Positions 1 to 64,000 of a stretch of DNA of 64,000 bases are shown here, in pieces. Each line of letters begins with the position of its first letter. The stretch's first letter is position 1. This stretch comes from Calcarisporiella thermophila CBS 279.70. Taxonomy: Eukaryota; Fungi; Calcarisporiellomycota. A program made the translations under genes and the position numbers. Location: NCBI RefSeq assembly GCF_041956535.1, contig NW_027192204.1:615905-679904 (forward strand), written 5' to 3'. The notes below the pieces were generated by a model. It was not told the DNA's origin and did not search any database. It saw only the letters and a program-made list of their open reading frames with translations.

Positions 1-209
1 AAAGGAAGAGGAAAGATAAAGCAAAGGCGAAGAATAAAAAAAACTAATAAGCAAAAAGGTGAAAGAGAAAGGAAGTATGGGTACATATAGGGTCAAGTAA
101 ACAATATGTATACGGATATTAATCATGATGTAGAGAGGAATAAATAAGTTGGGGGGGGAGGGATGTTTTCGTATCTAACTATAGCCAGCTTCCTGTCAAT
201 TGCATCGGG

Positions 210-3200
210 CTAATTCGATCCTGCTTGGATTGGTGGGGTTTGCTTCATTAGAAAGCGCGCTGGCCCGAGAGCCGCTGCATTCGGCTCACCCTCTTTTTCG
301 CCACTCTTCATCTCGGCTCTCATTGCCGGGGGGAGGGAAAATTTGGAAGGCGGGGCGGATTCGGTGGGGGATGAGTCGGCGAGAAATGCGGGAGGACAAG
401 TCCAGGGAACAAAGGAGAAAGGGAGGAGGGGCGAAGGGTAGGAGACGGACTCGGAGGAGGACTTGCTTCTGCTCATTGTTTTGGAATGCTTGCGTGAGTA
501 CAAGGTGGTCGAGGTCAGAGAGGGAGACATTTGCGAGAACATGGTTGGGGAGAGGGCCACTGAGGTGGTGGGGGTGCTGGGGAGTGGGGCGGAAGGGGGC
601 GGCATCGCAGCCTCGGGTCGCATCGCATGTTGCCGGTGGCTCCGCGCCACCTCTTCGAGCTTCTTGCGGTTCTGCTCCACGATCAGGCACATCTCATCCA
701 CCACGGCTCCAATCCGGCCCCGCGTCAGCTCGGCCGCCTTCCTGCCCTGCAGCTGGATGTCGATATCTTCCTTGGTGCGGCGCACATCGCCGCCCGTCGA
801 GTGCGCCAGGAAAAACCGCATCTCCTGCTCGTACTTGAAGGTTGCTCTGATCTCCTCCGACAGCACCTGGATTTGGTGGCGCACATCGCGCGTCGGCCGG
901 GGGAATTTCTGGAGGGTGGAGTTCTCCGTCATCCCACTCAGCAAGAGGTTGAAGCCTTCCATCGTCACCCCATTGGCATCCATCGCCAACTCGCTGAGCA
1001 CGGTGTTCTGCCGCAACACCTGCGATATCACTGCAGCCCCTCGGTCGCCGACCCCTTGCCCGGTGATGTCGAGCCGCTTGAGGGCGCGATTCTCCAACAG
1101 GGACGCCAGCGCTCCCGTGAGCATGCTGCCCATCGGGGAGGCCACCGCGCCCTCTCCCGGGAGGAACTCGCCGCGGAAGTCAAGCTCCTCCAGCACGTGG
1201 TTTTCTCTCAGCAATACCTCCAGCATCCGGCCGGTGTCGGCCTCAATGGGACCCACCAACTTCAGCCCCGCCAAGTCCAGCCGCCGCAGGAACGTGTTGC
1301 GCGACAGGCACTCGAGCAGCTCTCGGAAGGAGGGGTCATCCCACTCGGTGTGAGCGAGTGAGAGGGAAACAGGCCCGATGGGGTCCAGGAGCGCGTAGCA
1401 GAACTTGGGCAGCATGGCAAGCTCGCGCGCCAGCGGATTCTCTTTTGCCGACAGGTGCAAGTCGTGAGGCACGACGCGGAAGAGCTGCGCCAGTTGGCCC
1501 CCGTGCAGCTGGCACTTGTCCACCGACAGGGTGTCGAGACACTGGGCCACCTCCGACGACAGGTAGGAGAGGAGGAAGGCGATCTGCCCGTCGCTGAGCG
1601 GGATGCCGCCAATGTCCAAGTGCCTGAGTTTGGTGAGGCGCAAGGGAAGCTGCTCGATCTGCTCCGTGCACCCCCTAATTCGCAGGGTGCGAAGGTGCAG
1701 CGCATCATGGAGCAGCCTCTCGAGCCCAATGGTGCACCCCACGTTTTTCACGTTCGCAGACAGGTCGAGGTAGGTGAGGTGTTCAGGCGAGGTCTGCTGG
1801 AGGGCCGACACGACCGCCTCGAGCTGCTTGGTGGTTAGCCCGCAATTCTCGATGCTCAGCTCCCGAATCGCCTTCCTGTTCCCCCTGATCCCCGCGATGA
1901 GAAAGCCCAGATCCTCGCCCCGTATCCGATTCCCCCCCAAGAAGAGCGAGTTGAGCCCCACCTGGCCGGTCTGCATCGCCGAGCCGAGGACGGAGATGGC
2001 GGTGTGCTCCATCCCCAGGCTGGCGATGCCGCAGCCCGTCAGGTCGAGCTTGCGCAGGTTCTTGTTCTCGACCACGAGGGCGTAGAGCTCCGAGGTGAGC
2101 ATGTTGACGCCATGCTGTGCCTGTTGGCTGTCCGGGTACGTGGCCCAGCCCTCGTCCTGCCGCGGGACCCAGGCCTCGAGGTCGGCCAGGTGGATGTCGC
2201 GGAGCGAGATTTCTCGAAAGAGGGGGTTGCTTCGCACGGCCCGGAAGAAGACCAGCAGTTCGAAGCGGTTGTATCCCTTGCCGTCGTCGGGCGGCAGCAG
2301 TTGCAGGCGCATGCCCGGTTTGCCCAGCCCTAGGCTCTCCATCTCCACGCGGATGCGGGCGGCCTGCGCGCCAAAGCCGGCACAGTAGGCCCCTAGCGAC
2401 TCGAAGAGGCCGCGGCCCGCCAGCTTGGTCATGTCGAAGAGAGGACGCAGCCCGGAGAACGGGGCCGGGTCCGGCACGAGCAGCTTGTAGCTGCGCTGGT
2501 GGGACGCCGTCAGTGTGTCGATGGCCCGCACCAGCTCACTTATCACGACCCCCGCGAACGCGGTGGCAAAGGTGAGCAGGCGCGGCCCGCCTTCGCGCTG
2601 ACGCAGCGCCAGGTTCACCTTGTCGTCGCGGCCCGTTGCGCCGATGACCATGATGGACAGCAGCCCGTACCGGTCCTCGTGGCCGATGATGCGGTGGTAG
2701 TCCGGGTCGGCCGCCGCCGCCCCGGGCAGCAGGTAGAAGTAGTGGCGGCCGATCGCCAGGCACACGTTCAAGCTCAGCTCGCGATGGCTGAACACCTCTT
2801 TTTCGGCGGGGAGGGCGGGGTGGGCGGAGCGCGCGGGGAAGTTGGGGTGGTCGAGGAGGACGATCTTCTGCAGTAGCACACGCTCGGTCCTGTCGGGGAG
2901 ATCCTTCTGGCGGCGCATCCGCTCCAGGGCCGTCTGCTGGTTCGATGGGGTGATAGTGACCATGAGCGGCAGCCAGGGCTGCGTCGCGCGCCGCAGCGCC
3001 TCCATCCAGCACTCCAGCTCATTCACCGTCTCCAGCACCATCACAAACTGCGCGGGGGCCTTGGTGACGGGGTGGAAGTGCATGACGCGCAGCGCCCACC
3101 GGAACTCCTCCATCTCGTAGACGGCGTACACATGGCGCATCTGCAGCATCACGCTCTCTGGGGGGATTTGGAGGGGGGCGGTGGCGCGCACGACGTCCCT

Positions 3201-3662
3201 GGAGAAGACAACCAGGTTGTTGAACACGGCGGTGGCCTTGTTCAGCGATTTGAATCGCAGTAGCGCGGAGTTGGTGAGGACGAAGTATTCGCGGTGGATC
3301 TTGCGAAAGAGCGACGAGCTGTGGTTGTGCTGCACCGGGCCGGCGTACACGAGCTGGATGCTCTCCTCGTCCGCAAAGAGCTCGCGGTTCGAGCCGTTGG
3401 AGCCCGAGCTCGAGCTGTTTCCCGAGGGCACCGTGTACAGCGGGCGCGAGAGCGAGACCACCGAGGCCGCATAGTGGGAGTGCTTCGCCGAGGCGGCCAT
3501 ATCGTGGTGGGGGAGGGACGGGGTGTGGTGAGGGTGAGGGCTGGATCGCGGGGTGTAGAGTGACTGCTTATCGTAGGGAAAATAGTGGGGCGAGAGGGGA
3601 ATGAGGGTCAATGGCGTGAGCGAGGGGGAGATGGAGGACGAGGTGAGGTTAGGAGATGACAT
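210..3662 (-). CDS. PH-domain + leucine-rich-repeat protein (CARMIL-like architecture)
   Basis: 1150-aa intronless GC-rich ORF. N-terminal PH-like segment (REYFVLTNSALLRFKS...ELECWMEALRRA) is followed by RNI-type LRRs (LRKLDLTGCGI, LNSLFLGGNRI, LTYLDLSAN, LKRLDITGQGVGDRGA). The true start may be the ATG at about 3500; the 5' end abuts an N gap. Confidence 0.8.
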   Translation of the reverse strand: MSSPNLTSSSISPSLTPLTLIPLSPHYFPYDKQSLYTPRSSPHPHHTPSLPHHDMAASAKHSHYAASVVSLSRPLYTVPSGNSSSSGSNGSNRELFADEESIQLVYAGPVQHNHSSSLFRKIHREYFVLTNSALLRFKSLNKATAVFNNLVVFSRDVVRATAPLQIPPESVMLQMRHVYAVYEMEEFRWALRVMHFHPVTKAPAQFVMVLETVNELECWMEALRRATQPWLPLMVTITPSNQQTALERMRRQKDLPDRTERVLLQKIVLLDHPNFPARSAHPALPAEKEVFSHRELSLNVCLAIGRHYFYLLPGAAAADPDYHRIIGHEDRYGLLSIMVIGATGRDDKVNLALRQREGGPRLLTFATAFAGVVISELVRAIDTLTASHQRSYKLLVPDPAPFSGLRPLFDMTKLAGRGLFESLGAYCAGFGAQAARIRVEMESLGLGKPGMRLQLLPPDDGKGYNRFELLVFFRAVRSNPLFREISLRDIHLADLEAWVPRQDEGWATYPDSQQAQHGVNMLTSELYALVVENKNLRKLDLTGCGIASLGMEHTAISVLGSAMQTGQVGLNSLFLGGNRIRGEDLGFLIAGIRGNRKAIRELSIENCGLTTKQLEAVVSALQQTSPEHLTYLDLSANVKNVGCTIGLERLLHDALHLRTLRIRGCTEQIEQLPLRLTKLRHLDIGGIPLSDGQIAFLLSYLSSEVAQCLDTLSVDKCQLHGGQLAQLFRVVPHDLHLSAKENPLARELAMLPKFCYALLDPIGPVSLSLAHTEWDDPSFRELLECLSRNTFLRRLDLAGLKLVGPIEADTGRMLEVLLRENHVLEELDFRGEFLPGEGAVASPMGSMLTGALASLLENRALKRLDITGQGVGDRGAAVISQVLRQNTVLSELAMDANGVTMEGFNLLLSGMTENSTLQKFPRPTRDVRHQIQVLSEEIRATFKYEQEMRFFLAHSTGGDVRRTKEDIDIQLQGRKAAELTRGRIGAVVDEMCLIVEQNRKKLEEVARSHRQHAMRPEAAMPPPSAPLPSTPTTSVALSPTMFSQMSPSLTSTTLYSRKHSKTMSRSKSSSESVSYPSPLLPFSFVPWTCPPAFLADSSPTESAPPSKFSLPPAMRAEMKSGEKEGEPNAAALGPARFLMKQTPPIQAGSN

Positions 3663-3678
3663 GGCGGAAGACGAGCCC

Positions 3679-4033
3679 NNNNNNNNNNNNNNNNNNNNNN
3701 NNNNNNNNNNNNNNNNNNNNNNNNNNNNNNNNNNNNNNNNNNNNNNNNNNNNNNNNNNNNNNNNNNNNNNNNNNNNNNNNNNNNNNNNNNNNNNNNNNNN
3801 NNNNNNNNNNNNNNNNNNNNNNNNNNNNNNNNNNNNNNNNNNNNNNNNNNNNNNNNNNNNNNNNNNNNNNNNNNNNNNNNNNNNNNNNNNNNNNNNNNNN
3901 NNNNNNNNNNNNNNNNNNNNNNNNNNNNNNNNNNNNNNNNNNNNNNNNNNNNNNNNNNNNNNNNNNNNNNNNNNNNNNNNNNNNNNNNNNNNNNNNNNNN
4001 NNNNNNNNNNNNNNNNNNNNNNNNNNNNNNNNN
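3679..4033. other. Assembly gap (run of N)
   Basis: 355 consecutive N bases. Confidence 1.
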
Positions 4034-7000
4034 TTGGTGGGTGTCTTGTGAGGAAACGGGAGGGAGTTAGTCATTCTGACAGGAGAATATGACAGTAGTG
4101 AACTTGGGCATGTATTCTTGGGGAGGCTCTCTTTAGCAAGCGGCTATAGGGCTTACCTTATATTCGGCTTCTTCAAGAGGAAAAGGAGAGGGCGAGGAGA
4201 GAGAGAGAGAGAGAGACGGTGCAATAGAGGAGTGGTATCACGAGTTGAACGCGGTGAAGGAGTCGAGAGTGTCGAGACGAGAAGACTAGAGGGGAGTGCA
4301 GGCACTATTACTTAAATAGCATCCGACAAGAGTGCGTGCCGATAGCCTTGCGAGTTGGTTTGACGCCACGGCCCTGAGGAAAGATGCACCAGACTATTGG
4401 GGAGGTGGATCGTTCTTGAAAAAAAAAAAATAAAATAAAACAACAAACAAAAAACATTCCATAATCTTTCCTGAGGCAGCCCCTCCCGCTGATGCTCAGG
4501 GGGAGCGCCTGCATACATCCAGTCGTGATCAGTGGAACGGCCCGATCAACGCATGCCTCTTGGCGGGCGCGTCGCGAGCCGCACAGCTCCTTGGGCAAGG
4601 CCGCTAAGGATCACGGGCGGCGGCGGGAGAATGGGTTACGGCAAGAAGGGGGGGGGGATTCCAGATGAACCTTAAAGGCGGTGCCATGCTTTGTGAAATT
4701 AGGTTAATTTTCCAGTACCGGTTGCCTATGCTCGGATTTCCCCAGTCACCGGCTTAATCGAGCCCAACGTGCCTCATAGCGTCGAGATGCCCTTCAGCAG
4801 GCAGCCATTCTGCGAGCCTTGTTTCGCGTGGGGCGGCCTGCTGAAACGCGCTCTGATACTCCACCATATAGGGTATCTCCTAACCAATCTCCGCATCGGA
4901 TAATGCGAGGAATTGGCGATGCTCGGTTGTTATGCACATGGGCTCGCAACAAGCTAGTGTATGCGAACCCCAGCGGGAAAAAAGCTAATAAGCATGGGAG
5001 CCGGTTTCCTTTCTGCGCATTGAGTTTTCCCAAGTGCCCGACATGCATATCCTGCGGGCAACTCGACCTCTCCTTCCAGTCTTGCACTCTCAAGCCGCTG
5101 GAAATATCAAAACCCCCTCGCGCTCCATCCTCCATTCGCTTCTAGCCTGGAGCCCAATCTTGGTTGCGGCGGCTTTTATCGCGTCCCTGATATATTACCA
5201 GCTGGTCCACCCCATGTGAATCCCTAGCATAGGACATTATGATGTCCTAATCGGCTAGCTCGCTATGTAATTGATTGCCGCCGAATATGGCGCTTTTGTC
5301 CTCTCTGTTTTCTCGTTGGATGCTATTGTCCAATACTCCACTATTTTAACTTCTCAGTCCACCTCCTCGCACATGATCATTCCCTTGCATTCCCATTTGC
5401 TAATACTACAGTTTCAATTGCTAGCAGTAGGAGTGCATCAATGCAATTGATAGAGGACGAATCCTTTACATGCACGATGAATGGCGGGCTTGAAGCTAGC
5501 ATCGGACAAAATTGTAATAGCAACTCTTTCTACCTTCACAAGTTCTTTTGAATAGCCTTTGTAAGCCTTTCTAGTCCAATGCATATCGTATTGGATTGGA
5601 GTGGGAAGAGTAGTAGCTAGAGTATCTTTATTGCACTCTTTCGACCATCTCTATTAAAGTGTCAGTTCGTTTTCTCTCTAGTGGCATGCTGTATTATGTG
5701 CTGCCATTAGTGATTACCCCTCGTTTTTCGCTCTACCTAACGTCCGCTACTTCGCAAGAGGCTACAGAGCGGTGCCGGGCAGTCAGCCTTTCCCAAATGA
5801 TCGGACAACTCTCTCTAAATGGGAAGTATTGGAGGTTGCAATAGTATATAGTGTGAAATATTCCAAGCATATCCCGGCAATCCAATCTATCAAGGTTATT
5901 TATCCATAAAGGACCAGAGAAGGTTGATTCTTAGAACAAGTTGCGGGATAGAAATCCCCGCCAGAACCAATGCAAGCGATCGGTGCGGGCGTGGTACACT
6001 GTGCTCAGTGAGCTCTTCTCATGGACCGGTGTCGGAGTATTTGCCATGTATAGAGTGACCATAGTCTTGCCTAATAATGAAATATTCACTGGCAAACTAA
6101 TTCATTGCTCGGTCGAGAGAGGAAATCCCTTGGTATTACACAAATGACTACTACCTGAATCTAGTATTTGGACTGTGTGAGTGCTCAGCCAATCCGATTA
6201 GGTAGTTTTACATTCTACCCTTTCATTCCAACAATGCTACGTGTCTTCAAAGAATGAAATATGGCTACAAACTGCTTCTATTCATTTTTGGCCGATCCAT
6301 CCTCTCAGTGGAGATTAGAGCACCTTGGGTTTATCGTAATATTGCCAGTTTTCAAGCGTCAATAGATCACATGGGGCTAGGTGAGATCCTGGTGTGCCAA
6401 TGAAATTCAATTCCTAAACTAGGTCGTGGAAGAGAGAGACGCAAAAGTGAGAAAAGAGGGGAGAAAATGGAGAAATTCTCCTGTGAAGTCCTCTTTAGGC
6501 ATGGGATGGGGTGGGAAATCCATTCCTGGCTCAATGGTAGAGGCATGTCGCGGCTGGTAGATCAGTGAGGACCTCTCTCGCTCTCCTGTATCCCTCCGCG
6601 TAACTCATGCGGTACTCTCCAAAATAAGGCCAGGATCGCCAGCAAACAGGTGTGTATAGAGTCCTGATCCAATATTTGCCCTTTGCAGGGAAAACGAATC
6701 ACCGCACTAGAGCCACATCCGGTAGGAGTGGCTTCACGCATCTATTTCGTTATATATCCATATATGCAAGCACACCAGCGTTTCCATCCCCTCGCCAAGC
6801 GGCCCAGAATGTTTGGCCTCCGGCCTCCGTCTCCGCAGCCGTCCGCCCACTCTCCCGATTCAATCGGCCGCCGCCTTTCCGAGTCTGAACCCTGGCCGCT
6901 GTGCTGACGGTGGTGGGCTCACATATCCCACCGCGGCACTAATACATATCTTGCCGGATCATTTCCAAGTGGCCCAAATTCGTGCAAAAAATTCACGCTT

Positions 7001-7264
7001 TTCCAAGCCGCGTTGCGATTCGCTCGGAAAAAGGTCACACATTCTCTTCACACATTTATTTCCTCTTCGGCTTTTCCCTGTTAGATCAACGCAGCTCGCA
7101 TCCATACCCTCGCTCTCCCGTCCTCCTCCTCCCTCCCCCATTCTCATCGCACTCTTTTGCATTGTTGTTGGCCCTCTAATCTCCGCATTCGCATCACGAG
7201 GGTGCATTCTTCCTCTCTCCTCTTTGAATTGCTGTGATTATCAAGAGAAGCGAGCAGTGGGCTT

Positions 7265-8535
7265 ATGGCAACCCAATCGATCTCATTCATCAACAGAAAG
7301 AATTCAACCCTGACTCTCGCCCATCCATTTTCCACCGCCGCCCCGCTGCTCTCCACCGATTCTGCGCCCATGCCGCCTGCCGCTCAGCCCACCCCTCATC
7401 CGCAAACACTGGCCACATTCCCTTTTGTATTTGCTCTTCGCTACATCGCTCTTTTCTACACATATGTCTTTGGCCTTTTTCAATCAGGATCCAAATCGGT
7501 GCGGGATGCCCATGTGATTGATTTAGAGGATACTGAAGACGAATCTTCGGGGAAAACAAGCGCCTGTGCAACCGACCCCGCAGAGGAAATTGTCATGACT
7601 TCAACCGGGATCACCATGAAACCCACTGCACGGCGCCGTTTTGGAAACCCCAAAGGGGCCAAAGTACGTTTAGCGCCGGCTGGCAGTGGCGCAACCGAAT
7701 CGGCCGCTTTTGCGGTCAAGTCCCCTGCTGCCTCAACCGAAACTGCTGCTTCCGCCACCGGTGCCCCCTCCGCCTCCTTTCCCTCCTCTGGCACCTCGCA
7801 CACCTCCCCACCTACCGCATACTGGCGTCAAAAAACGCTGGTCCTTGATCTGGATGAGACGCTGATTCACTCCACTTCACGCGGCAGCTTCAAGGCGGAT
7901 GCCCATCACGTTGAAGTGCTTGTCGACAACCACGCGTGCTTATACTATGTGTACAAGAGGCCCCACGTCGACTATTTCTTGCGCAAGGTGAGCGAATGGT
8001 ACCGGGTGGTGGTGTATACCGCATCGATGGCCGAGTACGCAGACCCCGTCATTGACTGGCTTGATCCGCGCGGAAGCATTATTTCTGCACGATATTTTCG
8101 AAAAGTAAGCATCCTAACATGGCCTCTATGCTACTCCACTTTTGACTAACGGAGGGGAAAAAATACTTGTTTCTTTTTCGCACCATAGTCATGCATACAA
8201 GGTGACGATGGAAGTTATTTTAAGGACTTGACGATTATCGAGCCTGACCTCTCGAAAGTGTGCCTGGTGGATAACTCCCCCGCATCGTTTTGCTTAAATC
8301 AAGGTAGAGTAGAAGGATCCCTTTGACTATTCTTGGCAAGACCTCTATTCCTAACAACCCATGGCCTTGACATACTCTAGAAAACGGAATACCAATAGAA
8401 AGTTGGATCAACGATCCTAATGACGAGGCATTGCTCGACTTGCTCCCCTTTCTTGACGCACTACGCTTTACCGAGGATGTACGCTCCGTGCTCTCCTTGA
8501 GATTACTTGGAGTGGAGCAAAGTAAACCTGGGTGA
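7265..8535 (+). CDS. NEM1: Nem1/CTDNEP1-type HAD phosphatase (NLI-interacting factor family)
   Basis: [14 protein letters not shown] motif and [13 protein letters not shown] introns 8105-8188 and 8304-8380 give [22 protein letters not shown] and [37 protein letters not shown]. Stop TGA at 8533-8535. Confidence 0.9.
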
Positions 8536-9153
8536 CCTAGGGGAGAGGATTGCGTTATTTTTATTTCCTGGTTCTTTTTTTTTTATTATTTTGAACGGTT
8601 GTAAGTGTCTATCTATTTCTATTCATTAAGTAATTTTTTCTTTCTTTTTTCTTTTTATCTCTCCTTCTTCTTCTATCGCCTCCTTCTCCTTCTCCTTCTC
8701 TTTATTATTTTTTTAATTGATATATTAAGATCATTCTTTGAATCCTCTTTCAGCTAAACTTTTACTTTATATATATATATATACGATGATCTCCTTTTCG
8801 ATTCTTTTCTTGCCTTCACTTTTACTTTCTTTCTTCTGCTTTTTTCTGTATTATAAATTCTCTTTTCTTTTCTTTTGTGCTGAATTGATTTTATTTTCCT
8901 TAATGGATCGCTGGTATGCCTTTCGCTAGTCTTACAAACAGTTCCCATGATAGATCTTGAAAAACAGATGGAACGATTTTTTTATCGTATGACGTAATCA
9001 GCCACCATGTGCTGAGAAAAATCGAGTTTTTTTATTTATACATATGCGTTTTCTTAAACAATAGTGTTTTTAGCCTCGTCCATGAGAACGCATTGACAAA
9101 AAAATATTAAACATAAATTGGATGTTAATCTAACCATTTGCTTTAATAAAAAA

Positions 9154-9262
9154 ATGTGGAATGATATAGATGATCACAGCGGAACCATCAATGGCGGGGT
9201 ACATCTAAAAGGTTTAGCCAGTCGAAGACAGCAGCAACAGCTACAGCAACAACAACAGCAAA

Positions 9263-9301
<39 letters not shown>

Positions 9302-12174
9302 AACAGCAGCAACAACAGCAGCAACAACAACAACAACAACAACAACAGCAGCAGGCGCAAAATGACCAAAAGCAACCACAGCCGCAACAGGCGCATCATA
9401 CGCAACAGATGCAACAAGGGCACCCAGCTCAGTCCATCCAACAATCTAATCAATCACCTCAATCATCCTGGCAACACGTTCCTCCTCCTTCGCTGCAGGT
9501 ACAGCAAACCCCGCAGAATGCAGCCGTGTCAAATAGTGATCGTGTGGCAAAATTCAAGGCCATGCTCGAGAAACGGCGATCGGCCCTGCGGGCAGGAACA
9601 AAATCGGAATCTGGAACTCCTGACAATGCGGCTGGTGAAGAGAAGGTGACGGGTGCGCCATCATCAACAGTATCCACTCCTACACCGTCTTCGAATGCTG
9701 CTATGCCTAACTCTGTGGCTAACCCAGCAAATAACACTATCGCGCCTACGTTTGACGCTATACCTCCCTCCAAGCAGCCAGAACGGGTAGCTAGCCTACC
9801 CTATAATGGAGTGAAAATAGAACCGCAAGATTTCAGTGATCGACGTGAATTCCAGGACAATGATAAAAGAGGCGAGACACAAGGAAATGTTCGAGGCCCT
9901 TCATCCCTAGAAAAGCATGAATCTGTAATGATGACACCACCGACTTCATCTTTTTCATCCTCAACCCCCTCATCCAATATTCCAAGCGCTTCAGCCGTGC
10001 AACCCATGCCTGATGTAATGGCATCATCTGCAGCGCCTGCTACGCCTGCTACGCCTGCTATGCCTGCTGTACTCACAGCCCCTCCTGCATCTACCGCACT
10101 ACCGATTGCTGCTGAAACTATGGATCCAGAATATGAATCACCAGGAACCGTTGACCATACACGGAATATCTTGCGTATGAGTATGGATCTCAAGGTGTTT
10201 GAAACCACGCTGGGCAAGTTGGTGCAGCAGTCGCGGGACGTGCAGGATAGAGACTCGGATCTCTCGGAACGCGCAAAACAGCTAGAGGCTGAGCTCAGAG
10301 CCATCCACACGACCCGGGCGAAATTAGAACATGAGAGACAGATGGTCGACGAAGACATTCGATTCTTTAGCCAGCTGATCAACGAAAGACGCATCGTTAT
10401 GTCTGACATGCTGGAGCAGACCGGTATCGCTGCACAGAGCGTGACGAGTGGCGAGCTCCTTCTGGAATTGCTGAGCGAGCCGTCGACCGGAGACGGATAC
10501 GGACGCGCTCCAGCGGCCGGCAAGAAAAAGAAGACCTCCAGATACTGCTACTCATACAACTTCGGCGACTCGTGTGAACGCGGGAAAGCATGTCCGGACC
10601 TCCACGCATGCTGCTTCTGCGCCAACCGACACCCCTCCGCTGCGTGCCGAGCAGTGTCGCTGGTCGCCAGTGAAGCAGAGGTCCCGAAGCCTCGTATCTC
10701 TCTGGACATCGCCCTTGAGGGGATGAACTGGATCCCCGTCGCCACCTCCGAGGTGCTCTCGCGGCTTCGTGCCGTCAGCCACCGGATCTCGCATACAGGG
10801 CGCCTGATTGCCGATCATGCCGACTTCGAGCATGTCACTCTGCCCGCCAAACACGTGCTGCTTCCGCGCACTGAACTCATTCGGAAGGCAGTGCGCGATT
10901 CTCCTCACTTTGATCCATGCTATTCCGCGCATATTTGTCAAGTTTGGAACGACGAGAAATTCAGAGGGGAAAACCACTCCACCGTCACCTGCCAATCGCA
11001 GCATATGTGCTGGCGTTGCTTCGAGAACACCCACCGGGCGTTCGATTGCCCCTACGCTGTTTCAGGTATTTAATATCAATTTTTTCATATTCAACTTGAG
11101 ATGTTCTTTTCAGGTTTGAATTGGTAAAAAGATAAACGTGTTTACTCCTTATGCTTCTTTCTTTTTCCCCCTCCCCCTTCCTCTCCTCTCATCTCCTCTC
11201 TCTCGCGCCCCTTTCCCTCACTCCCACTCTCACTCCCGCTCTCACTCCCACCCTCACTCTCCCACTCTTCGACCTTGGTTTCCCTTGTATATCCAGAGAG
11301 ATCATTGGACGATCACGCGATATCAACCACGAGGAAGAATAGGATTGATCCTGCTGCTGCTAACCATAATGATGATGTGATAGATTCACTGATGGATGCC
11401 GACGCCAAGGACGAGAGAAGAAGAAGCTCCGTGAATGTGATTTCGGACGAGGAGAAATCCAGCCCGAGGGAATCTCGCCGAGCATCTCGCACCGCCGATG
11501 ACGCAGACGACAGGATAAGCTCGCCCGGAAAGATGGAAGAAATCGATCCCCACGATCCCACCTCCCCCTCCAAGCAGCTCCCCCGGCCGCATGTGTCGCA
11601 GGATCTCTCGCAACACCCCTCCATGCGACATCCAAAATACCGTCGTGACACCCGGTTTACCCCACACCAATCCACCCCACCCCCGCCCCATCTGGCCGAT
11701 ATACCCGTCCCACCGCTCGGTTCGCGCTATGACTCCTCCTCGCGGGCCAGCTCTCGATCACGGCGCGAGACCATTGAGGGTGGTGGAAGAGGCTATCCTC
11801 GTTATGATCCTTACGAGAGGCCCTACGCGCCCCCCTACCGAGAGAGAGAGCGCGAAAAAGGGTTTGGGCGAGGTCGCCCTCGCGATACGAGCAGATATAG
11901 GCGCTCAATGTCCCCGTGGGACGCAGAGGGCCGCGTTCCCCAGCCTGCTCCTCCCAATCATCACAACGAATGGGTACCTCCTGCCGGAGGTTATCCGCTC
12001 CCCGCGGCGCATACCGGGAATTTCCCCCCTCAGCCCACCGCTGCGCGACGGCCCTACCCCGAAGCTGAGCACTACAAGCGCCCTACCGGCTACCCCGAAA
12101 ACTACTATGGCTACGAACGCTATGAACCGGAGAGATATTCCATGCCTCCCCCTCGCCGCCCCCCACTTTATTAA
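9154..12174 (+). CDS. PolyQ, coiled-coil, CCCH/CCHC zinc-finger protein with R/P/Y-rich C-terminus (probable RNA-binding protein)
   Basis: ORFs 9118-11073 and 11275-12174 join in phase through intron 11066-11296 (GTATTT...CCAG). Two Cys/His clusters. The start is uncertain and an upstream exon is possible. Confidence 0.7.
9229..9354 (+). repeat. CAG/CAA trinucleotide repeat encoding polyQ (40 Gln in 42 codons)
   Basis: Read directly from the sequence. Confidence 0.95.
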
Positions 12175-12845
12175 TTCTCCCCTCTTAGGAAACTTCCATT
12201 TCTACTGCTAATGATATTAATTGAATCACCATGGGCTAGCCCTAAAATCATTCATCGTATCTGTTGGGGGGGGGGGGGTGCAGGGAAGTGGATAATGACT
12301 ATTTTTCTTTGCACCTGGTCTATTGACTCGAGTTATAATATGTCTTCCTTCAGAATACTTCTAGGAACTAGTTTAAGCTCATTTCTTTCTTATACCAATC
12401 TCTATGTATACATATGATTTTGCTAGGGAATAATACATGTTTCCATTTTGCAAGACTTGTCCCCATCCAATTCGGGATGGTAAGACCAAATGGCCTAGGC
12501 GCAGGAAAAAAAAAATCAACTGCAAAATTTAAAAAAAGATTTAATCTGACGCATACCCTTGCTATTTTTGCAAATACTTGCATTTCCTTAAGAAAATCCA
12601 ATTAAGTATAACTTTGAGATGTCAACCGGTGTTCATTGCCAGGGAGTAAGAGGCGAAACCAAATTTGATATATGGAAGGTGAGAAAACGGAAAACAAAAG
12701 AAATAAAAGCCCACCCGAATTTTTTTTCCTTTGCCAAATATTCATAGGCTTCTCAATTTCCTAGTGACTCTCCCACTGTTTTTTTTTTCCCACCTTCCTG
12801 CCCTACGCGATTTCTCACCAGGTCACTACCAAATAACCGATTAAT

Positions 12846-13616
12846 ATGGCAGACGTAGAAGCTGGCGGAGCCACTGCACCCGACACCGCAGCCGCGGCCC
12901 CTCCTGCTACAGGGGCGGCCACCACGACCACCGCACCCGCAGCCGCAACCCCGGCCGCACGCACGACGGCCAGCGGTTTGGGCCTCTGCGCCTTCGCACT
13001 GAGCTTTTTCATCCTCAACCTGTGGATTAGTGGAGCGTTGTAAGCTATCCCTCCATTGCCGTCTTCCCCCCCCCTCTTGCCTCGCTAATTCATAATTTTT
13101 TTTCTCCCGCTTCTCTCGAATAGCGGAGGAGAGGCTGCAACGCATCTAGTCCTTGGCGTCATCATTTTCTACGGAGGCGTCACCCAGTTTGTGGCGGGCT
13201 TATTTGAATTCCGAGCGGGAGACGCATTCTTCGGGACGGCCTTCTGCTCCTACGCGGCCTTCTTCCTCTCCTTTGCCGGGCTCGCCATGGCCGGGCAAAA
13301 CATCCCTTCGGGTTCGGGCCGCTTCACAGGCTCCGCTTCGGGGACATTTTTCATTCTCTGGTGCTTCTTCTCGCTTATCCTGCTGCTCGCGTCGCTCCGG
13401 CATCACTTCACCCATCTCTTCTTCCAGTTTCTTGTGTTCGTTGCATTCCTCTTGCTGGCCATTGGTGCATTTGTGAACAGCAATGGCACGCTCATTGCGG
13501 GGGCGGTGATCGGGATGGTCTCGGCCGTGCTTGCATGGTGGCATGGAATGGCCAAGCTGATCACCAGGGACACTTCCTACTTCAACCTCCCGCTTTTCCA
13601 TCGGGGTGGCAAATAG
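12846..13616 (+). CDS. GPR1/FUN34/YaaH (Ato/SatP) acetate transporter family
   Basis: SGLGLCAFALS, then intron 13040-13123, then FYGGVTQFVAGLFEFRAGDAFFGTAFCSYAAFFLS; about 6 hydrophobic helices. Confidence 0.9.
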
Positions 13617-14015
13617 TTAATCAAAAGGGGCGTGTATTTCGCTATTACTAATGCTTTGCTACATAATTCTAGTGTAATTGAATGTATTTGTTTGTTGTCT
13701 CTTACCTCTTTATTGTCTAGTATTAGCCGTGCTTTCGTCATATAATAGTAAACCAGAAAAAAAAAGACAGTAATCGGGCTAGCCAAGAATAAATAGGTGT
13801 ATAATTTAATTTTGACTCGATAAACTTTCATTTGGACCCCAATTCCTCTCCCCACGGCCGAAATTCACTGAGCCGATCCCTCGCTCAGAGCAGGTCTTAA
13901 ATCTTTCTGAAAATAAATACTGCACCACTCGATAAAAATCAATGTGCAAAAGCATCGTCTTTTTCCCCCCTCTTTTTTTCTATCCATAATCCATCACTGA
14001 AGAGACATTAGCGAT

Positions 14016-14679
14016 ATGTCGGCACCGCAGCAGAGAACCGGTATTGCCGCCGGCTTGAACAAGGGCTACATCACCACTCGTCGTGAGCTCCCAGTGAGGC
14101 CTTCGCGCAAGAAGGGGGTGAGTAAATCGCTTCGAACTATAATGGATGGATGGATGGGAGAGGAGGAGAGAGAGATGGGAGATTGGTATGGGGGAGAGGG
14201 ATGTCGAATGGATGCAGTTGTAGCGAAGGGCAAGCTGGAAGGATGAATGGATGGATGGATATATGATTCTCAATGAAATGAAGATGGCGGAAGATGCAGG
14301 ATCATCATGATCAAAATGTCTGATCGGCGATTTCAATTTTTCTTATACTCCTGTCTTTCTTTTGCTAGGCCCTGACCAAGCGCGTTAGCTTTGTCCGCAA
14401 CATTGTCCGCGAGGTGTGTGGTTTCTCTCCTTATGAACGCCGTGTTCTGGAATTGTTGAAGAACTCCAAGGACAAGCGTGCTCGTAAGCTTGCCAAGAAG
14501 AGGGTAAGGATGCTTGCCACCCGATCATTTGCTATTCCGGTATTTCGAGGAATTCATGGCTTGTATGCTAACATTGTTGTCTGCTTCCCCCATCTGATTA
14601 GCTCGGATCGTTGGTTCGTGCCAAGAAGAAGATCGATGAGCTCTCCAACGTCATTGCCGAGAGCCGTCGTGCTCACTAA
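14016..14679 (+). CDS. RPL36: 60S ribosomal protein L36 (eL36)
   Basis: Exons 14016-14117, 14369-14503 and 14602-14679: [10 protein letters not shown]...RPSRKKG / [38 protein letters not shown] / [25 protein letters not shown]. Confidence 0.97.
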
Positions 14680-14950
14680 GCCATTTTACCCAAGAAAAAA
14701 TGCTACATTTTTTTTCTTTCGTCCTCGCTTACTCTCCTCTTCTTTGTGTAATAAACATTGCCATTGCTCTCATAGTATTCTCGGTCGATACCGCGTGTTG
14801 TGGCTTTGAAAATCTAACGTGGCAATTCATTTTTGGCCTTCAAAAAAAAATTCAGTTTCCTAAATTAACATAAGTGGTATCTGAGCTAGCTTTGAAGAGT
14901 TCCCAATCCTCTCTCCTCCCACCTCCTCCCCCTTGGCAACCGGAAAATCA

Positions 14951-17283
14951 ATGGCAAGAATGCGCATCATTGCGCTTCTCTTCACTATTTCATCTCTCAC
15001 CCATTTTGCCTCCCCATATGCAAAGCTTTGGTCTCTCAGCGAGGACCCACTAGGGTTTCCGGGATACAACATTGTGATCCTCAAAGATTCTATTTCAAAT
15101 AGCACCGCTCTCGAATGGATAAAAGCCTACACCTCCTCATCCTCATCTTCCGAGGATCCAGCCCATGTAACTGACGATTCGATGCGGTACGAGCCGGTAA
15201 TTATGCGTGATAACAAGGGCAATCAGTTCCTCTGTAGAATCCCGCGCCCCTCAAACGAGACTGAGCATGATAGCACCAGGAAGCTAGAAGAAATGCAAAA
15301 AGAGCAGAAGGATGCGGTCACACTTGAACGCGAGGGAAAGATGAGAGGTTTGGAGCTTTTGGAGCCCCTAAAGACCCAGTGCTTGCTTTATGTAAGATGG
15401 ATTGCAATGTCGATCCCAGAGACTGCGTATTTTCGCGCATACATTAACAATTCTCTGCTTTTTTTTATTTCATAGCTGGAAACATTCTATCATTATCAGT
15501 ATTGCCATGGCATTGTTATCCGCCAATATAACTCCAATATTCCTGAGAACAGATTAAAGCTAAATGAGGATAAGAAGACGCTCAACTACATACTTTCTAG
15601 GTTCACCCATCCCGTTCTCAATTCACACGTGAATCCCCTCACCAATGAGCAAATGTTACCACACACTGAGCTGGTGAACAGCGGAGAAGGATACTATTTA
15701 AAGCAACGGTGGAGCGATGGGACCATATGTGAGGAAACAGGCAAGCCCAGGAGTATCGAAGTTCAAGTAATTGCTTTGCTCCACTTGATCGTGGGCATAC
15801 CTCATATTCACCCTTTTTTTCTTTTCCTTTATTCGTAAAGTTCCATTGTCATCTTCACAGCGAAGACGATCACATCGTCCATTATAACGAGCGCAGCACT
15901 TGCAATTACGTGATGGTGATCAACACTCCAAGGCTTTGCTTTGACCCCATTTTCACCCCAAATAAGCACTCAACAGTATACCCGATTCCGTGCAATCCGA
16001 TCGTGGACGACTTCACTTTTGCAAAGCGAATGGTAGATGCAACGCGGGCCATTGACGCAACGGCGTCAGGGGATGTGACGGACGCGTCCAAGAAAGATGC
16101 AAGCAAACCTGAATCGGACTCAGAGCGTTCTCAAGCCTCAAAGGGGAGAGTGGACGATGAGGGAAAAAATGAGAGAAAGGAAGGAGCAAAAGAGGACAAG
16201 TCAGAGGCGGGCCAGATATTCGACGAGATACTACAGTCGATGCTCGCTGGAAGACGAAACACAGAAGGGGACGACATGTTAACGCAACTGGTTTTCTCGA
16301 AGATATTAGGCGGTGATGCGAATAGTGGGTTAGCGGATATGATAAGAAAGTTTGCAAAGCAGCTAGACCCAGAAGGGGAAAAGGCAGGCAAGAAGGCAGA
16401 GGGGAGTGAAGAAGAGGAAAAAAAACGCCAAAAAGAGGCAAAAAATGAAGAGAAGGAGATTACTCCGCTCACCAAGTTGATCTTGATGCTCGAGCGTGAG
16501 GAAGATTTGGGGACACTGATTGAAGACGGAGTATCCGAGATTTTGCAGGTGTATGCGAACAAGGCCGCAAAGCCAGAGCCTGCAAGTGATGGCATGTCGG
16601 AATCGGGGAAGGAGCCTGCTGGGTCGGATCAAAAAGAACGCATCGCTCCCAAAGAAAAGCAAGGAGGGGAAGAAGCGGCCGCGGAGGAGAAAGAGCTCCC
16701 TACGCCGCTAACGCAGCTTTTATTGTCCTTTGCTGGAGATGGTGGCGACAATGGTGAAGCGCGTAACCCGAACCTAGCTGAAATGGCAGGAATGCTGCGG
16801 GCTCTTGCACCCATGCTGCAAGGATCTCCACCTAGCACGGATACGGCAAAAGAAAAGAAGCGTGAGGATAACGAGAGGGCAGATCAGCACGACCAGAGTA
16901 AGAACCAGCATGCTCCAAAGAACGACAAAGCGACGGCAGAGGAAGAAACAGTCACCCCCCTTACGCAGTTAATTCTTTCACTTGCAGACCACACCAATGG
17001 GGAGGACACCACTACCCGTGGCAGCGAGGATATGGGGATTGATTTCCTTCGTCAACTGAGTCAAGATGCTATTATTATTGATTTGCGGTCCAAAGCAAAA
17101 GAGGAGGCGAATAAGAAAAACGGAGAGGCGAAGAAGGAGCCTGCACCGGTGGAGGGGGGAGAACGCCCGCACGATGAGCTTTTCAAGTTTTTAAAGCAGT
17201 TTTCCCAGCAAGCGGCCACGGAGGAGGAAGAGGCGAAGGAGAAGAAGAAATCCGACAACGAGCGAAGAAAAGACGAACTATAA
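14951..17283 (+). CDS. YOS9: Yos9/OS-9-like ER lectin (MRH domain) with long charged C-terminus and KDEL
   Basis: Signal peptide; GNQFLCRIP; LELLEPLKTQCL. Introns 15392-15475 and 15767-15840. YQYCHG..IRQY, DGTICEETGKPRSIEVQFHC, ERSTCNYVMVINTPRLC. Ends in KDEL. Confidence 0.85.
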
Positions 17284-17610
17284 TGCACTATGCATGAGCC
17301 GATCCTTATTTTCGTGGTTACCTTTTTTTTTTCTTTTCTTATCCTGTAACTTTTTAGTGTCGTTCTGCATTCTGGTCCTATCTCTTTTGAAGGGGAAGAG
17401 AACGGGGTGACTTTATTAAGAAGCCTGTGGTATTCGAGCAGCGTTGTTTATAAATCTGATCTTTCTTGTTATCTTCTAAAATAGATGTATATTAACTAAA
17501 AACGAAAAGCACTAAGCACTAAGAATACTAAATATAAAAAAAATCAAAAAATATTAAAGGGTCCAATATCCCTGCACAGCAAACCGTGCATTGAGTTAGA
17601 AAAGCAGTTG

Positions 17611-19483
17611 TTACGCCTCCGTCGTCTCCCCACTCTGCTTGGTTTCAGCCTCGCCCCCTCTCTCCTTTTGCACGATGTCTAGTGCTTGTTTAAAGCCTGC
17701 CAGCAGTTCTTCGGTGCTCTCTAGCCCAACCGACACTCGAACAAGATGTGCTGGTACTCCAAACTGCAATGCCCAGTCAAGCTCGTAATAATGGGCGAGA
17801 AGCGTGTATGGGCATGCAAGAGTGAAGTTGGTGCCTAGCGATGGGCCTTTGTGCACTGGAAGGTTGTCGAAAAAGACAGTTGCCATCTCGGGCGACTTCA
17901 GCACCACCGAAAACAGGCCTCCATACCCACCCTCGGGTGACTTGCAGGCCTCATAGTGATGCGACGTGATGAATTTCGGATAATAGATTTGCTCGACCAG
18001 GGGATGGGCGCGGAGGAACTCACAGAGCGCCTCCGCGTTATCGTCGATCTTCTTCGCGCGCTGGACGAAGTTGCGCGAGTTGCGCTCCAAGAAAATCGAG
18101 TCCTCGTGCCAAATGGCGTCCTCATATTCTTTGGCTAAGACGCCCTGGAGCACTTCATATTTGGGCGAGCTCGGGTTCAGAACGAAGCTGCCCCCCATCA
18201 CGTTGCTATCTCCGCTGAAAAGCTTTGTGAGACTCGACACCACAATGTCGGCGAAAGGCAACACCCGGACATTCACAAAGTTGCCAATGGTCTCGTCCAC
18301 GACAATGCAGAAGTCGTACTTGTCCGCGAGAGCTCGCAGTCGTGGCAGATCGGGCGACTTGAGGAGCGGATTGCTTGGAAACTCGCAAAATAGGGCAGAT
18401 ATGCGCTCACCTTCCTCCAGCAACTTTTCCAGTGCATCGATGTCGGCATCATCCCCACCTCCGAAAAAGTGGCAGCCCGGCCCGAATTTTTGAAGTACCT
18501 TGAGCGTGTCGGTATAAGGGAAACCAAAGCACACGCTCTTACGCGGCGTGCCGGCCTCAAGGATGTAGCGGTGGGCGTGGAATATCGCATTCATGCCGCA
18601 TGGGAACAGGTACACGTCATTTTCAGTGAGAGTAATACCGCGATCAGTGTTCTCTTCGGTAGTGCTGTTTTCATCCACGATTCCCGCGATGCGCCGCCGC
18701 AGTGCCAACTTCGCCTTCTCCGCAAATCCGAAATGAAGATTTCTACCATAGCGCTCCTCCACATAAGTGGTTTGATCTCGCCCGAGTTCATTCTGCAGCT
18801 CCTCCAAGGATTTTTCTTCCGCTGATGGGGAAACTGGCGTGGAAGATTTTTGCCTGTATCGATTTTTGAACCTTCCTCCCTTCCTTGCCTCCTCATCAAC
18901 TGTGCTTCCAGCAAGGCTCTCACGTTCTATAATTTGCAAGCAATACTCAGCCAGCCTCGAGGAAATTCCGTCGCCCGTGTGTTGCCAATAGGACTTGGCA
19001 GTGCTGAAGACATCCCTCGGGAAGAGCACCATATGCAAGGCTACCTTGGGTATTTCATCGTCAGGCTGAGGACGGAACGTCCATTCAGCAAGTCGAGGAG
19101 CCGTGGCGGGAGCACCATACTGCTTAATAAATTCACGGCATCGCTCCGCAGCCTTGCGAGAGGGAAAGAGCATCGCGGCCTCATTTGGGCGAGCAAATTT
19201 TTGTTCGCATCGAGAAGCAAGCTAAAATAAGGATGAGGATAAGATTTTACAGGGAAGAGGGACAAAAAAATGAAGCCACTACCTTTTGGATATCTTTATG
19301 AATGAAAAATCTCGGATACCCAGTTTGCATTGCGTTAAGAACCCGGGATTTGCCCTCTTCATAATCGACATTATCTTGCCATTTGGGAAGAGTCACGGAT
19401 ACGGCGTGCGGTGTGTACGCAGGAATAGGTGTGCCTAGTTCAGATGTTGGTTCCATCGTTAAGGATATCGGAGGAGGAGGCAT
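17611..19483 (-). CDS. STR2: Cystathionine gamma-synthase (Str2-type, PLP-dependent)
   Basis: PHAVSVTLPKW, GYPRFFIH, intron 19222-19282, FCEFPSNPLL, SLTKLFSG (PLP Lys), KGPSLGTNFTLACPYTLLAHY. Confidence 0.93.
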
Positions 19484-20007
19484 AGCTTGGGCGAAATCCC
19501 CAGAATAATGAGGGATGAGGAGGTAAAATTTGGGGTCGAAATGGGGGTTGATTATAATTTAGATCTTTTGAGATATCAGTAAACTGATAGAGGCGCAGCT
19601 CTTCACGAAATTGGAAATTCCTGTAACCAACCATATATAATGGAGATTTGCGCGAAGTTAACGCGTAATATATTTAATTTCACGGGAACATAGAAGTAGG
19701 GGATGAGGCGTTAAAACGCGTAGTTTAAAGCCGAATTTAAAGTTCTTCTAGCTTTCTTTCCTTCGATTTTTCTTTGCTCTACGCGATTTCTCTTGAAAAA
19801 TCACGGAAACAAACACTGATTATTTGAACCCATCTCATATCGTAGTCCTGGAATTCCAACCCCTCTCCTCGATTGACAAACCTAAACTGCCGGCATTGAT
19901 TTGGATTAACTAACAACTACTTTTTTTTTATTGACGTATTGAAAGTGATTGATTACTAAGTGTATTCTTTTTCTTAGAAATTCCTCTAGAGTTCGAAAGC
20001 GAGCAAT

Positions 20008-23000
20008 ATGGGGAGTCGATACATGAGTCAGCCTTTAGACCGCACACGATTCTTGGGAACACCGCCGCCCTCGGCTGCGGCGCAAACACACGACACCTAT
20101 GTGGATATGGGTGAGTATTCGCAGGAGCCGATGCGCCCGCTCCCAGAACCTCCTTTGCCCCCACACTCCGCTGGAAGCATCCGAGACAGCGAAGATCTCC
20201 CGCCATACTCACGCTCCGAGCCTATTCCTCCAACCCACCGGATCTCGAGAAATCTGCCCATGCCCCCTCCCCACGGAGAGAGTCGCGTCTCGTCCTCGGC
20301 CCCCTCACACGTGCTATCTCCCCTCCCACCTGCTCATCACATCTCGATGAGTGCACCTTCACAAGCTCCACATCCTCTTCCCTGGACGACCGAGGAAATG
20401 GCCCTTGAGGCCAATAATGATCCAGTTCCCCCTCCTCATTTCAGCATGCCTGGCTCCTTCCCCTCTACTGTTGAGTTAGATCAACAATTGCTCGAGCGTT
20501 TGGAGGCAGGTCCTGTACCAAGCAGCTATGTCCCACCCCCTCTTCACTATGATGAGATGATTGCTATCGACCCATACGAAGTCCAGGAAAAGGAGCATTC
20601 CCCTTCACCTCCACCGCATGGCGCGATCAACCCAGCTCTTTCGCCGAACCACCTGGAACCAGGATCGGACGAAACTGTTCTTCAGATAGCCGAGCACTGG
20701 TCTGCGATCCAGCGAAGACGTTCCAAACGTCGCGTGCAGCTGGTGCGTGGCAATTTGGTGCTCGATTGCCCGGTGCCCACAAAGTTACTGCAGGCAGTTT
20801 CTCGAAGGGATCACGAAGAATTTACTCATGTGCGTTATACTGCTGCGACGTGTGACCCGAACGACTTTGCACGGAGTAACTACACTCTCCGTCAACGACT
20901 GTACAACAGGGAGACCGAGCTATTTATTGTCGTGACGATGTATAATGTATGTTTACGCATGTTCTTTTTGTATTTGCTGTGTCCGTCGCTAACGCTTTAT
21001 GTAGGAAGATGAGATTCTTTTCTGCCGCACTATGCATGGGGTGATGAAGAATATCGCACATCTTTGCTCACGTAAACGCTCGAAGACATGGGGTCCTGAG
21101 GGATGGAGGAAAGTTGTAGTGTGTATTGTTGCGGATGGGCGTAAAAAATGCGATCCCCGTGTGCTCTCCGTGCTTGCCTCCATGGGGGTGTACCAAGAGG
21201 GGATTGCGAAGAACATTGTGAACGGCAAAGAGGTTGCCGCTCACATCTACGAGGTAATTATGAGAGCGAAGATTTTTAATTGAACAATATAGGGAATTTC
21301 TGTGCTCCCTCACATATTCTTCATTTTAACCCATGATCTTGTGAAAAGTATACCACGCAGCTCTCGATTGATCCAGATCTTAAGTTCAAGGGCACGGACA
21401 AGGGAATTGTGCCCGTGCAAACCCTCTTCTGCCTTAAGGAGAAAAATCAGAAGAAGATAAATTCTCATCGCTGGTTTTTTAACGCATTCGGGCCCATTCT
21501 CCAGCCTAAGGTATGTGTGCTCTTGGATGTCGGCACAAGACCGGGCAACACCTCCATCTATCACCTGTGGAAGGCGTTTGATCTCAATCCCAAGATTGGT
21601 GGAGCATGTGGAGAGATATGCACCATGAAAGGCACGGCGGGCGTCAATCTGCTCAATCCGCTCGTGGCAGCCCAGAATTTTGAATACAAAATGTCCAATA
21701 TCCTCGATAAACCGCTCGAATCCGCATTTGGATATATTTCTGTGCTCCCAGGTGCATTTTCAGCGTACCGCTATATTGCATTGCAGAATGACTCATCGGG
21801 TAGGGGACCTCTAGCTCAATACTTTAAAGGCGAAAAACACGATTCCGGCGCGGGGATCTTCACAGCTAATATGTATCTTGCCGAGGATCGGATTCTTTGC
21901 TTCGAGCTGGTTGCAAAGAAGCACTCTTCCTGGCTACTGCAATATGTCAAGTCTGCCTTCGGCGAGACGGACGTACCCGACGCGGTACCTGAGTTTATAT
22001 CGCAGCGCCGGCGCTGGCTCAACGGATCATTTTTTGCCGCAGTGTACGCGCTCTATTATTGGGGTGGTATTTGGTCGACACAGCATAGCTTCTTTCGCAA
22101 GATGCTCTTGCAAGTCGAGTTCGTGTACAATTTTGTCAGCCTTATTTTTAGCTGGTTTGGACTCGGCAACTTCTACATCACGTTCTATTATCTCGGCCTT
22201 TCGATTGCTAGCCCGGCCACCGATCCTTTCGGTAATGGCTGGGGTCCGCGCGTGTTCGAAGGACTTCGGTATCTCTACCTGTTTTTGGTAGTTGTGCAAT
22301 TTGTGTGCGCGCTTGGGAATAGGCCTCAGGGGTAAACTATAAAATCTGCTCACTGTGACTTAATGGGAATCTGGCTTATCGGTGTTATTCTCTTTCAGAT
22401 CGAAGGCCCTATTCACTTTCTCCATGATCATATTCGGCGTGATCATGATGTTCATGCTTGGTACTGCATTCTGGCTTGCGGTGGTTGCGCTTCGCCAATC
22501 TGCACAAGAGGGCGCGCTAGTGAGTCTGAGCGTAGCATTGCAGAATAAGGAATTCCGTGACGTGATAGTTTCGATGGCTTCAACATATGGAGTTTACTTC
22601 TTGGCGAGCATTCTCTATTTGTCTCCATGGCATATGGTCACCTCGTTTATTCAGTACATGATTCTCCTTCCCTCCTACATTAATATTCTCAACATCTATG
22701 CCTTCTGTAACACACATGATGTTAGGTGATTGACAGACTTGATTACGTCACTCGCGAAAATACAGTTCACTCATAACTTGTACCTTGTTTATAGCTGGGG
22801 AACCAAGGGTGATAACAAGGTGAGCGTTGATTTGGGAGTGGCCGTTGCCGCGAAGCAGGATGAAGTGGAAATAGAGCTCCCGACTGAACAGAAGGACATC
22901 AATGCAATGTATGACGAAGCTTTGGCCGATCTGAAGCAGAAGCGAGTTGATCAACACCAGGTAAAGTTGCTTATCAATAACCACTAGATTAGTCTGAAGT

Positions 23001-23282
23001 CAAATTGCTGATGTTCTTGTGGAATAGAGCCGAGATGCAAAGACTAAGATGGAGGATTACTACAAGAGTTTTCGCACGCATCTCGTTCTCGCGTGGATCG
23101 CATGCAACGCAATTTTAGTCGCCGTAATAACCAGTCAAGGCTTCGACCCCTTGTTCACAGGTGGTCAAACTCTTGGCAATAAATACATGTCATTTTTGCT
23201 CTGGTGTGTTGCAGGACTTGCGGCTTTCCGTTTCTTGGGCTCGATAGCATACTTAATACAGTTTGGGCTATTTATGAAATAG
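20008..23282 (+). CDS. CHS: Chitin synthase (division 1, class I/II-like)
   Basis: [46 protein letters not shown]. Introns 20947-21004, 21254-21348, 22332-22398, 22726-22794 and 22961-23027 all keep frame. Confidence 0.97.
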
Positions 23283-23502
23283 ATATAAATTTTCATCTTT
23301 TATATAGGATTTTTTTTATATTTTGCATCAAAATTTTTTATTTTTCTTTTTTTTTTCTGGTTAAATCTATTTTATTTCCAACAGTAAAGGAGTGAATTGA
23401 TCAAAACCTTGGAGGTAACACTACTCTGAACAACAAAGCTTATATAGTATAGAGGATAATATTACATCAGTGGGAATAGTAAATTCCCACACACGATTTT
23501 AT

Positions 23503-24179
23503 TTAATTCCATCCCATCAACACCCCTGCTAGGATTACTCCCACGCTCCACATACTAACGCCTGCTACACTCATGGCGTCAGACTTTTTTGCAGTTGCAG
23601 TGACTGTTGGCATCGGGGATTGGGCGACAGATGAGGGTGAACTAGAGGCTAGGGCAGCTTGTAAGGGAGGTGATGCTGGTGGTTCGGGGGCAGCTGCAGG
23701 TTGTGGTGCCCCCGCCCCGCTAGCACTCTTGATGGAAAAGGGGGTTGAATAGGAAATATCGGGCGCAGATCCCATCACTATAGCATATTGATTTCCATCC
23801 GGAAGGTTACTAGGAACGTCCCACATGTACTGGCCAGAGGAGCCTTCTGCAGTCGCAGTAATAACGCCGACTTGCTGGAGTGCATGAGGGTCACCGAACA
23901 TTAGCTACGTTTTATGTTTATCAAATTAAAAGGGGCGTTGGATCCTGTTAAAGAGTAACAAAGTACCTTAATCGTGGTTGGGCCTTGTGATCCATTTTGC
24001 CTTTAAAACGTGAAGATTGCATTAACTTATCACAAGAAGAAACGCTTCAAGCCAACGCGGTATTACCATGAAATCAATGCTTTCTCTCCTGCCTTGAAGA
24101 TGGTTCCAGTAATAGGCGAGGTAATGTACGGAGCAGCACTCGCTCCAGCCGCAAACAATAGGAGTGCCAACGTTTTCAT
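23503..24179 (-). CDS. Ser/Thr-rich GPI-anchored surface protein (Kre9/Knh1-like N-terminal Ig fold)
   Basis: MKTLALLLFAAGASA signal; YITSPITGTIFKAGEKALISW; two short introns; SGQYMWDVPSNLPDGNQYAI...YSTPFSI; S/P/A linker; hydrophobic C-terminal GPI signal. Confidence 0.85.
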
Positions 24180-24564
24180 ACAAGGCATAGTGAAGGAAAA
24201 AAAGTATGATCAATGAGGGATTTGGAACCGCCAGTATAATTATATATGTTTTAGTGTCAGCCAAAAATTGCCAGCCAAAAAATGTAGTTGACTCAAAAAT
24301 TCCGCTGGTTATATAGGGAATTCTATAATAAGGAAGTGAGGTACGTGTCTTGAAAATCCTTACAGGGCCTTAAAATATTTTTCAAATTTTTCAGCGGCCT
24401 TGCGTTAGAATTTGCCACCGAGTGGCGTAGCACAGCTTCTGGTTGATTTGGACTCCGAATTGGATTTTCCCATCCGGGGCATGAGATATTCGATACGAAA
24501 ATCTTTTCTCACCCCTTACGATATTCGATTTTAGGTGTACTCTATATAACCCCTCCTGAAAACC

Positions 24565-26339
24565 ATGCAGTGCTTTTCCTTTAAAACCTTGATTAAAAGG
24601 AAGAGAAAGATGGCATCCAACAGCGATCCTCCACCACCTTACCCGAACGACTGCGTAATACCAAAGAAATTTTTCGGAAATTTTGACGAGATGGCTAATT
24701 TGACTACCGATTGTCTTATCTAATAATCAACAGGCATTCCCGGCATCGTTTAATAATGAAAAGGCTAGCGATATCGAAAATTTGGTGAATAAAGAGCTGA
24801 AACGCGTGTCTGCGGAATTGCGCGAGATTAGTCTTAAAGTAATCATTGCAAAATTGCGGGTAGAAAATGATAGCTACATTTCCAACTCTTTATATAGATA
24901 CACGATAACCCAGAGATCTCTTGGAAAGAATATCAAGCTCATGACCTTTTGACGTCTTATCTTGAGCAGCAAGGATTTACTGTAGAAAGGCAGGCTTACG
25001 TTCCGACCGGATTTAAGGCTACCTTCGCGAAAAGCCAAGGACCTACCGTTGCATTCTGTAGCGAATACGATGCTTTGCCAGGAATTGGTCACGGATGTGG
25101 TCACAATTTAATTGCGATTGCTGGTGTTGCTTGTGCACTTGGTTTGAAGAAGCTCTTAGAAGAGGGAGCTGTTAGAGGAAAAGTCATCTTATTCGGGACT
25201 CCTGCCGAAGGTTCTTCATATCTTGTAGAGAAAGCATAGATTTTATTTTGACTAACAGGTGTTTTTTTCAGAGGACACGGGAGGAAAACTGAACTTTCTT
25301 AAAGCGGGTGCTTTTCGGGATGTTGATTTCGCTATGATGATCCACCCAGGGTTCTTATCTCTCAGTTTTGTCATTTTTCCACTCTTGGGCTCAACTTTTG
25401 TTGTAAATAGGCCTATGGACAGTATATATTGCCCCACTATGGCCATTCAGATGCTGAAAGTCGAGTATTTTGGACGATCAGCTCATGCAGCTGGGGCTCC
25501 GTGGGAGGGTGTAAATGCACTGGATGCAGCGGTGCAGGCTTACAATTCGATAAGCATGTTGCGACAGCAGACGCTGCCACGTAATCGCATCCATGGGATT
25601 ATCATAAAAGGCGGAGATGCCCCCAACAGTAATTAATAGTAATTAAATGTCCCGTATGCATATTCGATGTTGATGTTTTCATTATATAGTCATTCCTGAA
25701 TACGCCTCGATGGAATTTGGTATACGTACTTACAAACGAGAAGAATTACACACTTTGTATGATCAGGTTGAGGCATGTTTTAAAGCGGCGGCAATTTCAA
25801 CTGGCTGTCGTGTCGAAATCCATAAATATGGGCAGTATTTAAGTAGCTAAGACTTTATTTTCATAGGTGTTTGTGTGTTTGTTACTTGAAAACTAAGCCA
25901 ACCAATTCCTTTTATCTGTTTAGATGTGGTGCAGAATTCCGTTCTAGCGGACCGGTTCGTTGAGCATATGCACCAGAATGGTGTTGACTATCCAACAAGG
26001 CAAGAAGAGGAGAATCACACTCCGATGGGAAGTACCGATTTTGGCGATGTCTCCTACAATGTGCCTGGACTTCATCCAATGTAAATTTCTTTAGATCATA
26101 CATGTTGAAAACGATATTTTACGACAAGGGTGTAATGTTAATATTTTAGGGTCGGCGTTGGTACAGATGCTCCACTTCATACTATTGATTTTGCAAAAGC
26201 GGCTGCCACAATGACGGCCCACCATTCTGCCCTTCGCTCAGCTAAGTGCTTAGTGTTGGCTGCAGCGGAAGTGATGCTTGACCCCGAATTGCTCCGTGCG
26301 GCAAAGCGAGAGTGGGAGGATGCAGTCAAGCTTGTTTAA
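24565..26339 (+). CDS. M20 family amidohydrolase (PM20D2/ACY1L2-like)
   Basis: SEYDALPGIGHGCGHNLI, GTPAEE, MMIHPG, GRSAHAAGAPWEGVNALDA, GSTDFGDVS; multiple short introns. Start is 24565 or 24610. Confidence 0.92.
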
Positions 26340-26736
26340 AAATTACACTTCTTTTCATTGGAGATGTAGTTAATTATTTAAGCTTTCAAAGTAATAAAAT
26401 GCTGCGCCTCTTTTATTCTTAAACATGAAACTTGGGTGTATGGCGGCTTTGAGTTTCGACACATGGGTTGATCGAAGTTAAATGCTTACATCTCTCTATT
26501 TTCATTAACTTCCTAACTATTCTTATCATCCTTCCGTTCTCTTTTTGACATTCCTTAATTGACATTACATTTAGAAATTTATTATAATCTCCTTTTTCGA
26601 CTCTGCTTCGAGTAAGTTTTACACGTTGTTCATGCCCGTTATTTTTTTTCTTTTTTATATCGAAATAACTGCATCAGTTGCTTACCGATATTCTTCTTAT
26701 TATGGTAGATTTCGGTCTCCTTAATATACACATATA

Positions 26737-28822
26737 ATGATGACGCAACAATCTGCATCTGATCCGACAAGTGGGCTGGAATCCACCACATCAAATACCT
26801 CTTTATCTTCCTTTGGACCAGGAAATCATACCCGCACAGACACATCGGGTTCTGCTGAAAGCAGTACTGCTTCACATGCCCAATCGAGTGCTGCATCATC
26901 TTCACCTTCGAATAAAATAGAAGTAGAAGATGTATCTAAAGTGGCCAACTCCGATTCAAAGCAGATACCAGCTTCTGGGACTGGCTCAAGTGCAGGCACA
27001 GGTTCAAGATCGGGCATGAATACGGTCAGTGCTGCCGGCCAGAATACGGGTGTAGATAAGAACACAAGTCTAAATAAGTCGCCTATGGGCTTCCGCCCTA
27101 TGTCTGAAATGGCTGGTCTCTCAGTTCCAAATTCCTCTGTAAACAGACCCGCTTCTGATATTTTGTACCCACATGCCCCGAAAGGCAGTAGTGGATATGG
27201 CTCAAACTCTCCAGAAGGTAAACCGTGCTTTCTTTACTACTATGCGAAGTGTACTGGCTTACTAATAGTTTCCACTTGTAGTATTGGCAATCAACAAATG
27301 GTATGAAAACTTTCAACAATATGAAAAGACGATTGAGGATATGGCCAAAGCAAGTCTTGATCAAACGTTCAAAGACGAGCTAAATGCGATAGATCAGTGG
27401 TTTGGTGCTCTTTCAGACGCAGAGCGCACTGCAGCTCTCTACACACTGATGCAATATTGCAATCCGGTTCAAATCCGCTTTTTCATCACCGTTCTGCAAG
27501 ATATGGCACGAAGGGATCCTGTGATGGGCGCTTTACTCTCCCCTGCAAATCCATCAGGAGACTCGATGCAGGCACAGTTGGCAAGTGCAATGGCAAAGAT
27601 GGATGAGCAAAAGACGCCATCTTATCGCCATCCTCAGCAACATCAACAGCAGAGACATTCCATGCAGCCTTCTTATCGGACGTCGCGGATTTATGATCGT
27701 CCCACTTCTGCTCTTGAGGATCGCGATAGGTACTCGTACACTCCACAAGGTGCAAATATCACGCCATCCGCACATCATGTTGGTGATGCAAGACACACCC
27801 ATAAGCAATCCGTGCGTATGACTGAACCACCCTTGATGCCCGCTCGACCAAAATCTGCTTGCGACTTTGATGCAGGAATGGGATTGAATTTTCCTCCGGC
27901 TCTTGAAACGGTTGCTGCAGCCTTCTCTTCGCGCAGATCGTTTGCTCTCGGCGGCGTGAATACGATAGACAAATATGGGAGGCCCAAGTCTGCTGATATT
28001 TCTCAGCATCCGATGAGCGCTCGCCCTAAAACGTATGATCGCGCAGGACTTGAGCAGCACTCTCGTATTCGTCCCAAATCTTCAGCAGATCTTGACGCGC
28101 CATCAAATAGCGGGGTGAATAGTGCAAATTGGCGTGAGCCACAGCAAGGGATCACTCTCGATAATAACCCTCAAAGCTGGCGCAGGCGCAAATCCTATAA
28201 TCCTACATCCAACGCGGAGCTGAAAAAACAGCAAAGCACGGCAACAGGTGGGACTTTGAATATTGTGTTGTCGAATTTTGACGGAGATGGAACCTCCGAC
28301 AGCCTGTTAGATACTCTGCGGCATCCCACTCTTAGCCCTAAGCTACGCTCCTCTTCGCGTTCACGTCAAGGCTCCCGCTCACCCTCTCCCAGTCGACGCC
28401 CCTCGGCCGGATCAGTCATTCCACCACTGTCTCCCCGCCGGCCGGGAAGTCGTGGTCAGTATGGAAATTTCCTAACAGCTTCCCCAGGTGGAGAAGATGA
28501 ATACCTAAGCGATCACAGCGATATATCCAATCTAAGCTCCACAACCCGTCGTAACAAAAAAGTGGCGCCGGCAAACAACGGCGAGGGCGGTGGTGCAGTG
28601 GACATGACACTAGTGCAAGACGTCCCTGCGTGGCTGCGTAGTTTACGCTTGCACAAATATACCTCTAATTTCGAGGGACTGCAATGGAAAGATTTGGTAC
28701 GATTGAGTGACGAAGAATTACAGGCCAAAGGTGTCGCTGCGCTTGGAGCTCGCCGCAAAATGCTGAAGATATTTGAGACGGTGCGCACACATTGTGTGGA
28801 AAATAATATTACTTTTGAATAA
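26737..28822 (+). CDS. VTS1: Vts1/Smaug SAM-domain RNA-binding protein
   Basis: Intron 27218-27281; IDQWFGALSDAERTAALYTL; C-terminal SAM DVPAWLRSLRLHKY...GVAALGARRKML. Confidence 0.93.
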
Positions 28823-29252
28823 TCCGAATATTCTATACAAACATTTAATATATTGGAGGGTGGTTATCATTTTATTTAGTGTCATCGAGCTAAGGTGATA
28901 AATCCAATTGTGACTTATTGTTATTTGTAGTATAATTTTCCTTCCACTCTTTAAAAAAATAAGGCATGGGTTTACCGCTTTTAGATTATATTTTCTATTC
29001 TCCTTTTTTTTTTATTGCTTATTTGATATTTTAATTTAACCACACATGTTAAAGAAAGATGCATATATAGTTATGATTGGAGTCCATTGTACAAAAAACA
29101 TTTTTGGTAGAACTCTTGATACAAGACACGCAATCCTGCCAGCAATAGAGGGTTTAAACGCCATTGGTATAAATACCCTCCTTCTTCTCCTCTTCCTTCC
29201 ATATTCTAATTATATGAGTTTTCGAAGACTTTTCACTTTTCAGGCTATCGCA

Positions 29253-30235
29253 ATGGCTAAATATGAAGTCCATTATTTCCCTGTCCATGGGCTGGTATAT
29301 CCTCAAGAACACTTAACATTAAAACCCTTTTATTAATCAGTATTAATTTTACAATTGATGTTGGCGATTTTTTTTATTTTCTTGAATTCAGGGAGAATTG
29401 CCGCGGCTAATGCTAGAATATGCCAAGGTGTGTTAGGTTATTTAATCGAATTACCATCCGTCTTTCAGGTCATGTTATTAAAAGTAGAATGTCCTATTCC
29501 TTATTTTAGGCTGACTACGAAAACGTGTTTATCGAGGACTGGAGGAAACCTGGCGCCACTCAGTGGCTGAATGAAATCAAGGACAAAACTCCACTTGGGC
29601 ACATACCAGTTTTAGTAAAAAAGGAGAATGGCGAGGTAACTAATGATCTCTTCAGCCAGGCCAAACAGATCACATTTAAACTGACTAATAACTATGTAAT
29701 ACTTTCAGGAATTCGTGTAAATGCAAATTTCTCTTCACTATTTTTTGTGAACTTGATGCTGACAAACCATGTTATTAGCCTCGCTGAATCGGGCGCTATC
29801 AACCGCTACCTTGCCCGTGATCTCAATCTAATGGGCAACCCTTCAGATGCTAAGGAAACGGCCTACATTGACATGGTCAACGATGCGTGGCACAGTTTTT
29901 GGCCTACTTATCTCAATTTTCATCGCGTTGCTCGCAACCCTGGTACAAATAGTCATGTCGATACATTTTTTAATAATGTTCTCCCCAAGCACTTGCCCTT
30001 CCTGGAACGTTTATTGGATAACAAAGGAAGCTATCTCGGCCAACAGCGCATAACTATTGCAGATTTACATGCGTATGTGTGGATGCATCGAATCATAAAT
30101 ATTTGTAGGAGGAACGATATTTTTGAGAAGTTTGCTCCTAATCACCTTAAAATGTATGAGCGCTTAGCTGAGGAGCCACAAATTAAAGAATATTATAAAC
30201 CTGGAGGAAAGTTTGAGAGCATTTTTTCATACTAG
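29253..30235 (+). CDS. Glutathione S-transferase (sigma-like)
   Basis: Spliced protein: MAKYEVHYFPVHGL/GELPRLMLEYAK/ADYEN...KTPLGHIPVL...ENGE/EFV/LAESGAINRYLAR...ITIADL. Includes an 8-nt microexon at 29709-29716. Confidence 0.88.
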
Positions 30236-30906
30236 GAAAGTTGCTATGAACTTCATGTGATACCCCTGATTCTACATGGGATCTACCCCCTGGCCAGGTT
30301 TAACGTTATAAATAAAAAATACCTATTTTATACCAATTACATGATTGGCCTCTGCCGAATACGCATTGTATTTTTGTTCGGTAGGTCGTTTCTAATTTTA
30401 AGAATAAAATGAGTTAACCCTCACGTTCCAATACAACTTTCGCTGAAACGATAGCGATTATTGCTTTTTGCCCTCATTCAAATCTGAATCTTAGAAACGT
30501 GAAATCTAGGTCTATTCACCTAATTTAGAAATGTTGAATGAGAGACAGGTTTGCTATATAAATTGTGCTATCACTAGTTTGCACCTGTATAAATTTATAG
30601 TAATATTAGTTTGAAAAAAGGGCTCTTATCAGTACATCTGTTGAAAGATAGTGGCGGAAGTAGTGCAAATGCTCCGAAGGAAGTACCACGCGTAACCTTG
30701 TGTTTTTTTTGGTGACCAAATGACACGTTTGGCTTAGCAAAAAAGTCTTTTTTAGCAATTCATTCTCATACCGATACTCCACTGGCCTATTCACCCTTTT
30801 TCACCACAAGAAGAAAAGCTCAGTATTGTAGAACAGAGCAAAAACCCTGAACTCGGATATTATATAAAGACAGGATGGAATGTCCATTTCCATTGCAAAA
30901 AAAAAA

Positions 30907-31306
30907 ATGAATTTCTTCCGATTACCCCTATTGAGTAAAAAAGAAGACTCTAAATCCTCCTGTTACAATCAGAGAAATATAATGGTACCATGCATGATGC
31001 TAATCATGATCGCTATAACACTTCCAAAAACTACTGCACTAGAACTGGATCTAAAAGTATACTTTCGTTTATTTTTGTTAAGCTGAATGCAAAATATCAT
31101 TAGCATTTTGATTATTGCAATAAGATATCCTCTAACAAATTGCGTTTACTTTTCTAACAGTGTGTCAGGATTGAATGGCCAGTCGAAACGAATAGTGTCT
31201 ATAATGCGAATAAGTGCGAATTTGTCTATCGTAACTATTTATCCCACAGTTATTATTGCTTCTATCCATAATGATAATTTATTTCAGGTGGACGCTGTTT
31301 GAATGA
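30907..31306 (+). CDS. Possible small spliced secreted or membrane peptide
   Basis: TATA-like motif at about 30860, hydrophobic stretch (MMLIMIAITL), in-phase GT-AG introns 31057-31160 and 31214-31287. No recognisable domain. Confidence 0.25.
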
Positions 31307-32316
31307 CAAGATATACAGTACTACTTCATCTAAACGAAGGTCGAAACCACTGGTGAGTAGTAATTGATTAATTAGCCCACTATTCCAGCTTAAAATTATC
31401 ATATTCATATTTGTAATATTAACCCATTTCCCCCCGAATCCTAGCGCTTTTCTGAAGATAATTTTAGTGAAATAGCTTTTCAAAATCCAAATGAGTTCTG
31501 GCGATATTTGAATCTGGAGGAATCGTCTAACTATTACAGACTTTCTCTGGTTAATGGCCTTTACAGACTTTGAAATCGGCGCTTGTAGTTTTGAACTCCT
31601 TGTTTCGTCGTTGGCTCCATATCTGAGGAGGTATAAATAGGGCATGCATTCCAATAACTAGAGATATCTTCTTGTACCTATAATACCTATATAATTAGGC
31701 TAGATCTTACCATTTAACAGTTGCATATGAATAAAGCATAATATAATATAGAGGGACGAGAAAATCCAAATATTCATAAATAGGAACGTCGGAGCCGATT
31801 ATTAACGACTCCGAAGGAGATACAGCATTGAGATTATATTGTACCAAATACAGGTGACATGCTTGGATTTACCAATATAGTATAAAGTTATGTCATACTA
31901 TATCGGTAATAAAAATGTTATATACTGGTCAAAACTAAATAGTTTTATGGCGAGTATATCAACAATAACTTCTGGTACGGAAATATACCCGAGGACGTAT
32001 TTCCGGTTTTTAAAATTCGAGTCAATTAGGTTACCGTGAGAGTGTCGGCGGGAGCGCAGGTTGACGAACATTTTAAGCTTACGTTTATATTGCTGAAATT
32101 AGTATGGTAGAACAATTAAGCAGAGACTAAATTAACCATAGCGCGAGAATTAATTAGGGGAAATGCGCTGAGCCCATATTGAAAGGGATAAACAATGTAA
32201 GGATAGAGAAAGGTGCCTATTTGCCGCATATTGTAGAACAAAAAGAGGAATTTGAAAATTAAGTATATAAGCCAAGCATAAATCCATTTCCGACCACAAG
32301 AGAAGCTTGAAGTAAA

Positions 32317-35130
32317 ATGAAAACATCTCAACATAGGTTGCATGAGAGCTATGCCGATTCCTACTATGCTAATAATAGCCTGTCAATCTCTCCAAATAAA
32401 TGGGGAAGCATTAGAGTGTTTTGGATAATGGTTGCGTGTATCCTAACATTGCAACTCGCGATCGCACAGAATTTAGACTCGCAGGTAAATGTTTGTAATA
32501 GGACACTAGAAATACTCTGATTCGAGAATCATGATTGCTGAAATGAGTTCCGTCGTATATAAATTATGCTATTAAAGTTGCCCGTGTGTAATTCAGCTCG
32601 ATGTTATGAAGTAGCAGAAAAGATCAAATCGGCCATGAATCTAGATGTGAATCCTTGTGAAAATTTTTACCAATACTCTTGTAAAGAATTTTATATTCTC
32701 TGGCTATTGGATGCCATCTGCGCAACATCTTGATTAATCTTTCTTCAGGCGGAAATTTTATAGGTCCACCTGATGAAGATTATTATATTCCTGATCTCAA
32801 CATTGGTCTATTGAGCGGCACTAAGACAAAAAGTAAGGTGAGTTTGATCGGATCCTCTGGCTCATCTGAATCTTTCTTCGCACGCTTGAGATCTCATCGA
32901 GCTTTTCCAAATTATGCTCCATGTCTTAAATAGGAATATTTCAAGAACCTGCTGAATGGAAATTTAACAAATCCGAGCGAACGCTGGCCTTTGGTACAAT
33001 TGGGCGAAGAGGATTATTTAATCCATGAAAAGCTAAAGAAACTCTACAACACTTGCACCACCGACTTTCGAGATAAATACTTCAAAGTAATGACCAAAGA
33101 TAGTGTTAGCCAGGCATTTCAGCGGTTGGCTCCTTATCTTCACTTCGTCACTGAGAGCCTGTCATCGGAGCCGACATCATTGGGAATGTTACTTGCCAGG
33201 CTTAATACCTTGGGAAGAGGTGGGATTAGTAGTCCAAACCCTCTCTTCAGAATATCAGGTTCCACAATTTCAGGCACAGACCGGTTTTTGATCTTTAGAA
33301 GGTTTGAATTTGACTCTTGTGACCGAGTGGACCAATTTTGCATTGAGGAGATAAAAAGAGAACTTGAATTTGCAACCAATATCTCAATGCCCATTATCCA
33401 GCGAAAAACGCTGGACGAATTGGCACAGGAAGTTGCAAAGTTTTCGGTGGAGCTAGGAAAGTAAGTATTTCTTGGAATCTCCACCTATAAGGCTTTAGTT
33501 TGATTTTTTATATGCAGAGGATTTAGAGAAACAATGGAGGATTTGGGCTCAACACAAGAGATGACTATTGCCGAGCTATCTCGGAACATTCCTGTCATAG
33601 ATTGGGAAACGTACTTTAGGACACTCTTTCCTCCTTCCGTTTCCGTTCCCGAAAAAGTGTTTGTGGAGTCTCCAGGCATGGTGCGCAAGCTTACAGAACT
33701 TCTTTCCACTTCTTTTGAAGGATTTAAATCCTATTTAAATTATAATCTCATCAAGTACTTCAAAATGAATGTATTATATTATGCATCCACCGGAAATTTC
33801 GATAGATGTATTGATTTTGCTATTGATGCAATGCCTCTTGCTGCCGCGAGATTTCTAGTTCTTTCAGAATTTAGCCAAGCAGACAAAGATGCAATCGAGA
33901 CTAACTTGGCCCGAATTCAGCAAAGTTTTACTCTGAAGCTAGCGAAAATGAACTGGCTTAATAGCACTAAGATCCAAATCGCAGTTAATAGGGTAGGTTA
34001 GGATGTGTTCTTCTCGAAGTTTTCTCATAAACTAAGCCCTATCTGCGATGATAGCTTCACTCGTTAAAGAAATCAGTGATCATTTCCGACCATAACCCCA
34101 ATCTACTCTCTGGCAAAGAAGTAGCTGCCATGTATTCCGATTTCAATCCCACCGATGACCATTATGACAATATATTTATCGCTGCTAAGCACCATTTATA
34201 TCTCCGACTCTCCCTCATAGACAAACCAGTCGACCTTACTTCGTGGAAAGGTTTACCGAGATTTTTTGATGAATCCATAATTTCCGTCGATTATCATCTT
34301 TCCGAACCGAGTGTGTTGAGAATATATTCTGGTATAATAACAATCCTATTATCCTACAGATGCGTACTATTTCTCATGCATTCTAATAGATATCACAGAG
34401 CTATATGATCATGCATTACCCAGCTATGTAAATTTTGCAAGATTATACTGGGATATTGCAAAAAATATTATCGTAAGTTAATTTTATTGGATCTTAGGTG
34501 TAAGCGCCATTACACAAAAAGGGCATTTAATTAATGTTTCTATTACGAATATAGGATTCCTATGATACTCCAGATATTTCTTGGGATATTTCAAAGGGTT
34601 GCAGGGGCCAATGTTCTGAAAATAGCTATACTCAACGCTCCAAGTGTTTTGCTGATAAAGTAAGTGAATTTATGACTCTTGAAATAGATAGCTATTAAAC
34701 AGGTAAATCGATCCAATAGTATGCTGAGTATCTGAAGAGTCACCATAAAGAAAAATTGAGTCAATTCAGTCATATCTGGAGTCCAGATTCTCTACCAAAT
34801 AAGTGGGCAGTCTCCTTGAGCTATAATATATGGCAGCAGAATAAAGGCCAGGGTTATAATGCAAAGCTTCCGGGGCTTGAGTCTTACACGCCAGAGCAAA
34901 TGTTCTTTATCAATATGGCAAACAAGCTATGCCACAAAGCTTATCCTTGGGATGAGGTATCTCTAGTCCTATTTATCTGTGACAGGAGAGTGCTAATAAT
35001 ACGGTATTTAAAATTAAAGGGTTTCAACAGTCAAGAAGAAAAGATTGTATTGGGGATAGTGCAGGATAATGAGGAGTTCGTCCAAGCCTTCAAATGTCCT
35101 AACTATAAGGACCAATGTGAAGTATGGTGA
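32317..35130 (+). CDS. M13 neprilysin/ECE-like protein lacking the zinc-binding motif (pseudo-peptidase)
   Basis: Hydrophobic N-terminal anchor; CNSARC; MNLDVNPCENFYQYSCGG; IPVIDWETYF; KLPGLESYTPEQMFF; EEFVQAFKC; CEVW terminus; about 9-10 short introns. Confidence 0.85.
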
Positions 35131-35705
35131 AGTTGGTAATTAAACTATCAATATTATTCTCATTCTAGAGAATACGAAACATTCATTCCAACCATATATT
35201 AACTTGTCTTTCTTTAATAAAAACATTGATAATATATCCATTTGCATTGTCAATATAGTGCCACACTAACTTTACTACCGGCTTTTCCCATTTAAAAACA
35301 AGGTATATTTGCAAACTAGAATCTCCTAGGAATGGTTAGATTCTGTGCAAAGGTCCTTCGTACAGTTATTATGATATTGGGTTTGTGATCTGCATTATAT
35401 TAAATTTTATTTTTACATAGTTAATTTGATGATAAAATTTATATGGTAGACAGATAGATGAATATTCCATATTCTTCCTCGATACCAATGAGACCAAAAT
35501 TCATCTGTTGGATAATAAATATAAAAGCGATAAATATTCCAAGTTTTCCGGAACTTGACTGGTACATTTATTTTTTTTTTCAAACATAATTTCATAACAC
35601 TTAACTATATAATACCTATTTGTATCAATGGAAATATATGGATAAAAGGCAAATAGAGAGCATGGCTCTTATTTCTTCATTCTCGAAAGATTATTACTCG
35701 GACAT

Positions 35706-35891
35706 TCAGCAATTGCACCACCTGCACCATTTGGGACATTCACCACTGCGACAATTATTAACGCAAGAAGGCGGAAGACAGGGAGGAGCACACTGGCGTT
35801 TGACAAGGCGAGCAGTTTTATCATCAGCTGGAGAAGCCGACGCCATTGCAACAATTGCAGCAAAAATGGTGAGAGTGATTATTTTAACCAT
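35706..35891 (-). CDS. Small secreted cysteine-rich pre-pro-peptide (61 aa, 8 Cys)
   Basis: MVKIITLTIFAAIVAMASA signal, SPADDKTARLVKR pro-region ending in a Kex2 site, mature QCAPPCLPPSCVNNCRSGECPKWCRWCNC. Confidence 0.85.
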   Translation of the reverse strand: MVKIITLTIFAAIVAMASASPADDKTARLVKRQCAPPCLPPSCVNNCRSGECPKWCRWCNC

Positions 35892-38488
35892 CGTGAAAAA
35901 AAGAGATTTTTTGATATAAGAAAATTGATTTAATTGATTAGAATGAGTGAGGAAAATTGCAACGCAGGTCGAATCTCCTTTTATACACTTCTGAGTTAGT
36001 AGAATGGTGTTTGGCGTCGAAATGACATTGTAAAGGAGCAATGTAAACTGAAACTTTATGTTCGACTTCAAAGTGAGAAATTGTAGAAAGAATGAATTAA
36101 GCAAAGAGTTAGCTCAAGGTTATGCGGCGAGGTGGGAAATTATATACTTATAGACTAGACCTGATGTTTTGGAATTTTGTACCTAAGCAAAAAATTATAA
36201 GATTTTTCTATTACTGCATGCACATTACTAGCGCTCTCCATTTGTTTATTTAAGGCTAATAATTGAAACTATTAGCTGATATGGCTAAATCATATCATTA
36301 TCATTATATGTATTAAGCTTGAAATTCGGATGTTTTGCGTGAAGTCGTCTGCAACATGATTTTATCGAATTTCTATCTTTATTTCAAATGCTATACTATT
36401 CTTGGGTAGTAGAATTCAATCATTGTAAAATAGTTGAAATACAGTTTTCAGTTAAAACTTGGAATATTTCTTTTTTCATAACTCTATCTAAATGGGCTTA
36501 TACATATATAGAGCATATCTTTAAGTTACCATTCTAGTCATAAATAGAGGTTTGTACATTTTATAAAAAAATCAGTTGAAATTTCGTATAAACAGCCTGT
36601 AGTAATCAAAAAGCTTGAGAGAGGGGTAAGCTCAAAAGAGAGAGCACAGACATAATAACAATTCCCTATATATTTTGAAATATGTGGTACGTTCACCACT
36701 TAAAATATATCTCTAATATGAACATATATTCATAGTCTATATTTGTGTAAAATATAGTCAACAAAAATGGAAAAAGTTTGCACTATTTTAGAAGGTTGGG
36801 GTTATGCCAACCACTCTGAACTTTCTACATGATAATATGCATTTCGCACCGTGTACTAATTTGTCTTAGTCTGTTTTTCTGGGTTGCTCTTGAGAATATC
36901 TATTGTAAAACGTAATGGATGCTTGTAAAAATTTATTTGTATTCGATATTCCAATCTTGCTTTATTCGCTAATTCAATAATGTATATACACGTGAAATTT
37001 CATATTGTTGCTCTGCTGGAATGATTCTCTGTTTTCTCAGAAGCCTTTTCCATAATAAAAATTGTGTTAATTGTCTGACATCAATAGATACATTGGATTC
37101 AATCTTTACTTGAAAACAAAACACTATTCTAGTGTTCCCAGGCTTTGTGCATATCTTGTAGAGTTTATTCATGGCGTTGGTGTTGCAATTTTCTGAAGTT
37201 CGTTCGTATTGTCAGAGAAGATAAAGTCGACTAATTTACATCAGGTAGACATATCAAAGGAAATATTGCCCTCCGCATAAGTTCGACTCCCTTCATAAAA
37301 TACAGTATTTTGCATTGAAGCGACTTAATTATTTACTAACCAGAGTTCATTAGTCGAAATCAAATCGACTTCATAGTTCTATTCAAAATGGTGAATAGCA
37401 AATACTGCTAGCCATATCAAGAGCTGTTTTGACTAAAAAAAAAATAGTAAACTAATGCTCTGGTGGATGGATTAGTCACCAAGACACATTATAATGCATT
37501 TACATATATTGCTCTCGGCACATCCAAGCTTTAAGACTAAACATCTCAATGAGGGAATTATTTATTGAATGAAATTGGGGAAAATCACTAGTCTGTTTGA
37601 GCCAAGAGCTTGTTTTAAAAGCTAGTTTATTAGATAGACTAGAACATGAAAAGATTAGTTTTTCATGCAACCATCACTGCGTTTTGAATAATCGTAACTA
37701 TACATAATCGCTTTTCTTTACGCCCAATAATAATATCAAATCAATAAATACAACAAATATAATATGATTTACAAGCTCAATATCAGTATGCCAGTTCTTG
37801 CAAACGTATATATTCCTGAAGTTCCGCTGTTATTAATTGGACCTCTAATTACTGCCGTACTGGAGCAATTTATTTGATGAAGATACTGTAGGCCTTTATT
37901 TTCATTGATTATCGCCTTGCATCTGAGGTAAAATGATATGAGTAATAGACACACTCCGAAGGTGCTTGGAAATGATTCTATTAAGAAGCATCAAGAGGGA
38001 TCATCCTGGCACTAAACTATATTACAATTTCTGACCTTTTAGTGAGTGGGCTGCTTGAATCATTTGAATTTCCATGCCCACTTTATTATGAATATTTTAT
38101 GATGAAAGATGGAGTATTTCGATGAGAGCTACTTGGCTCAAGATTGTATGGGATAATGTGATCGAACAGATTTTTGGCTAGGAGTAAATCTCCCACATAT
38201 ATTCTTTACCGGCGCAAGGATACTTTGTTCCTTCAGCGTTGTCGGTAGAAATAATAAATTTAAAAGTAGTAATAGACGTAACTAAGCATATAGTCGCATG
38301 GGAGAGGACCACAATTTTGACTTACTAATTGAAACCCGATGATCTATATTTATCTATCCTACAGTCCAATGTATTAGAAAAATACCTATAGATTTCACAA
38401 ATCTCTGGGATTGGATAATAGTACTTAGAGTAAGTATTCAGAAAATTAGTAATGAGACTAATGGTAATTCCAATTGAAAAACAAAATA

Positions 38489-38572
38489 TCCGGCCACCCG
38501 GATTCGAACCAGGGACCTAAAGATTGCTATTATCACTACAGTCTTCCGCTCTACCAGCTGAGCTATAGCCGG
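38489..38572 (-). tRNA. tRNA-Tyr(GTA), intron-containing
   Basis: Minus strand reads CCGGCTATAGCTCAGCTGGTAGAGCGGAAGACTGTAG-[short intron]-ATCTTTAGGTCCCTGGTTCGAATCCGGGTGGCCGGA. All arms pair; T-run terminator downstream. Confidence 0.95.
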
Positions 38573-38655
38573 ATTACATAATTTGTTACTAGAAAATCAG
38601 TTTTTGGTACGAGCAAGTCACTTTGACAGTCACACGGTATTCGAGAGCCTAACGC

Positions 38656-38970
38656 GCCGTCTCTGGATGGCACAGTGGTTAAGAGCCCCGGGACTTAACC
38701 AATGTGTGCTGGGTTCGATTCCCGGCGACGGCACCTGTACTTGAGATGGATCCGGGACATACTCTAGGAATCGAGCTAAAATCTACTTAGTTCTTAATAA
38801 TTTGATATTGATCGTTCTCAGAAAACAAGAAATATGTTTAATATAGTGACTTGTCAGAAGAAATACATGTAAGCAATGGTTGAGCGTTAGAAATAGCGTG
38901 CAAATCCTTTCATTTAACTTGTATAAGAGACTTTTCAATAAAAGATCCTTCAATCTCAAAAAAAAAAAAA
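38656..38970 (+). mobile_element. SINE A (tRNA-derived head, poly(A) tail, 15-bp TSD)
   Basis: A box TGGCACAGTGG; B box GGTTCGATTCC; acceptor-like GCCGTC/GACGGC; A13 tail. TSD TCGAGAGCCTAACGC (38641-38655) / TCGAGAGCGTAACGC (38971-38985). Confidence 0.9.
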
Positions 38971-38979
38971 TCGAGAGCG

Positions 38980-39261
38980 TAACGCAGTAACCCCTACCTT
39001 ATCCCCCTCCTATCCTCTGCTTCCATTTGTTTACTACCCACCCCATTTCTCATGTTATCCTTGGATATCCACAGTTAGTTGAGTTTCACCACTCCCTTAC
39101 CTATTTGAGCTGAAATTCGATATGACCAACATATAATTTCGATCTACGATATCACCCAAAGCTTTAGCTTTGACTTCCCTTTCACATTATTGCTTATAAT
39201 AATGTAACAATTGTATTTTAGAGTCTTTCTATACAATAAAGACTCGGCATTGATAAAAAAA
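38980..39261 (+). mobile_element. Element B: 5'-truncated non-LTR 3' UTR fragment
   Basis: Pyrimidine-rich body, 3' hairpin GAGTCTTT...AAAGACTC, A-tail. TSD ACGGTATTCGAGAGC(C/G) at 38634-38649 and 39262-39277. Confidence 0.8.
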
Positions 39262-39285
39262 ACGGTATTCGAGAGCGTTCTCGGA

Positions 39286-40213
39286 ACACTTGCAAAAGAT
39301 GTTCCCTAGGGATACCTGAAACCATTGCCCATGCCTTTCTAGACTGCCCAGCTATCGCACAACTCTGGCAAAGAGTTGATGAGACAAACTGCCGAATAAT
39401 TGGAATACCGCCACACGAATCCACGAGAGAAGACAGACTGTTTGGACAAGACAAACAAATAAGTCAACGCTTCAACGAAGTGGTTGCTCTGAGCCACGAC
39501 ATAGCCCTGTGGATAATATACCGCTCGAGACTTGAATTAGTGCTGGACGATGTCCAACCCAATCCGGTAGCCATAACCAAACAATTTGACCACGAACTAC
39601 AGCGAGGAATAAAGTCCAAGTGGTGGATGGCAATGAAACAGGAAGGGAAAAGAGACTTCATCGATAAATGGTCAAGGGGAAACTGGGTGAACACCATAGA
39701 TGATTCTGTGATTTTCATCCAGAACACCTCCGAAGATCAAATCCCAGCCCCAACTCCGGCCTGAGAACTGCACCCAACCCTTCACTGCTGTATATTAATA
39801 CCATCTCCTCTATCGTTCTTTTCCCTACTTTTTCTTTTTTTTTTTCCTTTTTTCTCCTTTCCTCTTCCTTCTTTTACTTTTTCAATCCTTCACTTATTTT
39901 CGTTATTTCATGCACACAATCAGCCTATCTTAATACCATTGCACACAACTTTTTATCCCTCCCTCTTACAGTTATTCCTATCCCCTTCTTTATTAAGCTA
40001 ATTGCTGTTTCCATACTTTCCTAGCTCTTTCCTCATCACCTTTTCTCTCTTCCTCTTACACTTAAATCCTTTTCTTCCTTTCTTTCTTTTTCCTTCTATC
40101 CTCCAAATTCTGCAAGGTAGGCCAGGAGCATTACCTGGGTGATTTTGACGTAGAGGCTACCCAACCTTTCTAACAGGATAGGACACTTTCAATAAAGGTC
40201 CTTTGTTAAAAAA
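39286..40213 (+). mobile_element. Element C: 5'-truncated LINE (L1/Tx1-like ORF2 C-terminal zinc knuckle + 3' UTR)
   Basis: Open frame to TGA 39764 with CKRCSLGIPETIAHAFLDCPAIAQLW (zf-RVT-type CCHC); pyrimidine-rich UTR; A-tail. TSD about 20 bp at 39266-39285 / 40214-40233 (2 mismatches). Confidence 0.88.
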
Positions 40214-40233
40214 TAATCCAGAGCGTTCTCGGA

Positions 40234-40945
40234 TGAAGGTCTGGACCTTCATCCAAAAACGGCCAACCCTCCCAAAACACCGCACACTACGCTGACGAAT
40301 CCTCGTAGAGCGTGTAATTACAAATTCGACATTCCCTGGTGATGACCCGAAATGTACTCGCTGTAATGCTCCGAGGGACACCATCCATCATACCTTCTTC
40401 GAATGTCCCGAACTCACATCAGTGTGGCTTTGGGCGAAGAGGTGTATCAACACCATCTCAGGCCCCCTAAACACTCAGGTGCTGAACTCCAGGAATCTCG
40501 TACTTGACGACCTACCAGAAGCCCCGAGGACAGTAAGACACACGGCTCAAATCATCTTCGATTCGGTATTATGGCAAATCCATCGGGACCGAATCGCCTA
40601 CCACTTCGAATGCACTCGAGCACCACCCGAGACAATCATCGTCCGTGCCGAAATGGACATCGAGGAGGTTATCGGAGGTGAACTAATAAAGGCACGAAAA
40701 AGACGAGAGATGGAGTTATTTCGAAGAAGGTGGTGCAGTCAGGGAGCGGTAACAGAAAGTTCGGATAGAGCAAAACTAAAACTGGAGTGCCGAAGCAACC
40801 CTTCCTCTCTCCCTATCCGCTCTTTACCTCCTCCCCTCCACTTTACTTCATATCTTTCACCAAATACCCGATCACTATATACATCTAAGCTACTCTTTAT
40901 TCCCTTACTTCACGTTTATCACCTTCTCACTATTGATCAAAAAAA
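40234..40945 (+). mobile_element. Element D: 5'-truncated LINE ORF2 C-terminal fragment
   Basis: KVWTFIQKRPTLPKHRTLR*RIL...CTRCNAPRDTIHHTFFECPELTSVW; one in-frame TGA (40293); A7 tail at 40939-40945; TSD degenerate. Confidence 0.85.
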
Positions 40946-40968
40946 GCAGGAGTTTCTAGGTTATTGCG

Positions 40969-41385
40969 GGGGGTGGAGTAGCTTAGTGGTAAGCGCTCCT
41001 CGGTGCCATCGAAATGGCAGGGGTTCGAATCCCGTAACCCCCACAAGCACAAAAAATGTGTCTGGACTCTCCACTAATTCTGTGTCCTGCTTGTCGTGTC
41101 TATGCTCTCCATTACTCTTATTTCTGTCTTTTCCAGCCCGATTCTCTACAATCACTCTTCGTCCTGTTTTGTCTGATCTTCTCCTTATTACTGTCTCTCA
41201 TTACTGTCCCTTGCTCGCCGTAACTGTCGTGTCTGGTTATTCTACTATTGCTGTTTCTTAATTGTTCTGTAACTTCTGCCAGCAATTGGCTATAATCTAC
41301 ACAAAGGCCGTACAACCTTTGATTCCTCTTCAACGATTAACTCCATGAGGATACTTTTCAATAAAGATCCGTAGCTTCAAAAAAA
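40969..41385 (+). mobile_element. SINE 2 (tRNA-derived head, poly(A), 15-bp TSD)
   Basis: A box TAGCTTAGTGG; B box GGTTCGAATCC; GGGGGT/ACCCCC acceptor pairing; A7 tail. TSD TTCTAGGTTATTGCG (40954-40968) / TTCTGGGCTATTACG (41386-41400), 3 transitions. Confidence 0.85.
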
Positions 41386-41400
41386 TTCTGGGCTATTACG

Positions 41401-42246
41401 AAAATAGCTGGTGTCAGTATCAAGCTTTATTCTATCAAGTTCGGCTGACTATACCAGATATCACCAGATCCAGTAGCAGTAACCAGAGAATGGGCGCATT
41501 TCACCTCAGATGGGGGAGCGTGGAGAAGAGCCTGGAAGAATTGGCCAAGACGCCCAAGCGAGCCAAGGGAAAAGACCTTTCGATGACGTATACTTCAACA
41601 TAAGTTAATTACAGCAAGAATTGCTTAACATTTCGACCTTTCTAGCCCCAACTGCAAGAGATGCCGACGAGAAATGGTAGAGACCATAGAACACGCCTAC
41701 TTTGAATGTGCGAGAATTTGAGACCTTTGGAGTGGGTTTGACAGGCTCCATCAAAAGATCCTCGATAAGCCCTGGATAAGCATGCAAAAGTATGAGAAAC
41801 TCTTAGGATTCCACGAGGAGACACAAGGCAAAAATCGACAAGTCTCCGTGTTGTTACACGACATCATGGTCTGGAGTTCACATAAGACAAGGGTCGCAAT
41901 TGTCATGGACAACCAAGAACATGAGGGCATCGCATTCAAGAGTATCTTTTTATCAGACCTACTCATAGCAATTAAAGGACGATGGATACAAATACAGAGG
42001 AATAAAGCTGAAGAAAATTTCAAACAGAAATGAGGAAAGAGCTCGCTAATCCGGATCAATGATAACAAAGAAGTAGTTTTCGATCTCGAGGAAGCAAAGA
42101 ATACATAGTTTGATCCTCTTAAGCACGGAGCCCTTTAAGCTTCATCCCTTGTTTTCTTGTACCTAATAATCTTCATCCCTAACATATAATATAGTTTAAA
42201 TTAACCACAGGACGCAAATTCTCGCGTCCTTAGAGGAAAAAAAAAA
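41401..42246 (+). mobile_element. Element E: decayed 5'-truncated LINE ORF2 C-terminal fragment
   Basis: WRRAWKNW...EKTFR*RILQHKL...CKRCRREMVETIEHAYFEC; five in-frame stops and no frameshift; native stop 42106-42108; 3' hairpin AGGACGC/GCGTCCT; A10 tail. Confidence 0.87.
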
Positions 42247-42260
42247 TATTCTGGGTTGCC

Positions 42261-42586
42261 GTCGCCCTAAGATTAGCATAGTGGTTTGGGATCCCGTAGC
42301 CGAATCACTAGGTTGCGGGTTCGATTCCCATAGGCGACACCCCGTCCATGAGAGTTTGCCGAGTTTTTCACAGGACTGGATCGCTATCAATAGTATAGCA
42401 ACAAGCAAGTAATATCAAGCGGCTACAAAATTAGGTAGCAAAAATCTTTAGGAGAAAAGTCCAACTGCAAAAATGGGGGGTCAGGGGCAGTACCTTGGTG
42501 ATTTTGACGTTGAAGTCTACCCTTTCATTCCCTTCAGATAAAATTATCAAGTGGACGTAGAATAATTCGTTAGGTATGAAAAAAAA
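42261..42586 (+). mobile_element. SINE 3 (tRNA-derived head, LINE-C-like 3' segment)
   Basis: A box TAGCATAGTGG; B box GGTTCGATTCC; GTCGCC/GGCGAC pairing; about 40-nt match to the element C 3' UTR; A8 at 42579-42586. No clear TSD. Confidence 0.75.
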
Positions 42587-43214
42587 CTTATATTGTCTTC
42601 TGCTTTAAAGCCCCTTAAAATTTCGCTGATTTAGTACTTTCGCATACTTCAATCGCCTATCGGGTTTTGAGCAATTGTTTCTCCGGTTTCCAAACATTTT
42701 CACGCAAAATGTTGGCGTCATTTGTTAAGATGGATACACTTAATAATCAGGTGCATTCGTACAATCAGATTCATTGATATTCAGTGTTGTACTTTATGGG
42801 GGGGTTCATTGTATAGATAAAATAACAATGGGAAGAGGATATCTTGTTTTTACGCCATCGCTTAGTGGTTTTATCTGGATCTGGTAGAGCGAGCACTAGT
42901 GCTGACGTTAGAGTGATTTTGAAGTTTTCAGAATCAGTTTACTCGTGTATTGTCCATTCTCCTTCAGCGGATATGTAATCTGCACATTTTGCTGTAGGGA
43001 ATATCTCTCTATAATCTCCATAATCACTTGGAATATTAAAGTGGGCTTAAAAAATAGTGAGATATAGACATTTATCGAATACATATTGAGAATACAAAAT
43101 TGATTGTCCATGGATAGACATCAATATTGAAAGGATATATAATAGGATAAAAGAGTTAGTCAGGTAATATAGAGTTATCTTTAACTAGCTATGAATTCAT
43201 TAAATAAAAAATTG

Positions 43215-44095
43215 TTACACCAGTAATGGCGCTCCGATGTCTTGTCTTCGTACCCATTCTCTTCTCAGTTTTGGCCATCCAACTATTAACAACGCAATTA
43301 TAGCACATCCCAATAGGGACCAGCTTATGATAATATCGTGTTCTTTTAACCATGCCATCACAAGTGAACCAATTAAGACACTCCATGCTATATAATCATT
43401 GAAAAATTTAACACTTCCCCAACTCATCACAGCTATTGTAATAGCACCGGCGACGTTAAAGATTTGCCATGCTTGGGGTAGGGTATATTCAAACACACTA
43501 ACAGCTAGGACTACAGATTCAATGACGCTCCAGGTATAAAAGAGAGAGAAAGCTGCTCGGACAAAAAGCTTATCGGAGTAAGATTCTAGATTTAATAAAT
43601 GCACTCGCTTATAAGCTTGGAAAATAGTTATGCAAAGTCCAGTAACAACGAGCAATGTAAAATGTGATGACCAAGCAACATGCTAAATAGATTGAGTGGT
43701 TAAGATGTAGAAAAGATTATACCATCCTGATTATTGACATACCATAAATTTGAGGAAAATTGCAAGAATAAGAGAAGCGATGACGTACCACCATGCCACT
43801 GCCTCAAGTGCAGTCAGTGCGGTTGGAAACCACTGGTATATAACGAAGCCTCCCAATAGTACAGATGTAGCCCACCTATATAAGTTTTCTATTTTAGCTA
43901 TGCCTCGCTCTTCAACTACAATGGTAGGTTAAAACGCTTGATATTAATGACTGACCAAAGGAATTGCATAAAAATGGGAACAGGCCTAAGTGAAGAGTCA
44001 TATCCAAAGCTAGGAAGGTGAAGCCTAGATATTTCTAGGACGGAAATGTAAGAGAGAACATTACAAATTCGAATTGTGAGTTCTTTTTGACTCAT
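43215..44095 (-). CDS. Multi-pass membrane protein of an uncharacterised fungal family
   Basis: MSQKELTIRICNVLSY...QFLW/ATSVLLGGFVIYQWFP.../...KLFVRAAFSLFYTW...EWVRRQDIGAPLLV; two short introns; about 7 hydrophobic segments. Confidence 0.7.
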
Positions 44096-44812
44096 TATTG
44101 AATATAAAGAATGGGGTTCACGTTATTCTTTCGTGAGAAAATCTTCAAATCTAAATTGATAGCGCGCAGTCTGAATAGTAACGTACTGTTGAATATTCCA
44201 TTTAATCAGAATAATTTATTACTATTATTATCGTGGCAATAAGGTATAATATTTTGAATCGGCACGTTTAGGCGTTAATGGTGACAACATGGTATTATTC
44301 ACTTTAAAGAGTTAATATAATGGGGGTAAAACTTGAATATATGTTCATGGGTGGAGACACACAAGACATGGAGAAGCCAGTCACGCGGTATACGTGACAA
44401 TTTTTATTCCCCAGAGTGAAAGTCAGAACATCTCTAAAGTGAGAGAGCTAAAGTTAACGGCTTCAGTCAAATTTTTAACAACTAACATTTTTTCTTCAAT
44501 AATGGTTTATAATAACCATTATTGACATATGAGAACTTGCTCTCTACTCTCTTTCCTTTTGAGATTTGATGATATAAATAATTTGTTTTGTTTCCTGGTG
44601 ATTTCTTGTTGCTCCTACGTTTCCATTCTATCTCCTCACTCTTTTTTGTTTTTCGCATTCATTTATTATAAATTATTTCCAAAAAAAAAAGAAACAACAA
44701 TTTCTTCCATTTTCTGTCAGTTATACTGCGATCACATCAAGATCTTTTTAATTAAGTCTGACCAACCTCTAATAATCTCCTTTATATTGGTGGCGTTGAC
44801 TGACGCTCTAAC

Positions 44813-47800
44813 ATGTCGGATGGCATCGCGTCCGATCGGCACAAGCAGATACAGCATGTGGGCGTTAGAGTAGAACCTAAGTATTTCAGGTATGAATTTA
44901 AAGCGATTTTGTTAAGGCAACAAGCAGAGAATGATTAAAGGCTTGCACTAAATGATAATATTATTCAACCTATTCTCTAAATTATCTAGGGATCCCACTA
45001 CTCGTGAATCCATCAGTTCTCTCGTGCACACCGTGACCTCGTACGCACAGAACATTTCGCGCCGCCTTAGTACTCCACATGTTCCATCATTTCCTCATCC
45101 CAATGTATCAGATCCGCGCTTGCGTCATGCACCACATCCACCGTTTGCGGTAGATGAACAGCATCTCCAGTACACCAATTTTACTACTCCTTCTGGAGAA
45201 GAGATTGATAGCAACGGTATTTTATGTTCAAAATTTGCTTGGCTTGACAGATCAAGATTTTGTCTCCTTCTGGGGTATAATGATGGATTTCAGGTATGGG
45301 ATGCGAGCGACCCTAATAACATCCATGAGCTTGTATCAGTTCGAGATCAGCAGCTTGGACCAGTAACTTGGATTGGGGAGATGCCTGAAGGTGTTGGCTC
45401 CGGTCTTGACGATGTTGAATGGGAAATGGGAGACTCAAAGAATTGCAAAGTAATTAGCCCGCTCCTAGCATTGATTGCTAAGCCAAATATATTGTCATCC
45501 CGGCTTGAATCTCGTTCGCTTCTTCACTTTTACTCTCTCCGCTTGCACAAAATCATAAAGACGATAGAGTTTGGAGAGGAGGATGAAGGAGGAGGCGAAA
45601 TTGTGTCTTGCCAGTGTGTTCGGCAGGTGATAGTTGTTGTAAGTAGTACAAAATATCACGAAAATCTTCTGTGAAAATATTTCTAATAATATGTTTGGTA
45701 GGCCACCACGACCACACTTCATTTCCTGTCTGCCCCCACTCTTACTCGCACAATCCCAATACTCTCCGATATTGCTGTGTCCTCTAACAATGAGCTTCCG
45801 GCTTTCGCACTCGGTTCTCGCTGGCTTGCCTACGCTTCCTCTTCTCCTATTCCCTCTTCTCGCCGAAGTAGCTCAAATGCGGAAGCAATTGGTGGAGATC
45901 GTGCCTACGATAAGGTGGCAAAAGAAGTGGCTAAAGAAGTAGTCCAGGGCGTTAAAGCAATCGGTGACTATGGTTATCAAACGCTATCATCTCTATTTTC
46001 CAATTCCATGCCCGCTATGACTTCTGGCGGAGCAGGTGGTATGGGAATTGGAGGGGGAGCATACTATGGAGGTGGAAGAATTTCTGCGGGATCACCAGTA
46101 CCTCCCTCACCATCATTTAACTCACGGCGATCAGCAAGTCTATCATCGCCTTTTCCTAGTCCTTTAAACCAGGTCAGCGGAGGAGGCACAGGATGGTATC
46201 CGAACGGACCGACCGGGAAGAGTGGAAAGGAGGGAGAAAACGCAGCAAATGAAACCGGCATAATCATGATCAGAGATCTACAAGCAATGCAGGCTAATAC
46301 CGGTAACAAAGGAGGAAGCGGGGGAGTGATTGCCCATTTCAAAGCCCATTCCAACCCTATCTGCATGCTTTCCTTTAACCTTGCTGGCACGTTACTGGCT
46401 TCTGCCTCCACACAAGGTCATACATTCCATGTCTTTGAAATTAGCCAGCGACCTCTTTCTGGCAATGCTGAGGTTCGACATCTCTATAAACTGAGCCGAG
46501 GCTATACGCTTGCAAGTGTGGTGGATATGCACTTCAGCACCGACTCGCTTTGGCTTGCCGTAAGTACAGCCCGTGGAACAACACATATGTATGCAATTAA
46601 TCCGTACGGAGGCGCCTCACATGTTGAATCGCATGTGAAGGGGCATGTTGTTAACGGGAGGAACCTGTACCCATGGACAGTCGTTGAACGAGGAGAACCT
46701 GTGACCATGAATCCAATCCTTCGTTTAAGGCTACGATCGCAGCCATTCTTGGAGGCAAAGGAATCGGTAGGGGAGCAGCAATATCACCAGCAACACTCAA
46801 CGCAACCCTCGCCACAGCGGTACACCCCCGATGGGACACCGCCTTACTATGACCATTACACTTTCCCTCCTTCACTCCCATCCTCTTACACAGGAGAGAG
46901 TGCCTTTGAATCTCGGCGACCTGGCATGTCTGCTTATTTCGTTCCACCTGGGATGCCACAATTGACGTTTTCATCTCCTCATATCCCATCTTCGCCTTCG
47001 AGTAACTCGGCACATTCTCCTTCTGGTATCTCTCTATCGGCACCTACATCTTCAATGTCAAAACAACTTTCTCGCGCGGGAAGCGCCCTAAAAGACTTGA
47101 AGCGGCGGTCATCTTCTCTGACCTATATGGCCGTTAATCAATTGGTGTCAGCAGTTTCGGCTGGTAACAATGTTTCCCATTACCAATCACCATATGGAGC
47201 CTCCTCCAATGCAGTCGGTGGTGATATCGGAAGTAATGTTATGAGCAGTCATAATAAGCGCGCATCATGGGCATCAAGTGGGAGCGATCCCGAGGAGGCA
47301 ATGATGTTTGCTTTCGAGGAGGAAGAGCGCAAAAAGAAAAATCACTATAGTGCCACGAAACCAGAAACAACGCAGGAGTGTACGACGCAGGACGTGTGGA
47401 CGCTCCATCCTGCTAAAGGCACCTTAACCCTTCATCGAGTATGGATAAGCGCGACATGGAGAGAAAAGAGAGAGCGAGGAAGACATATCATGGTTCCGGA
47501 ACTTGTGGTGGGCCAAGAAGCAATTGCAGAATGGGGAATAACCCGAGGTGCTGATTGGGACGAGGTGAAAGTGGCGATTCGTACTGGAGAAGAGAAGGCG
47601 GGTAGTGGTGTTAATCTCAACAATGTGGGTACGGATGATGCGGATGTAGCCATGGCTCAGACAAAGGTGTCTGGGAAGAAACAAATGGCCAACGGGCGCA
47701 AACCTTCTTCCTTCCGCTGGCTTGCTAACGCTGAGATTGCAACTCATGCAATTACACCCTATTCCCCGCCCTTTTTCACATCTTCTCAGTTTACCTGCCA

Positions 47801-48351
47801 CGTCTACATGGGCGAGTATGAGCATGAACTGGTTGCGGGGCGAGTGCCCATGACACGGATAGTGGATGTGAAGAAAGGGGAGGTATTCTTTGGAAGTGCC
47901 ACTGGCAGCAATGCTAGGCAAAAGCTGGTGCAGCCGCTCAACTCCATCAAAGGATCAGGAAGAGGCGGTGAAGGGGATGGAGAGGATTTGGCTGGGAACC
48001 TGTCTTTAGCGATGCGAACCAAACTGGAGTTTGATCCGTCGATGGCCAGTACTCCCATCATAATTGGTGGGAGCGAGGGAAGTTCTGGACATGGTATACT
48101 TAGCAAAAATGGTTCACTTTCTTAATAGCCAATACTAAACAGTTTCTACTTCCTATTTATGCTCCTTAGAATCCCTATCTTTCGATGACGCATTCATGAT
48201 ACAGGGCGATGAAGGAGGAGGGTTCGCGAAGCTTGCAACTGATGAGGAGTTTCGGATTGTGTTTGAGCAGGTCGGTGGAGGAAATACGGATGCGTTTTTA
48301 CATCCCTCTGCAGGGGATGCTAGTAGAAGAAAGACATTGGATGATAAATAG
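44813..48351 (+). CDS. BCAS3: BCAS3-like WD40 autophagy-related protein
   Basis: LLLGYNDGFQVWD, FALGSRWLAYA, IAHFKAHSNPI, HLYKLSRGYTLA, STARGTTHMYAINPYGG, WLANAEIATH; three introns. Confidence 0.88.
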
Positions 48352-50155
48352 ATGTGAATTTTTATTCCTTTTTATTTTTTTTTCTTTGAAGGTCTCGTTT
48401 ATTATTTCGATTCAAATGCAAATTTTAAAGTTTAGGTTTTTTTTTGCTTTTTTATAATTTTTTTTTCTTGGATTCCTTTCCTCTATTAAATTTTTCCTCT
48501 TATTATTCTGTTTAAATACCGTTTTTTCACACCTTTTCTTTGCTTTATATTATGTATTATAAATTTTTGATCTTGTGTTTAAAGCTACAGCAACGAAAAA
48601 TAAAAAAAACTTCAAGAAACTCTTATGAGAAAACTATCTTGTTATACGATTTGAAGATTTAGTACACTCTCCGAGGCCGAAAAATACTAGGCGCTGGAAC
48701 TTGAGCACTGGATTGCGATAACAAAGACCTGCTAATATTCCAAACATGAATGATTTGTTAAGGCGCTCACCAATTGGAGATAAATATAAGTTTGCTGAAC
48801 AAAATAGTAGGAGGCTGGGATTGTAATCGAAAATCCCAAATTTTCACAGACCAGTGTAAATTTGCAGCCGAATGTATCAGATTGGATAAATATCCTGTAG
48901 TGAGAGATATCCCTCTCAGCCTCAGGCTTCGTTACTTATATGAGCGTGGCTTAGCATTTGAATTTACGTAAGTACTTGGACACGGCTAGTATGCTTGTGA
49001 AGCGTTGCCATTGTTTAATATTCGAAATAAAATCTTTTTTCGAAAACTTAAAATAGAAGAGCCTGAGTATAAGTTAAATGAGCTCGATTCATTCGTATTT
49101 TTCAGAGTACGCATTTATTGAGTATATATATAAATGTATTTACATGCGTGTAGTGGGTTTTTGTGCTATTCAGCAGGTCTCATTTCTCCAGTTGAATCAA
49201 CTTCAGCCCAGCAAGGTACCTTAGATTTGAAGCCACATTTCTTAATTTTTTTGGTCACTATCTTTTCCTTCCAAGAGCATCTATAACCGTCGGTGGACAC
49301 ATATCCATGAATGACAAGTCATTTTGTGTAAGGCACCAAGGGATTGATGCAAGGAGGTATCACTGCATTGCCTGTTTTCCTTGAGCCAAGCCAAATAACT
49401 ACAAATAAGCATTAATTTCATCAATAGTGAGCCCAATCTTCAGATAGCCAAGGAATCTTAGGATATCAAATCCAAAGTGCTTAATCAGCCCTAGGTATAT
49501 GAATTTGAAAATTTTATTTTTGCGATGAGCTCATGAAAATTTTAACAGCAGGATGAGTGATAGAATGAATGATGGGTGGTTTTGTAATTAACAGATGAAC
49601 TGGTTTAAATTGAAATATACATTAATTTTTTAGGTTAATCCAAGCAAAATGTACGTAAAATTGGAGTATAAATCATTCATTATGTAGCTTACGTATCAGA
49701 TGTTTTTCTCAGGTATATACAAATATATTTGAAATTTCTACGTATATTATCCCCTCAAAGCCTCTCTTATCCCTTATAGTAAATCCCTTTTATCATATTC
49801 TATTTTTACCGTCATTAACAAAAATATTCTTTAAATTATATTGTCTTTTTTGAGGATTCCCAAACCAGCATAATCGTTCCTTTTTTTTTCTTGCCTATGC
49901 ACATCTCATCTGTGTTGGGCTTCATTGCTTTTCCAGCACATAATAGTTAGAGAACCAATTCTCTTGTTCTATTTTAATCCTCTTTGTTGACATCTCTGGT
50001 TACCTACCATTTCACACTATCTTCATATCGCTAGATTGAAATATAGATTCTCCTCTCGCACTCATTACCATTCCCTCCCTCCTTGCTTTAGTTTTCTTCG
50101 TTTTTTCTCCCTTATCTCCTTTTGATCTCCCACCTCTAGATACTCATATTTCACA

Positions 50156-51557
50156 ATGTCATTCCCTTTAAGTCGCCCACCAACATTAAGACGCCTAATA
50201 TCTGACTCCACCGCATCATCTTCAAACTGGGACTCATTTATCTGGCTTGCCCTATATTTTTTCTTCAATCTAGGGCTAACTATCTATAACAAAGTGGTGA
50301 TGCAGCTATTTGATTTTGGATATCCGTAAGTTTCTGCGAACATTAATTGCACATTGAATCTCTTTTCCTCCCTTGATATACATGTATTAATATACATATG
50401 TGGACAATTTACAATATAGATGGACATTGACGGGTATCCATACCTTTTGCGGGGCATGTGGGGCTTATATAGCCTATCAATTGGGCTACTTTAGACCGGC
50501 AAATCTGGGAGAAAGGGAAAGCATGGTTATGCTTCTTTTTTCAGTACTCTATACAATAAATATAGCCATCAGCAATGTTTCCTTGTAAGTGTTTTAATTT
50601 TTGTAAAGATATGACTGATATGCGCCTACCAATTTTAAATTGTTTCTTATTAGGAATCTTGTCACCGTCCCGTTTCATCAAGTGGTGCGAGCGATGACAC
50701 CACTCTTTACAATTATTTTATCGGTGATCTTTCTTAAGAAGCACTACTCAGTCATGATATATATTTCACTTATTCCAGTAAGTTTCACTGGAAGATTATT
50801 TATATCTTTATGATCAGAGTCTCATCTGTTTATCTTTTAACTCTTCTAGGTGATTGCTGGTGTAGCTTTTGCTACTTTCGGGGATTATAATTATACTCCT
50901 ACGGGTAGCTGCTGAAAAATTCGATTTCTATTTTTTAACATTTTTACTTACGCAAATGCTCTTTCTTGGTATACAGGATTCTTTTTAACGGTTCTTGGAG
51001 GTGTGCTTGCAGCGCTCAAGACTGTTGTCACAAATCGGGTTCAAGTGGGTCGTCTTAAACTTCACCCATTGGATCTCTTACTGCGTATGTCACCGCTTGC
51101 TTTCGTCCAAACAATGATATACGCATATGTGACTGGCGAACTAGCGGAACTCCAGGAATTTGCCTACACGGGTGCACTTAACTCTGTCCTTTGTGTTGCC
51201 TTATTGGCAAATGGAGTAATAGCCTTCTTTTTGAATGTCGTAAGTTTTACGGCAAACAAGAAGACGAGCGCCCTAACGATGACGGTCGCTGGAAATGTGA
51301 AACAGGTGTTAACAATTGTGCTCGCGGTGGTTATATTCCACCTCAATATTACTCTCATGAATGCCCTTGGTATTCTTTTGACCTTGGTGGGCGGTGCATG
51401 GTACACTAAAATTGAGTTAGCCGAAAAACAGGGCAATGCGAAGAGTGGGTTCTCCCTGTCTGCAGTGGCGGCTAATGGCCGCAAGCTAACTCCAGGAGAC
51501 TCCATCCTAGGGACGACTGGAAGCGAAACCCTTGGAGGGATACGAACATCTCGATAA
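50156..51557 (+). CDS. Triose-phosphate/nucleotide-sugar transporter family (SLC35E-like)
   Basis: YFFFNLGLTIYNK, LYTINIAISNVSL, VPFHQVVRAMTP, LKLHPLDLLLRMSPLA, NKKTSALTMTVAGNVKQ; four introns. Confidence 0.92.
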
Positions 51558-51948
51558 CCACTACCACATACTTTTATATATATTCTCTTATATTCTTAAT
51601 TTCACTCTATTCATTTTATTCTTTTCAAGCTGCTTGGAAAAAAAAACTATGGTTATAACACTGTGAGAATTCTGTCCAAGAAAAACCAAAAAAAAACTGG
51701 TATCTTTGAATAATCCTTTATTATTATCACAGTATTATTTTAACTCTGATAGATCATTGCGTCTCTCCAATTTCTTTCTTTTTTTGTTGTTTGTAATTAT
51801 TTATTATTGAAAACGGAACCGCCAAATATGCTCGATATATTTTTTTCCCTTGTATAGCTTTTTTTTATAAAATCTTTTATTTTTGGGCATTAATAGACAA
51901 TGTCATTTTAATACAAGTTTGAGATATAAGGTCAAAGGAATTAGTAAG

Positions 51949-53898
51949 TTACAATCGATTCATTTCCATCGAGTACATACTCTCCAATTTTGACAAGATC
52001 CCTCGGACTCCAGTTGAAGCACCTTCGAACTCATGTAAGAAATCTAGGACAATAGTGAGGGAAGCAAGATTGGGGCATAAGCCAGTTTGAGTCCCGTACA
52101 CCAATATTTCAACTAAATTTTCAAGGAGATCCACATCCCGTGTCGCTCGCCATATTGCAAGAGTGATATCCGCTAGGAGCAGCCAGTGACCTTCAAAGTT
52201 ATCGCAGCCTTTGTCTATTAGTTGCTTAACAGCACGGGCATCCTGTCTCAATACTGCTGGTTTGAGAGAGGCCAAGAATTGCTGTACGCTTGTCAAAGAA
52301 GTATTGAAATGGGAAGAGGAAGTGGGAAACGAGAGATAAACGATGTATTCTAAAGCCGAATTTTGCTATATTAAATGGATAAATAAGACACTGAAATGGC
52401 AGAGGAATAAGTAAAGGTGAGAAGGAAGTCATTATTACCTCTATTTCCTTGCTAAATAACTTATCAATGGCATCAACCCTCAACAGATTTCCAATTCCCC
52501 ATAACCATACTAGCTGTTCGCGCTGTTTTATTGTTTCATACTCTCCAACGAGCAATGCCAATCTTCTCTCTTCATTTACAGCTTCGAGGGATCTTTTAAT
52601 AAAGGCAGAAAACAATGTTTGCATTGATTCTGGAGCAAACTGAGACATATTTTCATCGTTAAGTGTTGTGAACTTATTGCCCGCGAGCAAAGCTACGAGG
52701 CGTATAACTCGCCAGTCGGGGTGCTCTTCTATGTATCCTAATAGCACACGAATCCCGCGTGAGTACAACTCTGGATTACTCAGCATTATATTAAAAAAAT
52801 CTGATGCATCAAAATGCAGTTTAATTTGCACTGGTGATATATAGGAATAGCTGGGGGTGAAAAGTATGGGTGCTATGAGTGCAAGGAGCTCAGATTCAAG
52901 TACTTGAGGGTAGCAGAGCCAAAGAGAAAGCTTATCCTCAAGTGAAAGCCGTAGGTAAGCAGGAGAATCTGGGAGGGAGGCTACAAAATCATCGTAAAGG
53001 ACCGTATCCCTCCGACACATAGAATTTGTTCTTGCGACTTCACACCACTCCCATCCATTTCCTCGCCACTCCACACACCGTTCTAAATGAATTGCGCTTC
53101 TCACTACCTCTATTATCAAGTCGCTAGTTTCCTCATATCCCATCATTGCAATACATCCCTCAGCCACTTTCTTCACCAAAAATCTCTTTTCTTTTTCCAC
53201 TTTTATCTTCATCAGTGTGCCTATCGTCTCACGCAGAGTATGCATAAGCTCTTTGACTATGGCCCTTTCTATCGTAACTGACGATATCCCTAAGATGGAA
53301 GCAAATGACAGTAATGATTGATCATGGTGCGTCTGGGAATGAAACAGTGCACGTATTCGCTGAAGGCACCAGACTCGAGATCTGAATGGAAAAATAAATT
53401 AATTTAAGAAGCGGGATATTAGCATGAGACTCAGAAAAATTACCGGTTAAGAAGGGGGCCATCCATCTCACCGAAGCATTTCGCGTATTCTAATAAGCAT
53501 TTTGTAATCGCCTGACACAATTTGGGGTGGAGTGTCAATAATCTATTATACTAAAATATTTTATGTAAATTGGATTGGATGAGAGCGAAGTAAGCAAATA
53601 GAAAAAAGCACCGCCAATATAGTTAGCACTCGGCCTTCCTCCCTATATTTTTCCGCGCATTCGTCGGCAGTATCACAACTACCCAGTTTCTATACATACA
53701 TCCAAAAATATTAGTCATATTGTTAGTATTAATTTTGACTCGGCATACCTCAAAGAGAGTATCTAACCAACGAGATATATCAGGAATCAACGAAACGGAG
53801 TCGTGTGCATAAGCGAGCGAAAGAAAAGGATTTGTATTCACATTAGGGGTTATTTTATGCAGTAGAAATGGTAATGAGTCTACTGGATCTTTAGACAT
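51949..53898 (-). CDS. FANCC: FANCC-like protein (Fanconi anemia core complex subunit C homolog)
   Basis: Exons 53898-53749, 53689-53612, 53550-53444, 53381-52439 and about 52365-51949 join in phase. Colinear by-eye similarity to human FANCC as recalled from memory, e.g. LSLEDKLSLWLCYPQVLESELLALI vs [25 protein letters not shown]. The gene model is firmer than the name. Confidence 0.65.
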
Positions 53899-54218
53899 AC
53901 ATTAATTCTTTCCAAGATCTCTTTTTTAATCCCCATTAATATTATTTAATAGAGGTAAAAGGTGTGCTGCGCCATATTATAGAATATATGGCAGAAAAAT
54001 TTATAAAAGTTCAGATTTTGAGGGACCGTTAGGAATCACAAGGCGTAATATTTTTATTTGTAAATTCATTACTTTAAACATATCCCGATATCATTATTTG
54101 GAGATTGATATAACCAGTACTTACCTTCCGAATGGCAACATGGTACTTTCACGGTCTAAAATATAAAGTATTTAGTATTTGATATAAATAAACGAATTGC
54201 ATCAGAAAATGTGCATAA

Positions 54219-54306
54219 GCTCATGTTGAAGACTGAAGTGATTTTTTCTCATCACCGATCCAAGAATGGATCTGAGAGTGGTGCATGAATCAATTTTAAT
54301 CATCGC
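54219..54306 (-). ncRNA. Box C/D snoRNA, snR55/U33-like, copy 1
   Basis: C (ATGATTA); guide CATGCACCAC then D' CAGA; GATCC/GGATC stem; C' GTGATGA; 15-nt guide CACTTCAGTCTTCAA then D-like ATGA. Confidence 0.75.
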
Positions 54307-54461
54307 AAGCACACATGGACAGGGGATGAAATACTAACCAGTTATTCGCTAATTGGGTCGTTACGTGAATTGGAACAAAAACCGATCTATTAAGAGTAAA
54401 ATAGATATTAGATGATTCATATTGATATTGGTAAGCTGGTATCATTAAAAAATAATAGAAA

Positions 54462-54548
54462 GCTCATGTTGAAGACTGAAGTGTTTTTTTATCATCACCG
54501 ATCCACTCAAGGATCTGAGAGTGGTGCATGAAACAATTTAATCATAGC
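54462..54548 (-). ncRNA. Box C/D snoRNA, snR55/U33-like, copy 2
   Basis: Tandem paralog; boxes, guides and stem are conserved and only loops and spacers differ. Confidence 0.75.
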
Positions 54549-55727
54549 AAAGTAGAAAGTATGGATGAAAACTTACCTTAGTCAGTAGAAGTTGATAATT
54601 GATTAGACTCGTTAATTCTATGAGAAAATGCATATTCAATTAGAATTAATTTAATCCAATATCCAATTTCGAATTAAGAAATAGCATATCAGTAACTTCG
54701 AAAAATATCTTCAAAGTATATAATAATCAGAGAGATTCCCATTGAAGTTCAAGAAAGCATCATGTATGCATACAAAAGCTTCGATGGATGAATAGATATT
54801 TACCTCGTAAACACAATAAAAATCTTCGTCGTTAGGATGGATGCTAATAAGAGAAAATGGGAGTTGAATAGGGTTGACTCTAACGCGACGCGTTAATAAA
54901 GAGTGATTGCTGCGCCACAATACTTATTTTATTTTGATTATAAGATCAAAGAATAGGGAAGCCCGATAACAGATTAAATAGCGTTTCAAGTACTGAATTA
55001 AACTGCAAGCACCCACTGAGACAATATTTTTGGCTAAAACTCATACGATTGAGCTAGATGCTTAATCTCTTTCACGCCAACGTAGCCTTCTAATTTTCTC
55101 AGCTACCACAAGCATTTTGCAAATAAATAGAATGTAAAATATTATTAGAACATTGAAGTTGAGGAAGTTAAATAAGATGAATTTCAAAATAGGAAGGGGG
55201 TTGCAACATTGAACCGTTTTAAGTATAATAAATCTTTCATTTCCTAGTCAATAGAAAAGATACGGGTTATATTTAGACAAGACTCGTATTAAGGGCATGT
55301 AGATTGAGGCGCAAAGACACTCTATTCTCTCTTCCAGCTATATTTACTATACCGAGTGAAATGAGGAATTGGTAGAAATATGTGATCATGAAATCACCTA
55401 ATGTTTTGAAATTTGAAATAGAGAAAGATTTTACACTCAAAGAGCGGTTTATTTAATAATATAAGACAAAGAGTTTGTAATATCATATTATATATATTTG
55501 CCACTAGAAGAATGATCCTATTTCCTTATCTTTGCGTTTTTTCGTAGTTCTATTCTCTTTTTCACGCTCATTTAAATTTGACTGATATATTTTCTTTTAT
55601 GAATGAATAGTAGAATACATCTCTAAGAAATAAAAGACTTACCAATCCAACCAATCAAAATTTCATTTTTGAGCTTCTCCTTTTTGGAGTTTTTCAATCC
55701 TAGTCAAGTATACCCTAACTTAGACTC

Positions 55728-58700
55728 ATGCCCCCGGAGCATTTTAATTCAAAATTGCTCCACTCAATGCCAATACTAGTGGTAGACAAACCACTACCAA
55801 AGACTCCAACACCAGAAGAAGATCATAAGAACTATGAACCTATAAAAGATGCAGTTGGAAAGAAGAAGAGGTTCAGCATCGATGTGATAGGAACAAGGAA
55901 TGGACCATCAGGAAAATCTAATGAAAAGCCCAATTGTAATGGGAGTATCAAAAAATCGCGACCCAGCCTTGACCTTCGAAAGGGAGCCAATGGCTCTTCG
56001 CAAAACACTCTTCCCGATGAAAACAAGACACTCCAGAAGCGCGCGTCTCTAAAGGACAGGGTGGTGAGCAAATTGGCTACTCGCAAACATGGCAAGGCAG
56101 TTGATACAAGGCCAAGTTCTAGGATGGATCGGTCTGAACTAGAGCGAACACAAAATCTAGCGGAGATAGCTAGCGTGAAAGATAATATCAAAGAAGAAGA
56201 AGCAATGCAGTGGAGCAAAATTCGAGAACCCGGTGGGAATCCTCCGTCGCTAACGCTGGACCTTGATAACAAAGTTTTACCCTCGCTTCCTAGCCTGGAC
56301 GTCGAATCAGAGGAAGAGGAATTGATAACACCAACAGCGCCTAAAAAATTTGGAGTTGATTTTCCTCCACGAGCAGGGAGTATATTCGAAGAGGAAGTCA
56401 GTAGAGGGAGGAGCAAGAGTACGCGAGGTATTGTAGACAAGACAGATAGTTTGTTACAATCAAATCCTTTGTCATCAACAACATCAATTTCAGACGACTC
56501 CTCGCATTATTCATTGTCTACTGCCACTCCCTTTCGAAGTTCTGTCTCTTCCACTCTATCCGTGGATGACCTGAGAGATATCAGCGATATGGCAGTTATG
56601 GCAGCTCGCACTACAGCTACATCTAGGCCCATGTCACAGGATGAGATAGCTTCTCCTGTATCTGCACCGATTATTCCAATAAACAACAGCAATGATACCG
56701 AATCCCCTTCTGCTGTCCCAGTTGTCCAGATACAGGTCCCCAAGCCTTCAAAATGGTCTGCTTTGCGTACAGGGGTGCGACTTGGACGATTAGCCAAGAA
56801 GAATAAAGACAACATACCAACTAAGGAAAAAACAGGCGCGGATATAGTTACCGAGCTATTTACGGGCCTACTACCAGTCCATTGCATCGGAATGCATATT
56901 TTACGTGATGAACGCGGGAATCGGCGAGTTCCTGTGATGCTAAGCCAGCTCCAGGTAATCTTAGATTCCTATCTTTTTCTTTTTGGTGCTCATTATTCAC
57001 TGAACTGATATGATATTTTTGAATTAAAGCTAAAAATTACAGACTCTGACATTCACAGCCGTACTCGAGCCAAATTCCGTATAGAACTAGAATACGGCGA
57101 CGGCATCCGTAAATGGGTTGTTGAAAAGCAGTATCGTGATTTTGTAAGCCTGAATGCGCGTCTCCGTCTCTCAGACCCCGCTGGCACCCTTCTTAACAAC
57201 TTTCCCAAATTACCGAAACTGCATTCTCATCATTTACGCCGATCATGGTCTCCAAGTTCCGGGTTGCTCCGCAGAGGCAGCTTTATGGATTCCAATGCAG
57301 TGATGCGGTTCGCTTCCCATATTTTTACTGATGACAGTCGAGGAGATAATTATTCTGGTAGCAAATTTACAAACAGGTCACCGGAAAATTCGACGCAGGA
57401 TCTACCTTCACTTGTGCCTCACTCCCCCGCATCCGACCACGACATGACGGTCCGTGGAGATTTACTAAGTCTATTTCGCCTATCACAGCATATTCCTCAT
57501 TCATCCCAGCAAAACCTATCAAGCCAAGTTCATTTACCCAGCGAACAAGCCCATCATGCCCGTGAGATTCGCGAGAAGCTTGAAAAATACTTGCTGGATC
57601 TCATTCGGTATCTTCTATTTCGTCCTGAAGCCAGTAAGCTGTGCAAATTTCTTGAGCTGAGTGCAATTGGGTTGGAAATCGCGCCCAAGGGAGGATACCA
57701 GGGGAAAGAAGGCTATCTGTATTTGCAGATGGAGAGTGTCCTGCCTAAGTGGGTAGCCGGCCCTTTGCGTATCAATGAAGAGGGAAAGTGGTTTTTGGTA
57801 CGACATAATTATGTTCTCTATGTCAGCCATCCTGCAGAGGTGAGAATTAACTAATAATGTAGATACTGATGGCGGTCTAATTATATTTACATCCTCGCAG
57901 AATGCTATTAAGGATGTGATACTCGTCGATTCCAAATTCGATGTTATGGAGGACAATTTCTTTGTCCCCACTCAGCATACTTCTAAGGCTGCCAATCTCC
58001 CTCGGCAACATTTCTTAACCATAACGAATTCCGAAAGGACGCTTCGCTTGCGAGCAAAACACGAATTCGAGATGGATCAGTTCTTAGCTTCGCTTGAAAA
58101 TCTTAAGCAATCTGAATGGGCGGCGAGGTCAAAAAGATTTGATTCGTTTGCACCTGTTAGAAAGTACGCAGCGGCAGAGTGGTTGGTGGACGGAAGAGAT
58201 TATATGTGGAGAGTTAGCCGAGCAATTGCCATGGCAAAGGAATCCATCTACATCGAAGATTGGTTCCTTAGCCCTGAGATTTACCTTCGCCGGCCTGCAA
58301 CGAAATTTCCAGAGTGGCGTCTCGATCGGTTGTTAAAGCGCAAGGCGGAGCAAGGGGTCAAGATTTTCGTTGTCTTGTATCGAGAGATTGCCAAGGCAAC
58401 CCCACTGTTCTCATCTCATGCTAAAGAAGTGCTCCTTGGTTTGCATAAGAATGTACACGTGCAGCGACATCCATTCGGTACGAACCGTCGAACCTATTAT
58501 TACGCTCATCATGAAAAACTAGTGGTGGTGGATAATGTAATCGCTTTTATTGGAGGGCTCGATTTATGCTTTGGACGATGGTTCTTATCCTACGAGAATT
58601 ACCTTAACTCAAGCATATCGATACTGATTCGGTTTTCACTATTGTTTATAGGGATAGCCCACAGCATGTAATGGAAGACGACCGTATTCCAGGCCAGGAT

Positions 58701-60742
58701 GACATTAACAATGATAACCCGCAAATTTGGCTTGGCAAAGATTACTCGAACACACGCCGCTGCGAATTCTATGGTTTAAATAAGCCTTTTGAAGACAGCA
58801 TTGACCGATCCAAAATACCTCGAATGCCCTGGCATGATGTGGCCATGATGTTGGTTGGGCAGCCAGCTCGAGATGTGGGGCGACATTTCATCCAGCGCTG
58901 GAATTTTCTTCGCCGTAGTCGACAAGACCGCGATAACTATCCATTTTTGCTTCCTCCTCCTGACTTTAAGCAAATCGACCTGGATCGACTTGGTCTGACT
59001 GGGACGTGCGAGGTACAAATCCTGCGGTCAGTGAGTGACTGGTCTATGGGTGTGAAAGAGACAGAACAGTCGATTCACAAAGCATACATACGGTGCATAG
59101 AGCGCGCAGAAAAGTTTATCTATATTGAAAACCAGTTTTTCATCACTTCCACCATAGTGGAAGGCGTTCGCATCGATAATGGCATAGGTGAGGCGATTGT
59201 CGCACGCATTATTCGGGCGCGGTTGAGAAACGAAAAGTTCCGCATTGTGCTAGTCATGCCACTCCTGCCTGATTTCTGCTCGGCAGTGGAAGCCAATTCT
59301 GGTACTCCTCTGAGGCGAATACTATATTTCCAATACATGTCGATATGCCGCGGGGAGCATTCAATCTACGGACGCCTGCAGAAAGAGGGTATAAACCCGG
59401 ACGATTATTTCACCATTTATGGCTTACGTCAGTGGGACAAACTTGGAGGACAATATGTGACCGAGCAGGTGTATGTGCATACCAAACTCATGATAGTAGA
59501 CGACCGCACTGTCATAATTGGTAGTGCGAATATTAATGAACGCTCACTGCGCGGAGACAGAGACTCTGAGATTGCCGCTATTGTGCGTGATACGGACCAA
59601 ATTGATTCGTACATGAATGGAAAACCATTCAAAGTTGGCCGATTTGCTTATACGCTGCGAAAACGCTTGATGATGGAGCACCTAGGCCTGGACGTGGATT
59701 CGCTTGGAGAGGAACTTGCTCGGGTGTACACTCCTCAAGAGGATAGTGACAGTGAGACCTCAGAAGAACGTGGACGGAGCCGTCCCTCATCTGCAGCTAG
59801 CAAAGAGAGCAATTCTCAGGAGGACAGGAAAGAAAAACGCCGCACCAGGCGCTACTCACTCAAAATGGATAACGTGTTTGGAGATAATAACCCTGCACCT
59901 ATTCTTTATACCTCGCGAGCCACAACCGTTGCCGTTCCCACTCGAGGCGGAAATCGTGATAGATCAGTTTCTAACTCGCGCAGTCGCTCGCGTACTCGTG
60001 GTGGAGAAAAGGCCAATCTGCCTCGATTATTGAAGCATTTCAAGAATTATGACACTTATGATGACCCACTGCCCGATATCACACCCGACAAGTTCACTGA
60101 CCCATTAATTGACACATTTTTCATCGAGGTTTGGCAGCGTACGGCAAACCATAACACCGACGTTTTCCGTAAAGTATTCAAGCCAGTCCCCGATGATAAT
60201 GTCACTAACTGGGTATTTAGTTTATATTTTCCTTGGCCAGAGCTCTAATGAAGTAACTCTTACTATTTAATCTCTTCTACTTTTAGAAACTGTATAAAGA
60301 GTTTCTGCAGCTTTCTGAAATGGGGAACTTGAACATAAGTAGCCCTGCAAGCGACCAAGTGGATTCACGTTATGCTCCCACCCGAACGTCCACTGTGAAC
60401 GGAGAGAATGTATCTCTACCCCCTATCACACGATCAGCTACACAACCCATTCCTGGCACCGTTGAAAGTTCGTCGGAAAATAGTACTGGTATTCCGGTAG
60501 ACGAGGTCAACCATGCTCCCATAGAGCGCCAGTTAACCTTTTCTTCCATTACTTCACGCCACCCCCTACATGCCAATGCTGGAGTTATGAGCTTAAATCA
60601 AGACGAAGAACGAATTCTTGAACATGAACTTAGTGAGATCCGTGGCCATCTTGTTGTATATCCGACACGATTTTTGTGTGAGAATACCGACGAATTGGTG
60701 ACGGAAAAAGATAAGCTCTTCCCTTTACAAATTTTTGCTTGA
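55728..60742 (+). CDS. SPO14: Phospholipase D (Spo14/PLD1-type; PX-PH + two HKD motifs)
   Basis: HHEKLVVVDNVIAFIGGLDL and YVHTKLMIVDDRTVIIGSANINERS; PRMPWHD; YIENQFF; RGHLVVYPTRFL; four introns. Confidence 0.95.
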
Positions 60743-62307
60743 TTATTTGATATCTCCTTGCCTGTACTTTGTTGAAATACCACATTATTTATACCTAGAA
60801 TAGTATTCCGTATAAGATATCATTTTTCATATTTTACAAATAGTTTGCCATTATATTATATTATTTTCGTTTTTTATCCAATCTTCTGTTTCGCATGGCT
60901 TCATTTAATAATAATAATATTTTATTTTGCACCCTAAATTGTAGGTTAATCAATTATCTTTCGAAAGAATCGCACGGGCAGAAGCTAGGAGGTTAGTAGC
61001 ACTATGACAGATTATTGACATAAAATGTATGAGAGCAATTAAAATTGCACCACCGTTTTATTAAGCGCGGTGTCATATAGGAGGAATCAATTCAGGGCGA
61101 AGCTCAAGCGGTAGCTCGATCCTAAGAAACCTAAACTTTTTTATTGGGAGAGTATTGATATGGTACCTTATGTAATTCTATGCTTAGAGGCAAGATCAGA
61201 AAATACGCTCTTGGAGTCGGTAACTGAAAAAAAAAAAGGAAAATTTATATCTAGTCCATCTGCTGCGGGAAAACTTGTAGAAGCGATTTGGTAACATGAC
61301 TATGCCTTTTTGGATTTAACGGTTGAAACGTGACAATTAGAGGGAATTTAATTTTAGATATCACGACGGTCTTTGTTGACGTATTGCTCTGAGCTAGTCA
61401 GAATACAAGAAGCAAAAATAGACAAGCAGCAAGAGATAGTAATATTACACAATAAATAAAATTTGGCCAAATGCTACTAAACTCGCCCAGGAAATTAAGT
61501 ATAGACGAGAAAGACCTTCTGGTAAATATAGGAAAGGGCTTGGGAATGCCATAGTCTTTAATCAGCAATATTTGGATTAAAACAGCAGACTACTATGACT
61601 TAAGTCCGCGCATTAAATAAAACGCTTGTATCCATTAAATTCTATTCTAACGGATGCTTACGTTGTATTTGAGTAGCAAAGTCATAAGCCCTCACTCTTA
61701 GCCGTCACCTGGAAATAGGCAAAGAGAAATTTGCGTGGCTTGGTACGACCCCGATATACAAGCCAATTGCTCAAGGTTAATTACACCGAGCACAGACAAT
61801 AAAAGAATTTTTCCACTGAGAGCGAACCTAAAATTCAAAAATCAAATGATTCACTTTACCGTCACAAGGTACAATGAGGAAGTTACTCCGATTATGCTTT
61901 TGTGTACGAGGAAGAATTAGAGAAAAGACAACGAAAAGCCTACGATAAAAAAAACTATGCAATCGATTTTTAGGTATCAGTTGATTATTCAATACTCATT
62001 TATAAAGTAGCAAGAGCAATCCAAAGTTTGCGGTTGGAGTATTCAGATAATGTACATTAGAAACGTCATCCATTTTTATTTTCGATGTAAATTTCAGTAA
62101 ACCTATACTGTCTTTTTACTAATATTTAGTCTGATTTACTTTCGTGCTACAAACCCAAGTATTTATAAGGAGGGCCTGGGAATTAGCGTCGCCTCTCTAG
62201 ATTCAAACATAATTCTCTTCGGATTCCCCTCCCCCCTTTTTTCATTATCCTCCTAATTCTCCTTTAATCTTTCTTTATAAACAACCCCCATTCCTTTCAT
62301 TTCTACC

Positions 62308-63799
62308 ATGAAGTTAACAACCTCACTGGTAGCAGCTGCTTTTGCCTTTGCTGTTCTTGCCCCTTCAGAAGCGGCACTTCACAAGCGACACCAAGTGCTT
62401 TGGGAAGGCGCGGATTTTATGGAAGCTGTTGCCGAGGCTCAAAAGGCCAACCCCAATGCATTCCCGGTGTACTGGTTCGACCAGAAAGTAGATCATTTCA
62501 GTAAGCATAGCCCTAAGTTCAAGCAGCGCTATTTCCTGAATGATACCTATTACAAGCCTGGAGGTCCTGTTTTATGTAAGAAATCAAGAATAAAAATACT
62601 ATTCTTCGGGCATATTTCTTACAAACTCCTTCCCTGGTTTTATAGTGTATGCTCCAGGCGAAGCTACCGCTCGTCCGGTCGGCGGAGGACAGTTGCGCGA
62701 GCTTGCCAAAGCAACAAATGGATTGATGGTGTCGCTGGAACATCGCTACTATGGAGAGTCTCTTCCCACTAAGAAATCCGACTTTCATGGTATGCGATTC
62801 CTCACCGTGGACAATGCTCTTGCCGATATGGCCTACTTTATCAAACACTCCAAGCTTCCCAAGGTGTCCAAGAAGACTAAATGGGCCGTTGTTGGAGGAT
62901 CTTATCCCGGTGTGCAAGCTGCATGGATGCGCCAATCTTACCCAGATCTCGTTCATGCTGCCCTTGCATCTTCAGCACCTGTACAGGCAAAGGAAGACTT
63001 TTATGAATATGATCAGGCTATGAGTGACGCACTCCCATGCTCCGGCGATCTTCACAAAGTGTCACGTTACGTGGATCGCATCTTGGAGTCTGGAAACCGC
63101 GGCAAGATCAATAAGATCAAGAAGATGTTCCATCTCCAAAATATCACCTCGGATGCTGACTTTGCTTTCGCCTATACCGATATTCTCGCCGGTCTTGTGC
63201 AATACTACTGGCCAGCAAAAGAAGACCCGATCGAGCAATTCTGCAATTCCGTTAAAGCAGCTAAGACAATTGAGGATAAAATCAAAGTTTGGGGCGACTA
63301 TATTAAGGATAAACACGACAGTGATCCCGACCTCTTGCACTTTTATGACTACGACGGCATGCGTAAGGACCTCAAGCATGATAACACTAAGTCATGGTAC
63401 TGGCAGACATGTCTAGAGCTTGGATATTTCCAAACTGCTCCAAGGGGCAAGTCCATTCGTTCTCGCTTCTGTGATCTGAAGCAACAGCGCGGAGCATGCA
63501 AGAAGATTTTCGGTAAATCTATGCGCCCTGATATCGCCAAAGTCAATCGCAAACACCACGGCTGGAACATCAAGACTTCCCGCATCCATTTCACCGATGG
63601 CGAACTCGACCCTTGGAAGCGTCTTTCCGTCAACTCTGACAAAGCACCGACACGCAAACCTACTAATAACAACCCGCTTTCCGTTATTGAGAGAGGTTCG
63701 CATTGTACCGATCTTTACAATCCTACTGCCAGTGATTCAAAGTCTCTAAAGGATGCGCGTAAAAGTGAAATCGAGGCGTTTAAGAGGTGGTTGTTGTAA
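62308..63799 (+). CDS. Secreted serine peptidase, family S28
   Basis: Signal peptide; FDQKVDHF; FKQRY; intron 62576-62645; LEHRYYGES; GGSYPG; ASSAPV; GELDPW; SHCTDL. Confidence 0.95.
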
Positions 63800-64000
63800 A
63801 TGAACTAACACTAAATGCGTATACCACGATTATTACCCTTACCAATCTTTCCTACCACTCTTAAGGCTTTCCTCTAATCTGGAGAGATTTTAATCAAGGG
63901 GCTAATTAATATATATATTAATCTTATATATAATCGTTATATTTAATTTATACCTGTATTTATTACTTGATAATATCAAAATTAAAATAAATTCGACGTT

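Follow-up and report, generated by a model that had tools for sequence, protein, structure and literature searches.

Why should seven retroelements of several families stand one behind the other, all in the same orientation, beside a single tRNA gene? This question is raised by the window analysed here, a stretch of 64,000 nucleotides from the 28-Mb genome of Calcarisporiella thermophila, a deep-branching fungus of the Mucoromycota sensu lato. Next to a tRNA-Tyr gene of this window, seven poly(A)-tailed non-LTR elements lie on the plus strand, each with its 5' end toward the tRNA. Three of them are tRNA-derived SINEs and four are 5'-truncated tails of L1-like LINEs, and their target-site duplications (TSDs) overlap and map 62-92 nt upstream of the tRNA gene. 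The analysis presented below indicates that this stack is, very probably, the record of repeated homing retrotransposition to a fixed interval upstream of tRNA genes.

The stack beside the tRNA-Tyr gene

The locus comprises the following features, in window coordinates:

38489-38572, minus strand: tRNA-Tyr(GTA) gene, interrupted by an intron of 11 nt and matching the full RF00005 model of Rfam at 56.9 bits
38584-38649, plus strand: start (TGTTAC...) of a U1-type solo-LTR-like repeat, with 76-89% identity to other tRNA-proximal flanks
38656-38970, plus strand: SINE A, whose tRNA-derived head carries the A box at nt 13 and the B box at nt 57 and whose A-tail measures 13 nt
38981-39262, plus strand: 3' end of LINE-B (last ORF2 nucleotides, 3' UTR, A-tail), heavily 5'-truncated
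39284-40213, plus strand: 3' part of LINE-C (ORF2 C-terminus, 3' UTR, A-tail)
40236-40945, plus strand: 3' part of LINE-D, with an A-tail at its end and a weak TSD
40969-41385, plus strand: SINE 2, with a tRNA-like head (40972-41043) and A and B boxes
41400-42246, plus strand: 3' part of LINE-E, with an A-tail at its end and at least four stop codons in the ORF2 C-terminus
42259-42586, plus strand: SINE 3, the outermost element, with a tRNA-derived head and an 8-nt A-tail

The tRNA-Tyr gene that anchors the stack lies where the first-pass annotation had placed it, on the minus strand with its 5' end at 38572, as judged from the RF00005 score and from the anticodon loop, which was read by eye together with the 11-nt intron. 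ARAGORN misses this gene in its default mode, without introns, and the Asp identity that it assigns when introns are allowed was rejected, Rfam and inspection both leading to Tyr. At 12 nt from the tRNA gene begins the U1 repeat, inside which the LINE/SINE stack sits, and the matches to this flank include loci L013, L064/L052 and L007. TGTTAC...GTAACA termini and TSDs of 4 bp characterize the U1 family, whose insertions begin 11-12 nt upstream of tRNA genes and which counts at least 60 copies with up to 99% identity; no internal (gag-pol) region of U1 was found.

The seven elements and their A-tails were likewise recovered at the annotated positions and in one orientation. SINE A has at least 51 genomic matches, the best of them at 97% identity, and is the youngest element of the stack. 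In longer copies of LINE-B, the sequence farther upstream belongs to an ORF that encodes a zf-RVT domain. In LINE-C, for which 48 genomic matches with up to 95% identity were obtained, the ORF2 C-terminus carries a CCHC motif and zero stop codons in 160 amino acids, while that of LINE-D displays 73% protein identity to LINE-B and one stop codon. The head of SINE 2 scores 24.1 bits against RF00005, which is under the gathering score, and its best other copy is 80% identical; LINE-C and SINE A have 3' ends similar to its own, CTTTTCAATAAAGATCC. Finally, SINE 3, whose best other copy is 88% identical, has 29-44 nt of its body in common with the LINE-C 3' UTR and is probably the oldest element of the stack.

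The TSDs that had been proposed for the three innermost elements proved exact, namely 38641-38655 / 38971-38985 for SINE A (14/15 identical), 38634-38649 / 39262-39277 for LINE-B (15-16/16) and 39266-39285 / 40214-40233 for LINE-C (18/20). Those of the older elements are weaker: the SINE 2 TSD (40954-40968 / 41386-41400) is identical at 12 of 15 positions, all three mismatches being transitions, and the LINE-E TSD (41385-41399 / 42248-42262) at 9 of 15, with six transitions and no transversions. The LINE-D TSD, which matches at 6/8 positions by script and at about 10/16 in a longer alignment made by eye, is unconvincing alone, and so is the 6/8 match of SINE 3, whose own TSD is not recoverable. 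RIP-like decay was considered as a source of these transition-only differences and was rejected, the transition/transversion ratio being about 2 in three families and no dinucleotide bias being present.

The first-pass annotation had also read the stack as chronologically ordered, and this claim holds in part. The insertion of SINE A after LINE-B is proven by TSD nesting, since the SINE A TSD holds the first 5-6 nt of LINE-B, of which the first five are duplicated at 38651-38655, and full-length LINE-B copies read ...GATAACGCAGTAACC. Nesting proves no other step; we infer the rest of the order from the position rule described below and from the decay of TSDs and ORFs. With the innermost element as the youngest, such stacks would provide a built-in relative dating of insertions.

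Position and orientation across the genome

The distance and orientation of element junctions were then assessed in 101 loci, covering about 0.27 Mb of the 28 Mb, 60 of these loci having been chosen for holding an element. As an unbiased set, 63 of about 1459 tRNA candidates were scored with RF00005, and loci with long N stretches starting at the expected insertion point were left out of scoring. The outcome is a sharp divergent peak, as the first-pass annotation had predicted: in 33 of the 59 evaluable tRNA genes, the 5' junction of a LINE or SINE lies 68-101 nt upstream (median 84, SD 6.9), and all 33 junctions have the same orientation, the element being transcribed away from the tRNA gene. 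About 40% of the evaluable tRNA genes are unoccupied. When 40 tRNA genes were picked by Rfam score alone, 35 could be evaluated and 17-22 of them have an element starting 68-101 nt upstream; in this set, 17 of the 26 first elements fall inside the 34-nt interval (P = 2.8e-22 under a uniform null). On the other side, no element boundary was found within 150 nt downstream of a tRNA gene (0/64; Fisher P = 2.5e-14).

Among the SINE A copies, 8 of 30 lie divergently at 75-91 nt from a tRNA 5' end and six more belong to stacks, and LINE-B copies that were truncated at a variety of sites invariably end 68-94 nt from a tRNA. Element copies are 90-97% identical to each other, and paralogous empty sites could be paired with occupied ones (L096 compared to L048, and L074 compared to L092). 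About a dozen copies of the U1 repeat are divided at LTR nt 51-80, and in most of them the ends overlap. For some element copies no tRNA was found within a distance of 1.5 kb, and these may correspond to long stacks, displaced stacks or untargeted insertions. A search with Rfam of 20 element loci without a tRNA found no other Pol III gene, and the 5S rRNA genes, with four matches only, are too few to inform, none of them being near the listed element copies. The observed positions and orientations support the interpretation of serial insertion upstream of tRNA genes.

The elements and the choice of their insertion site

The first-pass annotation had proposed that this fungus has several families of L1/Tx1-like LINEs along with SINEs that depend on them; for L1-like LINEs and tRNA-derived SINEs, domains, promoter boxes and 3'-end likeness bear this out. 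The LINEs fall into lineages B/D, C and E, and the SINEs into at least four families (A, G, 2 and 3), the genomic copies of LINE-C, D and E and of SINE 2 and 3 having been analysed by coordinates only. The LINEs display the ORF2 layout of the L1 clade, with an N-terminal APE, a central RT and a C-terminal CCHC motif (zf-RVT): PF03372 (APE) and PF00078 (RT) occur in one 1372-aa open frame of contig 3, which is immediately followed by a LINE-B tail and was assigned to ORF2 by coordinates, and PF13966 (zf-RVT) is matched in six LINE ORF2 C-terminal fragments. Among solved structures, to which the comparison was confined, the closest to the RT is human L1 ORF2p (8e-21, versus 2.5e-12 for R2). For the C-terminal 486 amino acids of LINE-B, neither a solved relative nor, among 1.8 billion representatives, a close relative outside this genome was found, and the relatives that HMMER detects outside this genome are at most 28% identical. 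In SINEs A, G, 2 and 3 the tRNA-derived head has an A box at nt 11-15 and a B box at nt 54-59, and the 3' end related to that of the LINEs, the A-tail and the TSDs likewise agree with tRNA-derived SINEs. The 3' motif CTTTCAATAAAG also occurs in LINE-C, and the SINEs are presumably mobilised by these LINEs.

In the mechanism proposed here, target-primed reverse transcription would be steered to a narrow interval upstream of tRNA genes. A first nick at about 68 nt from the mature tRNA 5' end and a second one at about 84 nt would give rise to the 11-19 bp duplication, and the inserted element always has its 5' end toward the tRNA and its poly(A) tail outward. The site is set by the distance to the tRNA gene, independently of the surrounding sequence, and a new insert would therefore land between the tRNA and the previous insert, re-duplicating the same few nucleotides, and would push older copies outward, thereby building the ordered stack of seven seen in the window. 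The ruler would most likely be the TFIIIB/TFIIIC initiation complex of Pol III on the tRNA gene, with which a protein encoded by the LINEs would make contact, and we infer in this way a protein tether to the Pol III machinery. Since the SINE RNAs share only their 3' ends with the LINEs and yet reach the same site, the determinant would have to act in trans, within the RNP, and might be ORF2p or a co-assembled ORF1p.

The position could also be read from chromatin instead of through a direct protein contact, if the endonuclease favoured a bend in the DNA or the edge of a strongly positioned nucleosome immediately upstream of tRNA genes bound by TFIIIB. The strict orientation and the one sharp peak, whose SD is 7 nt, fit a polar fixed ruler better, and the pattern differs from that of Ty1, whose insertions are periodic across hundreds of base pairs and occur in either orientation. 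What speaks for chromatin is that the 68-101 nt interval lies just past the expected TFIIIB position, that the target sites have no sequence motif, and that the targets of Ty1 are nucleosomes lying upstream of tRNA genes (PMC5911963). On balance, a chromatin-based choice is considered unlikely.

Far less probable still is that a Tx1-type sequence-specific endonuclease reads a motif in the tRNA-upstream sequence, either in the U1 repeat or as TTCTNGG. Such a preference might be suspected from the window, where the flank belongs to the U1 family and where TTCTNGG, as the first-pass annotation had claimed, follows five A-tails (at 39278, 40226, 40954, 41386 and 42249), and from the many U1 copies interrupted at the same LTR position. 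However, the 33 occupied tRNA genes span 28 unrelated flank clusters and 19-20 anticodon classes, and the 12 clean TSDs, of 11-19 bp, have no shared motif or consensus at the nick sites. The TTCTNGG repeats are accounted for as one site re-duplicated by serial insertion, and where LTRs form tandem arrays, the interrupted copy may be taken for the older, which once lay beside the tRNA. Least credible of all are random insertion filtered by selection in a compact genome, duplication of blocks made up of a tRNA gene and its element, or misassembly. The genome is indeed small and the tRNA genes are clustered, some with common flanks, but selection cannot yield an SD of 7 nt, one orientation for all 33 junctions and a complete lack of boundaries in the 150 nt downstream, where insertions would do no more harm, the own TSD and flank of each site point to independent insertions rather than block duplications, and the unique TSD-bounded junctions argue against misassembly.

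Relation to known systems and significance

Homing to a site measured from the tRNA gene can be compared with several known systems. Ty3 and Ty1 of Saccharomyces cerevisiae and Tj1 of Schizosaccharomyces japonicus are fungal retroelements that find a safe haven at Pol III genes, Ty3 by way of TFIIIB and Ty1 by way of the AC40 subunit. These are LTR elements that rely on an integrase and generate 5-bp TSDs, whereas the elements studied here would insert by target-primed reverse transcription by LINEs, with TSDs of 11-19 bp; besides, Ty3 inserts in either orientation (PMC5911963). The counterpart of Ty3 in this genome would rather be the U1 solo-LTR family, with a TSD of 4 bp instead of 5 bp. 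LINEs of the Tx1 group and other target-specific LINEs (e.g., Utopia in U2 snRNA genes), which are L1-like or related to such elements and are likewise tied to small-RNA genes, recognize a specific sequence and insert inside a repeated gene, while the targets here are unrelated and without motif, and the tRNA gene is left intact. The partnership of LINEs and SINEs is reminiscent of the L1/Alu type, the SINEs having A and B boxes, A-tails, TSDs and LINE-like 3' ends, with the difference that they would inherit here the homing specificity of the LINEs. We know of no reported case of such co-targeted SINEs.

The nearest likeness is found in dictyostelids. There, NLTR-A and NLTR-B carry an RNase H domain instead of a zinc finger, in contrast with the zf-RVT of the elements described here, and their distances differ as well: NLTR-B of Polysphondylium pallidum inserts 39-64 bp and NLTR-A of D. 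purpureum 2-6 bp upstream of tRNA genes (PMC5911963). In Dictyostelium discoideum, TRE5-A, TRE5-B and TRE5-C are L1-clade elements that have an oligo(A) tail, lack a target motif and encode a zinc finger in ORF2 besides APE and RT; TRE5-A inserts 44-54 bp upstream of tRNA genes and is transcribed in the direction opposite to theirs, its ORF1p binds TFIIIB, and the distance of TRE5 to the mature tRNA coding sequence is 40-54 bp (PMC5911963). As for TRE5, a narrow tRNA-upstream interval, many isotypes, a fixed orientation, variable TSDs and the lack of a target consensus are observed in C. thermophila. The junctions are nevertheless located at 68-101 nt (median 84), none being closer than 68 nt, the host is a fungus rather than an amoebozoan, and several divergent LINE lineages share their site with four SINE families.

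TRE-like elements have been reported as unknown outside dictyostelids (PMC5006619), the reviews searched document tRNA-gene homing of non-LTR elements only in that group and call its origin unresolved, and no SINE is listed in them among tRNA-gene-targeted elements (PMC5911963). As the first-pass annotation had supposed, no description of such a system in Mucoromycota was found in the literature searched. We lean toward an independently evolved Pol III-gene homing of non-LTR elements, in which at least three LINE lineages and four SINE families would use one ruler of about 68/84 nt through a trans-acting RNP protein, beside a Ty3-like LTR family, and which would be the first in Fungi according to that literature.

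If true, homing of this kind in a deep-branching fungus would stand as a second system and clearly exemplify how 'safe-haven' strategies evolve convergently in compact genomes; it would be distinct from the amoebal one by its distance, its several LINE lineages and its co-targeted SINEs. It would offer an independent system, and a natural test case, for how Pol III factors steer a target-primed reverse transcription complex and for how a transcription complex can give such a machine its target, a question that bears on the design of site-directed LINE-based insertion tools. In C. thermophila itself, this homing would account for the repeat-rich surroundings of the tRNA genes.

Anatomy and history of the stack at the tRNA-Tyr gene

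The assembly comprises 28.2 Mb in 116 contigs, and the cystathionine gamma-synthase gene of the window encodes a protein 100% identical to one of Calcarisporiella thermophila, its next relatives being Mucoromycota and Glomeromycota proteins at no more than 57%. The minus-strand tRNA-Tyr gene proposed by the first-pass annotation was recovered with Rfam, and its GTA anticodon and an 11-nt intron placed after position 37 were read from the sequence. Intron-aware ARAGORN gave an Asp identity, which is wrong as the sequence reads Tyr(GTA), and default ARAGORN made no call at this Rfam-detected gene. The seven A-tailed plus-strand elements, arrayed from the tRNA 5' end outward, were present as that annotation had placed them, their ends being set by comparison with longer copies in the genome.

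Features of the stack
38489-38572, minus strand: tRNA-Tyr(GTA), full-length (Rfam, 56.9 bits)
38656-38970, plus strand: SINE A, A-tailed, nearest the tRNA 5' end
38981-39262, plus strand: LINE-B tail of 282 nt, A-tailed
39284-40213, plus strand: LINE-C, A-tailed
40236-40945, plus strand: LINE-D, A-tailed
40969-41385, plus strand: SINE 2, A-tailed
41400-42246, plus strand: LINE-E, A-tailed
42259-42586, plus strand: SINE 3, A-tailed, farthest from the tRNA

A scripted search found the target-site duplications (TSDs) of A, B and C at the coordinates first proposed for them, with 14/15, 15-16/16 and 18/20 matching positions, respectively. The TSDs of SINE 2 (12/15) and E (9/15) are considered real though old, because all their mismatches are transitions, and the TSDs of D and SINE 3 do not convince by themselves. 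Once younger inserts are taken out, every junction of the stack falls 77-92 nt upstream of the tRNA gene. The recurring TTCTNGG was rejected as a recognition motif, its repeats being copies of one original site duplicated over and over, just as initially read. Regarding the chronological order that had been claimed for the stack, the nesting of TSDs proves that A inserted after B, since the first 5-6 nt of B lie inside the TSD of A, whereas for the other pairs the nested TSDs are compatible with either order. For the rest of the stack, outward means older on the basis of the position rule and of decay: TSD decay grows outward, and so does the number of stop codons in the ORF2 remnants (none in C, one in D, at least four in E). 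The best identity to other genomic copies is 95-97% for A, B and C, and 80-88% for SINE 2 and SINE 3.

The LINEs are L1-like. On contig 3, the PF03372 (APE) and PF00078 (RT) matches share one open frame of 1372 aa with a LINE-B tail shortly after its end, and the longer LINE-B copies carry PF13966 (zf-RVT) in the C-terminal part of their ORF. Besides, when an RT fragment taken from a stack was compared with solved structures, human L1 ORF2p came out closest (8e-21), R2 scoring 2.5e-12. While the LINE-D protein is 73% identical to that of LINE-B, LINE-C and LINE-E are only 23-24% identical to the latter, with the CCHC region kept. Three or more L1-like lineages thus insert at the site, in agreement with the several families initially suspected. 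Among 1.8 billion representatives, the LINE-B C-terminus finds high identity only in fragments of the same fungus; beyond its own genome it matches APE-RT-zf-RVT proteins at no more than 28%, one of them from Chara braunii.

Insertion position at tRNA genes across the genome

The first-pass annotation predicted a sharp peak of divergent insertions about 60-90 bp upstream of tRNA genes, and this was checked on sampled tRNA genes. The 1.5 kb upstream were read for 40 genes chosen by Rfam score alone, five of which are N-masked before the insertion site, leaving 35 scorable. A library element begins 68-101 nt upstream in 17 of these 35; in two more (loci L063 and L084) an element was seen there by eye, and in three more an unclassified multi-copy repeat begins in the same interval. 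Under a uniform null, the presence of 17 of 26 first elements within one 34-nt window has P = 2.8e-22. In the pooled set of 66 distinct tRNA genes (59 evaluable), 33 show a junction within 130 nt, and all 33 junctions fall at 68-101 nt (median 84, SD 6.9) with the element 5' end toward the tRNA, in support of the prediction. By anticodon the occupied genes fall into 19-20 classes, and by flanking sequence into 28 unrelated clusters. Downstream, a library element boundary within 150 nt was found at 0/64 tRNA genes (Fisher P = 2.5e-14). Only four matches to 5S rRNA genes were obtained, with no listed element copy close to any of them, a result that carries little information. Twelve perfect or near-perfect TSDs measure 11-19 bp (mean 15.4) and span about -60 to -94, and no base preference was detected at either boundary of these 12.

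The same position emerges from the element side, with about 0.27 Mb of genomic DNA sampled in total. At least 51 matches to SINE A occur in the genome; of 30 copies read, 8 are oriented divergently from a tRNA gene with 75-91 nt between the two 5' ends, and 6 further copies face a tRNA 0.4-1.3 kb off, with other elements between. The point of 5' truncation varies widely among LINE-B copies, and the truncated end lies 68-94 nt from a tRNA gene at L036, L040, L041, L042, L048, L051, L054 and L069; such a constant distance despite varied truncation marks the junction as defined by the target. Finally, two paralogous loci that lack the insert provide empty-site controls: L096 is the uninterrupted counterpart of L048, which carries a LINE-B, and L074 that of L092, which carries a SINE A.

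The L074/L092 pair, tRNA-Thr(AGT) and tRNA-Asn(GTT) on different contigs, has about 300 nt of upstream flank in common at 90-97% identity, and at the SINE A insertion point the empty L074 copy has 11 nt (GACGCAAGTGC) duplicated in tandem. N-masked stretches start 77-95 nt upstream of several tRNA genes, that is at the canonical insertion point (L070, L076, L081, L082, L084 and L097; also L075, L078, L079, L083 and L087; window 3679-4033). On contig 10 (209.5-214.0 kb), the unmasked far-end coordinates fit a candidate LINE-B copy of about 4.45 kb, whose 5' junction would lie, by coordinates, 78 nt from a tRNA-Lys gene.

SINE families and LTR-like repeats at the same genes

SINE A, SINE 2, SINE 3 and SINE G all contain an A box (nt 11-15) and a B box (nt 54-59). 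The 3' motif CTTTCAATAAAG is common to SINE A, SINE 2 and LINE-C, and 29-44 nt of SINE 3 are found in the LINE-C 3' UTR. SINE G, a fourth tRNA-derived family of about 340 bp with the head GGGGGAGGGTTAGTGTAGTGG, is more often than any other family the first element at a tRNA gene (L062, L064, L091, L094, L037, L055, L058, L059 and others) and has no copy in the window; its copies are 93-100% identical and flanked by perfect TSDs of 15-19 bp. AATAAA occurs 15-25 nt before the A-tail in the 3' ends of SINE A, SINE 2, SINE G, LINE-B and LINE-C (for example at 38935-38957, 41355-41378 and 40190-40207 in the window). T+ class SINEs depend on a polyadenylation signal, and the Pol III-type SINEs described here may share this dependence. 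The head of a SINE G fragment faces that of a SINE A copy about 100 nt away at L002:1304-1500, without a tRNA between them; from this single case, SINE heads, which contain an A and a B box of their own, might be targets too.

The repeat U1 (350-430 bp, termini TGTTAC...GTAACA) is found beside many different tRNA genes, beginning 11-12 nt upstream of their mature 5' ends; it lies next to the tRNA-Tyr of the window at 38584-38649 and also occurs at L096, L003, L007, L022 and L048, and it has 4-bp TSDs (GACT, AAAA, ATTT, GAAA). It has at least 60 genomic matches with identity up to 99%, and a search for its internal gag-pol partner found none. A single 4-bp TSD is common to tandem U1 copies, which points to recurrent integration in the manner of Ty3 around the Pol III start, and U1 looks like a Ty3-style solo-LTR family forming a second homing system in this genome. 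About 12 U1 copies are split at LTR nt 51-80, where the LINE/SINE insertion interval falls, and later U1 insertion pushed SINEs out, so that some copies lie one LTR length farther from the tRNA. The flanks of most occupied sites are not LTR sequence, so U1 does not account for where the LINEs and SINEs insert. At least five more families of common 60-70 nt tRNA-proximal flanks (L087/L091/L095/L099; L042/L070/L073/L078; L090/L098/L021; L097/L100/L085; L002/L037) occur beside unrelated tRNA isotypes, their first bases being TGTTG or TGTTAC at roughly -8 to -14; they probably represent further LTR families targeted in the same way.

Targeting mechanism and relation to known systems

The geometry fits target-primed reverse transcription, in which the priming nick would fall in the tRNA-sense strand some 68 nt from the mature 5' end, with a second nick about 15 nt farther out. 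In the light of the constant position over unrelated sequences and the fixed polarity, the ruler should be something assembled on the tRNA gene, most likely the TFIIIB/TFIIIC complex, the main alternative being a positioned nucleosome or a DNA bend. A TFIIIB/TFIIIC ruler would have a parallel in Dictyostelium TRE5-A, in which ORF1p binds TBP, Brf1 and Bdp1 and the B box is required for targeting (PMC5911963). The arrival of SINEs at the same site implies a putative trans-acting protein determinant in the RNP.

In the reviews consulted, the tRNA-targeted non-LTR elements listed are the dictyostelid TRE5, TRE3, NLTR-A and NLTR-B only, TRE-like elements being stated to be unknown outside dictyostelids (PMC5911963, PMC5006619). 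TRE5 inserts 40-54 bp upstream of tRNA genes in opposite orientation (PMC5911963, PMC5006619). Judged by insertion pattern, the C. thermophila system works alike, although its junctions (68-101 nt) lie outside the TRE5 distance. A literature search retrieved no fungal, Mucoromycota or Calcarisporiella report of such targeting, consistent with the initial impression that none had been described in Mucoromycota.

Finally, tRNA genes are strongly clustered on contigs 8, 10, 24 and 29, with at least eight genes at 936-1123 kb of contig 8 and at least eight at 5-151 kb of contig 29. As most LINE, SINE and LTR matches lie in such regions, the tRNA clusters are where repeats accumulate in this genome.
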